Of a stretch of 64,000 bases of DNA, positions 1 to 64,000 are shown one piece after another. Location: contig JAEZJG010000021.1 in assembly GCA_023415795.1 (NCBI GenBank), forward strand, positions 28,876 through 92,875. Direction: 5' to 3'. Within the stretch, counting starts at the first letter, position 1, and the number at the start of each line of letters is the position of its first letter. The stretch is from Bacillota bacterium. GTDB taxonomy: Bacteria > Bacillota > Clostridia > Christensenellales > SZUA-584. Below the pieces are notes generated by a model, which was not told where the DNA came from, made no database searches, and worked only from the letters and a program-made list of their open reading frames with translations. The position numbers and the translations under genes were made by a program.

Positions 1-914
1 GGATTCCCAAAATAGAAACCGCTGGTGAAGGGACGGCTGCCCGCCTTGGCAACCTCGTCCAGCAGCTGCGGGTCAAAGGGTCTCCCGGCTATCGCGTCAT
101 CTATGGCGCGTCTGTATGCGCCCGTTACACAAGCAGCATAATAGGCGGATTTCATGCGCCCTTCAATCTTGAAGGAAACGATGCCCGCTTCCATCAGCTT
201 GTCGATATGCTCGATCATGCAAAGGTCTTTGGAGTTCATCACGTATGTACCGCGGTCGTCCGAATATGCCGGGTAATATTCACCCTCGTAGCCGCGTTCA
301 GACAAATGGTATTCCCAGCGGCAGGGCTGGGCGCATGCGCCGCTGTTACCGCTCCGTCCCGTGAACACGCTGCTCAAAAGGCAGCGTCCCGAATACGCGA
401 TGCACATCGCACCGTGAACAAAAGCCTCCAGCTCCAGCGTTTGCGGCGTTTTGGCGCGTATCTCCGAAATCTCTTCCAACGACAGTTCACGCGAAAGTAT
501 CACACGGCTGACGCCCTGCTCATGCCAGAACCGTGCGGAGTGCGCGTTGGTGGTATTGGCCTGAGTGGATAGGTGCAGAGGCACGTTTGGGGCGATGCGC
601 CGGCAGGTCATCAGCACACCGGGGTCAGACACGATCAACGCATCCACCTGCGCGTCCCGCAGCGCCGCGACGTAATCATCCAGCCCCGCGAAATCCTGCG
701 CGTGAAACACCGCATTCAGCGTGATATACAGCTTTTTGCCGCGCGCGTGCAGCAGCTGCGCCGCCTCAGCGATACCCTCTGGCGTAAAGTTGTCCGCAAA
801 CGCCCGCAGGCCATACGATTTACCCGCGGCGTACACCGCGTCCGCGCCGAAGTTGGCAGCGGCAATCAGGCTTTCAAGGCTCCCCGCGGGAGCCAGCAAT
901 TCATATTTTCCCAT
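1..914 (-). CDS. Peptidase U32 family protein (collagenase-like, YrrN/YrrO type); partial, 3' end lies beyond the window start
   Basis: Not in the ORF track because it runs off the edge. My translation of the minus strand from the ATG at 912-914 reads MGKYELLAPAGSLESLIAAANFGADAVYAAGKSYGLRAF...LHLSTQANTTN...EAFVHGAMCIAYSGRCLLS...FKIEGRMKSAYY, the usual U32 pattern. Confidence 0.8.
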   Translation of the reverse strand, partial: MGKYELLAPAGSLESLIAAANFGADAVYAAGKSYGLRAFADNFTPEGIAEAAQLLHARGKKLYITLNAVFHAQDFAGLDDYVAALRDAQVDALIVSDPGVLMTCRRIAPNVPLHLSTQANTTNAHSARFWHEQGVSRVILSRELSLEEISEIRAKTPQTLELEAFVHGAMCIAYSGRCLLSSVFTGRSGNSGACAQPCRWEYHLSERGYEGEYYPAYSDDRGTYVMNSKDLCMIEHIDKLMEAGIVSFKIEGRMKSAYYAACVTGAYRRAIDDAIAGRPFDPQLLDEVAKAGSRPFTSGFYFGN

Positions 915-919
915 TTATA

Positions 920-2191
920 TTACCATAGCGGCGAGTATTCTTTGACGTTGGCGTTATGCTCCTCCAGCGTTTTGGCAAACGCCAGATCGCCCGTCTTGGG
1001 ATCCTTGTTGCAGAAGTAGAGATACCCTTCCGTCAGGAATTCCTCATCCGGATACAACGCTGCCTCTATCGCTTTCTGACCGGGGTTTGCAATGGGTCCG
1101 ATAGGCAGACCGGTCACCCGATACGTGTTGTATGGCGAATCGATCGCCTGCTCCTCTGCGGTATAGACGAACTTCTTAAGCCCAGTCACATAACGCAGCG
1201 ACGCGCAAGAATCCATTCGCATATCTGCGTCCATGCGGTTGTGGAAAACAGCTGACACCTTCTTGAAATCTTTGGGCAGGCCTTCCCATTCAATGATGGA
1301 CGCCAGTGTCATCACTTCGTCTATCGTCATGCCGATTTCCTCCGCTCTGTCCTCTAGCTGCACGGTAAACACATTGTTGAAGCGTCGGAGCAGCTTCTCA
1401 ACCACATCCTTGGGCGCGGCATCAGCATAGAACTCGTATGTGTCGGGGAACATATACCCCTCCATCAGATACTTGCGTCCTTCCATTTGTGCCGTTTCGG
1501 TGACAGCGGTGAGAAATTCAAAGCCGGGGAAAGCCTCTGGATCATCGCAAAGCTTGAGAAATTCGTCACGCTCGCTCTCGTCAAACATCTTTTCGGATAC
1601 CAGCTTTGCGGCCATATCCTCTATTGTCATGCCCTCGGTGAAGGTGATTTTAATCGTCTTGCGACCGCCGTCTCCCGCCACCAGCACATCCATAATCTGC
1701 TCCATCGTCATACCGGGCGACAGATTGTATTTCCCCGCCTGAAGGCTGGACGATTTGTCGTTGAAATCTACATACATTTGGAAGACAAACTTGTTACGGA
1801 TAAGCCCCTGTTCAAAGAGCTGCCCCGCGATGCCGGACAGGGACGACCCCTTCTTGATTTCCACCTGCTGATACTGCGTCGTATCGGTGGAAACGGGGGC
1901 AAGATAATTGCTCTCCACGTGGTTATACAGCGATATGCCCAGCAGCGTCACCAAACCAAGGCTGACCGCTAAAATCAGCAGCGGGCGCAGCACACGCCAC
2001 GCCATCCAGCCCGCCGTCAGATCCTTGAGCGATCCGCGCTCCTCACTCCTCTCCTGCGGCTCTTTGGGACCGCCTTCAAGAGAGAACGCCTTGGTTTCGC
2101 CGTTGTCGCCGGATGTGCCGGCTACGGGTCCAAACGTACGCGTTTCGTTATTGTCGCCGCCGAGAAAATCGTTATAACCTTTATCCGCCAT
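920..2191 (-). CDS. mltG: Endolytic murein transglycosylase MltG (YceG-like)
   Basis: 423-aa ORF. It has a disordered N-terminus, a single TM helix (LRPLLILAVSLGLVTLLGISL) and a YceG-like domain (GYMFPDTYEF, IIEWEG, FHNR, PYNTY..GLPIGPIANPG). Confidence 0.85.
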   Translation of the reverse strand: MADKGYNDFLGGDNNETRTFGPVAGTSGDNGETKAFSLEGGPKEPQERSEERGSLKDLTAGWMAWRVLRPLLILAVSLGLVTLLGISLYNHVESNYLAPVSTDTTQYQQVEIKKGSSLSGIAGQLFEQGLIRNKFVFQMYVDFNDKSSSLQAGKYNLSPGMTMEQIMDVLVAGDGGRKTIKITFTEGMTIEDMAAKLVSEKMFDESERDEFLKLCDDPEAFPGFEFLTAVTETAQMEGRKYLMEGYMFPDTYEFYADAAPKDVVEKLLRRFNNVFTVQLEDRAEEIGMTIDEVMTLASIIEWEGLPKDFKKVSAVFHNRMDADMRMDSCASLRYVTGLKKFVYTAEEQAIDSPYNTYRVTGLPIGPIANPGQKAIEAALYPDEEFLTEGYLYFCNKDPKTGDLAFAKTLEEHNANVKEYSPLW

Positions 2192-2202
2192 TGTTCCTTT
2201 CC

Positions 2203-2550
2203 TTACTCTGAGAGAAAGTCCAGCCCGATGCCACAGGCGTCGCCGATAATTTTATACACGTCGCCCACCATCGTTTGCAGCTTATATTCTGCTGCCAGAT
2301 AAGCTGCGACGTCAGGGTTGAAGCCCAGCAGTCCGCCCAGCGTTTTCAGCTTGTCCATCATATCATTGTTTGGTTCACTGCCCGACAGGTAAGCCGCCTG
2401 TGCTTCCAGCTGAAGCTTCTTGTATTCGGTAATCAGCTTTCTGTTGGTTTCGTCCGCCATCACGGGTGCCTTGAGCCGATCATATTCTTTATATTCTTCG
2501 CTTTGCTTGATCTGTGCTGCCAGCTCGTGCGCCTTGTCGTATACCAGCAT
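2203..2550 (-). CDS. YlbF/YmcA-family (UPF0342) regulatory protein
   Basis: A helical protein of about 115 aa (YDKAHELAAQIKQSEEYKEYDRLK...) in the usual position next to rnj. The ATG at 2548-2550 follows GGAGGG. The ORF-track start at 2565 is a TTG that overlaps the rnj stop. Confidence 0.6.
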   Translation of the reverse strand: MLVYDKAHELAAQIKQSEEYKEYDRLKAPVMADETNRKLITEYKKLQLEAQAAYLSGSEPNNDMMDKLKTLGGLLGFNPDVAAYLAAEYKLQTMVGDVYKIIGDACGIGLDFLSE

Positions 2551-2561
2551 AGTCCCTCCGC

Positions 2562-4229
2562 TCAAATGTCGATAATGATAGGCAGTATCATCGGGCTGCG
2601 CTTGGTCAAGTCGTACAGATATGTGCGCAGCGCTTTCTTGATGCGCCCTTTTATCGTCGTCCAGTCGGTCATCTGCTTGGCGACGCAGTCGCTGAGCTCA
2701 TCGATGATGATCTTGCGTGCCCGTTCCAGCAGATCGCTGGATTCGCGCATATATACGAATCCGCGAGAGATGATCTCCGGTCCGGATATCAGCTCGCCTG
2801 TTTCGGCAGAGATCGTCACCACCACAATGAACAGGCCGTCCTGCGACAGCAGCTTGCGGTCCCGCAGCACCACGTTGCCCACATCGCCCACGCCCAAACC
2901 ATCGATGATAACACTGCCCGCCGGCACCGTGTCTGCTTCGCGCGCAAAACGCTGATTCAACTCAATCATCTTGCCGATCTCAGGAATGAACACGTTCTTG
3001 CGCGGTATGCCAAGCCCCTCGGCCAACGCGGCGTGCCGGTATAAATGACGATATTCACCGTGCACCGGAATGAAAAACTTTGGCTTGGTGAGCGAGAGTA
3101 TCATTTTAAGCTCTTCCTGACAGGCGTGTCCGGATACGTGTACGTCCGCCACGCTCTCGTTAATCACGTTCGCGCCCCGGCGATACAGCATGTTGATGAC
3201 ATCCGACACATACTTTTCGTTGCCGGGTATCGGCGTGGACGAAATGATAACGAGGTCGCCGGGTATCATGTTGAGTTTCTTGTGTTCGCCCGCCGCCATG
3301 CGCACCAGACCGGACATCGTTTCGCCCTGGCTGCCCGTCGTTAGTATCACAACCTTGGACTTCTTCATCTTCTCGACCTGCTCCGGTTCGATCAGCATGT
3401 CCTCATCCAGCTCAAGATAACCCAAGTCCTTGGCGATTTTGGCGATTTTGAGCATGCTGCGCCCTGTGAGGCACACCTTGCGGCCGTAACGCTTAGACGC
3501 GCTGACCACCTGCTGCAAGCGGTGTATGTTGGACGCGAATGTGGCAACGATGATGCGCCCTTCCGCTTTCTTGAAATAGCTCTCGAACATATCGCCCACT
3601 TTGCTCTCAGACATCGTATAGCCGGGGCTGCCCGCATTGGTGCTGTCCGACAGCAACGCCAGCACGCCCTTCTCGCCCAGCTGCGCAAACTTGGGTATGT
3701 CGATCACTTTGCCGTCCACCGGCGTATAGTCCACTTTGAAATCACCCGTGTGCACGATGGTTCCCGACGGCGTGTGGATTGCGAAAGCCAATGCCGCGTC
3801 GATGCTGTGTGTCACGCGGATGGCTTCAATCTTAAACGCTCCCGCCGTAATCGTGTCACCCGCTTTGATGACGTTCAGCTTGACTCCCTCCGTCTTGTGC
3901 TCGGCCAGCTTGGTTTCAATCAGCGCCAGCGTCAGATCCGTGCCGTAAACCGGCGCACCCATTTCGGGCAGCAGATACGGCGTCGCACCGATATGATCCT
4001 CGTGCCCGTGCGTGATCAGCACGGCCTTGATGCGCTCCTTGTTCTTCTTTAAGTAGGTGATGTCAGGGATCACGTAATCAACCCCCAGCATGTCCTCCCG
4101 CGGAAAACACAGGCCGCAGTCAATCACGACGATATCGTTGCCGTACTCGATAACGGTCATGTTTTTGCCGATCTCGCCGACTCCGCCCAGCGGCGTGATG
4201 CGGATATTGTGTTGTTGTTTTTTTGCCAA
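2562..4229 (-). CDS. rnj: Ribonuclease J
   Basis: 555 aa with the metallo-beta-lactamase motif HGHEDHIG, a beta-CASP region and an RNase J C-terminal domain. TTG start preceded by AGAGAGGA. Confidence 0.9.
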   Translation of the reverse strand: MAKKQQHNIRITPLGGVGEIGKNMTVIEYGNDIVVIDCGLCFPREDMLGVDYVIPDITYLKKNKERIKAVLITHGHEDHIGATPYLLPEMGAPVYGTDLTLALIETKLAEHKTEGVKLNVIKAGDTITAGAFKIEAIRVTHSIDAALAFAIHTPSGTIVHTGDFKVDYTPVDGKVIDIPKFAQLGEKGVLALLSDSTNAGSPGYTMSESKVGDMFESYFKKAEGRIIVATFASNIHRLQQVVSASKRYGRKVCLTGRSMLKIAKIAKDLGYLELDEDMLIEPEQVEKMKKSKVVILTTGSQGETMSGLVRMAAGEHKKLNMIPGDLVIISSTPIPGNEKYVSDVINMLYRRGANVINESVADVHVSGHACQEELKMILSLTKPKFFIPVHGEYRHLYRHAALAEGLGIPRKNVFIPEIGKMIELNQRFAREADTVPAGSVIIDGLGVGDVGNVVLRDRKLLSQDGLFIVVVTISAETGELISGPEIISRGFVYMRESSDLLERARKIIIDELSDCVAKQMTDWTTIKGRIKKALRTYLYDLTKRSPMILPIIIDI

Positions 4230-4464
4230 GTAAAAAAATCCTCTCTTTCGTTGTCAGCATTTATCGTTAAACTCACGTTTATTCGTCATTAATAAGCCGA
4301 ATTATTCCGGCGATAATTGATTATACCATATTCTGCGCCGTACATAAACGCATCAATCTTTAAATCGGTTATTTTTTTGTTCGTATCGCCATTTGTTGCC
4401 CCCCTGTATCCGCTTATGGTAGAATAATCTCAAACATTTTCCAACCGAAAGGAACGCATAAGCC

Positions 4465-5658
4465 ATGCATATTCTCGTCTGCAACGCGGGCTCTACCTCG
4501 CTCAAATACAAGCTATTTACAATGCCGGGTGAAACGGTGCTAGCCGAGGGCAAGATGGATCGGGTCGGCTCGCGCCACGCCTCCATTTTCTCCTACAGCA
4601 GCACAAAGCACTCCTTCAAGCGCGAGGGTGTGGACATTCCGTCCTATCGCGAGGGCATACGGATATTTCTCGATGTGCTGACAGACAAAGACACCGGTGT
4701 GATCGCCAGCGTCGCCGATGTGGACGCCATCGGTTTCAAGACGGTAATCGGCAAGGGCTATACCGGTGTGCACGATATCGACGACGGCTGCATTCAGGGG
4801 CTAGAGGACTACATGAACATCGCTCCGGTGCACAACAGCGCGTACCTTGAAGCCATCCGCGCGTTCAAAGCGCTGCTGCCCGATATGCCGATGGTGGGCG
4901 TGTTCGAGCCGTTCTTCCACCGCACAATACCGGAGGAGGCGTACGTATACGGCATTCCATACGAGTGGGCGCAGGCGCACGGCATCCGCCGCTACGGCTA
5001 TCACGGCGCGTCGCACCGCTTTGTGTCTGAGACGGCAAAGGCATACGGCAATCCGCGCCACGTCATCTCGTGCCATCTGGGCGGCAGCGGTTCCATCTGC
5101 GCCGTGAAGGATGGTCAGTCGCAGAACAACAGCTTTGGGTTTTCGCTGCAGACAGGCGTGCAGCACAGCACGCGTACGGGCGATCTCGACCCGTTCATCC
5201 CCATCTATCTGCTCAAGTCCGGCATGACGTTGGACGAGGTGTGGGATGGCCTTGTGAAGCGCGGCGGTCTGCTGGGTATCTCCGGCGTTTCGGGGGACTT
5301 GCGCGACATTCAGGAGGCAGCGAAAGCGGGCAATGCACAGGCGCAGCTCGCCATCGACGTTTACTGTCACGGTATCCGCAGCTATATCGGCAGCTATTAC
5401 GCGCAGCTGGGCGGGCTTGATCTGCTGGCCTTCACCGGCGGCATCGGCGAAAACTCCGCGTTGGTGCGCCGCTTGGTCTGCGAGCCGCTCGCGCACTTCG
5501 GTATCGTTCTCGACCCGGACAAAAACGAAGCCTGCCGCGGCGACGAGGCGGTGATCTCTGCTCCGAATTCGCGCGTTACCGTCGCCGTCATCCCCGCCAA
5601 CGAGGAGCTCGTTCTCGCCCGCGAGGTGAGCGCCCACATGGCGGCGAAGCTGGGATAG
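4465..5658 (+). CDS. Acetate/propionate-kinase family protein (divergent)
   Basis: 397 aa. N-terminal ILVCNAGSTSLKYKLF, then NIAPVHN, YGYHGASH and TGGIGEN. Several canonical AckA motifs are substituted (see findings). Confidence 0.75.
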   Translation: MHILVCNAGSTSLKYKLFTMPGETVLAEGKMDRVGSRHASIFSYSSTKHSFKREGVDIPSYREGIRIFLDVLTDKDTGVIASVADVDAIGFKTVIGKGYTGVHDIDDGCIQGLEDYMNIAPVHNSAYLEAIRAFKALLPDMPMVGVFEPFFHRTIPEEAYVYGIPYEWAQAHGIRRYGYHGASHRFVSETAKAYGNPRHVISCHLGGSGSICAVKDGQSQNNSFGFSLQTGVQHSTRTGDLDPFIPIYLLKSGMTLDEVWDGLVKRGGLLGISGVSGDLRDIQEAAKAGNAQAQLAIDVYCHGIRSYIGSYYAQLGGLDLLAFTGGIGENSALVRRLVCEPLAHFGIVLDPDKNEACRGDEAVISAPNSRVTVAVIPANEELVLAREVSAHMAAKLG

Positions 5659-5668
5659 TCTAGTTTTA

Positions 5669-5730
5669 TAAGACCATGGAGGCTCTGCCTCCACACCTCC
5701 GCCCAAGGGACTTAGTCCCTTGGGAATCCC
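5669..5730. repeat. Double-hairpin intergenic repeat, copy A
   Basis: taagaccatGGAGGCtctGCCTCCacacctccgCCCAAGGGACttaGTCCCTTGGGaatccc. About 80% identical to copy B at 9045-9105, in the same orientation. Confidence 0.7.
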
Positions 5731-5813
5731 ATCAGGGAAATGCTGCGCAATATCCCTTGAATAAGCTGCTTAAAATAATATCTATCAAAGGTCATTGTAA
5801 GGAGTGGCTACTT

Positions 5814-5993
5814 ATGGCTATAAATAAAAAGAAAATAAAAGCTGAGTATCGCTCATTTTTAAAGCAATACGCACGCAAACATAAAAATAGCCCTGATCCA
5901 AACGACCGGCATTATGACAGAAAGCTTGAAGAAAAAATTAAACGCATGAAACCCGCAGATCTTTGTTCTTTATTAGATGATGATTATATCTAA
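5814..5993 (+). CDS. Hypothetical small basic protein (59 aa)
   Basis: The ATG at 5814 lies 9 nt after AAGGAG (5799-5804). Sequence is MAINKKKIKAEYRSFLKQYARKHKNSPDPNDRHYDRKLEEKIKRMKPADLCSLLDDDYI. The local sequence is AT-rich. No family recognised. Confidence 0.4.
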   Translation: MAINKKKIKAEYRSFLKQYARKHKNSPDPNDRHYDRKLEEKIKRMKPADLCSLLDDDYI

Positions 5994-6109
5994 AATAATT
6001 TGATGTTAGAGAGGATACGATAACATTCCCTTATAAATTTTTTGGCCGTTCATATTGATTCCCCTTTCAGGGGAAGCTGTCGCCGAAGGCGACTGATTAG
6101 GTTAAAACT

Positions 6110-6458
6110 ATGAAGGGCATTTACAATCCCCGTTTAGCCAACCACGCTCAAACTTTACGAAAGAATATGACCAAAGAGAACGCCATCTATGATCCGATTT
6201 TTTGAAAAGTCTGCCCGTTATTATTCACCGTCAAAAAGTTATTGGGAACAATATCGTTGCGCCACTGCTAAGCTGGTCATTGAACTTGACGGCTCACAGC
6301 ACTATGACACGTCAGGCATTGAAAGCGACGCCCCGAGGGACGTATACCTTTGCAGTCTTGGCTTGACTTTCAAACGGTATTCCAATGCAGACATAAAGCT
6401 CAGATTTGATAGCGTTTGCGAGAACATATCTGATTTCATCTATCGGCGTAACAGCTAA
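6110..6458 (+). pseudogene. Decayed DUF559 (Vsr-like endonuclease domain) gene
   Basis: The frame from the ATG at 6110 gives MKGIYNPRLANHAQTLRKNMTKE and then loses the family pattern. The +1 frame continues ERHL*SDFLKSLPVIIHRQKVIGNNIV, with TGA where Trp is expected. A third frame (ORF 6189..6458) carries AKLVIELDGSQHY...YLCSLGLTFKRYSNADI. That is at least two frameshifts plus one nonsense codon. Confidence 0.7.
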
Positions 6459-6568
6459 CACCTCATCCGGCACTTCGTGCCACCTTCCCATCGCAGGGGA
6501 AGGCTTTTCTTATCTATGCCCTTGAACGGAGGCGGAAACAGCGCCTCCGCTATCTTAACCCTCTCAAC

Positions 6569-8956
6569 TCACTGCTCCTCGCCCGTCTCTTCCTGAGGTT
6601 TTTTCAGTATCCGCCGCACCATGTCAGTGTACCGTTCGCACAGCTCTGCGGCGAACTCCTCGGTGTCGCCCTCAGTACGGATAACGATGGTCGGCCTTGT
6701 CGCATGGGGGCAGATGTACCCGTAGCCGCCCGCGACGTCGAGGCGCAGGCCCTCGCTGGCTGTCGCGCCGCCTTGCGCATATACCCCGCCGATCACACGT
6801 CCGATGTCCTCCCAGTCACAGCCTACCGTCTTCACCTTCATGTGCGACGGTTCTATCATTGCACCCACCTCGCTGGCCGATAAACCGGTGCGCGCCAAAT
6901 GTTCCGTGAACCGGCACAGCATGAACACGCCGTCGTACAGCACACGCCGCGCATCCACCGATAATGACGCCGCGGCTTCCTCCTCCGATGCAAACGAATA
7001 CGTGAGTCCCAGTATATCTGCCATCGCCGCAACCGCACGCGTCACGCCGGACGGCAGGCTGATCTCGCTGCCCGACAGCGTGTTCATTACCAGATAATAC
7101 GCCAGAGTCTGACAATCCTGAGCATTCAGTATTCGCCCATCCGGCAGATGCAGCGCACCCACCTGACCGTTTTTGGACATGTGGACACCAAACTCTGCTT
7201 CCTCGTCCTGTGTCGCTTTGCCAATCGCTTCTCCGTGGTGTTGGCTGATACGTGCGCCGCACGCTTCCAGCGCTTTGGCTACCAGCGCGTCGGCGTCCCG
7301 CCCACCGGCGACAACCACTTTAATCCCCGCTGTCTTTACCGCGCTCCAGTCAATCTTCTGATTGATAGCGCTCAGGTAAAACTGCTCCGCAAGGTCAACC
7401 CACGTGCGCTCACCCGTCTTGGGACAGGAGAGCTGCTCGCCCTGCGCAAAGTATTTAGACTCTATCTTGCGGCGCGTCTGCTTCGACAGCATGAACAGCT
7501 CCGGCTCGAACAGATCGACGTACATCTTCTGTTTATGCGCCCGCAGCACAATGCACAGTCCCGCGTCCAGTGTCTGCGCCAGCTGCGCGCATACAGGCCG
7601 CAGCACACTCTTCATCGCCAACACATTAACGCCGCTCATCGTCAGCATGCCCTCCGCCTGTGAAAGCGCCGCGCTGCACAGCGGGCTGCCGTCAGTGCAG
7701 ACCGCCACTCGCTTGCCGGACATATGCTCCGCCACCGCGCCGAATATCTTTGCCAGCCGCAGCGGGGTTAAATCAACTCCCACATCGCCTACAAAGCCGC
7801 CGCGCCCGATGAAGCCGGTACGCTTGCCGCTGCCCCAGACGATGTTCTCGCCCACCACCGCTCCGGTAGATATCTGCTTCTCCGGCCATATGCGTACACG
7901 AGGGGAAACACGGCTTTCTCCGGACAGTGCACTCCGTTCGCCCACCACCGCTCCCTCATACACACTGGCGCGCTCGCCTACTGAACAATTTTCTGCCACC
8001 ACGCAGCCGGACAGCTTGGCGTGCCGTCCGATACGCGTATGCTTGTGCAGCACGCAGCGTTTAAGGTTGGCATACGCCCCCAAGCGCGAACCCGCGCCCA
8101 CACAAGCATACCGCCCGACCTTCGCACCGTCACCGATCACCGCGTCCGCACCGATAAAGCTGGGTGATTGTATCAGCGCCGAGTTGCTGATGGATGCGCC
8201 TTCGCCCACCCAGATACCGCCCGCGTTGCGTCCCAGAATATCCACCTGTACCGAGCCTTTGAGTATGTCCTCATGCGCTTTGATATAGCTATCGATGTTG
8301 CCGACGTCGCACCAGTAGCCGTCTGCCACCCAGCCGTATATCGGCATACCTTTGCTCATCATCAGCGGGAACACGTTCTTGGCGAAATCGAACTGCGTGC
8401 GGTCGGGGATAAGGTCCAGCACCTCGGGCTCCAGCACGTAGATGCCCGTATTGACTGTATCAGAGAACACGTCCTCCCAGCCCGGCTTCTCCACAAACCG
8501 CTCCACCCCGCCCTCATCTGACGTGATTACCACGCCGTATTCCAGCGGGCTGCCCAGCCGCTTGAGGACAATAGTCGCCATCGCGCCGCCCTGCTTATGG
8601 GCCTGCACAGCTGCCGTCAGGTCGATATCCGTCAGTGCGTCGCCGCTTACGATCAAAAAAGTGCCGTCGATGAACGGTGCGGCGTTTTTCACGCTGCCCG
8701 CCGTTCCGAGCGGCACATCTTCAATAAAAAATTCCATATGGACGTTCTGCGGCTTGTTGTCAGCAAACCAGCCGGTGACGACGGACGGCAAATACCCCAG
8801 CGTCAGCGCCATTTCTGAAATGCCGTGGCGTAAAAGATGCTCGGTTACATAGCTGAGCATCGGTTTGTCGAGCAGTGTCACCATGGGTTTGGGGACGGCG
8901 CACGTGAGCGGACGAAGGCGCGTGCCCTCTCCGCCGGCCATTACGATTGCTTTCAT
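6569..8956 (-). CDS. Sugar-phosphate nucleotidyltransferase (mannose-1-P guanylyltransferase-like) fused to a left-handed beta-helix and a phosphoglucomutase/phosphomannomutase-like C-terminal region
   Basis: 795 aa. N-terminal MKAIVMAGGEGTRLRPLT..PKPMV (NTP-transferase G-loop), hexapeptide-repeat middle part, and a long PGM/PMM-like C-terminal half. Confidence 0.75.
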   Translation of the reverse strand: MKAIVMAGGEGTRLRPLTCAVPKPMVTLLDKPMLSYVTEHLLRHGISEMALTLGYLPSVVTGWFADNKPQNVHMEFFIEDVPLGTAGSVKNAAPFIDGTFLIVSGDALTDIDLTAAVQAHKQGGAMATIVLKRLGSPLEYGVVITSDEGGVERFVEKPGWEDVFSDTVNTGIYVLEPEVLDLIPDRTQFDFAKNVFPLMMSKGMPIYGWVADGYWCDVGNIDSYIKAHEDILKGSVQVDILGRNAGGIWVGEGASISNSALIQSPSFIGADAVIGDGAKVGRYACVGAGSRLGAYANLKRCVLHKHTRIGRHAKLSGCVVAENCSVGERASVYEGAVVGERSALSGESRVSPRVRIWPEKQISTGAVVGENIVWGSGKRTGFIGRGGFVGDVGVDLTPLRLAKIFGAVAEHMSGKRVAVCTDGSPLCSAALSQAEGMLTMSGVNVLAMKSVLRPVCAQLAQTLDAGLCIVLRAHKQKMYVDLFEPELFMLSKQTRRKIESKYFAQGEQLSCPKTGERTWVDLAEQFYLSAINQKIDWSAVKTAGIKVVVAGGRDADALVAKALEACGARISQHHGEAIGKATQDEEAEFGVHMSKNGQVGALHLPDGRILNAQDCQTLAYYLVMNTLSGSEISLPSGVTRAVAAMADILGLTYSFASEEEAAASLSVDARRVLYDGVFMLCRFTEHLARTGLSASEVGAMIEPSHMKVKTVGCDWEDIGRVIGGVYAQGGATASEGLRLDVAGGYGYICPHATRPTIVIRTEGDTEEFAAELCERYTDMVRRILKKPQEETGEEQ

Positions 8957-9044
8957 AAGTCATGCTCTCCCGATCAAAAGGATAGCATTATTATGCGCAT
9001 CGGTTCTTTTGGCTATTCTGTTTTGTTATGCTACTTGATCCTTT

Positions 9045-9105
9045 TAAGACCTTGGAGGCTCTGCCTCCAAACCACCGTTTAAGGGATTCATCCCTTAAGA
9101 ATCCC
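9045..9105. repeat. Double-hairpin intergenic repeat, copy B
   Basis: taagaccttGGAGGCtctGCCTCCaaaccaccgtTTAAGGGAttcaTCCCTTAAgaatccc. Hairpin 2 differs from copy A by paired, compensatory substitutions. Confidence 0.7.
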
Positions 9106-9171
9106 TTAATAATGACTGACACATTTTCAGTCATTAATCTCAAGCTGTATGAACGAAAGATCTTTGGTTAA

Positions 9172-9861
9172 TCAGAAGGCAGTGTAATTGTGAATAACCG
9201 GATCATTTAACACATCCATATTATCTCCATAAATGTGAATGGTTCTTTCATCAAGCCACTCGATCTTGCCACCATAGTCAGCGTAATTTGCAAGGTAAAG
9301 AACGCACTCCTTAACCAGAAACGGCCCCTTATCACGACATAAGACAATGTCCGTGCCGCTCGGAATACGCGTAAATGCATATTCGAGAGCTACATACCGT
9401 GCATCCGGCGACGTGTAATATGAGTATTGTTCAGGAATCAAGCCCAAAAAGGATACTCCGAACAAAATCAACAAAAGCGTAACAGCACCAGTTGTTGTAG
9501 TTAGAACAATAGCCGTGATCTTGCTGCCGCGTTTATAGAATACCCAAAACAACGCAGGTACAAGAAGTATTGCCAGCACCCAATTATAGGGTATCCACAT
9601 AAATAAGCTGGCAACAAGCAGCAGAAACAGCCCCACGATCGGAATTACCCACATCCGCACAAAGAATACGGAAATCAGATATACCACTGCCAGCACGTAA
9701 TAGATAGCAATAACTATCGGCATCCATTGCTCCGCCCACCATAAGCCGCTCCATCTGAATGCCAGCAATGCCCAGCATAGAACTGGAAACAGGATTTGAA
9801 CAAAGTCGGCCGGTACGCGCATCTTTTCTACAGACCGGCCTAAGTCCGTCTCTGATTTCAT
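9172..9861 (-). CDS. Hypothetical polytopic membrane protein with a soluble C-terminal domain
   Basis: Start MKSETDL at 9861, with GGAGGGG 10 nt upstream. Five predicted TM helices followed by YYTSPDARYVALEYAF...IEWLDERTIHIYGDNMDV. From memory this resembles DUF5412-type domains. Visibly lower G+C than neighbouring genes. Confidence 0.55.
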   Translation of the reverse strand: MKSETDLGRSVEKMRVPADFVQILFPVLCWALLAFRWSGLWWAEQWMPIVIAIYYVLAVVYLISVFFVRMWVIPIVGLFLLLVASLFMWIPYNWVLAILLVPALFWVFYKRGSKITAIVLTTTTGAVTLLLILFGVSFLGLIPEQYSYYTSPDARYVALEYAFTRIPSGTDIVLCRDKGPFLVKECVLYLANYADYGGKIEWLDERTIHIYGDNMDVLNDPVIHNYTAF

Positions 9862-9960
9862 GATCCTCATTCCCCTCCATACTGCTTTCGAAATGGACAA
9901 TTTATACCACTGCCCATGTACTACGAAGATGTGGGATGCTGATTCACTCCGCTGATGCTT

Positions 9961-11334
9961 CTACAGTATATACTTCTGCAAATCCATGTCCTTGATCTGG
10001 CTTTGCAGGTGTTCCTTCACATACGCCGCGTCGATGATGACATCAATCATCGGATGGTTGCCGCCCGCGTTAAACGAGATGTCCTCAAGCAGCGACTCGA
10101 TAACGGTGTGCAGCCGCCGTGCGCCAATGTTTTCGGAAGTTTCATTGACCACACGCGCGTATTTGGCGATGGCGTCCAGCGCGTCCTCCTGGAACACCAG
10201 CCGCACATTGTCCGTTTGCAGCAGCGCCTCATACTGCTTGATCAGCGCGTTTTTGGGCTGCGTCAATATCATTTTCAAGTCGTTCTCGGTCAGCGGCTTT
10301 AGCTCCACCTTAATGGGGAAACGCCCCTGAAGCTCAGGAATCAGATCGGATATCTTGGCGACATGGAACGCACCTGCCGCGATGAACAGCATGTAGTCTG
10401 TCTTGACAGGCCCGTACTTGGTTACCACGGTGCTGCCTTCAACAATGGGCAGTATGTCGCGCTGCACGCCCTCGCGTGAGATGTCTGGACCAGCGCCCAT
10501 GTTCTTGCCCGCGATCTTGTCTATTTCATCGAGGAAGATGATGCCGTCCTGCTCGGCACGCTCCACCGCCGTACTGGTCACCTCGTCCATGTCGATCAGC
10601 TTATCGGCTTCCTCCTGCGTGAATATCTTCTTGGCTTCGTCCACCGTCACGCGGCGCTTCTTCGTTTTCTTGGGCAGAATGCCGCCGAATATGTCCCCGA
10701 TGTTGATGTCGTTGCCCATACCCGCAATCTCGATGCCGAGCGGAGCATTGTCCTCCACCTCGATCTCAATCATCATATCGTTCAGCCGACCCGCGCGCAG
10801 CATCGCCAGCGTCTCCTCGCGCTTCGTCATGCGGCGCTGACGCTCCTCCGGCGATTCGGCCGGGGCGCTCTGGCCCTGCCCCAGCAACGCCTGAAACGGA
10901 TTGGACTGCGGCTTTTTGGGCATCGGCTCCAACACGTCCGCCAAGCGCTCCTCAGCCGCATGCTGCGCCTTGCCCATCACCGATTCACGACGGGAAGCCT
11001 TCACCATGCGAATGGACGCCTCCACAAGGTCACGGATCATCGACTCCACATCGCGCCCCACATAGCCCACCTCGGTGAACTTGGTGGCCTCCACCTTAAT
11101 AAACGGCGCGTTCATCAGCTTGGAAATACGCCGTGCGATCTCCGTTTTACCCACGCCCGTGGGGCCCACCATGATGATGTTCTTAGGCGTGATCTCGTCC
11201 TGCATCTCCTGCTCCAGTAAACGACGACGGTAACGGTTGCGCAGCGCGATAGCCACAGCTTTTTTGGCATCCGCCTGCCCGATGATGTATTTATCCAGCT
11301 CTTCGACAATCTGTTTGGGTGTCAGATGAGACAT
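9961..11334 (-). CDS. hslU: ATP-dependent protease ATPase subunit HslU
   Basis: [20 protein letters not shown]..., Walker [24 protein letters not shown]. The ATG at 11334 is 2 nt after the hslV stop. The ORF-track start at 11379 is an upstream extension. Confidence 0.9.
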
Positions 11335-11336
11335 GC

Positions 11337-11867
11337 TTATACCTCCTCCACCGTGATGCGGTCGTTGGTGAACACGCATATCTGTCCGGCAATGGTGATA
11401 GCCTTGGTGGCAATCTCCTTGGCAGACAGCTCCGTATTTTCCTTGAGCGCCTTTGCCGCGGCCATGGCGTACATGCCGCCGGAACCTATTGCCGCGATGT
11501 CGTCGTCCGGCAGTATCACCTCGCCGCCGCCCGACACCACCAGCAGCTCATCCTTGTCCGCCGCAATCAGCATGGCCTCCAGCTTACGCAGTATCTTGTC
11601 GCTGCGCCATTCCTGCGCCAGCTCCACCGCCGCACGCTGCAAGCTGCCGCTGTATTGCTCCAGCTTCGCCTCAAACCGCTCGCACAGCGTAAAAGCATCT
11701 GCCACCGAACCTGCAAACCCCACGACAACCTTGCCGTTGTACAGCCGCCGCACCTTCTTCGCGTTGTGCTTCATGATCGTATTCTGTCCGAATGTCACCT
11801 GTCCGTCGCCCGCGACAGCGCACTCTCCATTGCGTCGCACTGCGACGATTGTGGTCGCTTCCATCAT
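11337..11867 (-). CDS. hslV: ATP-dependent protease subunit HslV
   Basis: 176 aa. N-terminal ..[11 protein letters not shown] (Thr nucleophile region) and GSGG motif. Immediately upstream of hslU. Confidence 0.9.
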
Positions 11868-11868
11868 A

Positions 11869-13176
11869 TTAAACTCCTTTGCCGGCAGCCGCGACGCCCC
11901 GCACCTCAGCCAGCGCCCGTTCGGCCACCATACGCTTTCTCTCGCTTTTCGCCCTTGCTTCTATTGTATTGATCAAACCATATGTGATATTCATCGGCTG
12001 AAAGTCTGCACCGGCATAGCCGGACACATAAGCCGACAGCGCACCCATCGCGGTGTTTTGAGAAAACTCCGGACGCGCCTGTCCCAGAACATCACATGCT
12101 GCGCACAGCCCCGCCAGCAATCCGGAAGCCGCGCTCTCCACATACCCTTCCACACCGGTGATCTGCCCCGCGAGATACAACCCCGGACGAGTCTTACACT
12201 CGTAATGCCGGTTGAGCACCCTGGGACCATTCACAAACGCATTCTTATGCATCACGCCGAAGCGGGCATACTCCGCGTGTTCAAGGCCGGGTATCATGCC
12301 GAATACGCGCCGCTGTTCGCCAAACTTCAGATGCGTCTGAAACCCGACGAGGTTGTACATGCGCCCCTCGTTGTCCTCTCTTCGCAGCTGCACGACAGCG
12401 TACGGTTTCGTCCCGTCCGGCATCGTCAGCCCCACCGGCTTCATTGGCCCGTATCGCAGCGTATCCACACCGCGCCGCGCCATCGTCTCCACCGGCATAC
12501 AGCCCTCAAATACTCTATCGTCCTCAAAGCCGTGCAGCTGTGCCGCCTCAGCCTTGATCAATTCCTCCCAAAACGCATGGTACTGCGCCCTGTCCATCGG
12601 ACAGTTGAGATAATCGTCCCCGTTACCCTTACCGTAGCGTGACGCGAAATACGCCTTGCCCATGTCGATGGATTCTGCCGTCACAATGGGCGCTGCCGCG
12701 TCGAAGAACGACAAAAAGCCCTCCGCGATCTCACTGATGTGCTGCGCCAATGCGCCCTCCACCAGCGGTCCCGGAGCTGCTATCGTGATGCCGTCGCCCG
12801 GCAGCGATGTGACTTCGCCGCGCACAACCTCAATGTTCTCATGCTGTTCCAGCGTTTGCGTCACATAACGCGAAAACGCCTCTCTGTCCACCGCCAGCGC
12901 GCCGCCCGCAGGCACGCACGTCGCGTCCGCCGCCTGTATGACAAGTGAGTCAAGCTCGCGCATCTCCTGCTTCAGCAGCCCCACTGCGCTTTCAATGCCC
13001 GCAGCTCGCAGAGAGTTAGAGCACACCAGCTCTGCAAATCCCCCCAGCTTGTGCGCGGGTGAGCGCTTGTCCGGCTTCTGCTCAAAAAGCCGCACGCGTA
13101 CACCGCGGCTCGCCAGCTGCCACGCAGCTTCGCAGCCCGCCAAGCCCGCGCCGATCACCGTTACGCTATTCTTCAC
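11869..13176 (-). CDS. trmFO: Methylenetetrahydrofolate--tRNA-(uracil-5-)-methyltransferase TrmFO
   Basis: 435 aa. [21 protein letters not shown] fold and VCSNSLR. Lies between topA and hslV as in other Bacillota. Confidence 0.9.
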
Positions 13177-15469
13177 TGCCGTCCGCCTTGCGTTTCTGGT
13201 TCTTTACACACTCCGGATTGGAGCATTTCTTAAAGCTGCTGCCGCCCGACAAACGCCGCAGCACCATCATAGAGCCGCAAGCCTCGCACTTCTCGGCAAT
13301 GGGCATATCCCACGACACGTAATCGCATTCCGGATAGCCTTCGCAGCCATAAAATGTCTTTCTCGTCTTGGCAGAGCGCTTCTCCACGATGCGCTTGCCG
13401 CACTTGGGGCACGGTGTGTCGATGTATTTGACCACCGGCTTGGTGTTGCGGCACTCGGGGTATCCCGGACATGCCAGGAAGGGTCCAAATCGACCGTCCT
13501 TGTACACCATCATGCGTCCGCACTTCTCGCACGCCACGTCGGATTCCTTCACGGGCAGCTCAACGCGCTCGATGCTTTTGTCCGCTTCCTCCACCGTCTG
13601 CTCGAATGGCGTATAGAAGTCGCGCAGCAGCTTCTTCCATTCCTTACCGCCGTTCTCGATATCGTCCAACTGGTTTTCCAGCTCTGCTGTAAACTCCACG
13701 TCCACAATGTCCGAGAACTTCTGCTTCATCATGTTGTTGACGATTACACCCAGTTCGGTGGGCTTGAGCGAGCGCCCTTCCTTTTCGATGTAACGCCGCT
13801 CTTGGATTGTAGAAATGATGGGCGCGTACGTGCTGGGGCGGCCGATGCCCTTCTCCTCCAGCGCACGCACCAGCGTCGCCTCGGTATATCGGCCGGGCGG
13901 CTGCGTAAAATTCTGTTTGGGGTTCAGGCTCTTGAGCGGGCATACCTCTCCTTCCGTCAAAGGCGGCAGGAAATTGTCCTTGCTGTCGTCGTCATCGCCG
14001 GTAAAGCTAGCGGTGTAGCCCTTGAACACCATGTGCGAGCCGGTCGCGCGGAATGTACAGTCGCCCGCATCAATATTCACCGCCATCGTCTCAGAGACGG
14101 AGGGCGTCATCTGGCTGGCCACAAAGCGCGCGTATATCAGCTTGTAAAGGCGGTATTGATCCTTAGACAGTGTGTTCTTAAGCGAATCGGGCGTCAGCTC
14201 CATGTGCGACGGACGAATGGCCTCATGCGCATCCTGAGCTTTTTTAGATTTCTTAAAGTAATTGGGCTTCTCAGGCAGATAGTCCGGCCCGTATTGCTGA
14301 ACAATGTGCTCTCGCACGGCGGTCAGAGCCTCGTCAGACACGCGAGTCGAGTCTGTACGGATATACGTCACCAGACCTACCGGTCCGCTCGTGCCGATCT
14401 CCACGCCCTCGTACAGCTGCTGTGCCACCAGCATCGTGCGCTTGGCGGTAAATCCCAGTGCGCCGGAGGCAGCCTGCTGCAGATAGCTAGTGGTGAACGG
14501 CGGCGGTGCGCTCTTTCTCTTCTCGCCCTTCTTGATGGATGAGACAACATAGTCTTTGCCGGCCACCGCATTTATTATTTCGTCGGCCTGCTCTTTGCTG
14601 TGCAGTTCCTGCTTTTCCCCGCCCCGTCCGTAGAACTTAGCCTCAAACTCCTGCGTTCCCGCCGCGTTTTTCAGCGCCGCGGTAATCGTCCAATATTCCT
14701 CCGGCACAAACGCCGTGATCTCGTCTTCCCGGTCGCAGATAATCCGTACCGCGACAGACTGCACACGCCCCGCCGAAAGTCCCTTTTTCACCTTGCGCCA
14801 CAGCAGCGGAGAGAGCTTATAGCCCACCAGCCGATCCAGCACACGCCGTGCCTGCTGCGCATCCACCAGATCAAGGTTTAACTGACGCGGATGGCTGATC
14901 GCGTTGGTCACCGCGTTTTTGGTAATCTCATTAAACTCGATGCGGCTTACCTCGCTAGGCTCCACTCCCAGCATCTGTGCGATGTGCCAAGATATTGCCT
15001 CGCCCTCTCTGTCAGGGTCTGTTGCAAGGTAAATATGACGCGCGCCGCCAGCGCCCGTTTTCATCGCGGAGATAACATCCTTCTTGCCGCGTATCTGAAT
15101 ATATTTGGGTTCAAAGTCATGCTCGACGTCTACGCCCAGCGTGCTCTTAGGCAGATCGCGCACGTGCCCGCCGCTGGCCTGCACCTTATAGCCGCTGCCC
15201 AAGAACTGACTGATCGTCTTAGCCTTTGCGGGAGACTCTACAATCACCAGATCATAAGCTCTTCCCGGCTTCGCAGACGTTTTGCGCTTCGCAGTGCTTT
15301 TCTTTGCTGCCGCTGTGCCGCTGCTCTTCTTTGCCGCCGTGCCGCTTTTCTTAGCCGCGCCAGTGTTCTTTTTTGCTGCTGCCGCGCCGGTGCTTTTCTT
15401 TGCTGTCGTGCCGCTCTTCTTCGCCGCGCCCGACTCATTGCCGGTATTGCTTGCGGTGCTCTTTTGCAT
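13166..15469 (-). CDS. topA: DNA topoisomerase I with an N-terminal Lys/Ala-rich repeat tail
   Basis: TOPRIM start LVIVESPAKAKTI, catalytic region GYVTYIRTDS-like (VTYIRTDSTR), and three C-terminal Cys4 zinc ribbons. The ATG at 15469 follows GGAGAAG. The ORF-track start at 15481 is a TTG. Confidence 0.9.
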   Translation of the reverse strand: MQKSTASNTGNESGAAKKSGTTAKKSTGAAAAKKNTGAAKKSGTAAKKSSGTAAAKKSTAKRKTSAKPGRAYDLVIVESPAKAKTISQFLGSGYKVQASGGHVRDLPKSTLGVDVEHDFEPKYIQIRGKKDVISAMKTGAGGARHIYLATDPDREGEAISWHIAQMLGVEPSEVSRIEFNEITKNAVTNAISHPRQLNLDLVDAQQARRVLDRLVGYKLSPLLWRKVKKGLSAGRVQSVAVRIICDREDEITAFVPEEYWTITAALKNAAGTQEFEAKFYGRGGEKQELHSKEQADEIINAVAGKDYVVSSIKKGEKRKSAPPPFTTSYLQQAASGALGFTAKRTMLVAQQLYEGVEIGTSGPVGLVTYIRTDSTRVSDEALTAVREHIVQQYGPDYLPEKPNYFKKSKKAQDAHEAIRPSHMELTPDSLKNTLSKDQYRLYKLIYARFVASQMTPSVSETMAVNIDAGDCTFRATGSHMVFKGYTASFTGDDDDSKDNFLPPLTEGEVCPLKSLNPKQNFTQPPGRYTEATLVRALEEKGIGRPSTYAPIISTIQERRYIEKEGRSLKPTELGVIVNNMMKQKFSDIVDVEFTAELENQLDDIENGGKEWKKLLRDFYTPFEQTVEEADKSIERVELPVKESDVACEKCGRMMVYKDGRFGPFLACPGYPECRNTKPVVKYIDTPCPKCGKRIVEKRSAKTRKTFYGCEGYPECDYVSWDMPIAEKCEACGSMMVLRRLSGGSSFKKCSNPECVKNQKRKADGSEE

Positions 15470-15892
15470 ACACTTCTCCAATGTCTGTCATAATGCGGGG
15501 CGTCCGGCGAAACCGCCCTTCGCTTTAAATCCGCCATAGCGGTGCGCTTATTGTGCGCCGGAACCTCCGGTTTACCGCTATTTTATGCGGTGCCGTGGCT
15601 TTTGAATACAGCTTATGCCCTGCAAGTGCAAATTATATAGAAGGTGATGGAAAAAATCAAGCATATTTGCCGCACGGTTTATTTCACTGTTAAACGAAAG
15701 GGCAAAACCATGCGTTGTTTTGTGCGCGGTATATATAATAGTAAGAAACCTTACTTGCGTTCATTTTCACGCCTCTTTATGCGCACTGATTATATCCTTT
15801 AACACCGCACTGCCAGACACACATATAAGTCTTCACCCTGCACTATGTCTGCGCGATATTCTACTATTATTGTCACAGTGTGTCGCGCGGCG

Positions 15893-15921
15893 TTGACACT
15901 AACCGGTCGCTGGTGTACTGT
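15893..15921 (+). promoter_or_regulatory. Candidate promoter of the GntR gene (TTGACA-N17-TACTGT)
   Basis: The -35 is a perfect TTGACA at 15893-15898. The -10 is weak, TACTGT at 15916-15921. TGTCAC/TGACAC motifs occur at 15871, 15894 and 15919. Confidence 0.3.
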
Positions 15922-15996
15922 CACTGCGTAGCCTCACACCGTTGCATTCAAACACACCGTCAAAGGATATGATGTCTTTTGTCAGGAGGGCTGCCC

Positions 15997-16773
15997 ATGA
16001 ATACGAAAAACAACATACCCGCTTACCAAAAGGTTTACGAAACGCTCAAATCTGCCATCCGGCAAAGCTACGCTCCGGGAGACTTCCTGCCGCCTGAGCC
16101 GCAGCTGGAGGAGGGCTTTGGTGTCAGCCGCATCACAATACGCCGAGCCGTGCAGCTGCTGGCGGCTGAAGGTCTTGTATCCGTCAGGCAGGGGCGCGGC
16201 ACCATGGTAACAGTCCCTGAAGCCGCTTGTGCCACAAACCCCATTTTATCCACCACTGAGGTGTTGGCGCAGGCGGGCTGCCATGTCAAGACGGTGGACA
16301 CGCACATCGACACGGTAATCCCCGATGCGTCGATACTCGCGCTCCTCTGGCTGCCGGAGGGTACGCCGGTCACGCGGCTGCAGCGCATATTCATCGGCAA
16401 CGGCAGACCGTTCTCTGTCGTGACTAACCACATCAACCCGGCTATCGTTCCCAACCTCGCAAAGCACCAGCACGAGCTCGGCTCGCTTTACCGCCTGCTG
16501 GAGTCGCGCTATGGTCTCACCCTTGATAACGCGACGGACAGCGTCACCGCCGTTGCCGCCGGAATTGAGCAGGCGCGCGCACTCAGCTTGCCCATCGGCT
16601 CACCCCTCATGCACATACGCCGCGTGCTGTATTCGCAAGGCCGTCCGCTGTCGTGCAGCGACATGCTGACCGACGCCTCACGCTGCCGCTTCCGTGTGTA
16701 CCTCTCCGGCCGTTCCGAGGAGCCGGTTATACAAAAAAGCAGCGCTCTGCGTGACGCCGCTTTAGACTGCTGA
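15997..16773 (+). CDS. GntR-family (HutC/UTRA-type) transcriptional regulator
   Basis: N-terminal winged HTH (PPEPQLEEGFGVSRITIRRAVQLLAAEGLVSVRQGRGTMV) and a UTRA-like C-terminal domain. The ATG at 15997 is 6 nt after AGGAGGG. Confidence 0.8.
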   Translation: MNTKNNIPAYQKVYETLKSAIRQSYAPGDFLPPEPQLEEGFGVSRITIRRAVQLLAAEGLVSVRQGRGTMVTVPEAACATNPILSTTEVLAQAGCHVKTVDTHIDTVIPDASILALLWLPEGTPVTRLQRIFIGNGRPFSVVTNHINPAIVPNLAKHQHELGSLYRLLESRYGLTLDNATDSVTAVAAGIEQARALSLPIGSPLMHIRRVLYSQGRPLSCSDMLTDASRCRFRVYLSGRSEEPVIQKSSALRDAALDC

Positions 16774-16794
16774 CAAGGCCAAATAACGATATAT

Positions 16795-17871
16795 CTAAAC
16801 GCCAAAGCGTCCGCCCGGTAAACGACGGCACAGTCCCGACAGCTCCATCATTGTCAGCTGGGCGCTCACCTCGCCCGGTGCACCTTGCACCGCCTCCGCA
16901 ATGTCTTCAATGCTCATGTCCTCACGTTGCAACAGCTCGTAAATGCGCTGCTCGAAAAAGTCCATCGGAGGCAGCTGTGCCGCCGATTCTTTCTTTCCCA
17001 TTGCTTTGGCACCATAAAACGCGCGGATGTCTGCCGCGCCGCGCACGGGATATGCCCCGTTTGCCAGCAGCTCACAGGGCAGCGCCGACGATGCAAGAAA
17101 CGGTGAGCCCGGCATTGCGAATACATCCCGCCCATAGCTGATGGCGAGCGACGCCGTGATGGCCGTGCCGCCCTTGATGTCCGACTCCGCAATCAGCAAG
17201 CCCCGGCACAGCCCCGCGATAATGCGGTTGCGCACCGGAAAGTTGGCGACTGCGGGAATCGTGCCGGGCGGATTTTCCGATATGACCGCTCCGTTTTCAA
17301 TGATTCTGCCATACAACGCATCGTTTTCGGGTGGGTAGATCACATCCGCGCCGCAGCCCAGCACCGCCACAGTGGGGGTGCCCGCGTCCAGCGCACCCAA
17401 ATGCGCCGCCGTATCGATGCCGCGTGCCATGCCGGACACCACAGTCATGCCCAGCTCCGCTGCAATTTTGCGCGTATGCTCGTAGCCGCGCCGCGTACAC
17501 GCCCGCGTTCCCACGATGCCGATGGCGTTGTCCAGCGCAGGCAGTTTGCCGCGTACAAACAGCACGGCCGGCGGCCATGGTATGCCCGCAAGCCTCGCGG
17601 GGTACCCGGCATCCAGCCGTGTCACCACTTGGATATCCTTAGCTGACAGCTCAGCCAGCAGCTCGGACAGCCGCGCAGGGGATGCCGCCGCCTTGGCTGC
17701 TTTCATCAGCTCAATCGGCAAGCCTTCCGCTTCGGTGTGCCCCACCGCCGCCGCATCAAAGAAATCCGCCGCGCTGCCGTAGGTTTTCAGCAGCCGATAG
17801 AAGGTCTTCGCGCCGATGCCGGGAAGCGCCGCCATCCATATCCAGTATTTTTGCTCTTCGGTATATGCCAT
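16795..17871 (-). CDS. dprA: DNA-processing protein DprA
   Basis: 358 aa. Rossmann-like DprA core (GIVGTRACTRRG..., GMARGIDTAAH, AVLGCGADVIYPPEN, FPVRNRIIAGL). Confidence 0.85.
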   Translation of the reverse strand: MAYTEEQKYWIWMAALPGIGAKTFYRLLKTYGSAADFFDAAAVGHTEAEGLPIELMKAAKAAASPARLSELLAELSAKDIQVVTRLDAGYPARLAGIPWPPAVLFVRGKLPALDNAIGIVGTRACTRRGYEHTRKIAAELGMTVVSGMARGIDTAAHLGALDAGTPTVAVLGCGADVIYPPENDALYGRIIENGAVISENPPGTIPAVANFPVRNRIIAGLCRGLLIAESDIKGGTAITASLAISYGRDVFAMPGSPFLASSALPCELLANGAYPVRGAADIRAFYGAKAMGKKESAAQLPPMDFFEQRIYELLQREDMSIEDIAEAVQGAPGEVSAQLTMMELSGLCRRLPGGRFGV

Positions 17872-17872
17872 G

Positions 17873-19390
17873 CTATCTCCAGTAACGCTCGTCCTGCGTA
17901 CGGTATTGCAATGCCTCGGCCAAATGCTTCACGGCGATATTTTCCGCTCCGTCCAAATCCGCAATGGTACGCGCCACCTTACGCACACGCGCCATGCCCC
18001 TTGGTGACAAATTCAGCGTCTGGTATGACCGCTGCATGATGCTGCCGCAGGCGTCGTCCAGCGCACAGTGCAGGTTCAGCTGCTCAGATGACAGCGCCGC
18101 ATTGGCGTAGATGCCGGTGCCCGCGTACCGCTGCTGCTGTATGCGCCGCGCCGCGTTCACGCGCGCCCGCACATCTCGGGAGGCTTCACCCGGCGTTGCG
18201 TTCGTCAGCTCGCCATAGGTCACATTGTTCATGCCGATGTGCATGTCGATACGATCCAGCAATGGCCCGCTGATGCGTGACAGATACTGCGCGATATCGC
18301 GCGGGGAACAGCGGCACGGCTTGTCGCTGCCATAGTGCCCGCACGGGCAGGGGTTCATAGACGCAATCAGCATGACGTTTGCAGGGTAGGTCAGCTTGGC
18401 GTTGGCGCGCGCAATGCTGATCTGCCTGTCCTCCAGCGGTTGGCGCAGCGCCTCCAGCGTCTGCCGCTTAAACTCGGGCAGCTCGTCCAGAAACAGCACG
18501 CCGCCATGTGCAAGGCTGATCTCGCCCGGCAGCACACGCAGACCGCCGCCCGTCAGCGCCGCGGTAGAGGTGGTGTGGTGCGGGCTGCGAAAAGGGCGCG
18601 CAGCCGCCAGTCCGCCGGAAGAAATGCCGCATACAGACTGTATCTTGGTGATTTCCATCGCTTCTTCAAAGGTGAGTTCGGGAAGTATACCGGGCACCGC
18701 CCTTGCCAGCATCGTCTTGCCGGAGCCAGGCGGGCCAATGAATAGCAGATTGTGTCCGCCTGCCGCCGCCACCTCCAGTGCCCTTCGGGCATGCTGCTGA
18801 CCGCGCACATGCGCCATATCATTCGCGCACAGGCCGGATTCATCGGGATGATATTCGTGCGTGGGTAACGGTGTTATCAGCTGCTGTCCGTTCAGATGCG
18901 CCGCCAGCTGCGCCAGCGTCTCCACCGGATACACGGCAATGCCGCCCACATATGCTGCCTCGTCTGCGTTCACCGCCGAAATGAACAGCTTCTCCACGCC
19001 TGTTTCCTTGGCGGATATGGCCATGGGCAGCGCCCCCGCCACGCTCCGCAGATGTCCGTCCAGAGACAGTTCTCCCAAGTACGCGCTTTTCTCATCCGCT
19101 TGTTTCACCTGTCCGCTGGCACAAAGAAGCCCCGCCGCAATGGCGAGGTCATAAATAGGTCCGTCCTTTTTCAAATCGGCCGGGGCCAGATTGATGGTAA
19201 TGCGCTGCTGCGGATAGGAAAAGCCGGAGTTTTTTAGCGCGGCGCGCACGCGTTCCTTGGATTCTCTCACGGCTGCACCCGGCAGCCCCACCGTCTCATA
19301 TGACGGCATGCCAAGAGCAATGTCCGCTTCCACGATCACCGGATAGCCGGACAACCCCATCAGACCGCAGCTGAGTATTTTGGAGAGCAT
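17873..19390 (-). CDS. comM: YifB/ComM-family Mg-chelatase-like AAA+ ATPase
   Basis: 505 aa. Lon-like N-terminal domain, Walker A GPPGSGKTMLA, GVLFLDELPEF, and a C-terminal ChlI-like domain. Confidence 0.85.
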   Translation of the reverse strand: MLSKILSCGLMGLSGYPVIVEADIALGMPSYETVGLPGAAVRESKERVRAALKNSGFSYPQQRITINLAPADLKKDGPIYDLAIAAGLLCASGQVKQADEKSAYLGELSLDGHLRSVAGALPMAISAKETGVEKLFISAVNADEAAYVGGIAVYPVETLAQLAAHLNGQQLITPLPTHEYHPDESGLCANDMAHVRGQQHARRALEVAAAGGHNLLFIGPPGSGKTMLARAVPGILPELTFEEAMEITKIQSVCGISSGGLAAARPFRSPHHTTSTAALTGGGLRVLPGEISLAHGGVLFLDELPEFKRQTLEALRQPLEDRQISIARANAKLTYPANVMLIASMNPCPCGHYGSDKPCRCSPRDIAQYLSRISGPLLDRIDMHIGMNNVTYGELTNATPGEASRDVRARVNAARRIQQQRYAGTGIYANAALSSEQLNLHCALDDACGSIMQRSYQTLNLSPRGMARVRKVARTIADLDGAENIAVKHLAEALQYRTQDERYWR

Positions 19391-19402
19391 TGTAGCCTCG
19401 CT

Positions 19403-19903
19403 TTATTTCTTATGCTGTACGGCAGGCGTGCGCTCGCGAAAGACGAGCAGCTTGTTGCCCGCGAAATTGACGACGAAAGAAAACGCTGTGGCGATCAGTT
19501 TGGCCCAGAAGTTGTGCATGCCGTACATCTCACCCAGTATGTAAACAGCCAGCGTGTTTACCCCTAGCGACACGAGGTTGACAAACACGAATTTTATGAA
19601 GTCTGCCGACAGGAACCATATACGAACGGTTCTAGAGCGTTCGAAAGCCCGTTGAGACCGCGTCACGGTATACTTGGTGAAGAACGCCAGCTTCATCTTG
19701 AACGTCCAGTAGCGGTTAAAGATAAAGCTGTTGATCACGCCGCAGGTATACGAAATCACATTGGATATCACCAACGGCCACCCAAGCGCCACGTTCAGCA
19801 GCGTCAGCACGCCATAATCCACCAGGAAGTTGATCACGCCCACGCACACAAACTTAACAAAGTGCCAAAAGCTTTTGCTGTATTTATTATAGAGATCCTT
19901 CAA
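19403..19903 (-). CDS. GtrA-family membrane protein (polyprenyl-phosphate-sugar handling/flippase-like)
   Basis: 166 aa, four TM helices, FVKFVCVGVINFLVDYGV...NRYWTF, the typical GtrA signature. Confidence 0.75.
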   Translation of the reverse strand: MKDLYNKYSKSFWHFVKFVCVGVINFLVDYGVLTLLNVALGWPLVISNVISYTCGVINSFIFNRYWTFKMKLAFFTKYTVTRSQRAFERSRTVRIWFLSADFIKFVFVNLVSLGVNTLAVYILGEMYGMHNFWAKLIATAFSFVVNFAGNKLLVFRERTPAVQHKK

Positions 19904-19924
19904 AGCTCAACACGCCTCTTTTCA

Positions 19925-21838
19925 TCAATAGAACGGCCATGAGGGCAGCCAACGCAGGAAGTGGTCGGAATACCACCGCGACACCTCTGTGCCTGTCGTT
20001 ACGGGATAGAACATGGCAAACAGCACAAGGCATACGCCAAGGTAGATAAACACCGCCTTCTTTCCATGCTTCGTGCGCTCAATCAGGTACTTCGCCAGCA
20101 CTCCCATCAGCAGTATCAGGAACGGCACCGTCGCAAAGTAGTGGTAGATAAACGTGGTGCGCGGCACCAGTACCCATGGCAGATACTGCGACAACGCCGC
20201 GATGGATATAAACATCGTGCGCTGACCAAGCCGCCCTTTGGTGATGCGTATCACGATCAACGTGATCACCGCGCCCAGACCGCCCCACCAAATCAGCGGA
20301 TTGCCCATTGTGGACATGGACGACATATAGCCCTCGGGGTAACCCTGACCCTGGAACAGGAACACCGGTCTGATATTAAGCGGCCACGACCACCACTGCG
20401 ACTCGAAAGCATGTGCGTCGTGCACGTTGCTGTGGTAGTTGAGCATGTACTCTTGATTCTGTAGTATGCGCTGAAAATCGTACGGATTATCCGCCACCTG
20501 CATATACGGTATGTAAGCGAGGTAGTAAATAACCAGAGGCACAACGATGAAAAACAGCACGCACCATAGCAACGTGGTGAATATCTTGCGGAGAAAGCTG
20601 CGGCACAGCTCCTCCAGAAACGCGCGCCGCTCGGCAGGCATGCCTGTGCACGCTTCCTCATCCGCCAGCGTCAGCCGCGCGTAGCGATATTCGTTGAACC
20701 GCTTGGCAATCTGGATGCCCAGCACCACCGCCAAGCCCGCGCCTGCGTAAATGCACAGCCATTTCGTGGCCGCACCCAGCCCAAACGCCACGCCTGTCAG
20801 CGCCAGCGGAAGCAGAGACTTTTTCAGTGGCTGACGGTTGAAGTTCGTCTCGGTATACAGATACATGAAATAGTACATCAGCATGATGAAGAACACGCTA
20901 TAGCTGTCGATGGTGGCAATACGCGTTTGCGTATAGTGCATAAAATCCAGCGCGAGCAACGCGGTAGGAATAAACGCAAACAGCGGCTGCTTGAAAAGCC
21001 TTTTGGCAAACAGGTATATCAGCGGCAGCATCAGCACGCCAAACAGCGTCCCCATGCAGCGCCAGCCAAACGGATTCATGCCAAATATACGGATGCCAAT
21101 GGACAGCAGCACTTTTCCCAGCGGCGGATGCGTGATCTCGTAAGGCGTTAGATGCTCGATGTTTTCCAGCGCGGTGCGCGCGTGGTACACCTCGTCGAAA
21201 TACATCTCGTTCATGTAATACGTCTGCATCGGCACATACTGCTGCTCGTCGAACATAAACTCGGGGGAGTTGCCGCGCGGTGCGTCCGGATCGGTGCTGG
21301 ACGCCATGTCCACCGTCAGCGGGCTGCCGTCCGCGCCGCAGAAGGCCATCTCCAGCATGCGCAGCGGGCGATCATCGCGTATTGTGGAGGAAATCATCAC
21401 ATAGCGCGCGGTGAACGGCTCCACGTTGACAAACTGCCACTCGTACATGCTCGTCGTCTGGTAATCGATATTCAAGGGCTTCGTCACGGTGGTTGTCACA
21501 CCATCCGCATCCGTTTCCGTCACCTCGTGTAGCACATCGGTATAGCCCTCACCATCGCTGGAATAAGAGAAAGCGAACGTCCCGTTACCCAGTGATGTAT
21601 AATACTTGATGGTTGAAATCTCCTGCGGCTCTGCAAATTCGATGATAACAGGGCTCTCACCCAACGCATAAAAGGTCTTGGGAATATCGAAGGAGCCTAA
21701 GTTGATGAACGCAACCACTGCGTACACCAGTGTTATAGCCGCCATTGCCAGCCAGTCCCATCGCGTCATACGAGTGGGTTCATGCTTGTCAAAAAGCCGT
21801 CGGCGAGCGTGTTTTTGCCAATCGTTGTTAAATATCAT
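19925..21838 (-). CDS. GT-C membrane glycosyltransferase, PMT/GT39-like (polyprenyl-phosphate-sugar dependent)
   Basis: 637 aa. One TM helix, an extracytoplasmic domain of about 180 aa, then more than 9 TM helices. The first loop carries FDEVYHARTA, the DE motif of PMT/ArnT-type GT-C enzymes. Confidence 0.7.
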   Translation of the reverse strand: MIFNNDWQKHARRRLFDKHEPTRMTRWDWLAMAAITLVYAVVAFINLGSFDIPKTFYALGESPVIIEFAEPQEISTIKYYTSLGNGTFAFSYSSDGEGYTDVLHEVTETDADGVTTTVTKPLNIDYQTTSMYEWQFVNVEPFTARYVMISSTIRDDRPLRMLEMAFCGADGSPLTVDMASSTDPDAPRGNSPEFMFDEQQYVPMQTYYMNEMYFDEVYHARTALENIEHLTPYEITHPPLGKVLLSIGIRIFGMNPFGWRCMGTLFGVLMLPLIYLFAKRLFKQPLFAFIPTALLALDFMHYTQTRIATIDSYSVFFIMLMYYFMYLYTETNFNRQPLKKSLLPLALTGVAFGLGAATKWLCIYAGAGLAVVLGIQIAKRFNEYRYARLTLADEEACTGMPAERRAFLEELCRSFLRKIFTTLLWCVLFFIVVPLVIYYLAYIPYMQVADNPYDFQRILQNQEYMLNYHSNVHDAHAFESQWWSWPLNIRPVFLFQGQGYPEGYMSSMSTMGNPLIWWGGLGAVITLIVIRITKGRLGQRTMFISIAALSQYLPWVLVPRTTFIYHYFATVPFLILLMGVLAKYLIERTKHGKKAVFIYLGVCLVLFAMFYPVTTGTEVSRWYSDHFLRWLPSWPFY

Positions 21839-21853
21839 ACTGTTTCCTCTTAT

Positions 21854-23302
21854 TTATCCGTTAAGCGAGGGGCTGTTTATCATAACGGTACCCCGAACCA
21901 GCTTTTTAAACGTCAGCACGGCGTATATCGCATACAGCCCCACGTTGGCCGCCGAAACCACCAGCATAGGCATGCCGCTGACCAGCACCGAATCGGCATA
22001 GAGCGTGAACAGCTGCGCGAACAGCGCCGTTAATGAAAATGCCACGGCAAACGTCAGTGTTGTCATGTCCCGCGTGAACACATATGCCAGCAGCAGGAAC
22101 ACGCAGGCAGGCAGCATATATCTTTCGTGCATTGCATGGGCCAGCATATACACTGAAATGATCAGAAACGCCGCCACATCGAACGTGACCAGCTGCGCGC
22201 GCGAACGCCACTGCAGCACTGCCACCGTTGCACATATCAAACCAATAAATAGAATACCCCAATAGTGGTACGGCATAAACAGAAACACCTGATCCGCCGG
22301 AGTCCAATTGGCTCCCAGCAGACCCCACAGGTTAAACGCATTCACCGTCGCATACTGGTATTCCTCGACCACACCGATATACTTGTGCACAATCCAGTCA
22401 GGCTGCTGGCTGCCGGTAAAGGGTATCACGCCCGCTGCAACCACCGCCGCCAGAATCGCCCCTGAGGTCAGCAGCTTGAGCGTCTCCCTCTCCACCCTGC
22501 CCTTTTTGAACAGCGCGTAAATATACGTCAGCCCCACCACAGGCGCCAGCATGATGGCCTGCGGCTTGAGCAACAGAGCCACAGCAAAGAATACCGCGCC
22601 CAGCATCGTATTTTCCTTGCGCAGATAGTAGAGGCACAGCACGATGAACAGTATGAACACCATGTCGATCTGTCCCCATACGCTGCTGTTGAAGAACAAC
22701 GCCGGATTGAACAGCAGAAACGCGCTGCACATGAGTCCAAAAGTGCGCCCCATCTGCTTAACCGCAACTTTGTATACAAACAACGCCAGCACCACCTCGG
22801 CGATGATGGACGGCAGCTTGATGATGAGCGTAAACAGCACAGATCCCGCGTCGATGCCCAGCATGTCCCTTAACCCGCCAAGAACATACAATACGTACAT
22901 ATAACCCGGCGGGTAGTCGCAGAATATGCCGGACGAATAAAAGCCAGACAGCCCGTGTTCGTAAACGCCGATTGCCCAGCCCTTAAAGCAAGCGATATCC
23001 GTTGTGTAACCCTCAAAGGCCAGCGCTGCGATAACACGAAGCATAACCGCCACCGCAGCCATCAGCACAAACACCGACCATACGCGCCCGGCCCCGTCGT
23101 CCACGCCGCTGCTGCGTACGCCCAGCAGCACCGCCACGATAATGAACAGCACTGCCATGATGACGGTGAGCACCGTCGCCAGCATAGTCGCCCCCACAGT
23201 CGCGTTCGATGGTTTAAATGCCTCATCTGCTGCAAACGCCACAGCGGGCAGCGCGGCCACCAATATCACAACCAATAACAAAATAATGATCTTGCGCATC
23301 AT
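21854..23302 (-). CDS. Second GT-C-type polytopic membrane glycosyltransferase (DUF2029/GT87-like)
   Basis: 482 aa, about 12 TM helices. Signal-anchor N-terminus, and a DYPPGYMY motif in the first loop region. The family assignment is from pattern memory only. Confidence 0.5.
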   Translation of the reverse strand: MMRKIIILLLVVILVAALPAVAFAADEAFKPSNATVGATMLATVLTVIMAVLFIIVAVLLGVRSSGVDDGAGRVWSVFVLMAAVAVMLRVIAALAFEGYTTDIACFKGWAIGVYEHGLSGFYSSGIFCDYPPGYMYVLYVLGGLRDMLGIDAGSVLFTLIIKLPSIIAEVVLALFVYKVAVKQMGRTFGLMCSAFLLFNPALFFNSSVWGQIDMVFILFIVLCLYYLRKENTMLGAVFFAVALLLKPQAIMLAPVVGLTYIYALFKKGRVERETLKLLTSGAILAAVVAAGVIPFTGSQQPDWIVHKYIGVVEEYQYATVNAFNLWGLLGANWTPADQVFLFMPYHYWGILFIGLICATVAVLQWRSRAQLVTFDVAAFLIISVYMLAHAMHERYMLPACVFLLLAYVFTRDMTTLTFAVAFSLTALFAQLFTLYADSVLVSGMPMLVVSAANVGLYAIYAVLTFKKLVRGTVMINSPSLNG

Positions 23303-23661
23303 ACTCCAGCGGGCTCCGTAAACTCAAAAGCATTCTTAATATGGCTTATATTTCCGCCCGTAACCTCTATTATATCAAATCTCAATGTTTCATCAATGAT
23401 TTTATTTTTATAAGCATAATCGAGAGCCGCCCGGCATATGCGCCGCTGCTTGACTGCAGTCACCGCCTCTGCCCCCGTGCCAAAGCCTGCGCCTGAACGC
23501 GTTTTTACCTCACAGAAAACCGTTGCCCCATCCTGCCGGAATATGATGTCCACCTCACCGCCGCGCACATAGTGGTTGCGCGCCAATATCACGCCGCCAG
23601 ATTGCTCGATATAACGAGCGGCAATATCCTCGCCCGCGTTACCACGGCTGCGCGTGTTCAT
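23299..23661 (-). CDS. yraN: YraN-family (UPF0102) endonuclease-like protein
   Basis: 120 aa. GEDIAARYIE...GEVDIIF...VFCEVKTR. Overlaps the rnhB stop. Confidence 0.8.
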   Translation of the reverse strand: MNTRSRGNAGEDIAARYIEQSGGVILARNHYVRGGEVDIIFRQDGATVFCEVKTRSGAGFGTGAEAVTAVKQRRICRAALDYAYKNKIIDETLRFDIIEVTGGNISHIKNAFEFTEPAGV

Positions 23662-24290
23662 ACGCCAAAGCCGGACAGAAACGAACGGCGGTGTATGGCG
23701 CAGGGGCCCTGCTCCCGAATGGATTCAGCATGCGCCTTGGTGCCGTAACCCTTGTGCTGCGCAAAGCCGTATCCGGGGTATACACACGAGTATCCGCACA
23801 TCAGCCTGTCCCGCGTGACCTTGGCAATCACCGAGGCCGCCGCAATGCTGTACACCTTCGCGTCACCGCCCACCAAATCCTCGTAGGAAAACGGTATGTC
23901 CAAGCCGCCGATGCGGTCGCAGAACACATGCTGCGGCTTCACCGACAGTGCGCCCAGCGCACCCGCAAACGCACGCTTTGCCGCGTTCAGTATGTTGATT
24001 TCATCGATGACACGGTTGTCCACAATGCAGACCGCCCAGCAAACCGCTTGCCGTGTGATCTCGTCGTACAACGCGGCCCGCTTCTTCTCCGACAGCTTCT
24101 TAGAATCATCCACGCCGGGTATCAGGCAATCGGGCGGCATCACCACCGCCGCAGCCACACACGGCCCCGCCAGCGGTCCGCGCCCTGCCTCGTCCACCCC
24201 CGCCACCAGCTTCCCCGCATCCCAGAAAGGCCGTTCAAACGCGGTCATCGCCGTCAGGCGTTCCATCTCCTGTGCTTCGCTGCGCTTCAT
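23658..24290 (-). CDS. rnhB: Ribonuclease HII
   Basis: VAGVDEAGRGPLAGPVV-type motif (GVDEAGRGPLAGPCVAAAV) and DSKKLS. The start is uncertain: Met codons lie at 24290, 24266 and 24248. Confidence 0.85.
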   Translation of the reverse strand: MKRSEAQEMERLTAMTAFERPFWDAGKLVAGVDEAGRGPLAGPCVAAAVVMPPDCLIPGVDDSKKLSEKKRAALYDEITRQAVCWAVCIVDNRVIDEINILNAAKRAFAGALGALSVKPQHVFCDRIGGLDIPFSYEDLVGGDAKVYSIAAASVIAKVTRDRLMCGYSCVYPGYGFAQHKGYGTKAHAESIREQGPCAIHRRSFLSGFGV

Positions 24291-25125
24291 CGCCACATCG
24301 CTCGAGCGTAATGCGCCCCAGCTTCCCTCCCCGATATTCGTCCAGCAGCGCCCGTGCGCCGCGCTGATCATCTATTTCGCCCTGCTTGAGCAAGAACCCT
24401 CTCTTGCGGCATATATCTTCCAGAACGCGCCGCTCGTCCAAGTCTTCTTCTACGCCGTACCGCCCCTTGAGCGCTCCGGGAGCCGCTTGCCGCAGCAGCG
24501 CGACCAGCTTACCCGCCAGTGCCACCTCGTCCAGCACCTCACTGCGCAGCGAGCCCAGCGCGGCGATGCGCTCCGCCGCGTCGGGCGGCTCAATCTTGGG
24601 CCACAGCAGACCGGGTGAATCCAGCAGCTCCAGCGTGTCGGACAGCCGCACCCATTGCAAACCGCGCGTTACGCCCGGCTTGTCGCCCTCCTTCGCGCTT
24701 TTCTGACCCACCAGCCGATTGATGATGGCAGACTTGCCCACGTTGGGGATCCCCGCGATCAGCACTCGCACCGTTTTACGAGCGCCCTTTTCGGCATACC
24801 GCTGCACCACAGGCGCAGCTGCCTCGCGTATTGCCGACACCAGTTTTCCCGGCTTGTCCTTCGTCGCGCTGAAAGACATCGCGTGTCCGAACTGCCGTTT
24901 ATAATATTCCGTCCATTTCTTCGTCTGCTCCGGATCGGCAAGGTCGCTCTTATTCAGCAGTATGATGCATGCCTTACCGGACAGCTGTTCCTTCAAATCC
25001 GGACTTAGCGTGCTCAAGGGCGCGCGCGCATCCACCGCGATCACCGCTACGCTGATCAGCTTAAGCTTCTCCGCAATCTGGCGCTTTGCCTTGGCCATAT
25101 GCCCCGGATACCAATGTATCTCCAA
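24235..25125 (-). CDS. rbgA: Ribosome biogenesis GTPase A (RbgA/YlqF)
   Basis: IHWYPGHMAKAKRQI, circularly permuted GTPase motifs (LNKSDL ... GIPNVGKSAIIN). TTG start at 25125, 8 nt after GGGAGGG. The ORF-track extension to 25449 runs through the rplS terminator. Confidence 0.85.
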   Translation of the reverse strand: MEIHWYPGHMAKAKRQIAEKLKLISVAVIAVDARAPLSTLSPDLKEQLSGKACIILLNKSDLADPEQTKKWTEYYKRQFGHAMSFSATKDKPGKLVSAIREAAAPVVQRYAEKGARKTVRVLIAGIPNVGKSAIINRLVGQKSAKEGDKPGVTRGLQWVRLSDTLELLDSPGLLWPKIEPPDAAERIAALGSLRSEVLDEVALAGKLVALLRQAAPGALKGRYGVEEDLDERRVLEDICRKRGFLLKQGEIDDQRGARALLDEYRGGKLGRITLERCGDEAQRSTGDGTPDGDDRV

Positions 25126-25205
25126 TACTCCAACCCTCCCTGCGCTCAACCACCTGAGCGCCTCATCCTCTCCTATGATATACAATTTCTCAGCTGTTTT
25201 CCAGC

Positions 25206-25238
25206 AAAATAAAAAGAAGCCGTGTTTCCGGCTTCTTT
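25206..25238 (-). terminator. Intrinsic terminator after rplS
   Basis: Minus strand reads GAAAGAAGCCGgaaacaCGGCTTCTTTTTATTTT. Confidence 0.65.
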
Positions 25239-25246
25239 CGTGGTTA

Positions 25247-25591
25247 TTACCGTTTTTCTTTGAGCTTCGCAGCTTTGCCCTGACGATCGCGCAGGTAGTA
25301 AAGCTTTGCGCGGCGCACTTTGTTGGTACGCAGCTTCTCGATGCTCGAAATTTTGGGCGAGTGGATGGGGAACGTCCGCTCGACACCGATGCCGAACGAA
25401 ACGCGGCGTACGGTGATGGTCTCGGAAAGACCGGTGCCCCGACGCGCAATCACATATCCCTCAAAACCCTGCAGACGCTCTCTCGTACCCTCGATAACCT
25501 TCACGAAAACCTTGACGGTGTCGCCGATTTTGATCACGGGCAGATCGGTGCGCATCTGTTCCTTTTCGATGGCTCTGATGATCTGATTCAT
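25247..25591 (-). CDS. rplS: 50S ribosomal protein L19
   Basis: 114 aa. [45 protein letters not shown]. Confidence 0.95.
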
Positions 25592-25708
25592 TTGCTGATT
25601 CCTCCTCCCATTTCAGGCGTTCATAACCGTATTGATATTGCCGGTGCTAAAGCAAAAACTGCTTGACCGAGCTTCACGGAAAGCGGACCACCCTAAATCA
25701 ACTTTAGA

Positions 25709-25737
25709 AGTATAACACAGGGGCGAATACGTGACAA
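25709..25737 (-). promoter_or_regulatory. Candidate rplS promoter (TTGTCA-N17-TATACT on minus strand)
   Basis: Reverse complement of 25732-25737 is TTGTCA and of 25709-25714 is TATACT, with a 17-nt spacer. It leaves a 5' leader of about 110 nt. Confidence 0.5.
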
Positions 25738-25869
25738 GACTCAAAAAATTGTTTTTGGCCGATCTGTGGCGTTTTTTTGCCGAATTTAAACCAAATCAAG
25801 GACATTGCGACACAAAGGCCATGTTTTCTTGCCATTCATTATAACACATTCGCCGTCCCTGCGCCTATA

Positions 25870-25898
25870 TTGACTTCGAATTTGGTTTATGCTTTAAT
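25870..25898 (+). promoter_or_regulatory. Candidate promoter of the ECF-S/kinase operon (TTGACT-N17-TTTAAT)
   Basis: TTGACT at 25870-25875 and TTTAAT at 25893-25898. Confidence 0.55.
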
Positions 25899-25972
25899 AG
25901 GCTTGTCGCGAAACAGCCCGTACGAAGCGGAAAAAAGCGTATTCGCGGCGATAACAGCAAACTTCCGCGCGA

Positions 25973-26029
25973 TACCATGAAGGTATGTGCTTTGTGTCAG
26001 GCAAAGCAACGCATTCAGCGGTATTTTTT
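25973..26029 (+). terminator. Leader terminator/attenuator hairpin upstream of the ECF S-component gene
   Basis: A long imperfect hairpin: TACCATGAA...TGCTTTG-tgtcagg-CAAAGCA...TTCAGCGGTA. It is followed by TTTTTT (26024-29), then GGAGG and the ATG at 26048. Confidence 0.45.
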
Positions 26030-26047
26030 ATTTGGAGGAATTCATAG

Positions 26048-26593
26048 ATGCACTTTTCGAAGACGAAGAAGATGGTGCTGTCCGCCATGTTTCTCGCGCT
26101 GGGCATACTGCTGCCTATGCTGGTGGGACACCTGATCCCGATGGGCTGGATTCTGCTGCCGATGCATGTTCCGGTGCTGCTGTGCGGATTCATCTGCGGC
26201 GGACCATGGGGTCTGCTGGTGGGTGCGGTCGCGCCGCTGCTCTCCAGCGCAATCACCGGCATGCCGGGGCTTTACCCCACCGCTGCCGCCATGGCTTTTG
26301 AGCTGGCCGCCTACGGTCTGCTGGCGGGTCTGTTCTACAAGCTCTTCCCCAAGAAAATCGGCTTTATCTTCGTATCGCTGATACTCGCAATGGTCGGCGG
26401 GCGCATCGTTTGGAGCCTTGTGAGCCTCGTGCTGTATGGCATAGCGGGCACGGCCTTCACCTGGGGCGACATTCTAGGCGGTGCAATCGTCATGGTATTC
26501 CCCGGCATTATCATTCAGCTGGTACTGATCCCTGCCATCATGATCGCGCTGCAGCTCACACAGAAAAAAAAGGCGGAGTTCATCGCTGCATGA
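26048..26593 (+). CDS. ECF transporter S (substrate-capture) component, substrate unknown
   Basis: 181 aa, six TM helices. LPMHVPVLLCGFICGGPWGLLVG..APLLSS...PTAAAMAFELAAYG is a pattern common in ECF S components. No adjacent A/T components. Confidence 0.75.
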   Translation: MHFSKTKKMVLSAMFLALGILLPMLVGHLIPMGWILLPMHVPVLLCGFICGGPWGLLVGAVAPLLSSAITGMPGLYPTAAAMAFELAAYGLLAGLFYKLFPKKIGFIFVSLILAMVGGRIVWSLVSLVLYGIAGTAFTWGDILGGAIVMVFPGIIIQLVLIPAIMIALQLTQKKKAEFIAA

Positions 26594-27666
26594 AGCAAAT
26601 ACTGCTTGCCCACATACATCAATATCCGCTGATGCAGCCCACTGATATGGTGAAGCTGCTGTATCAGAGCGAGTTTGCGGGCGGGCACATGATAACCGAC
26701 CCCGAGCAGTGTCTCTCGCGCCTTGTGGACGAGAGCCGCGGCGCTGCGCCGCGCGCCGTTGCCCATGCCTTTGAGCCCATCGGCGGCGGGCTGTGCCGCC
26801 TGCATCTGGGTGCATTGACCGCGCTGGGCATTACGCCGCAGACGCTGAACCGGTTGTTTATTGCCACCGCGAATATTGTCACCGGGTCGGCAGAGCGCTT
26901 TGCCGCAATGCTGGACGCGTTCTTGGACTGGTGCCGCAGTGGCGAGCTGCCCTGTGATTTTGCGGCTGCGGAACGCTACGTGCGGTATTACCGCGCACAG
27001 GGCTGCCCGCCCGTGTCTCACAGCAACGCCTACCGCGCCGCCTACGCCCCCGCCTACCGGGTGGTGAAAGCAGCATACTGCCCCTACCTCGAGGTGTTCC
27101 GCCGCATCGACGCGCTGCTTAACAAAAAGTCTGCCGTAACCGTTGCGATAGAAGGCAACAGCGGTGCGGGCAAAAGCACGCTGGCTGCGCTGCTTGCGGA
27201 GGTATACGACTGCAACGTGTTCCACACTGACGACTACTTTTTGCCGCCGGTACGCAAAACCGCGCAAAGGCTTGCGGAGCCGGGTGGCAATGTGGACTAT
27301 GAACGCCTGCAAAGCGAGGTAGCCGAAGGTATTAGGAATGGCGGCTCCATCACATACCGCCGCTACGACTGTCAAACCGGCAAAATGGGCGAATCAATCA
27401 CAGCGCCGCCTGCACGTCTCAGTGTGGTTGAAGGCGTGTACAGCCTGCACCCGGCATTGGGTCTTGCATACGACCTGGCGGTTTTTTTGAAGGCAGAGGG
27501 CGCGGCTCAGCAGCAGCGCATCCGTTTGCGCAGCGGCGATGCCATGCTAAAACGCTTCATCAACGAATGGATACCGCTGGAGAATCGCTACTTCGAGGCT
27601 TATAAAATTGAACAAAAATGCGATTTCAAATTTCTGCTTGACGAAAATATGGAGGCGTGCATATAA
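26590..27666 (+). CDS. Two-domain protein: unrecognised N-terminal domain + uridine-kinase/PRK-like P-loop kinase
   Basis: The ATG at 26590 overlaps the upstream TGA (ATGA). Walker A is AIEGNSGAGKSTLA, then FHTDDYF and VVEGVY, a Udk/PRK-type layout. I do not recognise the N-terminal ~170 aa. Confidence 0.65.
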   Translation: MKQILLAHIHQYPLMQPTDMVKLLYQSEFAGGHMITDPEQCLSRLVDESRGAAPRAVAHAFEPIGGGLCRLHLGALTALGITPQTLNRLFIATANIVTGSAERFAAMLDAFLDWCRSGELPCDFAAAERYVRYYRAQGCPPVSHSNAYRAAYAPAYRVVKAAYCPYLEVFRRIDALLNKKSAVTVAIEGNSGAGKSTLAALLAEVYDCNVFHTDDYFLPPVRKTAQRLAEPGGNVDYERLQSEVAEGIRNGGSITYRRYDCQTGKMGESITAPPARLSVVEGVYSLHPALGLAYDLAVFLKAEGAAQQQRIRLRSGDAMLKRFINEWIPLENRYFEAYKIEQKCDFKFLLDENMEACI

Positions 27667-27667
27667 T
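27638..27667 (+). promoter_or_regulatory. Candidate aro-operon promoter (TTGACG-N18-TATAAT)
   Basis: TTGACG at 27638-27643 and a perfect TATAAT at 27662-27667, which overlaps the kinase stop codon. Confidence 0.55.
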
Positions 27668-27736
27668 AAACTTAACCAAAAGCACCCAAGCGGCGTCTAT
27701 CGTTGTAAGGGCATTGTGAAATCAAGGAGCGCGCTG

Positions 27737-27856
27737 ATGAACGGCTGTTTATCCGCAAAACTGTATTTTACGTTTAGAAACCCGGGCTATTATTATAGCT
27801 TCGGGTATTTCTCGTTAAATCAGAATAAGCGGACAACGGCAGAATGGGCGGCTTAA
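27737..27856 (+). CDS. Candidate Tyr/Phe-rich leader peptide (39 aa) of the aro operon
   Basis: AAGGAG (27724-27729) lies 7 nt before the ATG. Sequence is MNGCLSAKLYFTFRNPGYYYSFGYFSLNQNKRTTAEWAA. It sits between the promoter and the terminator, upstream of aroF. Confidence 0.5.
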   Translation: MNGCLSAKLYFTFRNPGYYYSFGYFSLNQNKRTTAEWAA

Positions 27857-27893
27857 TACATACGCACACGGCGTATCGATATATGCAGATAAT

Positions 27894-27920
27894 GGGAGCT
27901 CATCACCGGGCTCCCTTTTT
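27894..27920 (+). terminator. Intrinsic terminator (attenuator) 31 nt upstream of aroF
   Basis: GGGAGCTC-atcacc-GGGCTCCC, an 8-bp stem with one G-U pair, followed by TTTTT. Confidence 0.7.
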
Positions 27921-27951
27921 GATTTATTTTTAAACAGGAGGACACTAAACG

Positions 27952-28968
27952 ATGATTGTTATCTTAAAGCCTCACGCGGATGCCGCCAAGGTAGACAGCC
28001 TGATCAAATCGCTGGAAACGGACTTTGGTCTTGAGGTGCAGCGCATGGACGGCGTGAACTACTCGATACTGGGGCTCATCGGCGATACCACATCGCTGGA
28101 CATGGAACCAATACAGGATCACGACACGGTGCGCAAGGTGATGCGCGTGCAGGAGCCGTACAAAAAGGTGAACCGCGCATTTCATCCGGACCCCACCACC
28201 GTTGTGGGGAACGGCTTTACCATTGGCGGACAGCAGCTGGCGGTGATGGCAGGCCCTTGCTCCGTAGAAGACGAGGAGCAGATCGTCTCCGTCGCTAAGG
28301 CAGTGAAGGCGGCAGGCGCCAACTTCCTGCGCGGCGGTGCGTTCAAGCCGCGTACCAGCCCGTACCGCTTTCAGGGTCTCGGCAAGGAGGGGCTGGAATA
28401 TCTGCTGACGGCAAAGCGGGAAACCGGGCTGCCCATCGTTTCCGAAATCATCAGCACACAGGACATTGATCTGTTCGTGGACATGGTGGACGTGATACAG
28501 GTGGGTGCGCGCAACATGCAAAACTTTGTGCTTTTGAAGGAGCTGGGCAAAACGCAGAAGCCTGTGCTGCTAAAACGCGGCCTGTCCGCCACCATTGAGG
28601 AATGGCTGATGAGCGCTGAGTACATCGCGGCGGGCGGCAACCCCAACGTAATACTGTGCGAGCGTGGGATCCGCACGTTCGAAACGCAGACACGCAACAC
28701 GCTGGACATCTCTGCTGTCCCCGTTATTAAGCGGCAGAGCCATCTGCCCGTGATCGTAGACCCCAGCCACGCCACCGGGTTGTGGTGGGCAGTGGAGCCG
28801 CTGGCCGTTGCATCTGTGTGCGCCGGGGCGGACGGCGTGATGATCGAGGTGCATGAGAACCCCGCGGCGGCGCTGTCAGACGGTAAACAGTCTTTGCTGC
28901 CCGAAACGTTCTGCGGCGTTATGGAGAAGCTCAAAGGCGCGGCGGCGCTGATGGGCCGGACGGTGTAG
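27952..28968 (+). CDS. aroF: 3-deoxy-7-phosphoheptulonate (DAHP) synthase, type I-beta with N-terminal regulatory domain
   Basis: 338 aa. The N-terminal ferredoxin-like domain (MIVILKPHAD...) precedes a KDO8PS-like barrel (GPCSVE, KPRTSPY.FQG, CERGIRTFE, DPSH). Confidence 0.9.
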   Translation: MIVILKPHADAAKVDSLIKSLETDFGLEVQRMDGVNYSILGLIGDTTSLDMEPIQDHDTVRKVMRVQEPYKKVNRAFHPDPTTVVGNGFTIGGQQLAVMAGPCSVEDEEQIVSVAKAVKAAGANFLRGGAFKPRTSPYRFQGLGKEGLEYLLTAKRETGLPIVSEIISTQDIDLFVDMVDVIQVGARNMQNFVLLKELGKTQKPVLLKRGLSATIEEWLMSAEYIAAGGNPNVILCERGIRTFETQTRNTLDISAVPVIKRQSHLPVIVDPSHATGLWWAVEPLAVASVCAGADGVMIEVHENPAAALSDGKQSLLPETFCGVMEKLKGAAALMGRTV

Positions 28969-28970
28969 CC

Positions 28971-29801
28971 ATGGAGGCTCACTTTAGAAGCGCCCGCGTG
29001 CTGGTCGCGGGGCTGGGGCTTATCGGCGGTTCCGTTGCAAAAGCACTCCGGCTGGCGGGCATCGAACGAATTGACGGTCTGGATACCGACGCCGCCACGT
29101 TGGCTGCTGCTCAGGCACAGGGTGTCATCAGCGGCGGTTTCCAGAATAGCTTTAGCTACGATCTCGTGATATGCAGCCTAGCGCCCAGCATGGTGCCCGC
29201 ACTGTATGAGCAGGTGCGCGGCAGTCTCAAGGCGGGCGGCGTGTTTTCGGAGCTGTCCGGGCTGAAGACGGACATCGCACGCGTGCTGGTTTCGGCGCTG
29301 GCGCATGGTCACGAGCTGCTGTGCCTGCACCCGATGGCAGGCAGCGAGAAGTCCGGCTATGCTTACTCGGACGCGGAACTGTTTTACGGCGCAACGCTGA
29401 TACTCACGCCGACGGTGCGCACCGGGCAAGCCGCGTTTGCATGGGCAGAAATTCTGCGAGACGCGCTGGGCTGCGACGATATGCCCACGCTTGATGCGGA
29501 TGCGCATGATCGTATCGTGGCGGATATGAGCCATCTGCCCCACATCGCCGCTCTCGCGGTGCGCGCGGTGGGCAAAGATACGGAAGCATTTGCGGGCGGC
29601 AGCTATCGTTCGGTCACGCGGGTTGCAGACATCAATGCGCCGCTCTGGGCAGGACTATTGACGGACAACGCAGAATATTTGCTGGAGAGCATCGGCAAGC
29701 TCCGCGCCCGGCTGGACGCGCTGGAGGCGGCGGTGCAGGCCCGCGATGCGGCAGCGCTGGAGCAGCTGCTGCGCGATATTTCCCTCAGGGAGGACACATG
29801 A
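28971..29801 (+). CDS. tyrA: Prephenate dehydrogenase
   Basis: 276 aa. VAGLGLIGGS Rossmann motif and HPMAG. Confidence 0.85.
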   Translation: MEAHFRSARVLVAGLGLIGGSVAKALRLAGIERIDGLDTDAATLAAAQAQGVISGGFQNSFSYDLVICSLAPSMVPALYEQVRGSLKAGGVFSELSGLKTDIARVLVSALAHGHELLCLHPMAGSEKSGYAYSDAELFYGATLILTPTVRTGQAAFAWAEILRDALGCDDMPTLDADAHDRIVADMSHLPHIAALAVRAVGKDTEAFAGGSYRSVTRVADINAPLWAGLLTDNAEYLLESIGKLRARLDALEAAVQARDAAALEQLLRDISLREDT

Positions 29802-30868
29802 AAGAGATCATCGTCAACACACCCTCTTCTCCATACACAATCACCGTGGGCAGCGGTGTGCTGGAAAGCGTACCGCGAAGGCTGGGGCGTATGTTTCCCA
29901 AAAGCCGCTTTGTCATCGTCACCGACGATAAAGTGAACGCTCTGTACGGTGCGGCGCTGACTGCCGCGTTTACAAAGCAAAAACTAGATTGCAAGGTTTT
30001 TTCAGTGCCGCCGGGTGAAGCGTCCAAAAGCGTTTCCACCTTCGGTCAGCTGCTCAGCCAGCTGGCGCAGCATAAGTACAACCGCGCCGATGTGATTGTG
30101 GCGCTGGGCGGCGGCATCGTCGGAGACCTTGCCGGTTTCGTGGCCGCCAGCTATCTGCGCGGCGTGAAATACGTGCAGATACCCACAACGCTGCTGGCGC
30201 AGATCGACAGCTCAGTGGGCGGCAAAACGGGAGTGAACCTGCCGGAGGGCAAGAACCTCGCGGGCGCGTTCTACCAACCTGCGGCGGTGTTCATCGATCC
30301 TGACTTTCTGAGCACACTGCCTGACGCGGACTTTGCCGACGGCATGGCAGAGCTGATCAAATATGCATTGATACGCGACACCAACATGTTCCTGCTGCTG
30401 GAAAATGGCCCTGTGATCACGGCGCAGTCCCGACAGCTGGAGGAGCTGGTTGTGCAGTGCGTGTCCATCAAGCGCGATGTGGTAGTGGCAGACGAAAGGG
30501 ATACAGGCGAGCGTATGCTGCTCAACTTCGGCCACACCATCGGTCACGCCATTGAGCGCATCTGTGCGCAAGGCAGTCTTCCGATGACGCACGGCAAAGC
30601 CGTCGCAATGGGCATGGCCGCCATCACAGCCGTGGGTGTTCGCAAGGGGCTGACCAAGCTAGGCACCACCTCCCGCGTGGAAGCCGTGCTGCAAAAGGCG
30701 GGTCTGCCGCACAGCATCGAAGGGTTTAGCCGCGACGACATACTGGACGCGATTTTGGTAGACAAGAAAAACATGGCGGGTTCGCTGCACCTGGTGATGA
30801 TCAGTGAGCCGGGGCAGTCGTTTCTGCACAGCATACCGCGCGGCAGCATGCCCGACTACATTATATAA
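29798..30868 (+). CDS. aroB: 3-dehydroquinate synthase
   Basis: 356 aa. GGGIVGDLAGFVAA, VQIPTTLLAQIDSSVGGKT, LNFGHTIGHAIE. Confidence 0.9.
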   Translation: MKEIIVNTPSSPYTITVGSGVLESVPRRLGRMFPKSRFVIVTDDKVNALYGAALTAAFTKQKLDCKVFSVPPGEASKSVSTFGQLLSQLAQHKYNRADVIVALGGGIVGDLAGFVAASYLRGVKYVQIPTTLLAQIDSSVGGKTGVNLPEGKNLAGAFYQPAAVFIDPDFLSTLPDADFADGMAELIKYALIRDTNMFLLLENGPVITAQSRQLEELVVQCVSIKRDVVVADERDTGERMLLNFGHTIGHAIERICAQGSLPMTHGKAVAMGMAAITAVGVRKGLTKLGTTSRVEAVLQKAGLPHSIEGFSRDDILDAILVDKKNMAGSLHLVMISEPGQSFLHSIPRGSMPDYII

Positions 30869-30879
30869 GGAAGTATCTC

Positions 30880-32133
30880 ATGGATCTGACTATACAACCC
30901 GGACATCTGCATGGCACCGTCGCGGTGCCACCCTCCAAGAGCGCGGCTCACCGGGCGATCATTTCGGCGGCGCTGGCAAACGGAAGCAGCGCTATCTCAA
31001 ACGTGGATTTGTCCAGCGACATCCGCGCCACCATCGGCGCGTGCCGTGCGTTGGGCATCGATATGCGCATGGACGGCGACACGCTGACCGTGGACGGCGG
31101 ACAACTGCGCTTAACGAGTGAGGCCATCGACTGTGCTGAGTCTGGCTCCACGCTGCGGTTCTTCATCCCCGTCGCGTGTACTCTGGGCGGAGACAAAACG
31201 TTTATCGGTCACGGAAGGCTGCCGATGCGACCTGTTGATTCGTATCTTCAGATATTTGATACGCAAGGCACCCCCTACGCCCGCCCTCCGGGCTACAACC
31301 TCCCGCTCACCGTTTCCGGCGCGTTGCGCTCCGGCGATTTTCGTGTGGACGGGCGCGTCAGCTCTCAGTTCGTCACCGGCTTGCTGTTTGCGCTGCCATT
31401 GTTGGCGGGCGATTCGCGCATCGCCGTGATCGGGGGCTTCGAGTCGCGCGGGTATGTGGATCTCACCGTGGACATACTGCGCCGCTTCGGTGTTGACATT
31501 GCCGTCGACGGAGATAATTTTGCCATCAAGGGCAGTCAGCGGTATATGCCGCAGAACCTCCGCGTGGAGGGCGATTATTCACAGGCGGCATTCTTCCTTG
31601 TGGGCGGCGCAATATCGGACGGCATCCGCGTGGACGATCTCGACGCACACTCGCTCCAGCCCGATCGCGCCATTGTGGACATACTAAGGCAGATGGGCGC
31701 AGACATCACAGCAAAGGACGGCGCTCTTGTCTCGCACCCCGCCAAGCTGCGCAGTGCGCTGATCGACGTTTCGCAGTGCCCCGACCTCGTGCCGCCGCTG
31801 GCCATCGCCGCCGCTTATGCGGAGGGTAAGACGCATATCACAGGCGCGGCGCGGCTGCGCATCAAGGAGTCAGACCGCCTTCATGCGCTGGCGCAAAATC
31901 TTGCCGCGCTGGGCATCCGCGCGGAAGAACTGCCGGACGGTCTCATCATACACGGCGGACAGCCAACGGGCGGCGAGATCGACAGCTTTGGCGACCACCG
32001 CATTGCGATGGCGTTCTCCATCGCGGCTGCGGGCGCATCCGGCGCTGTCGCTATACGCGGTGCGGAATGCGTGGATAAATCATACCCCAAGTTCTACGAA
32101 GATTACAAAGCATTGGGAGGAAATATACAATGA
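30880..32133 (+). CDS. aroA: 3-phosphoshikimate 1-carboxyvinyltransferase (EPSP synthase)
   Basis: 417 aa. PPSKSAAHRA, SGSTLRF, SSQFVTGLLFALP, KESDRL, DHRIAMAF. Confidence 0.9.
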   Translation: MDLTIQPGHLHGTVAVPPSKSAAHRAIISAALANGSSAISNVDLSSDIRATIGACRALGIDMRMDGDTLTVDGGQLRLTSEAIDCAESGSTLRFFIPVACTLGGDKTFIGHGRLPMRPVDSYLQIFDTQGTPYARPPGYNLPLTVSGALRSGDFRVDGRVSSQFVTGLLFALPLLAGDSRIAVIGGFESRGYVDLTVDILRRFGVDIAVDGDNFAIKGSQRYMPQNLRVEGDYSQAAFFLVGGAISDGIRVDDLDAHSLQPDRAIVDILRQMGADITAKDGALVSHPAKLRSALIDVSQCPDLVPPLAIAAAYAEGKTHITGAARLRIKESDRLHALAQNLAALGIRAEELPDGLIIHGGQPTGGEIDSFGDHRIAMAFSIAAAGASGAVAIRGAECVDKSYPKFYEDYKALGGNIQ

Positions 32134-33209
32134 GCAGCGTCTGGGGCAGACACTTCATCATCGACATATTCGGCGAATCACACGGACCCAAGATCGGCGC
32201 GGTACTGCATGGCGTACCGTCCGGCACCGTACTGGATTTCCCCAAGCTCCGCGCTTTTCTGGATCGGCGCAAGCCGGGCGGTGAGGCGTGGTCCACCAAG
32301 CGGCAGGAGGCGGACGACTTTGAGATCGTCAGCGGCTATTACTACGGGCACGCCACAGGCACGCCGCTCTGCGTGCTGTTCCACAACACCAACATGCATT
32401 CAGGCGACTACGACAACCGACCTAACCGCCCCGGTCATGCGGACTACACCGGGCACGTGCGTTACGGCGGCTTCAACGACCCGCGCGGCGGCGGCCACTT
32501 CTCCGGGCGTCTCACCGCACCGCTGGTATTCGCGGGCGCGGTTGCCGCACAGGTGCTGGAACAAAAGGGCATATATGCCGCTACCCACGTGCGCCGCATC
32601 GCAGACGTGGAGGATGCGGCGTTCGACAAGACCACTATCCCCCGCGCGCTGGCGGAGTCGCTTGCCGCCATGCGTCTGCCGCTGCTGGACGACACCAAAG
32701 CGCCACAGATGGAGCAACGCATTAAAGAAGCTGCATCCGAGGGTGATTCTGTGGGCGGCATCGTGGAGTGCGCAGTATGCGGTCTGCCCGCCGGTCTCGG
32801 CAGCCCCATGTTCGGTGCGGCAGAGAGCGTCATCTCCTCGCTGCTGATGGCGGTTCCCGCTATCAAGGGTGTCTCTTTCGGCGAGGGCTTCGGCTTTGCG
32901 GACATGCGCGGCAGCGCAGCCAACGACCCCTATGCGATCAGCAACGGCAACATCACCGCTGTCACCAACCACAACGGCGGCGTGCTGGGCGGCATCACCA
33001 ACGGCAGTCCGCTCGTGTTTGAAGCGGTCGTCAAGCCCACAGCGTCCATCTTCCAGCCGCAGCAGACAGTGAACCTGCAAACGATGGCGGAAGAAACGCT
33101 GTCTCTCAAGGGGCGGCACGACGCCTGTATCGTTCCGCGGGCGGCAGTGGCCATCGAAGCGGCGGCTTATGTCGCCGTGCTGGATCTGATGATGGAAAGG
33201 GGTTGGTGA
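32130..33209 (+). CDS. aroC: Chorismate synthase
   Basis: 359 aa. FGESHG, RPGHADY, GGGHFSGR, GRHDACIVPRA. Confidence 0.9.
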   Translation: MSSVWGRHFIIDIFGESHGPKIGAVLHGVPSGTVLDFPKLRAFLDRRKPGGEAWSTKRQEADDFEIVSGYYYGHATGTPLCVLFHNTNMHSGDYDNRPNRPGHADYTGHVRYGGFNDPRGGGHFSGRLTAPLVFAGAVAAQVLEQKGIYAATHVRRIADVEDAAFDKTTIPRALAESLAAMRLPLLDDTKAPQMEQRIKEAASEGDSVGGIVECAVCGLPAGLGSPMFGAAESVISSLLMAVPAIKGVSFGEGFGFADMRGSAANDPYAISNGNITAVTNHNGGVLGGITNGSPLVFEAVVKPTASIFQPQQTVNLQTMAEETLSLKGRHDACIVPRAAVAIEAAAYVAVLDLMMERGW

Positions 33210-34330
33210 CAGTGGGGTACGAAGAGGAAATCAGCGTCCTTCGGGATCGCATCAACGAAATAGACGCGCAGCTTGTGCCGCTGTTCGAGGCGCGTATGCG
33301 GGCGGCTGACGATGTCGCCGAGGTCAAGCAGCGCTATAACAGACCGGTATACGACGCCTCACGTGAGGATGTGGTTATCCAGCGTGCGCTGGAGAAGCTG
33401 GGCGACGGCGCTTATGCCGACCTGCTGCGCCGCTTTTACCAGTCGCTGATGGGCATCAGTCGGCAGCGCCAGCGCACACAGATCAGCTATCCCGCGTCAG
33501 CACACCTCGCAGACGGCGCGGTGGGCTATCTTGGACTGCCCGGCTCATTCTCCTACATCGCCGCGCAGCAAGCTTTTCCGAACGCGGAGCTGAAAAGCCT
33601 GCCGTCGTTCCAAGCCATATTCGAGTCGTTGAAAACCGGCAGCATCACACTGGCCATGCTGCCGGTGGAAAACACAGAGACAGGCAGTATCACCTCCGTG
33701 ATCGATCTGCTGGCACGCTACGGATACTTCATCGTGGCGGAGCGGCTGATTAAGGTAACTCAGAGCCTGCTCGCACCCGTCGGCGCAACGCTGGACAGCA
33801 TCACCAGGCTGTATTCACACCCGGAGCCCATCGCTCAGTGCAGCGTGTTCCTCGATAACCACCCGCAGATGGCGGCGTTCCCGTCCCTCAGCACCGCACA
33901 GGCGGCGCACGACGTGGCGCAGATGAACGACGTCACGGTGGGCTGCATCGCGTCGCCCGAGGCGGCGGCGATATATGGACTTGTCGAGCTGGCATCCGGC
34001 ATACAGAACAGCGACGGCAACAGCACGCGCTTTGCCGTGGTATCGGCACAGCCGCATGTAAACGCCTCGTGCGATAAAACGAGCATCGTGTTCATGGTGG
34101 ATCACAGCCCCGGCTCGCTGCACGAGGTCATCCAGCTGTTCTCGGAGGGCGGCGTCAACATCATGAAGCTGGAATCGCGCCCGCTCAAGGACAGACCGTT
34201 TGAGTATCTGTTCCATCTGGATTTCGAGGGCAGCGTGGGCGATCCGCACGTTGCGGCCGTGCTGGACAGCGTGCGCGAAAAATCAGCCGAGCTGACATGG
34301 CTGGGCTCGTATCCGCGCATGGCGCAATAA
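33203..34330 (+). CDS. pheA: Bifunctional chorismate mutase / prephenate dehydratase
   Basis: 375 aa. N-terminal CM type 2 (LRDRINEIDAQLVPLFEARM), a PDT domain (GLPGSFSY ... VENTETGSI) and a C-terminal ACT domain (ESRP). TTG start. Confidence 0.85.
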   Translation: MVTVGYEEEISVLRDRINEIDAQLVPLFEARMRAADDVAEVKQRYNRPVYDASREDVVIQRALEKLGDGAYADLLRRFYQSLMGISRQRQRTQISYPASAHLADGAVGYLGLPGSFSYIAAQQAFPNAELKSLPSFQAIFESLKTGSITLAMLPVENTETGSITSVIDLLARYGYFIVAERLIKVTQSLLAPVGATLDSITRLYSHPEPIAQCSVFLDNHPQMAAFPSLSTAQAAHDVAQMNDVTVGCIASPEAAAIYGLVELASGIQNSDGNSTRFAVVSAQPHVNASCDKTSIVFMVDHSPGSLHEVIQLFSEGGVNIMKLESRPLKDRPFEYLFHLDFEGSVGDPHVAAVLDSVREKSAELTWLGSYPRMAQ

Positions 34331-34338
34331 GGAGAAGA

Positions 34339-35628
34339 ATGATCAAGGCTGGTCTCATCGGCGAAAAGCTGAGCCACAGCATATCGCCGCAAATACATCA
34401 TAAATATGGACGCCTGACAAATACAGAAATCGTCTACCGGCTGCACGAAACGCCGCCGGACGGTCTGCCCGCGCTGCTGGATGCGCTGGAAGCCCAAGGC
34501 TATGCAGGCGTGAACGTGACGATCCCCTATAAGAAGGCTGTGATGCCGCACCTCTCCGCGCTCTCTCCGCAGGCGCAGGCCATCGGCGCAGTCAACACGA
34601 TCTGCTTTGAAAAGGGGCGGCGTATCGGACACAACACCGACTATTTTGGCCTGAAATCGCTGCTGGAGCGCAACGGCATCACGCTGCAGGGCCAACGCGT
34701 GGCTGTGCTGGGCAGCGGCGGCGCAGCACGGTGCGCGTACTTTCTAGCTCAAGATGAAGGCGCGTCGGAGGTACTCACCGTCAGCCGCCACCCCGAAAGC
34801 ACGGATACCGACCTGAACACAATCTGCTACGACACCCTGGCGCAAATGAGTAGTATTAGAGTGCTCATCAACGCCACACCTGTCGGCATGCACCCCCACA
34901 CTGCCGCCTGTCCCATATCCGATGCCATCATTGATAAGTGCGTCGCGGTGGTGGACACGATCTATAATCCACCCGAAACGGCGCTGCTGGCAAAGGCACG
35001 CGAGCGCGGCATCCCCCATGCCAACGGCTTTTGGATGCTGGTCGCTCAAGCCTTGGCGGCACAGCAAGTTTGGACAAATCGAGCGTTCACGATGGACGAA
35101 TGTGCCGCCGTGCACAATTTTGTCCGCCGATCCAACATCGTGCTGATCGGCATGCCGGGCAGCGGCAAATCCACCGTCGGGCGACTGCTGGCACAAAGGC
35201 TTGGTATGGGCTTCCTCGATACGGACGCAATGATCGAAACAGTACACGGCCCTATCCCCGATATTTTTTCGTCCGCGGGCGAAACCGTATTCCGGCAGTA
35301 CGAACTGACCACAGCACACGAGGCCGCCAACACCATGAACACCGTGATATCCACCGGCGGCGGCATGGTGCAGACGGAAGCCGCCATGAGGGCATTGCAT
35401 GCTTCGGGCATAGCCGTCTACGTGGACAGACCGCTGGAGATATTACTGCGCGAAACGGAAACAGAAGGCCGCCCGCTGCTGGCATCCGGGCGCGGCGCAT
35501 TGGTTGCGCTGTACGAGAAGCGCCATCCCCTGTATAATGGATCCGCAGACATAGTGGCAGAAAACACGGCGGACGCACAAAGCTGCGTCGATACGATAGT
35601 AGAAAAGCTGGAGGAATACCGCAAATGA
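34339..35628 (+). CDS. Fused shikimate dehydrogenase / shikimate kinase
   Basis: The N-terminal part is AroE-like (GLIGEKLSHSISPQIH, NVTIPYK, GAVNT, NTDY.G, GSGGAAR). The C-terminal ~165 aa are AroK-like (IGMPGSGKSTVGRLLA, DTD, GGG). The ATG at 34339 follows GGAGAAG. Confidence 0.85.
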   Translation: MIKAGLIGEKLSHSISPQIHHKYGRLTNTEIVYRLHETPPDGLPALLDALEAQGYAGVNVTIPYKKAVMPHLSALSPQAQAIGAVNTICFEKGRRIGHNTDYFGLKSLLERNGITLQGQRVAVLGSGGAARCAYFLAQDEGASEVLTVSRHPESTDTDLNTICYDTLAQMSSIRVLINATPVGMHPHTAACPISDAIIDKCVAVVDTIYNPPETALLAKARERGIPHANGFWMLVAQALAAQQVWTNRAFTMDECAAVHNFVRRSNIVLIGMPGSGKSTVGRLLAQRLGMGFLDTDAMIETVHGPIPDIFSSAGETVFRQYELTTAHEAANTMNTVISTGGGMVQTEAAMRALHASGIAVYVDRPLEILLRETETEGRPLLASGRGALVALYEKRHPLYNGSADIVAENTADAQSCVDTIVEKLEEYRK

Positions 35629-36056
35629 AGATACTTGTGATCAACGGGCCCAATATCAACATGCTGGGGCAGCGCGAGCCGGATGTATACGGCAGGCAGG
35701 ATTATGCGGCGCTGAAGGCGGGGCTGGCCGATTTCGCGCGTTCCCACAACGTTGAGATCGACGAATACCAGTCCAACATTGAGGGCGAGCTGGTCACGAA
35801 GATACAGCAGGCTCAAGGGCTCTACGACGGCATCGTCATCAACCCTGGCGCGTACACGCACTACAGCATCGCGATACTGGACGCGCTCAAAGCCGTCACC
35901 GTGCCCGCCATTGAGGTGCACCTCTCCAACATCCACGCGCGCGAAGACTTCCGCCACAAGTCGGTAACGGCAGCAGGCTGTGTCGGCCAGATTTCCGGCC
36001 TTGGGTTTGATTCGTATTTTCTTGCGGTGCTCGGGCTGATAAGCCGGGTGAAATAG
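35625..36056 (+). CDS. aroQ: Type II 3-dehydroquinate dehydratase
   Basis: 143 aa. ILVINGPNINMLG.REP..YG, NPGAYTHYSIAI.DA, EVHLSNIHAREDFR. Confidence 0.9.
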   Translation: MKILVINGPNINMLGQREPDVYGRQDYAALKAGLADFARSHNVEIDEYQSNIEGELVTKIQQAQGLYDGIVINPGAYTHYSIAILDALKAVTVPAIEVHLSNIHAREDFRHKSVTAAGCVGQISGLGFDSYFLAVLGLISRVK

Positions 36057-36067
36057 CAAGGGAACCG

Positions 36068-36958
36068 TTAATATAAATCTATATAATTGCTTAAAAAGTA
36101 ACGGCGCGGCTCATACTTCAGTTCCGGTTTGATTCCCTTATTAAATTGTTCGTGTACTCTTTCTAATAAAGCTACTTGGTCTTTAATCTTCCAGCCGTTT
36201 TCTTTGTACATTTCTTTCTTATACCTAATTATTTCATTATAACTTTTTTCATATTCTTCATTTGTTAAATATTCTTTATATGTAATTAGTATGATTGCTA
36301 AAATGTCTTCCTGTACGTCATACACTCGTATTAGTTCTTCAGTATGTTCTTTAATTTTCTCTAAATTATTTGTATAGTAATATATCATTAGTATATTAAC
36401 TAAGTCGGCATGGATAGTATTATTAATCTCGTTTAGCAGATAATCAGCGATCTCATTTGCTTCATTCAATTTACCCAATCTCATTAAGCAAAGAGCATAA
36501 TTTATATATACATAATCGTCTTCAAATGAATTCTTTGAGTAGTAATGATCATAAGCTTTTCTCAAGTGCATTTCAGCAGACTCAAAATCCTCCATTCCCA
36601 TGAATATACATCCCATTACAAAATAATCATCAATACATAGATCGCTTTTTGCTATTTGATGTTGAATCTCTTTTGCTTTTCCATACTCCTTTTTCGCATA
36701 ATGTATATCCCTTAACAACCTTAACGATGATACGTTAGTCTTAAGCCGTAGTGCTTCCGCGCAGTATTTAGAAGATTTCTTAAAGGTGCTTAATTCATAC
36801 CAAAATGGATTCAACTCTTCACATTTAAAGTAGTACCAAGCCAAGTTATTATAAGTAATGAATGAAGGATTTTTCTTTGCATTCAATATAAAATATTTCT
36901 TTGCATTTTTATAGCTGCTATTTAGTTCCGAGATCGCAAGATTATTAATTTCTTTCAT
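36068..36958 (-). CDS. Hypothetical TPR-like repeat protein, low-GC orphan
   Basis: The gene is strongly AT-rich, unlike its neighbours. Helical repeats have TPR-like spacing (YGKAKEIQHQIA..., FESAEMHLRKAYDHY, LGKLNEANEIADYLL). The probable ATG at 36958 lies 6 nt after AAGGA. The ORF-track TTG start is at 36979. Confidence 0.6.
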   Translation of the reverse strand: MKEINNLAISELNSSYKNAKKYFILNAKKNPSFITYNNLAWYYFKCEELNPFWYELSTFKKSSKYCAEALRLKTNVSSLRLLRDIHYAKKEYGKAKEIQHQIAKSDLCIDDYFVMGCIFMGMEDFESAEMHLRKAYDHYYSKNSFEDDYVYINYALCLMRLGKLNEANEIADYLLNEINNTIHADLVNILMIYYYTNNLEKIKEHTEELIRVYDVQEDILAIILITYKEYLTNEEYEKSYNEIIRYKKEMYKENGWKIKDQVALLERVHEQFNKGIKPELKYEPRRYFLSNYIDLY

Positions 36959-37049
36959 CGACATTCCTTGCTTACTCAACTACTTATTCCTTTCTGGCCA
37001 CCACGGCATGGCACGTTATGCGGTTATCAAGAAATTGGGTTATTAATAT

Positions 37050-37078
37050 ATTGTATCATATTTCTTCCCTTTTAGGAA
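37050..37078 (-). promoter_or_regulatory. Candidate extended -10 promoter for the TPR orphan
   Basis: Minus strand reads TGATACAAT (TGn + TACAAT) with a weak -35, TTCCTA. Confidence 0.3.
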
Positions 37079-37159
37079 AGCTATTACTGTGTGATGCACT
37101 CCTCGTCTGCCATCCCAAATTGGTACGACAGCGGCAGAGAGCGGTGCTGATAAACCGAA

Positions 37160-37199
37160 ACAAAAAGGGCTGAGCTTGCGCTGCTGCAAGTCCAGCCCC
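37160..37199 (-). terminator. Intrinsic terminator of the padR-DUF1700-DUF4097 operon
   Basis: Minus strand reads GGGCTGGACTTGCagcagcGCAAGCTCAGCCCTTTTTG. Confidence 0.65.
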
Positions 37200-37265
37200 T
37201 TATCATTATGTTGACTTTATATTCGCGACTACTTCTTTCTCACCTTGATACCGTAACAGATACCT

Positions 37266-38255
37266 CTACTTGCTCTTGGTCACGCTGATGCCGCCGGACA
37301 CTGTGGACAGCTCCACAGCGGAACCGCCGCCGTTCACCGCGCCCTTGATATCCTCACCCACCACGCTCTTGGACAGCTTGCCGCTCACCGTTATGTCGAA
37401 GTCAGTGTTAAAGCCGCCTGAGGTTGAGTTGACATTGAGCATAAACGCCGCATTGGGATTCAGTGCCACATTGATGCTGCCGCTGATGTTGTGTATACGA
37501 ATGGGTTGAATATCCTCCTGTGATTGTACCACAGAGGCGTTGCCCGAGGTGTTGTTGATATCCACCGAACCCGCCGCGTCTGAGACACGCACCGTGCCGG
37601 ACACACTGCCCGCATTCACCGAACCGCTTACGCCATCCACCGTCACATCGCCTGATGTGGTATTCGCCGCCACACTTTCAAACGCCAGATCAGCCGCATT
37701 CACTTGACCTGATACTACATTGATATTGAGAGTGCTGCCCGCGCAATCCTTGATATCCACCGAACCGCTCGCGCTGTTGACTGACAGCTTGCCAAAGCGA
37801 ATGCCATCAATCTGCGCGGAAGCCGATGCGCCCGATATGACTGTATCCAGCCCCAAATCCGCCGGCAAATACACCGTCAGCACCATATCACCGCTCACAT
37901 ACTGCGGATAGATCGTGTCGATATCCGATCTTACCGTCAACGTACCGCCCTCGTTCTTAACCGACAGAAACTCTTCCTGCTCCTTGTTGGTAACAATACG
38001 CCCCGTGAGCGTGGCATGAGCCTCTCCCGTCTTCACATAGATGCGGCCGGACACGTTTTCGATGTTGAGGCGGGTCACACCGTCCAGATCAAAGTCCGCT
38101 TTCTCATCCACATCAATGGTTATGCCGCTGACTATGTTCTTGAGGTTCAGCGGGCCGCCGCCTTTATACATCACACCGAATGTCACCGCTGCGCCAATGA
38201 TGCAAACCACCATAACCGCCGTGACGATCAATACTACTTTTGTCGTTTTACTCAT
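37266..38255 (-). CDS. DUF4097-family beta-strand repeat protein (putative cell-surface/adhesin-like)
   Basis: 329 aa. N-terminal TM anchor, then repeated SG.V.V...SG.V units (TSGDVTVDGVSGSVNAGSVSGTVRVSD...). Confidence 0.7.
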   Translation of the reverse strand: MSKTTKVVLIVTAVMVVCIIGAAVTFGVMYKGGGPLNLKNIVSGITIDVDEKADFDLDGVTRLNIENVSGRIYVKTGEAHATLTGRIVTNKEQEEFLSVKNEGGTLTVRSDIDTIYPQYVSGDMVLTVYLPADLGLDTVISGASASAQIDGIRFGKLSVNSASGSVDIKDCAGSTLNINVVSGQVNAADLAFESVAANTTSGDVTVDGVSGSVNAGSVSGTVRVSDAAGSVDINNTSGNASVVQSQEDIQPIRIHNISGSINVALNPNAAFMLNVNSTSGGFNTDFDITVSGKLSKSVVGEDIKGAVNGGGSAVELSTVSGGISVTKSK

Positions 38256-38817
38256 TGTCCTGCCTCCTGAGCTTGATAGAAATTCTATTTAAAAATTCCA
38301 TATTTGCTTTTTTGAACAATCGCGCCAGCTGCAAGGTGCCAATGAACGCCAGTATGCCCAGGCACAAAACCGCAATGCCCGCCAGCGTCCCGATGACGAT
38401 ACCGGCTGGCCCCACTATCCCCGCATACGGGATGCTTGCCACAACAGCAGCCAGACCCGCCAGCCCGATGGAAACCGCCGTCACGTAGAACGCCGAAATG
38501 ATAATGTATCCCACCACCACCACGCACAGCACATACAGGAAGTTGATGGTGCCCAGAGCTGCCGACGACACAAACGCCCGCGCCATCGACTTGGGCGATG
38601 CTTTCGCATTGGCCGTGGCAATGCAGCTTTGCGCCCAGTATTCCTTCCCCAGCTTTTTGGGATCTCCCAGATGAGCCACTATCGCCTCTGCGCTTTCACC
38701 GTCTCGCGCAGCGCAGTCGAAGTATTCAGCAATGTCCGCCAATATCTCTTCCCGCTCGGAGCTCTTTAGCTTAACCAGTTCTGCGGAAAGCTGTCTTAAA
38801 TATTGCTCCTTATTCAC
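38248..38817 (-). CDS. DUF1700-domain membrane protein
   Basis: 189 aa. [15 protein letters not shown]...EREEIL.DI.EYF....GESAE.I...LGDP..L..EY, followed by 3 TM helices. Confidence 0.7.
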
Positions 38818-39127
38818 TGTACCCTCCTACGATCATCTCGACGCCCTCAACGAATGTGCGCCAGTCATTCAAATACTCTATCCGCTTCTCTTCACCCTTG
38901 GCCGTCAGTTGATAATATTTCCTTGGCGGACCCTCGGTGGATTCCTTTAGATAGGTGGTCATATAGCCTTCATTTTGCAGCCGCCGCAGCAGCGGATATA
39001 TCGTGCCCTCCGATATCTCGATGCTTTTGGATATCTTCGCGACCAATTCATAACCATACCGGTCTCCCGTTCTGACAAGCTCCAGCACGCAGAGTTCAAG
39101 AACGCCCTTCTTTAATTGTGTATTCAC
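38810..39127 (-). CDS. PadR-family transcriptional regulator
   Basis: 105 aa. [17 protein letters not shown]......[21 protein letters not shown]. Confidence 0.85.
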
Positions 39128-39151
39128 GCCGTCCTCCCTTCTTTAAGGTGT

Positions 39152-39180
39152 ATTATACCACTTGGTATCTTTTCTTACAA
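39152..39180 (-). promoter_or_regulatory. Candidate padR operon promoter (TTGTAA-N17-TATAAT, with TG extension)
   Basis: Reverse complement of 39175-39180 is TTGTAA and of 39152-39157 is TATAAT, preceded by TGG. Confidence 0.5.
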
Positions 39181-39278
39181 GGTACTGCTATTAAAAAAAT
39201 AACTGTAACTTCAAATGCAGTATATCACACGGTACTGTTTATTGCAATATAGCAATTTAAAATTTTTTGCGGAAATTT

Positions 39279-39310
39279 AAAGCCGCTCTCCAAAACGGAA
39301 AAGCGGCTTT
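39279..39310 (-). terminator. Hairpin terminator after hflC (A/T-flanked on both sides)
   Basis: AAAGCCGCT-ctccaaaacggaa-AGCGGCTTT. Confidence 0.45.
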
Positions 39311-39349
39311 AGTCAGCATTGTGTCAATGTATTCGAAGCGGCATCCTCG

Positions 39350-40231
39350 TCACGAGCCCATGAGCAGCCTTGCCAGCACCGAGTCGCGCCCCAGCACCAC
39401 TGTCTTGTTATTACCCTGCAGCGAGGCTTTCAGTGCGTCCAGCGCCAGCATATACTCGTAGAAGCTGCGCTTGTCGTCCGAGTTATAAGCCTCAGCCAGC
39501 ATACGCATATACTCCTGCTCGCCCTCCGCCTCAATCTTGGCTGCCTGTGCGTCTGCGTTGGAGATGATGATGTTCACCTGCTTGTCCACATCGTTGCGAA
39601 TGATCGACGCTTCATATTCGCCGTCGGCAGCAAACTTCTCGGATATCTGATTGCGTTCGGAGATCATACGCGAATACACCGCCTGCTCGTTCGCTTCGGG
39701 CAAGTCAAACCGCTTGATCTTGACATCCACCACCTCAATACCGTAGTTCTGGGCAATGGTGTCCACATTGAACGCAATACCCGCATAGATGTCGTTGCGC
39801 TCCGAGGCCTCGTCCTCATTGATGATATCCGTCTGTGCCAGCGTGCCCATGATGTTCTTCAGCGCGTTATATGTCATTGCATCCAAACGTTCCTCAGCAA
39901 CACCCACACTGCCCAGCGTCTGGAAAAACTTCAGCGGCTCAGAAATGCGCCACAGCACGTAGCTGTCCACCGTCATGTTCTGCTTGTCTGCCGTCAGCAC
40001 CTCCGATGGCGGTATGTCGTAATACATGATCGCCTTGGGGAAGGTTCTGACACTGTCCACAAACGGCGTCTTAAAATATATCCCCGGCTCTTCTATGGTG
40101 GATATGATCTTGGAGAACCGTACCACGCAGGCGTATTCGTTTTCCGGCACCACATAGAAGCTGGATAAGCCAATGATGATCAGCACGATTGCGAGAATAG
40201 TGAGCATCACCTTAATGATTGTCTTTTTCAT
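39350..40231 (-). CDS. hflC: SPFH/band-7 protease modulator HflC-like
   Basis: 293 aa. N-terminal TM helix and SPFH domain (YVVPENEYA.V.RF.KI...GIYFK.PF.D.V). Its ATG overlaps the hflK stop (TAATG). Confidence 0.8.
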   Translation of the reverse strand: MKKTIIKVMLTILAIVLIIIGLSSFYVVPENEYACVVRFSKIISTIEEPGIYFKTPFVDSVRTFPKAIMYYDIPPSEVLTADKQNMTVDSYVLWRISEPLKFFQTLGSVGVAEERLDAMTYNALKNIMGTLAQTDIINEDEASERNDIYAGIAFNVDTIAQNYGIEVVDVKIKRFDLPEANEQAVYSRMISERNQISEKFAADGEYEASIIRNDVDKQVNIIISNADAQAAKIEAEGEQEYMRMLAEAYNSDDKRSFYEYMLALDALKASLQGNNKTVVLGRDSVLARLLMGS

Positions 40232-41223
40232 TATTCTGCACCCCCCTGCTGCGGTACTGTCGTGGAATCGCCCATAAAGCTTTCCAGCGGCAGCATCATC
40301 TCCACACCGTTTTCCGAGGTGTTGATGAATATCTTCACACCGGGCAGCATGTCCGTGATGATCTCGTAGTACATGCGCGAGCGGGTGATCTGCGGATTGT
40401 TGACATACTCACTGTACATCGCTTCAAACATGGCAATCTTCTCTGTTGCGTCATTGATGCGGCTCTGCTTGAGGAACGCCGCGTTCTGCAGCGCTTTGTC
40501 AGCCTGTGCCTGTGCCTTGGGCAGCTCGGCATTCTGATACGCCTTGGCCTCGTTGACCACCGTTTCGGCTCCCTGCTTCGCTGTTTCCACCTGCTTGAAC
40601 GCAGCAGTTACTTCGTCCGTGGGCGGGTCACTGTCCTGTATCTTCACATCTGTCAGCATCAGCCCGATGTCGTACTTGCTCAGCACATTGGCGATAAGCT
40701 CTTTCACCTGCTGCTGGATGAGCTCCTTGCCGTTGGTCAGCACCGCATCCACATTGGTGGAACCCACCACGTTACGCACCTGGCTCTGCACCAGATTGCG
40801 CAGTATCACCTCAGGCTCATAAGACGAATACAGGTATTTGACCGGGTCAGACACCTTGTATTCCACGAAGAACTCTACATTAACGATGTTATAGTCCCCC
40901 GTTATCATCTTACTCTCGGTCTCCACCAGCTCAAAGCCCGCGTCATTTTGTGCCTCAGTACGGTAACCCAGCTCTATTTTCTGATAGACGTTTACATCCA
41001 CCTTGTGCGCTTCCTGAATGCCGAAGGGCAGCATGAAGTGGATGCCGGCATCTGTGACGTCTGTCACCTTGCCAAACGTCGTCACCACCGCCTGCTGCTT
41101 ATCATCCACCGTATACCAGCTCGTCGCCAAGATCGCAATCAGCACCACGGCCACGATACCCACAATTATGAATCTCTTAATTCTGCTCCAGTCGGGTTTT
41201 GTACCCTTTGGGTTCAATGCCAT
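40231..41223 (-). CDS. hflK: SPFH/band-7 protease modulator HflK-like
   Basis: SPFH domain (WYTVDDKQQAVVTTFGKV...GIHFMLPFGI). The probable start MALNPKG at 41223 lies 6 nt after AAGAGG. The ORF-track start is at 41271. Confidence 0.8.
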   Translation of the reverse strand: MALNPKGTKPDWSRIKRFIIVGIVAVVLIAILATSWYTVDDKQQAVVTTFGKVTDVTDAGIHFMLPFGIQEAHKVDVNVYQKIELGYRTEAQNDAGFELVETESKMITGDYNIVNVEFFVEYKVSDPVKYLYSSYEPEVILRNLVQSQVRNVVGSTNVDAVLTNGKELIQQQVKELIANVLSKYDIGLMLTDVKIQDSDPPTDEVTAAFKQVETAKQGAETVVNEAKAYQNAELPKAQAQADKALQNAAFLKQSRINDATEKIAMFEAMYSEYVNNPQITRSRMYYEIITDMLPGVKIFINTSENGVEMMLPLESFMGDSTTVPQQGGAE

Positions 41224-41365
41224 CACCATCCTCTTTGTTTTCTTATATATTATCATAATTGCGCCAAACATGAAAGAAATTCACGATTATTCAAATGCGA
41301 AGCCTGTCCAGCCTACCCATAAAAAAAAGCGCACCTGCCATTCGCAAACACGCTGCTGCTATCAA

Positions 41366-41743
41366 CTATTGTTTTTTTGTCCCGCAATGGGGGCAGTAGG
41401 CGAAGCTGGGGTCATAAGCCGCTCCGCACCCAGCGCACGTCGCGTAAAACTCGCCTGTAGTGCCAAAGCCGCCGCTCACCTTCTTTAGGCGAGAAAAATC
41501 AAGCTCTGCGCCCCGCTCAAGCTGCTTTCCGTATTCCGAATCTGCCTCATATACTGCGCCGCAGCCGCGCACGCGCACGTAATAACGTTTATTCCACCGA
41601 AACGTGGGAATGAAGAATATGTGAAAGTATGTAAAGTGTACAATCAGCACCGCACGGGAATAACGCCCGCAGTCCGCGCACACAACGTTCGCAAACTCGC
41701 GCAGCTCCTTCTCCTTCTCCTCAATACCTAAAATGAAAAACAT
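41366..41743 (-). CDS. Zinc-ribbon domain protein
   Basis: 125 aa. CADCG...(hydrophobic hairpin)...GCG, and C-terminal CAGCG...CPHCG. Confidence 0.55.
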   Translation of the reverse strand: MFFILGIEEKEKELREFANVVCADCGRYSRAVLIVHFTYFHIFFIPTFRWNKRYYVRVRGCGAVYEADSEYGKQLERGAELDFSRLKKVSGGFGTTGEFYATCAGCGAAYDPSFAYCPHCGTKKQ

Positions 41744-41819
41744 GCGTCCGCACCTCTCTTGTTTACCATTATAGGCGGATTCGCCGCCGCGTCAATCGTC
41801 TTTGGGCATATGCGAACTG

Positions 41820-42695
41820 CTACAAGTAATACTGACCTATAAATTCCACAAGTGCTCTGCCCGCACCGGGCACTGACAGCACCAGCCGATACTGTTTGCC
41901 GTAGAATCTGGCCACGATGGCCTGCGTCTGCCCCGGCGCGATGCTTTTTTGTGTGTCGTGCGCCCAGCGTGACGCGTCAAAGCCTGTCTCTACCGTCACA
42001 AGCAAAGCGTCTGTGCCGCAGTTGGTAACGAAAAACGTCCCCTCCCGGATGCGATCCACGCGCCGCACGACGGAAATGTCCTCCCGCTCAAATTCAATAT
42101 CCCACACTTGGCTTTCCACGCGTATGCCGGAGCTGCCCGGACAACAGCCGCATACGGCGAGAGCGCATATATCAGCCGCACCTGCGCAAGGGCAAACCGG
42201 CGATATTTCGATGTTGTCTGGCGTTTCGTGCCAGTCCAGCATAAGCCGGGGGCATGCGGGCGGCTCTGCCGAAAAGGTGATGAGTGCCGGCATGTTTACG
42301 CTCAAAGCCAAACCAAACGGTGCACTGCCCAGTTCTCGCTGTGCAGCGGTCATCAGCGGCAGTATGTCCACCGTTATCCAGCCGCAGAAGCCCCGTGCCA
42401 CATCAAAAGATGCGCACTCCCGAACCTCCATCGGCGCACCGCACGGCAGCACGGGCTTTACATACACAGTCACTCGTTTGCCGCACAGCCGTGCACACTG
42501 AACAAAAATGCGCAGCTTAGCATCGCACAACCCAACGCAGCCCTCTCTGCCCGCTTCAAAGTATGCGTATGCGGTGCGGGTCTGCCGTCCGACAACGCCT
42601 GTTTGCATTATGCTCGGCAGCAGCCGTTTCTCCGGTGCCGATTTTGTTAATGTATAGCATCTTGCACAACCGCAGACTTCCCTTGTGTTCAGCAT
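41820..42695 (-). CDS. Hypothetical Cys-rich protein
   Basis: 291 aa with about 18 Cys by my count, including the cluster CPCAGAADICALAVCGCCPG. G+C matches the host. No family confidently recognised. Confidence 0.5.
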   Translation of the reverse strand: MLNTREVCGCARCYTLTKSAPEKRLLPSIMQTGVVGRQTRTAYAYFEAGREGCVGLCDAKLRIFVQCARLCGKRVTVYVKPVLPCGAPMEVRECASFDVARGFCGWITVDILPLMTAAQRELGSAPFGLALSVNMPALITFSAEPPACPRLMLDWHETPDNIEISPVCPCAGAADICALAVCGCCPGSSGIRVESQVWDIEFEREDISVVRRVDRIREGTFFVTNCGTDALLVTVETGFDASRWAHDTQKSIAPGQTQAIVARFYGKQYRLVLSVPGAGRALVEFIGQYYL

Positions 42696-42945
42696 TCGAC
42701 ATTACCCCTCTATAGATGATATGACAGAGCCGCTGCTCTTGTTAAATTACGAATGCTGCCCAATGACAGTACATATCATTTAGCCTGTCGGCATTGGCTT
42801 GATGAACCCCTCTCCTTCCAAACCATGCCCACTGTGTCTTATTGCTACGGCTACCCAACCGATTGTGGTCAAACTTTCACTTTTTGCCCTCAAATACACA
42901 AAATATGCCTTTATGTTTTCGCAGTAATGCTTTATAATCGAGAAT

Positions 42946-43575
42946 ATGGAAACGACACTGACAATTACATCCATTGAGCCGCAAAAGAAGAAAAAGGATC
43001 GATACAATATATTTGCGGATGGCGAGTATGTGGCATCTCTGGGAGCCGAAGCGGTTGTCAGACTGAACATCAAATCTGGTGCCGTCATCAGCCAAGATGC
43101 ATTAAACGCGGCGGTGCTGGAGGATAATATAAAATACGCTTTTGACAGTGCCGCCTTGCTGTTGTCGCACAGCATGCGAACCCGGGGCGAGCTGGAGCAG
43201 CGGCTGCGCGATAAGGGCATCGCGGACGAGGCCATTGAACCCGCCATGGACAAGCTAACAGCTTACGGTTATGTGGACGACGCGGCCTACGCCAAGGAGT
43301 TTGTCCAAAGCGCCGTCTCAGTGGGGCGTTGGGGGCGCATTGCCGTCGCTCACCGCCTTCAGGAAAAGCGGCTGGACCGCGCGCTGGTGGACGAAGCCAT
43401 GGCGGCATATACCGACGAGGATGAACGGCGCAACGCACGGGCACAGCTGGACACGCTGATGCGGGGAACCTCCGGCGACGCGCGCAAGCAGCGCCAGAAG
43501 GTATTCGCTTCGCTGACGCGGCATGGCTTTTCGTACGACACCATCAGCTCGATATTTTCGGAGGCAAACGATTGA
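42946..43575 (+). CDS. recX: Recombination regulator RecX
   Basis: 209 aa. RYNIFADGEY......E.V..L.I..G, three helical repeats, YGY.DD..YA..F. Confidence 0.8.
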   Translation: METTLTITSIEPQKKKKDRYNIFADGEYVASLGAEAVVRLNIKSGAVISQDALNAAVLEDNIKYAFDSAALLLSHSMRTRGELEQRLRDKGIADEAIEPAMDKLTAYGYVDDAAYAKEFVQSAVSVGRWGRIAVAHRLQEKRLDRALVDEAMAAYTDEDERRNARAQLDTLMRGTSGDARKQRQKVFASLTRHGFSYDTISSIFSEAND

Positions 43576-44507
43576 GAGAGCAAATCTACCGGCGGCTTAA
43601 AGCGGCCGACGGCTACATATCCGGCGAGGTGATCAGCGAACAGCTTGGCATCACGCGGGCGGCGCTGTGGAAGCACATCCGCGCAATGGAGGCGGACGGC
43701 GCGATCATTGGGAGTGCGAACAAGCGTGGCTACAAGTTGGAAGCTCCGCCTCAAGTGCCGCACACGGCATACGTGGGGTCGCACATACGTCACGATATCC
43801 CGCTGTTCTATAAGCCATCCACCGCATCCACCAACGACGATGCCAAAGCAGCGGCACGAGAGCTGCCCATGGGGGTTTTCATTGCGGGTGAGCAGACGGC
43901 CGGCAAGGGGCGCAAGGGGCGCACGTGGGTGTCTGAGCCCCGAAGCGGCATTTATATGTCGTTCCTTGTGCGTCCCAAAACCGTTCCCGAAAAGGTAGCG
44001 GGGCTGACTCTGGCCGTGGCGGTGGCCATGTGCCATGCGATCGAAAGCGTCACTGACGCCACTGCGCGCATCAAATGGCCCAACGATATTATCGTGGACG
44101 GCAAAAAGTTGGCAGGCATATTGACCGAGAGCATGCTGAACATGGACGGCGTGGACTACGTGGTCTGCGGGATTGGTGTTAACACGCGTCCCGCCTTTGA
44201 GGGCGAGCTGGCGCATACGGCTATCGGCGTATCGGCGAACGGCACGCTGCTGGCTGCGGCAATGATCGATCATTTTTTGGATGCTTACACGCTGTTTGAG
44301 GCAGAGGGGCTTGCGCCGTTTATGGACGAGTTTCGCCGCCGCAGCGCGATAACAGGAGCCGTTACCGTGTCATCCGCTGCACAAAGCGCATCAGGTCAGC
44401 TCGTCGGCTTCGACGATGACGGGGCGCTGCTGCTGAACGTGAACGGTGAGACGCAACGTTATGTGGCGGGCGAGGTTTCGCTCAGAGGAGATAAAGGCTA
44501 TGTATAG
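43572..44507 (+). CDS. birA: Bifunctional biotin--[acetyl-CoA-carboxylase] ligase / repressor BirA
   Basis: 311 aa. N-terminal HTH (YISGEVISEQLGITRAALWKHIRAMEADG) and ligase motifs GRGRxGR-like (GKGRKGRTW) and KWPNDI. TTG start. Confidence 0.85.
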   Translation: MREQIYRRLKAADGYISGEVISEQLGITRAALWKHIRAMEADGAIIGSANKRGYKLEAPPQVPHTAYVGSHIRHDIPLFYKPSTASTNDDAKAAARELPMGVFIAGEQTAGKGRKGRTWVSEPRSGIYMSFLVRPKTVPEKVAGLTLAVAVAMCHAIESVTDATARIKWPNDIIVDGKKLAGILTESMLNMDGVDYVVCGIGVNTRPAFEGELAHTAIGVSANGTLLAAAMIDHFLDAYTLFEAEGLAPFMDEFRRRSAITGAVTVSSAAQSASGQLVGFDDDGALLLNVNGETQRYVAGEVSLRGDKGYV

Positions 44508-45399
44508 CGGAAGCCTGACGGATATACCCGGTGTGCTGGCTGGGCACTATACCGACAATACGCACAAGACCGGCTGCACCGTGGTGCTGCTCAAGGGCGG
44601 CGCGGTAGCGGGTGTGGACGTGCGCGGCAGCGCCCCCGGCACGCGGGAGACGGATCTGCTGCGCCCCGGCAACGCGGTACAGCACGCACATGCGCTGCTG
44701 CTTAGCGGCGGCAGTGCCTTTGGGCTGGCTGCGGCAGACGGCGTCATGCGCTGGCTGGAGGAGCAGGGCGAGGGCTTCGACACCGGCTATGCGCGTGTCC
44801 CCATCGTACCCGCAGCGGTGCTGTATGATCTCGGCACAGGGAGTGCAACCGTGCGTCCCGATGCGGTGGCAGGCTATGCGGCATGTCAAAACGCAAACAA
44901 CAAGCTGGAATCCGGCGCTTACGGCGCGGGCACCGGCGCAACGGTTGGCAAGGCGGGCGACCCGCAGCACGTGGCTCGCGGTGGCTTCGGCACAGCGTCC
45001 ATCACATTGCCGGGCGGCGTTGTGGTCGCGGCGGCGTTCGCGGTCAACGCGTTCGGCGATGTGTACGACCACACCAGCGGCAAGAGAATCGCGGGTATGG
45101 CAGGCGGCTCTGTGCTGGAAGCGCTGATGTCGGCTCCCCCGCCGGATATGTCCGGCCGCAACACCACCATCGGCATCGTGGGCACCAACGCCGTGCTCAC
45201 CAAAGAACAGGCCAACAAGCTGGCCGCAATGGGGCAAGACGGCATCGCGATGGCTGTCCGCCCCGCGCACACCATGTTCGACGGTGATACTGTATTCGCC
45301 TTCGGAACGGGCACCGTTTCGGGTGAATTTACCGCGATACTCGCAGCGGGAGCAGAGGCAGCCGCACGCGCCATTGCCAATGCGGTTACAAACGTTTAG
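44500..45399 (+). CDS. P1-family (DmpA/S58-like) aminopeptidase
   Basis: About 300 aa. ITDIPGV..GH.TD....TGCTVV, GGSAFGL, NTTIGIV.TNA.L.K. Its ATG at 44500 overlaps the birA stop. Confidence 0.75.
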   Translation: MYSGSLTDIPGVLAGHYTDNTHKTGCTVVLLKGGAVAGVDVRGSAPGTRETDLLRPGNAVQHAHALLLSGGSAFGLAAADGVMRWLEEQGEGFDTGYARVPIVPAAVLYDLGTGSATVRPDAVAGYAACQNANNKLESGAYGAGTGATVGKAGDPQHVARGGFGTASITLPGGVVVAAAFAVNAFGDVYDHTSGKRIAGMAGGSVLEALMSAPPPDMSGRNTTIGIVGTNAVLTKEQANKLAAMGQDGIAMAVRPAHTMFDGDTVFAFGTGTVSGEFTAILAAGAEAAARAIANAVTNV

Positions 45400-45448
45400 T
45401 TATTATCCAGCATATTCTTAACGCCCTCCGGCGCGGAAGGAGACAACG

Positions 45449-46975
45449 ATGATACCTGTCGTACGTAAAAAACAGATGCAATCGCTGGACACCTACATGA
45501 TGGAACAGCTGCGCATACCCGCCCGTGTGCTGATGGAGAACGCGGCGTTTGGCATCACCGCTGCCATTTGGGAGCGTTTCGGCAAAACGAAGGTGCTGGC
45601 GCTGTGCGGCATGGGCAACAACGGCGGCGACGGCTTCGCGGCGGCGCGGCAGTTGGAGGCCAAGGGCTGCGAGGTGCGCGTCTGCCTGATCGGCAAGACC
45701 GATGGGCTTCAGGCAGAAGCGGCTGAGAACGCAGCGTATTTTGGTCCCCGTATATTCGAAATTGTCAGCGAGGGCACAGCAGAGGCTCTGCTGTCTGGCA
45801 TCTCAGATTTCGTGGTCATCGATGCACTTTTCGGCGTGGGTCTTAGCCGCGAGGCGGAGGGTTTGTATAAAAAGGTCATAGAACTGATTAACGCAAGCGG
45901 CGCATACATCGTTTCCTGCGATATCCCCTCCGGCATCGATGCGGATACCGGACTTGTGCTGGGCGCAGCGATACGTGCAAACGAAACCGTCACGTTCCAA
46001 TGCGCAAAGCCGGGGCACTTCCTATTTCCGGGGCGGGCTTATACCGGCAATCTTACCGTTAAGGAAATCGGCACCACGGGCGAATACAGCGTGGGCCAAA
46101 TCCGGGCGGCACTGGACGGCCTCAAACTGCTGCCGCGAGAGGCGGATACTCACAAGGGCAATTACGGCAAGCTGGCCTGTATCGCAGGCAGTCAGGGTTA
46201 CTCAGGCGCAGGGCTGCTGTGTGTTTGCGGCGCGCTGCGCGCGGGCGCGGGGTTGGTGACGGCGGGTATCCCCTCCGGTCTCCAGCAGGTGTTCTCATCC
46301 CGCGTACCCGAATGCATGACCTATGCGCTGGACGAGGACTCGGGGCATCTCTCCGAGCAGTGCCTTCCCGCGCTGGACAGGCTGCTGGCAGACAAGAACG
46401 CGCTGGCCGCCGGGCCGGGGCTGTCGCTCAGCAACGGAGCGGCTTTGGCGGTAGAACGCATGCTCACCCAGTACGACATCCGCAAAGTGTTCGATGCGGA
46501 CGCGCTGACGCTGATCGCGCAAAACAAGGAATGGCTGGCCGCCAAGCAAGGCGATGTTGTGCTGACACCGCATCTGGCTGAGTTCTCTCGGCTGTGCAAC
46601 CTGACCGTGGACGAGATCAAGAACGACCCTCTCACCTGTGCGCAGATATTCGCCAAGAAGTATGACGTAACGGTGCTGCTCAAGGGTGCGACAACGCTGG
46701 TCACCAACGGCGATAAAACGGTGTTCGTCACCGCAGGCACGCCCGGCATGGCGCGCGGCGGCAGCGGTGATGTGCTGACCGGCGTGATCGGCGGTCTGAT
46801 GTGCGGCGGCAACGCGCGCGGTATGAGCGCCTTCGCGGCGGCGGTATACGGTGCGTACATCTGCGGCAAGGCAGGCGAGGCAGCAGCGGAGGATCGCGGC
46901 ATACTGTCCATGACACCTGCGGACACGCTGGCCAACATACCGCTGATCACAAAGGATATGATGATTGAGCCATAA
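45449..46975 (+). CDS. nnr: Bifunctional NAD(P)H-hydrate repair enzyme Nnr (epimerase + ADP-dependent dehydratase)
   Basis: 508 aa. The YjeF_N part has GNNGGDG. The carbohydrate-kinase part has HKG.YG, GPGL and GSGDVLTG. Confidence 0.85.
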   Translation: MIPVVRKKQMQSLDTYMMEQLRIPARVLMENAAFGITAAIWERFGKTKVLALCGMGNNGGDGFAAARQLEAKGCEVRVCLIGKTDGLQAEAAENAAYFGPRIFEIVSEGTAEALLSGISDFVVIDALFGVGLSREAEGLYKKVIELINASGAYIVSCDIPSGIDADTGLVLGAAIRANETVTFQCAKPGHFLFPGRAYTGNLTVKEIGTTGEYSVGQIRAALDGLKLLPREADTHKGNYGKLACIAGSQGYSGAGLLCVCGALRAGAGLVTAGIPSGLQQVFSSRVPECMTYALDEDSGHLSEQCLPALDRLLADKNALAAGPGLSLSNGAALAVERMLTQYDIRKVFDADALTLIAQNKEWLAAKQGDVVLTPHLAEFSRLCNLTVDEIKNDPLTCAQIFAKKYDVTVLLKGATTLVTNGDKTVFVTAGTPGMARGGSGDVLTGVIGGLMCGGNARGMSAFAAAVYGAYICGKAGEAAAEDRGILSMTPADTLANIPLITKDMMIEP

Positions 46976-46998
46976 AACGAAAGGCTTATAGAAAGATA

Positions 46999-47047
46999 AA
47001 GTCCGATACACTTCAAAGATTCAGTTCTAAAGTGTACCGGACTTTTT
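46999..47047 (+). terminator. Intrinsic terminator after nnr (may also serve the convergent E2 gene)
   Basis: AAGTCCGaTACACTT-(16 nt)-AAGTGTAcCGGACTTTTT. Confidence 0.6.
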
Positions 47048-47069
47048 ATCATTGAGCATTTCAACTGTC

Positions 47070-48266
47070 TTAAGACTTCGTACTCCACTCGTTATCCACA
47101 TCCGCCAGCAGCAGCGGGCTCTCCAGCAGATGCGCGATGCGGGCAGCGAACACCGCCGCCTGCGCGCCGTCAACGCTCCGGTGATCGTACGTGAGGCACA
47201 GCGGCAGCTTCAGCCGTTTTGTGACACGCCCCTCATCGTCCATCTCCAGCCGCTGTTCCACGGCGCATACACCCAGTATCGCGCTCTCCGGTTCGTTGAT
47301 GATCGGCGTGAATGACGCGACACCCAGCATCCCCAGATTGCTGACCGTGAAAGTGCCGCCTGTGCAGTCGTCCGGCAGCAAATGCCCTTTCTCCGCTTTG
47401 TCCCGCAGCGCCTTAGCCGCTGCCGATACCTCCCTCAGGGTCAGCGCGTCCGCGTCGCGTATCACCGGCACCACCAAACCATCGGGCAGCGCAACTGCCA
47501 TACCGATGTTCACATGCTTCTTGAGCAGCAGCCCCGCGTCGGTATATGACGCGTTGATGCGCGGCTGCTCCCGCAGTGCCTGTGCTGCCGCCGCCAACAC
47601 AAAATCGTTGACGGTGACGCGTATGCCGCCCGCCGCGTTGATACGCTCGCGCAAAGCCAACAGCTCTGAGACATCCGCTATCGTCGTCTGCGTCACCTGC
47701 GGCACATGCTGCCAGCTGGACAGCGTCCGCTGTGCGATCACCCGGCGCATCGCGCTGTGCGGCACCAGCTCCGCCTCCTCCGGCGCGAACGATATAACGT
47801 TTGCCGGTGCCACATCCGCCGCCTTGATCTGACCAAAGCTGCCCGAAGGCGCTATATCCGACAGCGATAAGCCGCGTTCCTTCGCCAGACGCTTTGCCGC
47901 CGGCGTTGCGGGAATGCGTTCACCCGCCTGCCGTGCCATCACCATAGGCTCGGCAGACCTGTGGTGCTTCGCCGCCACCTTCATCGCAGCCAGAGCGGCG
48001 GCGATCTCCGTTTCCGGCACCGATTCCCCCGCTGCGCCGATGAACCCGATCGTCCGCACCACGGGAACCTCATCGCCCTCGCGCGCCAAAGCATGCAATA
48101 GCACACCGGAGTTCATCGCTTCCACTTCCATATTGACCTTATCCGTCTCGATCTCCAGCAGCGGCTCACCCTGCTCCACGCGCTCTCCCACGTTTTTCAG
48201 CCATTTGATGACCTTGCCGGTTTCCATCGCCATGCCCGCCTTGGGCATAATCACCGCATATGCCAT
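47070..48266 (-). CDS. Dihydrolipoamide acyltransferase (E2) of a 2-oxoacid/acetoin dehydrogenase complex
   Basis: 398 aa. Lipoyl domain (IETDKVNMEVEA), peripheral subunit-binding domain (TPAAKRLAKERGL) and catalytic DHRSVDG. Confidence 0.85.
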   Translation of the reverse strand: MAYAVIMPKAGMAMETGKVIKWLKNVGERVEQGEPLLEIETDKVNMEVEAMNSGVLLHALAREGDEVPVVRTIGFIGAAGESVPETEIAAALAAMKVAAKHHRSAEPMVMARQAGERIPATPAAKRLAKERGLSLSDIAPSGSFGQIKAADVAPANVISFAPEEAELVPHSAMRRVIAQRTLSSWQHVPQVTQTTIADVSELLALRERINAAGGIRVTVNDFVLAAAAQALREQPRINASYTDAGLLLKKHVNIGMAVALPDGLVVPVIRDADALTLREVSAAAKALRDKAEKGHLLPDDCTGGTFTVSNLGMLGVASFTPIINEPESAILGVCAVEQRLEMDDEGRVTKRLKLPLCLTYDHRSVDGAQAAVFAARIAHLLESPLLLADVDNEWSTKS

Positions 48267-48278
48267 ACTGCCCCCTCT

Positions 48279-49262
48279 TTAGCCTCGCACCAGCTCGACA
48301 ACCTTTTTGACAACGTTGTCATGAATGGGCACCACATGCTTCTCCAGTTCGGGGCAATAGGGTATCGGCACATCCAGCCCGCCATAGCGCCGAATGGGCG
48401 CGTCCAGATAGTAGAACGCCTCGCTGTCCGCAATCACCGCTGCCAGCTCGCCGCCGAAGCCGCCCGTCTGACACGCCTCGTGCACGATCAGCACACGCCC
48501 AGTCTTTTTCACCGACGCAATCAGTGTCTCCTTGTCCAGCGGCACCAGCGTGCGCGGGTCCACCACCTCCACGCTGATCCCATGCTCCCGCGACAGCACC
48601 TCCGCCGCGTCCATGCACATCGGCAGCATGCGCCCGTAGGTGATGAGCGTCACGTCCGTGCCTTCCCGGTGTACCGCCGCTTTGCCGAGCGGCACCACAT
48701 ATTCGCCCTCCGGCACATCGCCCTTGGTGCGATACAGCAGCTTCTGTTCCAGGAACAGCACCGGGTTGTCGTCGCGGATGGCCGCAGTCAGCAGCCCCTT
48801 GGCGTCCGCCGGCGTAGAGGGTATCACCACCTTCAGCCCCGGTGCGTTGCAAAACCACGCCTCCGGGCTTTGGCTGTGCTGCGCCGCCGCACCCGTTCCC
48901 GAACCGGCGGGCGCACGCACCACCAGCGGCACCTTCGCCATGCCGCCAAACATATAGCGCATCTTCGCCGCCTGATTAATCAGCTGATCCATCGCAATCG
49001 TCAAGAAATCGCTGAACATGATCTCCGCAATGGGGCGCATGCCTGTCACCGCCGCACCCGCCGCCGCGCCCGCAATTGCCGCCTCGGATATGGGCGTATC
49101 TTTCACACGCTGCTCGCCAAACTCCTCCAGCATGCCGGCGGATACGCCGAACGCGCCGCCGTAGCACCCCACGTCCTCACCCATCAAAAATACGTCTTCA
49201 TCACGGCGCATCTCCAGCGTCATCGCTTCCCGGATCGCCTGTGCATATGTCAACTCTCTCAT
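48279..49262 (-). CDS. 2-oxoacid/acetoin dehydrogenase E1 beta subunit
   Basis: [24 protein letters not shown]. Transketolase-like Pyr and C-terminal domains. The probable ATG is at 49262. Confidence 0.9.
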
Positions 49263-49278
49263 TGCTTTGTCCCCCTGT

Positions 49279-50238
49279 TCACGCGTACACATCGTCCAGT
49301 ATTGTGTCTATGGACGGATAAGGGCAGCTCTGTGCGTATGCCACCGCGTCCTCTACCGTCTGCCGCGCGTTCTTCTCCATTCCCTCCAGCTCATCGGCGG
49401 AATACAGCGCCTTATCCAGCAGATAAGCCTTCATCCGCTTGATCGGGTCCTTTTGCTTCCACTCCTCAATCTCTTCTTTAGTGCGATACACGTTCGCGTC
49501 GCTCTTCGAGTGTCCGAGATAGCGATAGGTGTCACACACCAGCAGCATGGGGCCATTCTTGCGCACATACTCGCGCGCCTTCTTGGCCTCGTCATACACC
49601 TGCACCGCATCGTTGCCGTCTATTGTCTTGCCCTTGATGCCATAGCTGTGTGCACGCACCGCAATGTCGCTCACGCCCATCGAGCGGCTGCAATGCGTGG
49701 ACATGCCATACTTATTGTCCTCACAAACGAAAAGCACGGGCAGCTTCCACACGGACGCCAGATTGAGCGACTCGTGAAACGTGCCCTGATTGGTTGCGCC
49801 ATCGCCGAAGAACGCCACCACAATGCGGTCGATACCTTTCATCTGCGTGGTAAGCGCCGCGCCCACAGCCAGCGGTATGCCGCCGCCCACCACGCCGTTT
49901 GCACCCAGATTGCCGCTGGCGATGTCCGCGATGTGCATGGAACCGCCCTTGCCCTTGCAGTAGCCCGCTTCCTTGCCCAAAAACTCCGCCATCATGCGGT
50001 TGATATTAATCCCCTTGGATATACACTGTCCGTGTCCGCGGTGTGTGCTGGCGATAATGTCCTGCTCCGCCAGAGCGCAGCACACGCCTGCCGCCGTCGC
50101 TTCCTCTCCCACGTACAGGTGCGTCGTGCCATGCACCATGCCCGTCGAGAACAGATATGCCACCTTTTCCTCAAAGCTGCGTGTAAGCAGCATCTTTTCA
50201 TACATCTCCCGCAGCTTCCTTTTGCCTGCAACTGCCAT
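49279..50238 (-). CDS. 2-oxoacid/acetoin dehydrogenase E1 alpha subunit (TPP-dependent)
   Basis: 319 aa. [15 protein letters not shown], and the TPP motif GDGATNQG...NN. The ATG follows AAAGGAAGG. Confidence 0.9.
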
Positions 50239-50420
50239 GCTTAACCTTCCTTTAAATCAAATCATTCTCTCGCCGCATTGTTTGCTTAATGTCTTTATCC
50301 CTATCCAACAAAACGCGTTTGCTGACATTATTCTTGTCCGCAGCCACGCATTATACAGGTGATTTTTCCGCTCTTTTGCAGCGCATCATTCTTTTTCGAT
50401 CATTCTACCATAGATAAAAT

Positions 50421-50449
50421 GATAACGCGATAAAAATTTATCGTTATTC
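50421..50449. promoter_or_regulatory. Inverted repeat (possible operator) in the E1alpha/prsA divergent intergenic region
   Basis: A perfect core, CGATAAA-AA-TTTATCG (50428-50443), with flanking GATAA/TTATTC extensions. Confidence 0.3.
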
Positions 50450-50504
50450 ATTAATTGTCTACATTTTTTAGCCTCCCTTTTTTAAGCTTATTGTATCAAA
50501 TCAT

Positions 50505-50534
50505 TTGTCAATCCTTTGCCGCTTGGTGTATAAT
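50505..50534 (+). promoter_or_regulatory. Candidate prsA promoter (TTGTCA-N18-TATAAT)
   Basis: TTGTCA at 50505-50510 and TATAAT at 50529-50534. Confidence 0.5.
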
Positions 50535-50578
50535 TGCTTGAGCTAAAGAAGAAGATTGTTAATTGAAGGAGAACCCAT

Positions 50579-51814
50579 ATGACGAAAAGACGCATCGCCG
50601 CGTTTGGCCTTTCCCTGCTGCTGCTGTTTTCCGGCGGCTGCAGCCTGGTCGATATCGACGAAGAAAAAGCGGCGGAGATTGAAAACAATAAAACGATCGT
50701 TGAATACAACGGTCAGCTCATCACCAAAGGCGAAGTGACGCTGGAGATGACACGCAACGCCGCCTCAATGGGCACCACCATTGACGCATTGAAAAGCAAT
50801 GAGGAAACTTGGGCTGGCTACCGTGATTATTTTGTCAAAAAGGTTGCCATAGACCGCATCGCGCTGGACAAGGCAAAGGAACTGGGTCTGGATACGCTGA
50901 CGGAAGAGGAAACAAAGACAATTACCGATACTTACGATTCCGTCATGTCCACACTGGATTCCTTTATTGCCCCCAGTGTACAGGCAGCAGTGGATGCAGA
51001 TTCGTCCCTGAACTACGACGAGGAGTATAAGAGACAGCTGAAGCTTTATTTAAACAGCATCGGCTACGACCCGGATACCTACCGTGAAACGCTGGAAAAT
51101 GAGCTTATTGTCGGCAAGGTGCGGGATCACTTCCTCAAGGATATCAGCGTGACGGACGAGGAGGTTCAAACCTACTACGATACACAGGTCAGCATACAGC
51201 AGAACAATCTTGAGATCTCTCCGGATAGCTTTGCATGGCAGCAGTCCCTTGGTTCCACCATCATGTACTATCCGGATGGTTACAAAAAAGTCCGTCACAT
51301 CCTTGTGCAATTTGATGAGGAAACGCGCAGCAAGGCCTTGGAGGCTTACTCTGAGGAGGATAAGACGGAGTATAATAAGATACTCGAAGCTGCAGTCGCC
51401 ACAATACAGCCCACCATCGATGAAATTGTTGCAAAGATGGAAGCAGGAGACGACTTCGCCACGTTGATTGATGAGTACAATAAGGATTCGTCAATGTCGA
51501 TTGAACCCACGCGCACCGAAGGCAAGGTGGTAGGTCCGCAGTCCACCGACATCACGACGCCAGGATATCTGGACGCAGTGGCAGCGCTGGCAGATCCCGG
51601 CAGCTACAAGGTGCTCAACACCTACTCCGGCTGCTACATCATTCGCTGCGACAAGCTCATGGCAGGCGCAGTCCCGTTTGATGATTTGAAGGATTCTATC
51701 AAAAACACACTGCTTTCCACAGCGCAGGAAAACGAATGGGGCACTGTCTCGGATGGTTGGATCGAAGATGCCAAGTCAACCGGCAAGCTTAAACTGTATC
51801 CGGACAGATTCTAA
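50579..51814 (+). CDS. PrsA/SurA-like peptidylprolyl isomerase lipoprotein
   Basis: 411 aa. Lipobox LLFSGGC, SurA_N-like helical region and a parvulin-like core (VRHILV...). GGAG SD. Confidence 0.7.
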   Translation: MTKRRIAAFGLSLLLLFSGGCSLVDIDEEKAAEIENNKTIVEYNGQLITKGEVTLEMTRNAASMGTTIDALKSNEETWAGYRDYFVKKVAIDRIALDKAKELGLDTLTEEETKTITDTYDSVMSTLDSFIAPSVQAAVDADSSLNYDEEYKRQLKLYLNSIGYDPDTYRETLENELIVGKVRDHFLKDISVTDEEVQTYYDTQVSIQQNNLEISPDSFAWQQSLGSTIMYYPDGYKKVRHILVQFDEETRSKALEAYSEEDKTEYNKILEAAVATIQPTIDEIVAKMEAGDDFATLIDEYNKDSSMSIEPTRTEGKVVGPQSTDITTPGYLDAVAALADPGSYKVLNTYSGCYIIRCDKLMAGAVPFDDLKDSIKNTLLSTAQENEWGTVSDGWIEDAKSTGKLKLYPDRF

Positions 51815-51827
51815 AACAGACACAAAC

Positions 51828-51861
51828 AAAAGCGCCTTCCCATCGCGGAGAGGCGCTTTTT
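51828..51861. terminator. Bidirectional intrinsic terminator between prsA and the ADP-ribosylglycohydrolase gene
   Basis: AAAAGCGCCTtcccatcgcggagAGGCGCTTTTT. Confidence 0.65.
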
Positions 51862-51885
51862 GATTGCAATATTTTTAGATCATAC

Positions 51886-52800
51886 TTATGACTGATTTAC
51901 CTCAGGCAGCTCGGGCAGACGCTTCACAACAGCCAGCCATTCCGGCGGCAGACACCCCATGCCGTCTCGCGCTCCTAATATCGCCCCCGCAATCATGCCA
52001 CGCGTTGCCGAATCGCCGCCGATACGCGTGTTCAGCGACATCACTGCACGGTAGTCCGTCGAAGTCAACAGCAGCGCAAATATCACAGGTATGGCATGAT
52101 GAGCGTGGCAGCTTTGACCCAGTACCGCTGCAATATCTTCGGCCGCTTTTCCGGATACCGCTTCCGCTGCCGCAAGGTATCCCTCCAGCAGTGTCGTATC
52201 CTTCCCCGCATGCTTCATATCGTACAGACACACCCGCAGTGCTTCGGGGACGGGCGATGCGTCACCTTCCAGCATCCTTATTGTCAATCGCGCAAACAAC
52301 TCGGTCGCCAGCAGCGAGGGTCCGCTGTTGTGCGTGATTCGGCTTTGGCAGACTGCCTTCTCCACAGCTTTTTGCGGGTCTTCCGTCCAGTACAGCATCG
52401 GCGCGATACGCGCAGCTCCGCCCAGCTCGTCCGACTGAGAGCCTGTCAGGTTCCCTTCCTCAAACGCCTTAAGAGAATCCTTGCTGGCCATGTCCATATG
52501 TCCGGTATAGCTTCTCATGTAGTGCCGCCACGCACCGCGAAAGCTGTCATCCGTATAACGCCCTTGCCACTCCTTCATATGGTTATACAGAAGCAGTGCC
52601 TGATCGCCGTAATGTGTGTAGTCGCCCAGATGCTTGCCCTCGTGCCAGCCTCCGGGCAACGGTTCATGCGGCGCATCGTATTCGCCAAAGCGCGCCTTGA
52701 TCACCTTAACGTTATATATCCAGTGGGCTCCCAGCACAAAGGCATCCGCCAAAAAGCTGCCTAGCAGCATCGCTTGCTTTCTTTCTTCACGCTCTGCCAT
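51886..52800 (-). CDS. ADP-ribosylglycohydrolase-family protein
   Basis: About 304 aa. GSFLADAF.LG.HWIY, the central D/T metal-ligand regions, and GGDSATRG near the C-terminus. The ATG at 52800 lies 8 nt after AAAGGAG. Confidence 0.75.
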   Translation of the reverse strand: MAEREERKQAMLLGSFLADAFVLGAHWIYNVKVIKARFGEYDAPHEPLPGGWHEGKHLGDYTHYGDQALLLYNHMKEWQGRYTDDSFRGAWRHYMRSYTGHMDMASKDSLKAFEEGNLTGSQSDELGGAARIAPMLYWTEDPQKAVEKAVCQSRITHNSGPSLLATELFARLTIRMLEGDASPVPEALRVCLYDMKHAGKDTTLLEGYLAAAEAVSGKAAEDIAAVLGQSCHAHHAIPVIFALLLTSTDYRAVMSLNTRIGGDSATRGMIAGAILGARDGMGCLPPEWLAVVKRLPELPEVNQS

Positions 52801-52921
52801 AAGCTCCACTCCTTTCCATCCATCTTAGCATCACTATAGCATACTTACGTTTGTTCCGTATATATAATACTTTTCAACATTAATTAAGATTTTTTACATA
52901 ATACCATACACAAATGGAAAC

Positions 52922-52951
52922 TTGACAATGTGCGGCAACATCCCCTATCAT
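52922..52951 (+). promoter_or_regulatory. Candidate GNAT gene promoter (TTGACA-N18-TATCAT)
   Basis: TTGACA at 52922-52927 and TATCAT at 52946-52951. Confidence 0.4.
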
Positions 52952-52985
52952 CGTATACAATTATGAATGAAATCAGGTGCCTTAT

Positions 52986-53537
52986 ATGGACAAAGCACAT
53001 GAAGCCGCTCAAAAACGCCATAACATCAGCGGTCTTTGCATAAGGGCTGCGGCAGAAGCTGATTTGCCCGCCATCGCTGCCATCATGAACCACTATCGCC
53101 AGCATACCAATCACATCTGGGATCGCACTGCCGTCTCACAAGACGACGCGAGGCTGTGGCTGGATGAGCATCTGCAGCCGCCATATACTGCCATTGTTGC
53201 GGAACTGAGCGGCAGCTTGGCAGGATACGCTTCTTTATCACAGTTTCGCTCATTTCGTGGCTACGACGTCACGGCAGAGAACAGCATTTACCTTGCGCCT
53301 GGCATGGAGGGGCGCGGCATAGGCGCGGCATTGATGAAAGAACTGCTGCTGCACGCTCGCCAAAACGGTCTCAAGGCTGTTACAGCATGGATCGACAGCA
53401 ACAATACAAACTCAGTTTGCTTTCACGAGAAGTTTGGCTTTCGCTACTGCGGCGTCATGGAGCGCGTGGGCATTCTGGACGGCCAGCTCACCAGCGTCAT
53501 CATCATGGTATTAAATATCGGTGACTCCGAAGAATAA
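52986..53537 (+). CDS. GNAT-family N-acetyltransferase (phosphinothricin-acetyltransferase-like)
   Basis: IRAAAEADLPAIAAI.N.Y......W, and the acetyl-CoA motif GRGIGAALMKELL. Confidence 0.8.
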   Translation: MDKAHEAAQKRHNISGLCIRAAAEADLPAIAAIMNHYRQHTNHIWDRTAVSQDDARLWLDEHLQPPYTAIVAELSGSLAGYASLSQFRSFRGYDVTAENSIYLAPGMEGRGIGAALMKELLLHARQNGLKAVTAWIDSNNTNSVCFHEKFGFRYCGVMERVGILDGQLTSVIIMVLNIGDSEE

Positions 53538-53597
53538 TCAACGCTGTTCCCACGGCAAATTGTTCGTTTATTGCCCTCATTCCGCTCACTGACTCTT

Positions 53598-53626
53598 GCG
53601 CGCCATTACTGGTTAGGCGCTTTTTT
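53598..53626 (+). terminator. Weak intrinsic terminator after the GNAT gene
   Basis: GCGCC-attactggtta-GGCGC followed by TTTTTT. Confidence 0.45.
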
Positions 53627-53629
53627 ATT

Positions 53630-53667
53630 ATCGGAATAACCGATTGTTTTACTCTTACTATTCCGAT
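53630..53667. promoter_or_regulatory. Inverted repeat ATCGGAATA ... TATTCCGAT upstream of the ykoE-like promoter
   Basis: Arms lie at 53630-53638 and 53659-53667. Arm 1 is itself part of the palindrome ATCGGaataaCCGAT. Confidence 0.3.
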
Positions 53668-53694
53668 TATCGTATGCATCGGGTCAACTCGCAA

Positions 53695-53703
53695 TGCTAT
53701 AAT
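53695..53703 (+). promoter_or_regulatory. Extended -10 promoter element (TGcTATAAT) for the ECF operon
   Basis: TG at 53695-96 and TATAAT at 53698-53703, about 40 nt before the ATG at 53742. Confidence 0.4.
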
Positions 53704-53741
53704 TGATTGAAATAATATAGACATGAAGGTGAGGTATCATT

Positions 53742-54296
53742 ATGATCAAATGGAAAACCCGCGAAGTCGTCATTATTGCTATCGTTGCTGCGGTCATCGG
53801 TGCCGTATACACGCTCATGGATTATGCCTACGCACCCCTCGCAGCGCTCCTGGGTCCAATCTTCATGGAGCTGACTTTCGGCATCTACCTGCTGTCTGCC
53901 GCACTGCCCGCATTCATTGTCCGTAAGCCCGGTTTTGCGCTGTTCGGCGCGCTGGTGACGGCGGGAGTCAACATTCTTCTGGGTAGCCCTTACGGCATAC
54001 AAATCGTTCTGGCGGGTACACTTCAGGCGCTGGGCATCGAAATCGCTTATGCGCTTTGGAAATATAGACCCAACCTGCTTTGCCTCATAGTCGGTGGTAT
54101 ACTGGCAGGCTGCTTCGTTTTCGTGCGCGACTACATCGTGTTCGGTTACTCCACGTTATCCGCCGGGGTGATCATCGCGATGCTGGCTGTCCGTTTTGTC
54201 AGCGCAGCCGTTATCGGAGTGCTGTTGGTCAAAGTCATCCGTGCCGGTCTCAAAAAAGCCGGTGTTATGAAGAACTTCAAGCCCATCGACGCATAG
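53742..54296 (+). CDS. ykoE: ECF transporter S component, YkoE family
   Basis: 184 aa. Aligns by eye with B. subtilis YkoE (W.T.EVV..A....I...Y......GP......G......A....RKPG.AL......A.VN.LLG.P.G......LQ.LG.E). Confidence 0.75.
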   Translation: MIKWKTREVVIIAIVAAVIGAVYTLMDYAYAPLAALLGPIFMELTFGIYLLSAALPAFIVRKPGFALFGALVTAGVNILLGSPYGIQIVLAGTLQALGIEIAYALWKYRPNLLCLIVGGILAGCFVFVRDYIVFGYSTLSAGVIIAMLAVRFVSAAVIGVLLVKVIRAGLKKAGVMKNFKPIDA

Positions 54297-54303
54297 CCAA
54301 GAC

Positions 54304-56118
54304 ATGCCAGATCCATATCTTGAGCTGCAGGACATCACCTTTGTCTATAACGAAGAAAGCACCCCAGTATGGCAAAACCTGTCCTGCAGCTTTTTGCCCA
54401 ATACGGTAAATCTGCTGCTGGGTCCCAGCGGCTGCGGTAAAAGCTCGCTGCTGTATCTGATAAGCGGTCTCATTCCGCATAGCCTTGAAGGCCGCCTGAC
54501 AGGGAACATCATACTTAAAGGCGAATCCATTTCAGGCAGCGAACCGCGAGAGCTGGCCAGCCGGATCGGTCTGGTGTTTCAAGACCCGGATACGCAGTTC
54601 TGCACATTTCTGGTGGAGGACGAGTTGGCCTTCGGGCTGGAAAACCTTTGCGTGCCACGTGAAATGATGGACGAAAGAATTGACCGTGCTCTGACCATCA
54701 CGGGGCTAAGCGGCCTTCGGAAACGAAAAGTCACTTCACTTTCGGGCGGTCAAAAACAAAAGCTTGCAATAGCCTGTGCGCTCATCATGGACGCTGAACT
54801 GCTGTTGTTGGATGAGCCCACCTCGATGCTGGACGCTGCCGGACGCAAAGAGATCGTTGAACTGTTGCATCGCCTCGTAACGCAGCACGGCAAAACGATC
54901 ATTCTTATTGAACACAACCTCGATGAAGTGCTGCCGTATGCCTCACACGCTGTGGTGCTGGACAGAGGCGGCAAGCTGGCGTTACAAGGAAGCGCACACG
55001 ATGTATTCACCCGTCTGACGTTTGACCCAACGTATGCGAAACTGGCCGTTTGCCTTCCTGAGCCGTTGCTGATACTGCGCGATTGGCTGAACGCGAAAGA
55101 CGATGCAGCCAGAAAAGCGTTTCGTGCAGAACAGCTTCAAAAAAGGCAGGATGGGGTTTACGCTGTTCCCTATCGCGCGCTGGCACAGCTTCTTAAACAA
55201 AGCCCCCATACTTCAGTCTGCTCGATTGCTGCGCCGCCTCTGCCCCTGCCCCCCACGCATCCTCCGCTTATCGAGGCACATCATGTCGCCTTCCGATATG
55301 GTGAGAAACGCGGCACATCCAGCGCCCCCGTTCTGCACGGTGTAGATTTTTCAATCGCCAAAGGCGAGTTTGTCGCCATCGCAGGACCAAACGGCGCGGG
55401 CAAAACGACACTGCTAAACCTGCTGTTCCGCGTGCTCAAGCTCAGCGAAGGAAGCGTTCGTATAGCGGGGCAGCCTCTGAATGCCCTCAAAACGCAAATG
55501 CTGTATCAGCAGATGGGATTGCTGTTCCAGAATCCGGAGTGGCAGTTTGTCACCAACTGTGTGGCAGACGAGCTGGCTTTCAGCCTCAAAAAATCAGGTA
55601 TGCGCGACGACGAAAAGCTTCAAGCCGTAAACCGCATCCTCAAGCAATTCCATTTGGAAAAGCATCATGATAAAAGCCCGTTTCTGCTGAGCCAAGGCGA
55701 AAAGCGCCGTCTGAGTGTAGCTTGCATGTTGCTCACCGGACAAAAAACGTTGTTTCTCGATGAGCCCACATACGGGCAAGACCTTGAAACCTCGCATGAA
55801 CTGATGCAGCTGCTGCAATCTCTGCGTGCAGAGGGCGTCACCATCGTCATCGTAACCCACGATGTAAGTTTGGTCTGCCGATATGCCGACAGGGTACTGC
55901 TGCTGTGCGATGGCAGTATCGCCTTCGATGGTCCGCCGGCACAGCTCTTCAGCCGTCCGCTGCTGCCACAGTGGCGCATGGAATATCCGCCCGCACGGAT
56001 ATTCTGCAATGCTCTGCAGCAGTACCTGCCGGATTTTCCTGTGCTGTTCAGAACGCAGGATTGTGTTTCCTATCTGAATGCATTAATTGAAACGGATACG
56101 GGAGGTGACAGTGCATGA
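54304..56118 (+). CDS. ykoD: ECF transporter duplicated ATPase (A-A' fusion), YkoD-like
   Basis: 604 aa with two ABC cassettes. Walker A GPSGCGKSS and GPNGAGKTT, signatures LSGGQKQK and LSQGEKRR. Confidence 0.85.
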   Translation: MPDPYLELQDITFVYNEESTPVWQNLSCSFLPNTVNLLLGPSGCGKSSLLYLISGLIPHSLEGRLTGNIILKGESISGSEPRELASRIGLVFQDPDTQFCTFLVEDELAFGLENLCVPREMMDERIDRALTITGLSGLRKRKVTSLSGGQKQKLAIACALIMDAELLLLDEPTSMLDAAGRKEIVELLHRLVTQHGKTIILIEHNLDEVLPYASHAVVLDRGGKLALQGSAHDVFTRLTFDPTYAKLAVCLPEPLLILRDWLNAKDDAARKAFRAEQLQKRQDGVYAVPYRALAQLLKQSPHTSVCSIAAPPLPLPPTHPPLIEAHHVAFRYGEKRGTSSAPVLHGVDFSIAKGEFVAIAGPNGAGKTTLLNLLFRVLKLSEGSVRIAGQPLNALKTQMLYQQMGLLFQNPEWQFVTNCVADELAFSLKKSGMRDDEKLQAVNRILKQFHLEKHHDKSPFLLSQGEKRRLSVACMLLTGQKTLFLDEPTYGQDLETSHELMQLLQSLRAEGVTIVIVTHDVSLVCRYADRVLLLCDGSIAFDGPPAQLFSRPLLPQWRMEYPPARIFCNALQQYLPDFPVLFRTQDCVSYLNALIETDTGGDSA

Positions 56119-56927
56119 GCAATCGAAAAGATCCACAGCCATACCTTCAGCAGCTCAACCCCATGACTAAGCTGCTGGCCGTGGTAATAATCATGGCTCT
56201 CGTCAGCGTGACATCTGCGCCTGCCCTGCCGCTGCTGCTTACTGTGGCGGCCTTTGTGTTAACTGCAGTCAAAGGCGGCCTTTCACCCTTGCGCCTGCTC
56301 AAAAGCCTGCGGCCATTCATAGCCGTCAGCATAAGCTTTATGCTGTTCATGCTTCTGTTCAAAGGGCTGGAGCAAAGGGAATCCGAGGTGCAGCTGCTGA
56401 TATTCAGCTATTCTTTGTCGGGGTTGCAGCATATTCTGGCTCTTGGGATGCGCATACTGTGTATCTCCTTCACTACGTTCGCTTTCGTATTAACCACGGA
56501 CCCATACGATTTGGTGTTGAGTCTTATGCTGCAGCTGCGCGTCTCACATGTCCACGGATATGCGGCGCTGGCGGCATATCGCTTTCTTCCGGCTATGCAA
56601 GACGAAGTAAAAGGGATTAGGCTGGCTCAGGAGATACGGGGTATTGAATGGAACAAGGGGCTGAAAAACCGCTTGCTATCTCCTTTCCGCGTGATGATGC
56701 CCATGCTGGCACTGGCCGCCCGAAAGGGAGAACGTATCGCACTGGCCATGGATAGTCGGGGCTTGGGTGCTAACCGCAAACGCACCTTCTACAAACGCAC
56801 TAAGTTCACAGCACGCGATATCCGTTTTATCACAGCTTTGATACTGTTCTGTGCTGCCTCTGTTGCGTTATTATATGCACTCGGTCTTTTTGAATTCGGC
56901 TCGGCGCTGCAGGCAGGCGCAATATAA
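56115..56927 (+). CDS. ykoC: ECF transporter transmembrane (T) component, YkoC/CbiQ-like
   Basis: 270 aa, polytopic, with the ARG-type coupling motifs (A.E.RG., LAMDSRG). Its ATG overlaps the ykoD stop. Confidence 0.8.
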   Translation: MSNRKDPQPYLQQLNPMTKLLAVVIIMALVSVTSAPALPLLLTVAAFVLTAVKGGLSPLRLLKSLRPFIAVSISFMLFMLLFKGLEQRESEVQLLIFSYSLSGLQHILALGMRILCISFTTFAFVLTTDPYDLVLSLMLQLRVSHVHGYAALAAYRFLPAMQDEVKGIRLAQEIRGIEWNKGLKNRLLSPFRVMMPMLALAARKGERIALAMDSRGLGANRKRTFYKRTKFTARDIRFITALILFCAASVALLYALGLFEFGSALQAGAI

Positions 56928-56947
56928 TCAACAGGGAGGATTAAACT

Positions 56948-57694
56948 ATGCCCATCAAACACCCAAATATCGTTTACGGGCGTCCTCAGGATCCCTATAA
57001 GCAAGAGGACGTCAACGCTCATAGCGCTCATCTGACTGACGAGCTGTCGCTAAAGCGCAGTCCCGTGGGCGTAAAGCTGTTATACACCGCCGAAGAGTAT
57101 GATGCGTCTCAAACACCGGAAGTCCGCGGCTGTCTGCCTTACTGCGTCATGGTGCGTCTTGCTTCGGAAGGCAAGGGCAGCCGTTCCCGGCTCGAGCACC
57201 ATAAGTGCGACGGCGGCACCACCGCATTGGCGCTGGAACAAAGCACAGAGCGCATCGAAAACGGCTCAGAGTATTTTTCGTACAACCTGTACGCAACGCC
57301 TGCTGCTGCGCGGCGGCACCGCAGCCAGATTCACAGTTTACACGCACAGCTTCCAAAAACTTATGGGGTTATTGTACAGCCGCTGGACGCATTCACAAGC
57401 ACGCCCGACGTTGTCATCATCGTGGCGGACCCGTATCAGGTGATGCGGCTGGTGCAGGGCTATTCCTATGAAACCGGCATTAAGCCGGTAATTGATCTGG
57501 GCGCGATGCAAGGCATGTGCTCCGAATGCACCGCGTACCCATTTCTTTCCGGCAGCATGAACGTCAGCGTGCTTTGCCCCAGCACGCGCATGCTGTGCGG
57601 TTGGGAACACAGCGACATGGCGGTGGGCATTCCGTTCGAGCAATATCGCCGCATCGTGTCCGGTGTGATGGCGACCAGCGGCACCTGTAAATGA
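56948..57694 (+). CDS. DUF169-domain protein
   Basis: 248 aa. The PVGVKLL......YCVMV......HKCDGG pattern is typical of DUF169/COG2043. GGGAGGA SD. Starts 20 nt after ykoC. Confidence 0.65.
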   Translation: MPIKHPNIVYGRPQDPYKQEDVNAHSAHLTDELSLKRSPVGVKLLYTAEEYDASQTPEVRGCLPYCVMVRLASEGKGSRSRLEHHKCDGGTTALALEQSTERIENGSEYFSYNLYATPAAARRHRSQIHSLHAQLPKTYGVIVQPLDAFTSTPDVVIIVADPYQVMRLVQGYSYETGIKPVIDLGAMQGMCSECTAYPFLSGSMNVSVLCPSTRMLCGWEHSDMAVGIPFEQYRRIVSGVMATSGTCK

Positions 57695-57719
57695 AACCAT
57701 AGAGACGATCTATCGGATG

Positions 57720-57748
57720 CAGCGGCTGTACAACCAGCCGTTGTTTTT
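57720..57748 (+). terminator. Intrinsic terminator closing the ykoEDC-DUF169 operon
   Basis: CAGCGGCTG-tacaac-CAGCCGTTG (9 bp including one G-U pair) followed by TTTTT. Confidence 0.7.
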
Positions 57749-57807
57749 ATATAATGCAATGAGTAAGAATACATCAAATCACCCGAAAGAACGAAGCAGG
57801 AGCTCTT

Positions 57808-58926
57808 ATGATATATCTGGACTATGCCGCCCTCACCCCGGCCAGCGAAGAGGCTATTCAGGTGTTTTGCGATACCCTCCGCCGCTATCCGGCCAATCCT
57901 AATGCCGCACACACCGCAGGGCTGGAGGCACGTGCGTTGCTGGACAACTGTACGCAGCGCATACTGAATCGCCTTTGTGCAAGCTCTTATGAGATTGTTT
58001 ACACCTCAGGCGCGGGCGAAGCGAATAATCTCGCCATCAAGGGCGTTGCCGGGCAGTACAAGAAATACGGTCGGCATATCGTCTCCACATACATGGAGCA
58101 TTCTTCGGTGAACGGCGCATTGGCCGCGCTGCAAAACAGCGGATTTGAGATCAGCTATGCGAACACCAACTCAGATGGCCAGGCGGATGTGGAGCACCTT
58201 GCTCCGCTGCTGCGTGACGACACGATACTTGTGTCCGTATGCGCGGCGGACAGTGAGCTGGGCGTATGCCAACCAATAGAGCGCATCGCTGAGTTGCTGG
58301 CAGGCCGCCCCCGCTGCTTCTTCCACGTGGATGCGACGCAGATGGTGGGCAAAGCGCCGCTTACCATGAACGGCATCGATCTGCTCTCGTTAGCGCCGTA
58401 CAAGTTCTATGGATTGCCCGGATGCGGAGCGCTCATCAAAAGGCCGGAGATCATATTGGAGCCGCTGATACATGGCGGCGCAAGCTCCTCCCCCTATCGC
58501 AGCGGCACGCCCGCTCTGGGGCTCATTGCTGCCGCTGCGCAAGCTCTGGATACCGCTCTTGACGAGCAGTCCTTCCGTGCAGCATATGTGCAAAAGCTGA
58601 ACACTCGGCTGCGCTCTGGATTGACTGCTTATCCAAGGCTAGTCGTCAACAGCACAGCGCATTCCATTCCACACATATTGAACGTCAGCCTGCCTAGTGT
58701 CAATACGCGCAAGCTTTTGAGCGAGCTGAGCAGCCGTGGCATCTGCTTGTCTGAAAAGTCCGCCTGCTGTGCACCGGGCACCCCATCCCGCCCCGTCTTA
58801 GCAATGACGAACGACCGCAAGCGTGCGCTGTCCACACTGCGCATCAGCCTGTCGCACCTCACCACGGATGCGGAACTGACAGCATTTCTGTCGCACTTCG
58901 ACGAAGTATACCGCCAAATGGCGTAA
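57808..58926 (+). CDS. Cysteine desulfurase (NifS/IscS-like, class V aminotransferase)
   Basis: 372 aa. PLP-Lys motif HVDATQMVGK and active-site region SEKSACC. Confidence 0.85.
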   Translation: MIYLDYAALTPASEEAIQVFCDTLRRYPANPNAAHTAGLEARALLDNCTQRILNRLCASSYEIVYTSGAGEANNLAIKGVAGQYKKYGRHIVSTYMEHSSVNGALAALQNSGFEISYANTNSDGQADVEHLAPLLRDDTILVSVCAADSELGVCQPIERIAELLAGRPRCFFHVDATQMVGKAPLTMNGIDLLSLAPYKFYGLPGCGALIKRPEIILEPLIHGGASSSPYRSGTPALGLIAAAAQALDTALDEQSFRAAYVQKLNTRLRSGLTAYPRLVVNSTAHSIPHILNVSLPSVNTRKLLSELSSRGICLSEKSACCAPGTPSRPVLAMTNDRKRALSTLRISLSHLTTDAELTAFLSHFDEVYRQMA

Positions 58927-58937
58927 CCGAGGATACT

Positions 58938-59780
58938 ATGGAAAAATTTCAGGAGATCGAACGCAGCCTCATCACGAAATACCGCAAGGACATATGGCGT
59001 CCTTTTATCACGGCAGTCGCGCAATATCAGCTGATACAGGAGGGTGATGCGGTGGCCGTCTGCATTTCGGGCGGCAAAGACTCTATGCTGATGGCTAAAC
59101 TGATGCAGGAGCTGCAACGGCATGGTCCCCGACGCTTCCACGCGGAATATATCGTGATGGATCCGGGCTACAATGCCATGAACCGGCAGCGCATACTGGA
59201 CAACGCCGACTTCCTGCAAATTCCCATCCGCCTGTTTGAAACACCGATATTTGATATCGTTTCGGGCGTGGCCGAATCCCCCTGTTATTTGTGTGCGCGC
59301 ATGCGCCGTGGCTACCTGTATAAGCATGCGCAGAGCCTCGGCTGCGGCAAGATCGCGCTGGGGCACCACTTCGACGACGTGATCGAAACCACGCTGCTCA
59401 GCATGATGTACGCGGGCGAGATTCGCGCGATGATGCCCAAGCTGCGCAGCACCAGTCACCCCGGCATGCAGCTGATACGCCCGCTGTACCACGTACGTGA
59501 GAGCGATATTCTGCGTTTCAGCCGCAACCATGAGCTGCGCTTCATTCAGTGCGCATGCCGCTTCACCGAAAACTGCGTGCTGGGCGACAACAGCGGCCTA
59601 TCGAAACGTCAGGAAACCAAAAAGCTGCTGTCCGAGCTTCGCCGCCAGAATCCGCTCATTGACCAGAACATATTCAAGAGTACGCAGAACGTCAATCTGG
59701 AAAAGGTTGTCGCTTATAAGGACAAGACAGGCTTCCATCACTTTCTTGACGATTATGATGAATCGCCCGCGGACGAATGA
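58938..59780 (+). CDS. PP-loop ATPase, TtcA-like tRNA thiolation enzyme
   Basis: 280 aa. PP-loop CISGGKDS and Cys motifs CYLCARMRRG and IQCAC. Confidence 0.75.
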   Translation: MEKFQEIERSLITKYRKDIWRPFITAVAQYQLIQEGDAVAVCISGGKDSMLMAKLMQELQRHGPRRFHAEYIVMDPGYNAMNRQRILDNADFLQIPIRLFETPIFDIVSGVAESPCYLCARMRRGYLYKHAQSLGCGKIALGHHFDDVIETTLLSMMYAGEIRAMMPKLRSTSHPGMQLIRPLYHVRESDILRFSRNHELRFIQCACRFTENCVLGDNSGLSKRQETKKLLSELRRQNPLIDQNIFKSTQNVNLEKVVAYKDKTGFHHFLDDYDESPADE

Positions 59781-59846
59781 CAAAAGCAGCTGCACCATTG
59801 CCGCTGCTCTCTTTGCTGCTCATTCACTATGACGCCTGATAACAAC

Positions 59847-59878
59847 AAAGTCCGCGGCTTGTGTAAGCGGCGGACTTT
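59847..59878. terminator. Hairpin terminator between the convergent ttcA-like and ABC permease genes
   Basis: AAAGTCCGC-gGCTTgtgtAAGCg-GCGGACTTT. Confidence 0.5.
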
Positions 59879-59917
59879 GTGATAAAGCCTCACTTCAGAG
59901 GCAGGATGACAAGTAAG

Positions 59918-60784
59918 TTATCCCTTTACACTGCCAAGAGTCAGCCCCTTGATAATGAACTTTGACAGGAATATGTATACGATAAGCAGCGGTATGATCG
60001 CCACAAAGATCATTATGTACACCTGACCCAAGTCAAATTTCATATAATCCGCGCTGCGCAGCTGATAAATCAATATCGGTATCGTTTTATTATCTTTCGT
60101 GTTAATAATGAGCGAAGGCAAAAAGTAGTTGTTCCAGCTGGTCACGAAAGCGAATATTGCCTGCACCGCCATGGCCGGCTTAATAACCGGCAGCACTATC
60201 CGATTAAAGGTTCTGAATTCGTTGGAACCGTCCATTCGTGCTGCCTCAACAATCTCCAGAGGCAATATGCTCTCCATATACGACTTCATATAGTAGAACA
60301 CGATGGGTGCGGCAATGGAAGGCAGTATCAACGGATAGAACGTATCCAGCATTTTCATCTTAGTGACTAGCTGCAAGAAGCCCAGTGCTGATACCTGGGT
60401 CGGCACCATCATCACCAGCATGATAAACATAAACGCCGCATTCTTAAACTTGAAGTTGTATGCGAATATGCCATAAGCCGTCATCGCCGAGAAATACGTG
60501 GTCAGCGCGGCGGAGCATGTGGCAATGAACAGGCTGTTCAGTAAGCCACGCAGCATCGGTATGTTCTGGTCTGCAAACAGATTCGCCAGATTCTTTAAGA
60601 GATAGTTGCCCGGCACCAGCGAGAATTCCGACATAATTGCAGCATGCGGTCTTGAAGCGTTCACCAGCAAAAAGTAGAACGAGAACAGGCACAGTACGGT
60701 CAGCAGCCCCAGCACGGTATAGCTGATTATCCTGCTGAGCGTGAGAAACCCATTGGCTTTTTTTGCTGCAGCTCTTGTCTTCAT
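59918..60784 (-). CDS. Carbohydrate ABC transporter permease (MalG-like)
   Basis: 288 aa, six TM helices, EAA loop (IVEAARMDGSNEFRTFNRIVLP). Confidence 0.85.
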   Translation of the reverse strand: MKTRAAAKKANGFLTLSRIISYTVLGLLTVLCLFSFYFLLVNASRPHAAIMSEFSLVPGNYLLKNLANLFADQNIPMLRGLLNSLFIATCSAALTTYFSAMTAYGIFAYNFKFKNAAFMFIMLVMMVPTQVSALGFLQLVTKMKMLDTFYPLILPSIAAPIVFYYMKSYMESILPLEIVEAARMDGSNEFRTFNRIVLPVIKPAMAVQAIFAFVTSWNNYFLPSLIINTKDNKTIPILIYQLRSADYMKFDLGQVYIMIFVAIIPLLIVYIFLSKFIIKGLTLGSVKG

Positions 60785-61782
60785 ACCTGTACCCCCTCGT
60801 TACGAGCGCTGCCAAGCACTCTCTTTCCGGCTTTCTTTACCACAATACCTCTGTCCTTGGGCACCTTATAGCTTTTCATCAGAGATTTATAGACAAATAT
60901 ACTGAGCACCGCTGTTACGATGAAGATCATGACCGAAACCGCACCCGAAAGTCCAAAGTCTTTGCTGGTCAGCAGACGGTTGAGATACATGATCAGCGTC
61001 ATGCTGGATCTGTCCGGAGTGCCAAGACCCTTTGAAATCACCTGCGGCACGTCAAACATTTGTATGCCGCCAATCATCGACGTGATCAGCACATACACCA
61101 GAATTGGCAACAGCAGCGGAAGCGTTACCTTGAAGAAAACCTGGAGCGACTTTGCGCCGTCGATCTGTGCTGATTCAAACAAACTCTGATCGATACCCAT
61201 TATACCGGCCATCAGCAATATGGTTGTGTTGCCGAACCACATGAGGAAGTTCATAAAGCCGATAACAGATTGAGTTGCAATGGGGATATCAAAGAACAGT
61301 ATGGCTTGGTTTATTGCTCCCGTACTGGTCAAAATTTGGTTGATTGGACCCACCGGCGAAAACAGCATAAAAAACAGCATGGCAAACGCAGAAGCCATTA
61401 TCAAATTGGGCATATACATAACCGTTTTAAAAAACGATTGACATTTCAATTTCAAGCGATAGCTGGTAAACCATACCGCGAGCAGCATCGACACCAATAT
61501 CTGCGGTACAAAGCCGATAATCCAAATGATCACGGTGTTGAGTGCAAACTTAGGCAGATCGCCATTGGTAATAATAGTCGAATAGTTGTCAAGACCCACA
61601 AAATTCGGTCCGATCTGCTGAAGTCCAACACGGTAATTTTCAAAAAAGCTATTATAAAATGTAGAAACAAGAGGTATTAGCTGAAAAATGATGAATGCGA
61701 TGAAGAACGGAGCGATAAAAAAATAGCCCCACTTCGAATAATTGACGGATTTGATTTTTTTCGCATTAGTCTTTATAGACAT
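60781..61782 (-). CDS. Carbohydrate ABC transporter permease (MalF-like)
   Basis: Start MSIKTNAKK at 61782. EAA loop (FESAQIDGAKSLQVFFKVTLP). Confidence 0.85.
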   Translation of the reverse strand: MSIKTNAKKIKSVNYSKWGYFFIAPFFIAFIIFQLIPLVSTFYNSFFENYRVGLQQIGPNFVGLDNYSTIITNGDLPKFALNTVIIWIIGFVPQILVSMLLAVWFTSYRLKLKCQSFFKTVMYMPNLIMASAFAMLFFMLFSPVGPINQILTSTGAINQAILFFDIPIATQSVIGFMNFLMWFGNTTILLMAGIMGIDQSLFESAQIDGAKSLQVFFKVTLPLLLPILVYVLITSMIGGIQMFDVPQVISKGLGTPDRSSMTLIMYLNRLLTSKDFGLSGAVSVMIFIVTAVLSIFVYKSLMKSYKVPKDRGIVVKKAGKRVLGSARNEGVQV

Positions 61783-61874
61783 ACTGGAATCCTCACCTTC
61801 TAAAAAGCGATTGACTTTTTGATTGCCGCGGCAGAACGTTTTCGTTCTGCCGCGGCAATGCAAGTTGTTATTGC

Positions 61875-63284
61875 TTATGCGGGTTTTTTCAGGTTCGGAT
61901 AGGATTCGATAGCGGCTTTGTAGAAGTTCTCGTAAGCCTGCTCCTCAGTGATCGTGCCAAGGAAGTAGTCCTTGAACGCGGCCGGAAGGGGTTCGTTGAG
62001 CAGCTGGTCATACATGGTGATGTTGCTCATGTCGATGCTCTTGGCGCTGTCCAGCAGCACTGCGATGTGGTTCTGTCCGCCCAGGAACGGGTGACCATAA
62101 TCGCTGGCCGCAAGTTCTTCCATGGCCTTCGCATTGTTGGTGAAGTCAGCATACTTATTCGTGATCTCAACCAGCGTATCCTTATCGCAGGTCAGCTTTT
62201 TCATGATTTCGCGGGTCAGGTTAACATTGTCGGAGCCGGTAGCTGCGCACAGCCAGGTGCCGCCCCAGAAGAAGCCCTGCGGTCCCTTGACGAGGCCCCA
62301 GTCGCCATAGCTGCCGTTGCCCACAGCGGGTTCAGCTTCAGCGTCGGCCAGCGTTGCCGGCATCAGGCAGAAGTCGAAGAACCAGCCAGGTCCGAAGTAG
62401 CACATGGCCTTGCCATCCACTTTGGCTTCATTAAAACTCTCTGTTGCCCAAATGTCATAAGGAAGGGTGTATCCCTTTTCCAAATAGGTCTTCTGCTGAG
62501 CGATCCACTGCTTGATAGCCGGATCAAATACGATCTCGTCGTTCTCATTGACCCACGGTGCAGAGGTGTTGTTGGAGAATACGCGGTAGTCCGCAACGAA
62601 ACCGGAGGTCATGTAATAGCCTTTAGCCTTGGCCTGTGCCGCCACGGCGTCAAACTTATCCCAGCTGTCCAGCGCAGCCTGCACGGTTGCCGGATCATCG
62701 GAGCCCAGGACTTCCTTCGCAATAGAACGACGATAGATCAGACCGCCGGGGCATGCCTGCCACGAAACGCCTTTAAGATTGCCACTTGCGTCCGTGCAGA
62801 TATCCTTGGTATACTGATACATATCAGCAGTATCGGCTTCTGTTAAGCCTACATCGCTGTATATGTTGGCCGAGTAGGGGCTATTGACGTATTTGAGTGC
62901 ATAGTCGGCTTCGATCAGGAACAGATCAACCTTGTCGTCAGCAGCTGCGCCTTCTTGAGCCAGCAACGCTTCGTCAAGCTTCTGCTGATATGCGCCGCCA
63001 TCGCTGGGCGTGATCACCCAGTTGACCGTTACGCCTTCAGGTATAAGGCCTTTATCTTCAAAGAAAGCTTTAAACCTGTCTTGGAACTCAGTGTTCCAGC
63101 AATAGATGTTGTACACTTTGCCGGTATCTGCTGCTTCGGGGGCTTCGGTTTCATCAGCAGGCGCCGGGGCTTCAGTCGCAGCCGGAGCTTCGGACTGTTC
63201 CGTCGGAGCGGGAGCGGGAGTGCTGCATCCAACCAACGAAAAAATGAGGATGAATACCAGCATAAGCGAGATAAGCTTTTTCAT
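61875..63284 (-). CDS. ABC transporter extracellular solute-binding lipoprotein
   Basis: 469 aa. Lipobox LVGCS, Pro/Ala/Glu-rich linker and an SBP family-1-like body. Confidence 0.8.
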   Translation of the reverse strand: MKKLISLMLVFILIFSLVGCSTPAPAPTEQSEAPAATEAPAPADETEAPEAADTGKVYNIYCWNTEFQDRFKAFFEDKGLIPEGVTVNWVITPSDGGAYQQKLDEALLAQEGAAADDKVDLFLIEADYALKYVNSPYSANIYSDVGLTEADTADMYQYTKDICTDASGNLKGVSWQACPGGLIYRRSIAKEVLGSDDPATVQAALDSWDKFDAVAAQAKAKGYYMTSGFVADYRVFSNNTSAPWVNENDEIVFDPAIKQWIAQQKTYLEKGYTLPYDIWATESFNEAKVDGKAMCYFGPGWFFDFCLMPATLADAEAEPAVGNGSYGDWGLVKGPQGFFWGGTWLCAATGSDNVNLTREIMKKLTCDKDTLVEITNKYADFTNNAKAMEELAASDYGHPFLGGQNHIAVLLDSAKSIDMSNITMYDQLLNEPLPAAFKDYFLGTITEEQAYENFYKAAIESYPNLKKPA

Positions 63285-63302
63285 GTTTTCCTCCTTGTTT
63301 TG

Positions 63303-63330
63303 TACGCGCCATCCACCGGCGCGTATTTTT
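63303..63330 (+). other. Perfect 8-bp GC hairpin with a T-run only on the plus strand, between lacI and the SBP gene
   Basis: TACGCGCC-atccacc-GGCGCGTA followed by TTTTTATTT. Confidence 0.35.
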
Positions 63331-63351
63331 ATTTATTGATGACAAATGCCA

Positions 63352-64000
63352 TCAAACCTCTTTCACAGTTCCCCCTTCAAGCAATGCACCCGGCACAATA
63401 ACCTGCGCCGGAACAAACAGCTTCGGGGTCTCAATTTCGGATACCAGCTTCGCAGCGGCTTTGCGGCCGATGCCTTCCGCATCCTGACGATAGGTGGTAA
63501 GCCGGGGGCGCAGCGCCTGCGAAAGCAGTATGCCGTCGAAGCCTACCACGCTGATGTCCTCCGGAATGTGCAGCCCCTGCCGTTCCAGCTCCGTCATGCC
63601 ACCCAGAAACGAAAAGTCATCGGGATACAGTATGCAAGTGGGGCGGTTTTTCAATGCCAGCAGTTCTCGCGTGGCCAGACCGCTCAGCTTGGGGTCGTGA
63701 TACAATGCCGCTTTTACATATTCATCCGGCACGTCTATGCCGAGGTTTGTGCATGTTTTATGGAAGCTGCCCAAACGCTTCTTTGTAACAGACGTATCTT
63801 CGCCGTGTATAAAGGCGATTTTCCTGTGCCCCTTTTTATACAGCGCATTCACAATCTCTTCCATGCTGCCCACGTTGTCCGACAATATGGCCGTGCGGTG
63901 ATTGAATACATGATCTATCGTCACCACTGGAATATCGCTTTCCACCAGCTTGATAACGTCGGGATCCGCAAAGTCTACCGAAGCAATCACCACGCCGTCG
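63352..64000 (-). CDS. LacI-family transcriptional regulator; partial, N-terminal HTH lies beyond the window end
   Basis: Periplasmic-binding-protein-like sugar-binding domain (IPVVTIDHVF...GHRKIAFIHGE...ILYPDDFSFLG...DISVVGFD). Confidence 0.8.
   Translation of the reverse strand, partial: DGVVIASVDFADPDVIKLVESDIPVVTIDHVFNHRTAILSDNVGSMEEIVNALYKKGHRKIAFIHGEDTSVTKKRLGSFHKTCTNLGIDVPDEYVKAALYHDPKLSGLATRELLALKNRPTCILYPDDFSFLGGMTELERQGLHIPEDISVVGFDGILLSQALRPRLTTYRQDAEGIGRKAAAKLVSEIETPKLFVPAQVIVPGALLEGGTVKEV

Follow-up and report, generated by a model that had tools for sequence, protein, structure and literature searches.

A shikimate pathway operon of eight genes (aroF, tyrA, aroB, aroA, aroC, pheA, an aroE-aroK fusion and aroQ) is located on the plus strand of a 64,000-nucleotide stretch of a Christensenellales genome, hereafter the window. 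NCBIfam matches to all eight open reading frames, with pheA comprising chorismate mutase and prephenate dehydratase, confirm the proposal of an earlier sequence-only reading that this operon makes chorismate, tyrosine (tyrA) and phenylalanine (pheA); the same annotation places no trp genes in the operon from aroF to aroQ. That reading had also described, ahead of aroF, a promoter, a Shine-Dalgarno (SD) sequence, a small open reading frame with a run of aromatic codons, an intrinsic terminator, and the aroF SD and start codon, and every one of these elements was recovered at the position originally given. The features of the leader and the operon are as follows.

27638-27667, plus strand: sigma-70-type promoter, score 11/12, conserved among relatives
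27685-27711, plus strand: stem-loop near the 5' end of the leader RNA, seen in the minimum-free-energy fold
27724-27729, plus strand: leader SD, AAGGAG, with a 7-nt gap to the ATG at 27737
27727-27854, plus strand: long hairpin (P1) over the entire leader reading frame in the minimum-free-energy fold, with its apex (27780-27806) on the YYY codons
27737-27856, plus strand: leader open reading frame, 39 codons plus TAA (27854-27856), encoding MNGCLSAKLYFTFRNPGYYYSFGYFSLNQNKRTTAEWAA
27764-27811, plus strand: putative regulatory codon run, Y10 F11. F13 .... Y18 Y19 Y20. F22. Y24 F25, 9 of 16 codons aromatic
27837-27855, plus strand: "block 3", the last codons and the stop, forming the 3' base of P1 and the candidate antiterminator 5' strand (RNAduplex, pair counts in alignment A3, fold of 27821-27907)
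27893-27908, plus strand: candidate antiterminator 3' strand, made up of the 5' arm and loop of the terminator plus the leading G of its 3' arm (pair counts)
27894-27920, plus strand: intrinsic terminator GGGAGCUC, loop AUCACC, GGGCUCCC, then U5 (terminator scan)
27936-27954, plus strand: aroF SD AGGAGG (27936-27941) and start codon (27952-27954), by sequence check
27952-36056, plus strand: the putatively regulated operon, aroF to aroQ

The promoter, TTGACG (27638-27643) and TATAAT (27662-27667) on the plus strand with an 18-nt spacer, outscores every other promoter-like site in 26400-36500 and predicts a transcription start at approximately 27674-27676 and a leader of about 245 nt. The 5'-proximal stem-loop is an optional element, probably with a stabilising role. 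Residues 10-25 of the leader peptide include five Tyr, encoded by TAT throughout, and four Phe (TTT, TTT, TTC and TTC), a density to be compared with an aromatic content of 6.7% in the neighbouring proteins. Across the whole window, on both strands, there is no second SD-preceded reading frame of 12-70 codons with at least 8 aromatics per 16 residues. Another small aromatic frame (15690-15764, minus strand, YYYIY) precedes topA, has no obvious terminator and is probably a chance occurrence. The arms of the aroF-proximal terminator, GGGAGCTC (27894-27901) and GGGCTCCC (27908-27915), form eight pairs, one of them U-G, and are followed by T5 at 27916-27920; the hairpin by itself has a predicted stability of -15.4 kcal/mol, and the site is the top terminator-like site of a 10-kb scan. 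Only 31 nt separate the T-run from the aroF ATG (27952), and the promoter scan of 26400-36500 placed no promoter-like site between terminator and ATG, in agreement with the earlier argument that there is no room for a promoter past the terminator. The co-occurrence of promoter, leader reading frame, aromatic run and terminator is far beyond chance.

The homologue search used a profile built from 21 leader peptides, and the comparison covers 34 non-identical homologous leaders, which belong throughout to Christensenellales-like genomes and lie upstream of aroF wherever the contig extends there. A metagenome pattern scan with a permissive pattern contained two true leaders (L083 and L177) among the 120 matches listed. 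Common to the 34 leaders are the SD, the ATG, the aromatic core and the terminator, and the conservation of these parts, which the sequence-only reading had named as the comparison to be made, was thus observed. Of the 20 relatives with sufficient upstream sequence, 19 carry the motif TTGAC[GT]-N17/18-(G)CATATAAT ahead of the leader. The 5' UTR is much shorter in relatives other than L001, in which a stem-forming inverted repeat was spotted by eye at the position matching 27685-27711. An SD-like motif precedes an in-frame ATG in 33 of 34 leaders, the exception being L206, which has a weak AGGCGG. The upstream neighbour varies among loci (an ECF-transporter neighbour, a phosphotriesterase-family gene and others), and promoter, leader and terminator stay with aroF; because the gene upstream differs from locus to locus, the leader belongs to aroF.

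The homologous reading frames span 31-52 codons in the 34 unique leaders, and the distance from ATG to core takes values of 39, 48, 51, 54, 57, 60 and 93 nt. Throughout at least six indel classes, among them a 39-nt insertion in L214, the reading frame survives, and the Tyr codons share their frame with 37 of 38 SD+ATG candidates. In nine alignment columns the aromatic share is at least 79%; within them TAT/TAC and TTT/TTC swaps and F/Y exchanges occur, and non-aromatic changes are rare. The conserved peptide core is ..YFSF..YY.FGYF.., flanked by N- and C-terminal residues that vary or are even frameshifted (L002, L039), while the stop stays in place with respect to block 3. Several gene callers label the frame a hypothetical protein. 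At the nucleotide level, too, conservation marks the core, block 3 and the terminator and reaches some third codon positions: TTT is invariant in column 28, and TAT is nearly so in columns 33-34. Given this very high nucleotide conservation, RNA-level constraints overlap coding constraints in the leader core. The terminator is conserved with compensatory changes, 93.9% of cells pairing among 33 leaders and both sides having changed in three pairs.

Folding of the leader, which had been suggested as a check for mutually exclusive helices, predicts both P1 and an alternative pairing of block 3 with the terminator arm. At the base of P1, the SD/AUG region (27727-27738) pairs with 27844-27854, and the folding z score for 27675-27925 is -4.5. 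The P1 architecture recurs in most of 21 relatives when each is folded independently to its minimum free energy. Cognate P1 arms have a mean of -21.4 kcal/mol, versus -17.2 for non-cognate combinations, indicating by calculated energies that the arms co-evolve. RNAalifold returns the apex hairpin and the terminator from the MAFFT alignment A1 and the apex hairpin only from a codon-based alignment; further out, the pairing register of P1 differs between lineages, and P1 was judged from the per-sequence folds and the cognate versus non-cognate arm test.

The antiterminator originally suggested, 27784-27793 with 27889-27901, does not hold up: it is not conserved, its ATAAT flank occurs in the window alone, and a ribosome stalled at Y18-Y20 would cover its 5' strand. 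The comparative data favour instead the pairing of 27837-27855 with 27893-27908. In alignment A3, 86.3% of cells pair, versus 33-54% with the partner slid, and both sides have changed in four pairs. The covariation score of 0.217, against 0.167 in shuffles, is equalled by none of 500 shuffles, and these values are comparable with those of the terminator itself. Covariation also links nucleotides of the terminator loop to positions upstream of block 3 (columns 16/88 and 21/86). L206, the most divergent member, differs in its terminator, for which the best partner nevertheless overlaps the L206 stop codon. A ribosome positioned at the stop codon would mask block 3. A UGG codon within block 3 is conserved; stalling there would favour termination under Trp starvation.

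Within the window this candidate antiterminator is a weak pairing of -11.4 to -14 kcal/mol, and shortened segments have z of about +0.3, no better than shuffles. A second candidate antiterminator, formed by the segment just 3' of the apex and the spacer/5' arm, outscores it in the window and in the nearest relatives. Antiterminator energies, compared for cognate and non-cognate partners across the terminator groups, lend support in the main group and in L206, are uninformative for the GGAGCC group and point the other way for the GGAAGC group. When a 27-nt ribosome footprint was masked at each codon of 21 leaders, equilibrium folding kept the terminator in essentially all states; thermodynamics by itself thus reveals no switch, and the model has to invoke kinetics, as for E. 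coli trp. For transcripts ending before the 3' arm, the computed chance of finding the 5' arm free of pairing was not discriminating, pairing across the masked ribosome having been permitted. In addition, a ribosome stalled at codons 10-25 leaves the SD/AUG partner of block 3 uncovered, and the base of P1 could in principle re-form.

We propose, with a probability of roughly 0.78, that the leader is a ribosome-mediated transcription attenuator tying the shikimate/Tyr/Phe operon to charged tRNA-Tyr and tRNA-Phe. This proposal starts from what the leaders contain: the parts, their conservation and that of the reading frame, the P1 architecture and an alternative pairing supported by covariation. 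From these we infer translation, stalling, a kinetic win of the antiterminator and read-through responsive to Tyr and Phe. Transcription would begin about 7 nt past the -10 box, and a ribosome would load on the single-stranded leader SD/AUG. In the default state, with the leader untranslated, its reading frame would fold as P1, whose base would sequester the SD/AUG against block 3, the terminator would form and transcription would stop before aroF. With Tyr and Phe plentiful, the ribosome would reach the stop codon within block 3 and cover that segment, again permitting the terminator to form. With Tyr or Phe scarce, the ribosome would stall on the aromatic codons atop P1 (27764-27811) and P1 could not zip; block 3, left free, would pair with the emerging terminator 5' arm and loop, and RNA polymerase would read into aroF. 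The sequence-only reading had likewise envisaged a Tyr/Phe attenuator ahead of the operon from aroF and tyrA to pheA, and the 34 conserved homologous leaders lend that prediction comparative support.

Similar arrangements extend beyond this family. SD-preceded, aromatic-rich small reading frames were found in 36 of 59 aroF upstream regions of more distant, mostly clostridial genomes, against 1 in the reverse complement and 0.95 in shuffles, and 31 of these 36 leaders have a terminator. Their nucleotide sequences are unrelated, aromatic richness being the only common trait. In 29 of 30 unique distant leaders, the terminator 5' arm finds its best partner between -37 and +20 nt from the stop codon.

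Other explanations of the locus have to account for the same observations. The leader could be a structured cis-regulatory RNA, a riboswitch or a protein- or tRNA-binding leader, that answers its ligand directly and carries the reading frame as a by-product. The unusual stability of the leader (the z score given above), the nucleotide-level conservation of core, block 3 and terminator down to third positions, and the location of the SD/AUG in the P1 base helix, where its conservation could be structural, would all suit such an RNA. However, searches with Rfam families, T-box included, gave no gathering-score match in the window, and in 27550-28000 neither a T-box nor any leader family (Phe_leader, Trp_leader, Leu/phe leader and others) had a covariance-model match at E values up to 10; the T-box model likewise had no match upstream of aroF in 20 related loci. 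These results agree with the absence of a T-box noted from the sequence at the outset. A by-product would also not be expected to hold its frame across the indel classes, to keep aromatic identity through synonymous and F/Y swaps, or to recur as an aromatic-rich frame with a terminator before aroF in distant genomes of unrelated sequence, and we consider a directly sensing RNA improbable.

Still less probable is that the frame encodes a functional aromatic-rich micropeptide, with the hairpin as its partial terminator and aroF expressed by constitutive read-through. The conserved peptide core and the hypothetical-protein annotations would be in keeping with a gene product, but the termini vary or frameshift while the stop keeps its position relative to block 3, the segment next to that stop can pair with the terminator arm, in every checkable locus the frame goes exclusively with aroF, and across Clostridia it is aromatic richness and not sequence that is shared. 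That the hairpin and T-run merely terminate the upstream kinase-like gene or insulate aroF, which would have its own promoter, is the most improbable reading, for although that gene, which spans 26410-27666, is followed by no other strong terminator-like site, the terminator lies 228 nt past its stop and behind the conserved promoter, the remaining 31 nt hold no promoter-like site, and in relatives with other upstream genes the promoter, leader and terminator follow aroF.

The T-box is the usual amino-acid-responsive terminator/antiterminator leader of Bacillota. The leader described here resembles it (RF00230) in its length and in possessing a terminator, but is predicted to sense through a translating ribosome rather than tRNA binding, and has no covariance-model match to it. 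In the E. coli pheL-pheA and trpL-trpE leaders, regions 1 and 2 form a hairpin, 2 and 3 the antiterminator, and 3 and 4 the terminator, and the stop codon lets the terminating ribosome mask region 2. As in those leaders, a short reading frame ahead of the biosynthetic genes, equipped with its own SD and start codon, is rich in codons for the pathway product, the terminator is more stable than the candidate antiterminator, and no promoter follows it. The differences are several: there is no sequence or covariance-model similarity; Tyr and Phe would be sensed by interspersed rather than tandem codons; the 39-codon frame lies wholly within one hairpin whose base sequesters its own SD/AUG; the stalled ribosome is predicted to sit at the hairpin apex rather than on the strand pairing with region 2; and the leader would govern the whole common pathway and both branches. 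Both E. coli attenuators are textbook cases (PMC3082878 for pheL).

The closest precedent is uORFC-13-1, a candidate uORF attenuator of Acholeplasma found exclusively upstream of aroF, which encodes DAHP synthase (Brewer et al. 2021, PMC8632094). Its 24 representatives come only from Acholeplasma and environmental sequences, and it codes "at least one" Phe (PMC8632094). The two are alike in having -35 and -10 boxes, a ribosome-binding site, a start codon, Phe-coding U-runs and an intrinsic terminator directly downstream, in their Bacillota-related lineage, and in being known as candidates only. The leader in the window differs in carrying nine aromatic codons, in giving Tyr as prominent a place as Phe, and in its Christensenellales-like clostridial hosts. 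Judged by description, the resemblance, which includes the position before aroF, is a functional one; Rfam 15 had no match to the leader region. Histidine leader peptides preceding paralogues of hisZ and hisS in Bacilli have been predicted to be "regular" attenuators that replace T-boxes (Naville and Gautheret 2010, PMC2965389); they concern another amino acid, other genes and another lineage, and are not homologous to the leader here. Leader-peptide attenuation had been regarded in the sequence-only reading as textbook for Proteobacteria. The accompanying observation that no T-box is present stands; the reported His leaders (PMC2965389) and the uORFC-13-1 candidate (PMC8632094) place the mechanism outside the Proteobacteria as well. 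In Corticicoccus populi (L077), the family RF02863, Enterococcus sRNA_2410, described by its source as an sRNA of unknown function (PMC5593968), covers the region from a short aromatic reading frame (MLGLTKQQINNRFYFSYF) to aroF, terminator included. RF02863 may be the terminated aroF leader of Bacilli; it has no match to the window.

T-boxes, TRAP and protein regulators are the usual explanation for the control of amino acid biosynthesis in Bacillota. An aromatic-rich leader with a terminator recurs, as unrelated families, in most of the clostridial aroF leaders examined, including those of gut and rumen Ruminococcus and Oscillospiraceae; Ruminococcus albus and Hominimerdicola aceti are cultivable species with such a leader. 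We give about even odds to a broader proposal, that such leader peptides and terminators are the prevailing control of shikimate entry across Clostridia, with several unrelated, uncatalogued families replacing T-boxes, probably also in some Bacilli (the RFYFSYF leader of Corticicoccus, overlapped by sRNA_2410), and with two or three aromatic amino acids sensed at once through interspersed Tyr/Phe(/Trp) codons. The family in the window would be distinguished by a hairpin over the reading frame that hides the SD/AUG and whose 3' segment either closes the hairpin or antiterminates. There is a gap in annotation, as the leader frames are now called "hypothetical proteins" or left uncalled and the leaders are absent from Rfam. 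If the attenuator reading is correct, the leaders would supply simple parts for Tyr/Phe-responsive control in anaerobes, tyrosine would join the amino acids sensed by leader peptides, and a single attenuator would integrate two end products of a branched pathway. Ribosome stalling on Tyr and Phe codons would then govern the committed step of aromatic biosynthesis.

The leader between the upstream open reading frame and aroF is probably a ribosome-mediated transcription attenuator that senses tyrosine and phenylalanine, a reading to which we give roughly four chances in five. Each of the individual parts that the sequence-only reading had proposed is present where it had placed them, and these are listed here with the predicted RNA structures and the genes that follow.

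27638-27643 and 27662-27667: promoter, TTGACG-N18-TATAAT, 11 of 12 positions matching
27685-27711: stem-loop at the 5' end of the predicted leader transcript
27724-27729: leader SD, AAGGAG, 7 nt 5' of the ATG
27737 (ATG) to 27854-27856 (TAA): leader ORF of 39 codons, MNGCLSAKLYFTFRNPGYYYSFGYFSLNQNKRTTAEWAA, contained entirely in a long predicted hairpin, P1
27894-27915: terminator hairpin, GGGAGCUC/GGGCUCCC, eight pairs (one U-G), followed by U5
27952: ATG of aroF, which with its SD lies 31 nt 3' of the terminator
3' of the leader: operon of aroF, tyrA, aroB, aroA, aroC, pheA, an aroE-aroK fusion and aroQ

The promoter is the top promoter-like site in a 10-kb scan and overlaps the stop of the upstream ORF. 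Leader residues 10-25 include nine aromatic residues, five Tyr (all TAT) and four Phe, and the operon, as had been claimed, contains both tyrA and pheA (the latter encoding chorismate mutase and prephenate dehydratase) and no trp genes. The co-occurrence of these elements is beyond chance, since the leader is the sole SD-preceded ORF of 12-70 codons with at least eight aromatics in any 16 on either strand of the whole window, and since the proteins near it are 6.7% aromatic and have TAT as the minor Tyr codon. Regulation by a T-box or a known leader family can be dismissed at this site, because a search with Rfam 15 left the whole 64-kb window without a match at gathering score (no tRNA, riboswitch or T-box) and, with E up to 10 allowed, returned nothing relevant for 27550-28000. 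The upstream 418-aa ORF (26410-27666), the last codons of which overlap the leader promoter, is matched weakly, and over its C-terminal half only, by models of P-loop nucleoside/nucleotide kinases; a Pfam search gave no hit. Another small ORF with an SD contains a run of Tyr codons (MNASKVSYYYIYRAQNNAWFCPFV; 15690-15764, minus strand) and is placed about 200 nt 5' of the gene for topoisomerase I (13166-15481, also minus strand); no clear terminator was seen nearby by eye, and the ORF is probably a chance occurrence.

A genome scan with AroF yielded 80 loci, 21 of them at 72-93% AroF identity, all from metagenome-assembled genomes labelled Christensenellales, Christensenellaceae or Bacillota, and 59 more distant at 55-64%. 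A homologous small ORF precedes aroF in all 21 of the closest loci, and the promoter and terminator are conserved in all 20 of those with complete leader sequence. A profile of the leader peptides recovered 18 instances in public data already called "hypothetical proteins"; the 21 loci, the contigs of these instances and two true matches among those listed from a pattern scan gave 34 non-identical leaders. The leader is part of the aroF unit, for the gene 3' of it encodes DAHP synthase in every contig extending far enough, whereas the gene 5' of it varies (for example, an ECF transporter neighbour or a phosphotriesterase-family gene). In several relatives (L006, L008, L010-L013 and L083) the terminator lies 75-91 nt from aroF, and the spacer carries a second hairpin, GGGAG...CUCCC, and then an unusual repeated GGACGGAAGGACGGA ribosome-binding region; this arrangement could add control at the level of translation.

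The 34 leaders show signs of selection on the reading frame. A frame-blind search for an SD and ATG within 130 nt 5' of the conserved GCUAUUAU core returned 38 candidates, 37 of which share the frame of the Tyr codons, and the distances from ATG to core (39, 48, 51, 54, 57, 60 and 93 nt) are each divisible by three. One leader, L214, has a 39-nt insertion between ATG and core that keeps the frame, and YYY and YY leaders differ by a 3-nt indel. Nine columns of the peptide alignment are at least 79% aromatic, six of them at least 97%; within such columns we found synonymous swaps (TAT 18/TAC 14 at one, TTT 19/TTC 11 at another), F/Y exchange, and few non-aromatic substitutions. The N- and C-terminal residues drift, and in two relatives (L002 and L039) the C-terminus is frameshifted with the stop at nearly the same nucleotide position. 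The SD and ATG frame, aromatic columns, promoter and terminator are kept among homologous leaders, and the pattern, judged from these alignments, is that predicted for a leader peptide, in which nothing but codon class and stop position would matter, and not for a functional protein. The core also shows strong nucleotide-level conservation, indicating that RNA constraints overlap coding ones.

The window leader has a predicted fold of -86.2 kcal/mol (z = -4.5 versus shuffles). P1 recurred in most of 21 relatives folded independently. Its apex is a hairpin over the YY(Y) codons (27780-27806), and its base pairs the SD/AUG region (27727-27738) with the last codons and stop (27844-27854). RNAalifold did not recover the outer P1 stem, because its register differs between lineages. 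The variable arms of P1 pair at a mean of -21.4 kcal/mol with their cognates, versus -17.2 kcal/mol with arms from different leaders; although the set includes many close relatives, the cognate partner ranked at a median of 7 out of 34. Most other relatives have short 5' UTRs and lack the 5' stem-loop; the relative L001 has a different sequence at that site, stem-like by eye only.

No conservation was seen for the antiterminator that had been proposed (27784-27793 with 27889-27901), and it would sit under the stalled ribosome; the attenuator interpretation is supported overall, with a different pairing in its place. Equilibrium folding with a masked ribosome never melted the terminator. The same holds for the E. 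coli trp leader, in which the 3:4 helix is far more stable than the 2:3 helix and the switch is kinetic. We therefore sought the best partner of the terminator 5' arm. The best partner, in 12 of 21 leaders, was the segment comprising the last leader codons and stop (block 3; 27837-27855 in the window), for example CGGUCAUGGGUUGCUUG with AAGGGAGCUCAUUACC at -14.5 kcal/mol; nearly all of the 34 leaders showed this pairing when the search was limited to the stop region. The block 3 sequence resembles the 3' arm of the terminator. Because it includes the stop codon, it would be masked by a terminating ribosome, as region 2 is in the classical scheme.

Table. Pairing in a MAFFT alignment of 33 leaders that was fitted to no structure (antiterminator; terminator)
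Cells with a standard pair: 86.3%; 93.9%
Standard pairs after sliding the partner 1-3 columns: 33-54%; 25-77%
Pairs changed on both sides: 4; 3
Covariation score: 0.217; 0.181
Shuffled mean score (0 of 500 shuffles reach the observed score in each): 0.167; 0.120

Two of the covarying antiterminator pairs link nucleotides 5' of block 3 with nucleotides of the terminator loop, and no other explanation for covariation of the loop is obvious. The most divergent leader, L206, has a terminator unrelated to the others (CAGACUC/GAGUCUG), the best partner of which overlaps the L206 stop codon; this stop-proximal segment pairs at -11.4 kcal/mol with its own terminator versus -4.9 to -7.4 kcal/mol with those of other groups. 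Leaders of the GGAAGC terminator group showed no cognate preference. In the window the antiterminator (27837-27855/27893-27908) comprises 14 pairs at -11.4 kcal/mol and is present in the minimum-free-energy fold of 27821-27907; the helix is weak, and truncated segments are no better folded than shuffles. An alternative, in which a segment just 3' of the apex pairs with the spacer and terminator 5' arm, scores equally well or better in the window and its nearest relatives. A Trp codon, UGG (W37, 27845-27847), lies inside the antiterminator strand and is kept in 20 of the 28 leaders with a residue at that column. A ribosome stalled there would mask this strand and favour termination; conservation of the codon may be a mere by-product of the AUGGG RNA constraint.

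We propose that, without translation, P1 would form and hide the SD and AUG, the terminator would form, and the operon would be off. With Tyr and Phe replete, a ribosome at the stop would mask block 3, again allowing the terminator to form and leaving the operon off. With either limiting, the ribosome would stall where the aromatic codons form the top of P1 and so keep P1 from zipping, block 3 would pair with the emerging terminator 5' arm and loop, and the antiterminated RNA polymerase would read through into aroF-tyrA-...-pheA. Of this reading, the antiterminator and the kinetics are least secure. By itself, a ribosome stalled at codons 10-25 leaves the SD/AUG strand uncovered. The antiterminator might therefore face competition from the P1 base, and loop entropy or a second initiating ribosome would presumably be needed to tip the balance.

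The 59 distant loci, mostly Clostridia, include Ruminococcus, Oscillospiraceae, Acutalibacteraceae, Sedimentibacter, Haloimpatiens and Tissierellia. Within 400 nt 5' of aroF, 36 of them have a small ORF with an SD and at least six aromatics in 16 (reverse complement, 1; dinucleotide shuffles, mean 0.95), and 28 have one at a threshold of eight in 16 (reverse complement, 0; shuffles, 0.2). Among the 36 are Ruminococcus albus 8, Hominimerdicola aceti, Haloimpatiens and Sedimentibacter, and 31 of the 36 have a hairpin and U-run before aroF. Their peptides are of several unrelated sequence types (for example ..VFTYFFMSLSYFYGFEFFWR.., ..VFTYGFFGFSFWAKV.. and ..QYYFIFIWGYYYF..), some with Trp. When 24-nt segments were compared as partners for the terminator 5' arm, the strongest had its centre between -37 and +20 nt relative to the stop codon in 29 of 30 unique leaders. 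No T-box was found 5' of aroF in the 20 distant loci scanned. In Corticicoccus populi (Staphylococcaceae; L077:2744-2990) a short SD-preceded ORF, MLGLTKQQINNRFYFSYF, and then a terminator lie directly 5' of aroF, and Rfam RF02863 (Enterococcus sRNA_2410) matches the region up to this terminator (L077 2787-2958). sRNA_2410 has been reported only as an sRNA of unknown function with two transcripts (PMC5593968), and may be the terminated aroF leader of Bacilli.

Attenuation by leader peptides such as trpL and pheL is a textbook mechanism (PMC3082878 for pheL), and the window leader, which matches no Rfam leader family, is proposed to work likewise. Among Firmicutes, leader peptides have been predicted for histidine in Bacilli (PMC2965389). 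The closest precedent is uORFC-13-1, a candidate attenuator with 24 representatives 5' of aroF in Acholeplasma and environmental sequences, consisting of a ribosome-binding site, start codon, Phe-coding U-runs and a terminator (PMC8632094); the literature searched, with incomplete coverage, describes no Tyr/Phe leader in Clostridia. Unlike the classical cases, the window leader would sense two amino acids through interspersed codons, and Tyr is not, to our knowledge, one of the signals that textbooks give for leader peptides. Its ORF is long and lies wholly inside a single hairpin in which the SD and AUG of the ORF are sequestered, and the leader would control the common pathway together with both branches.
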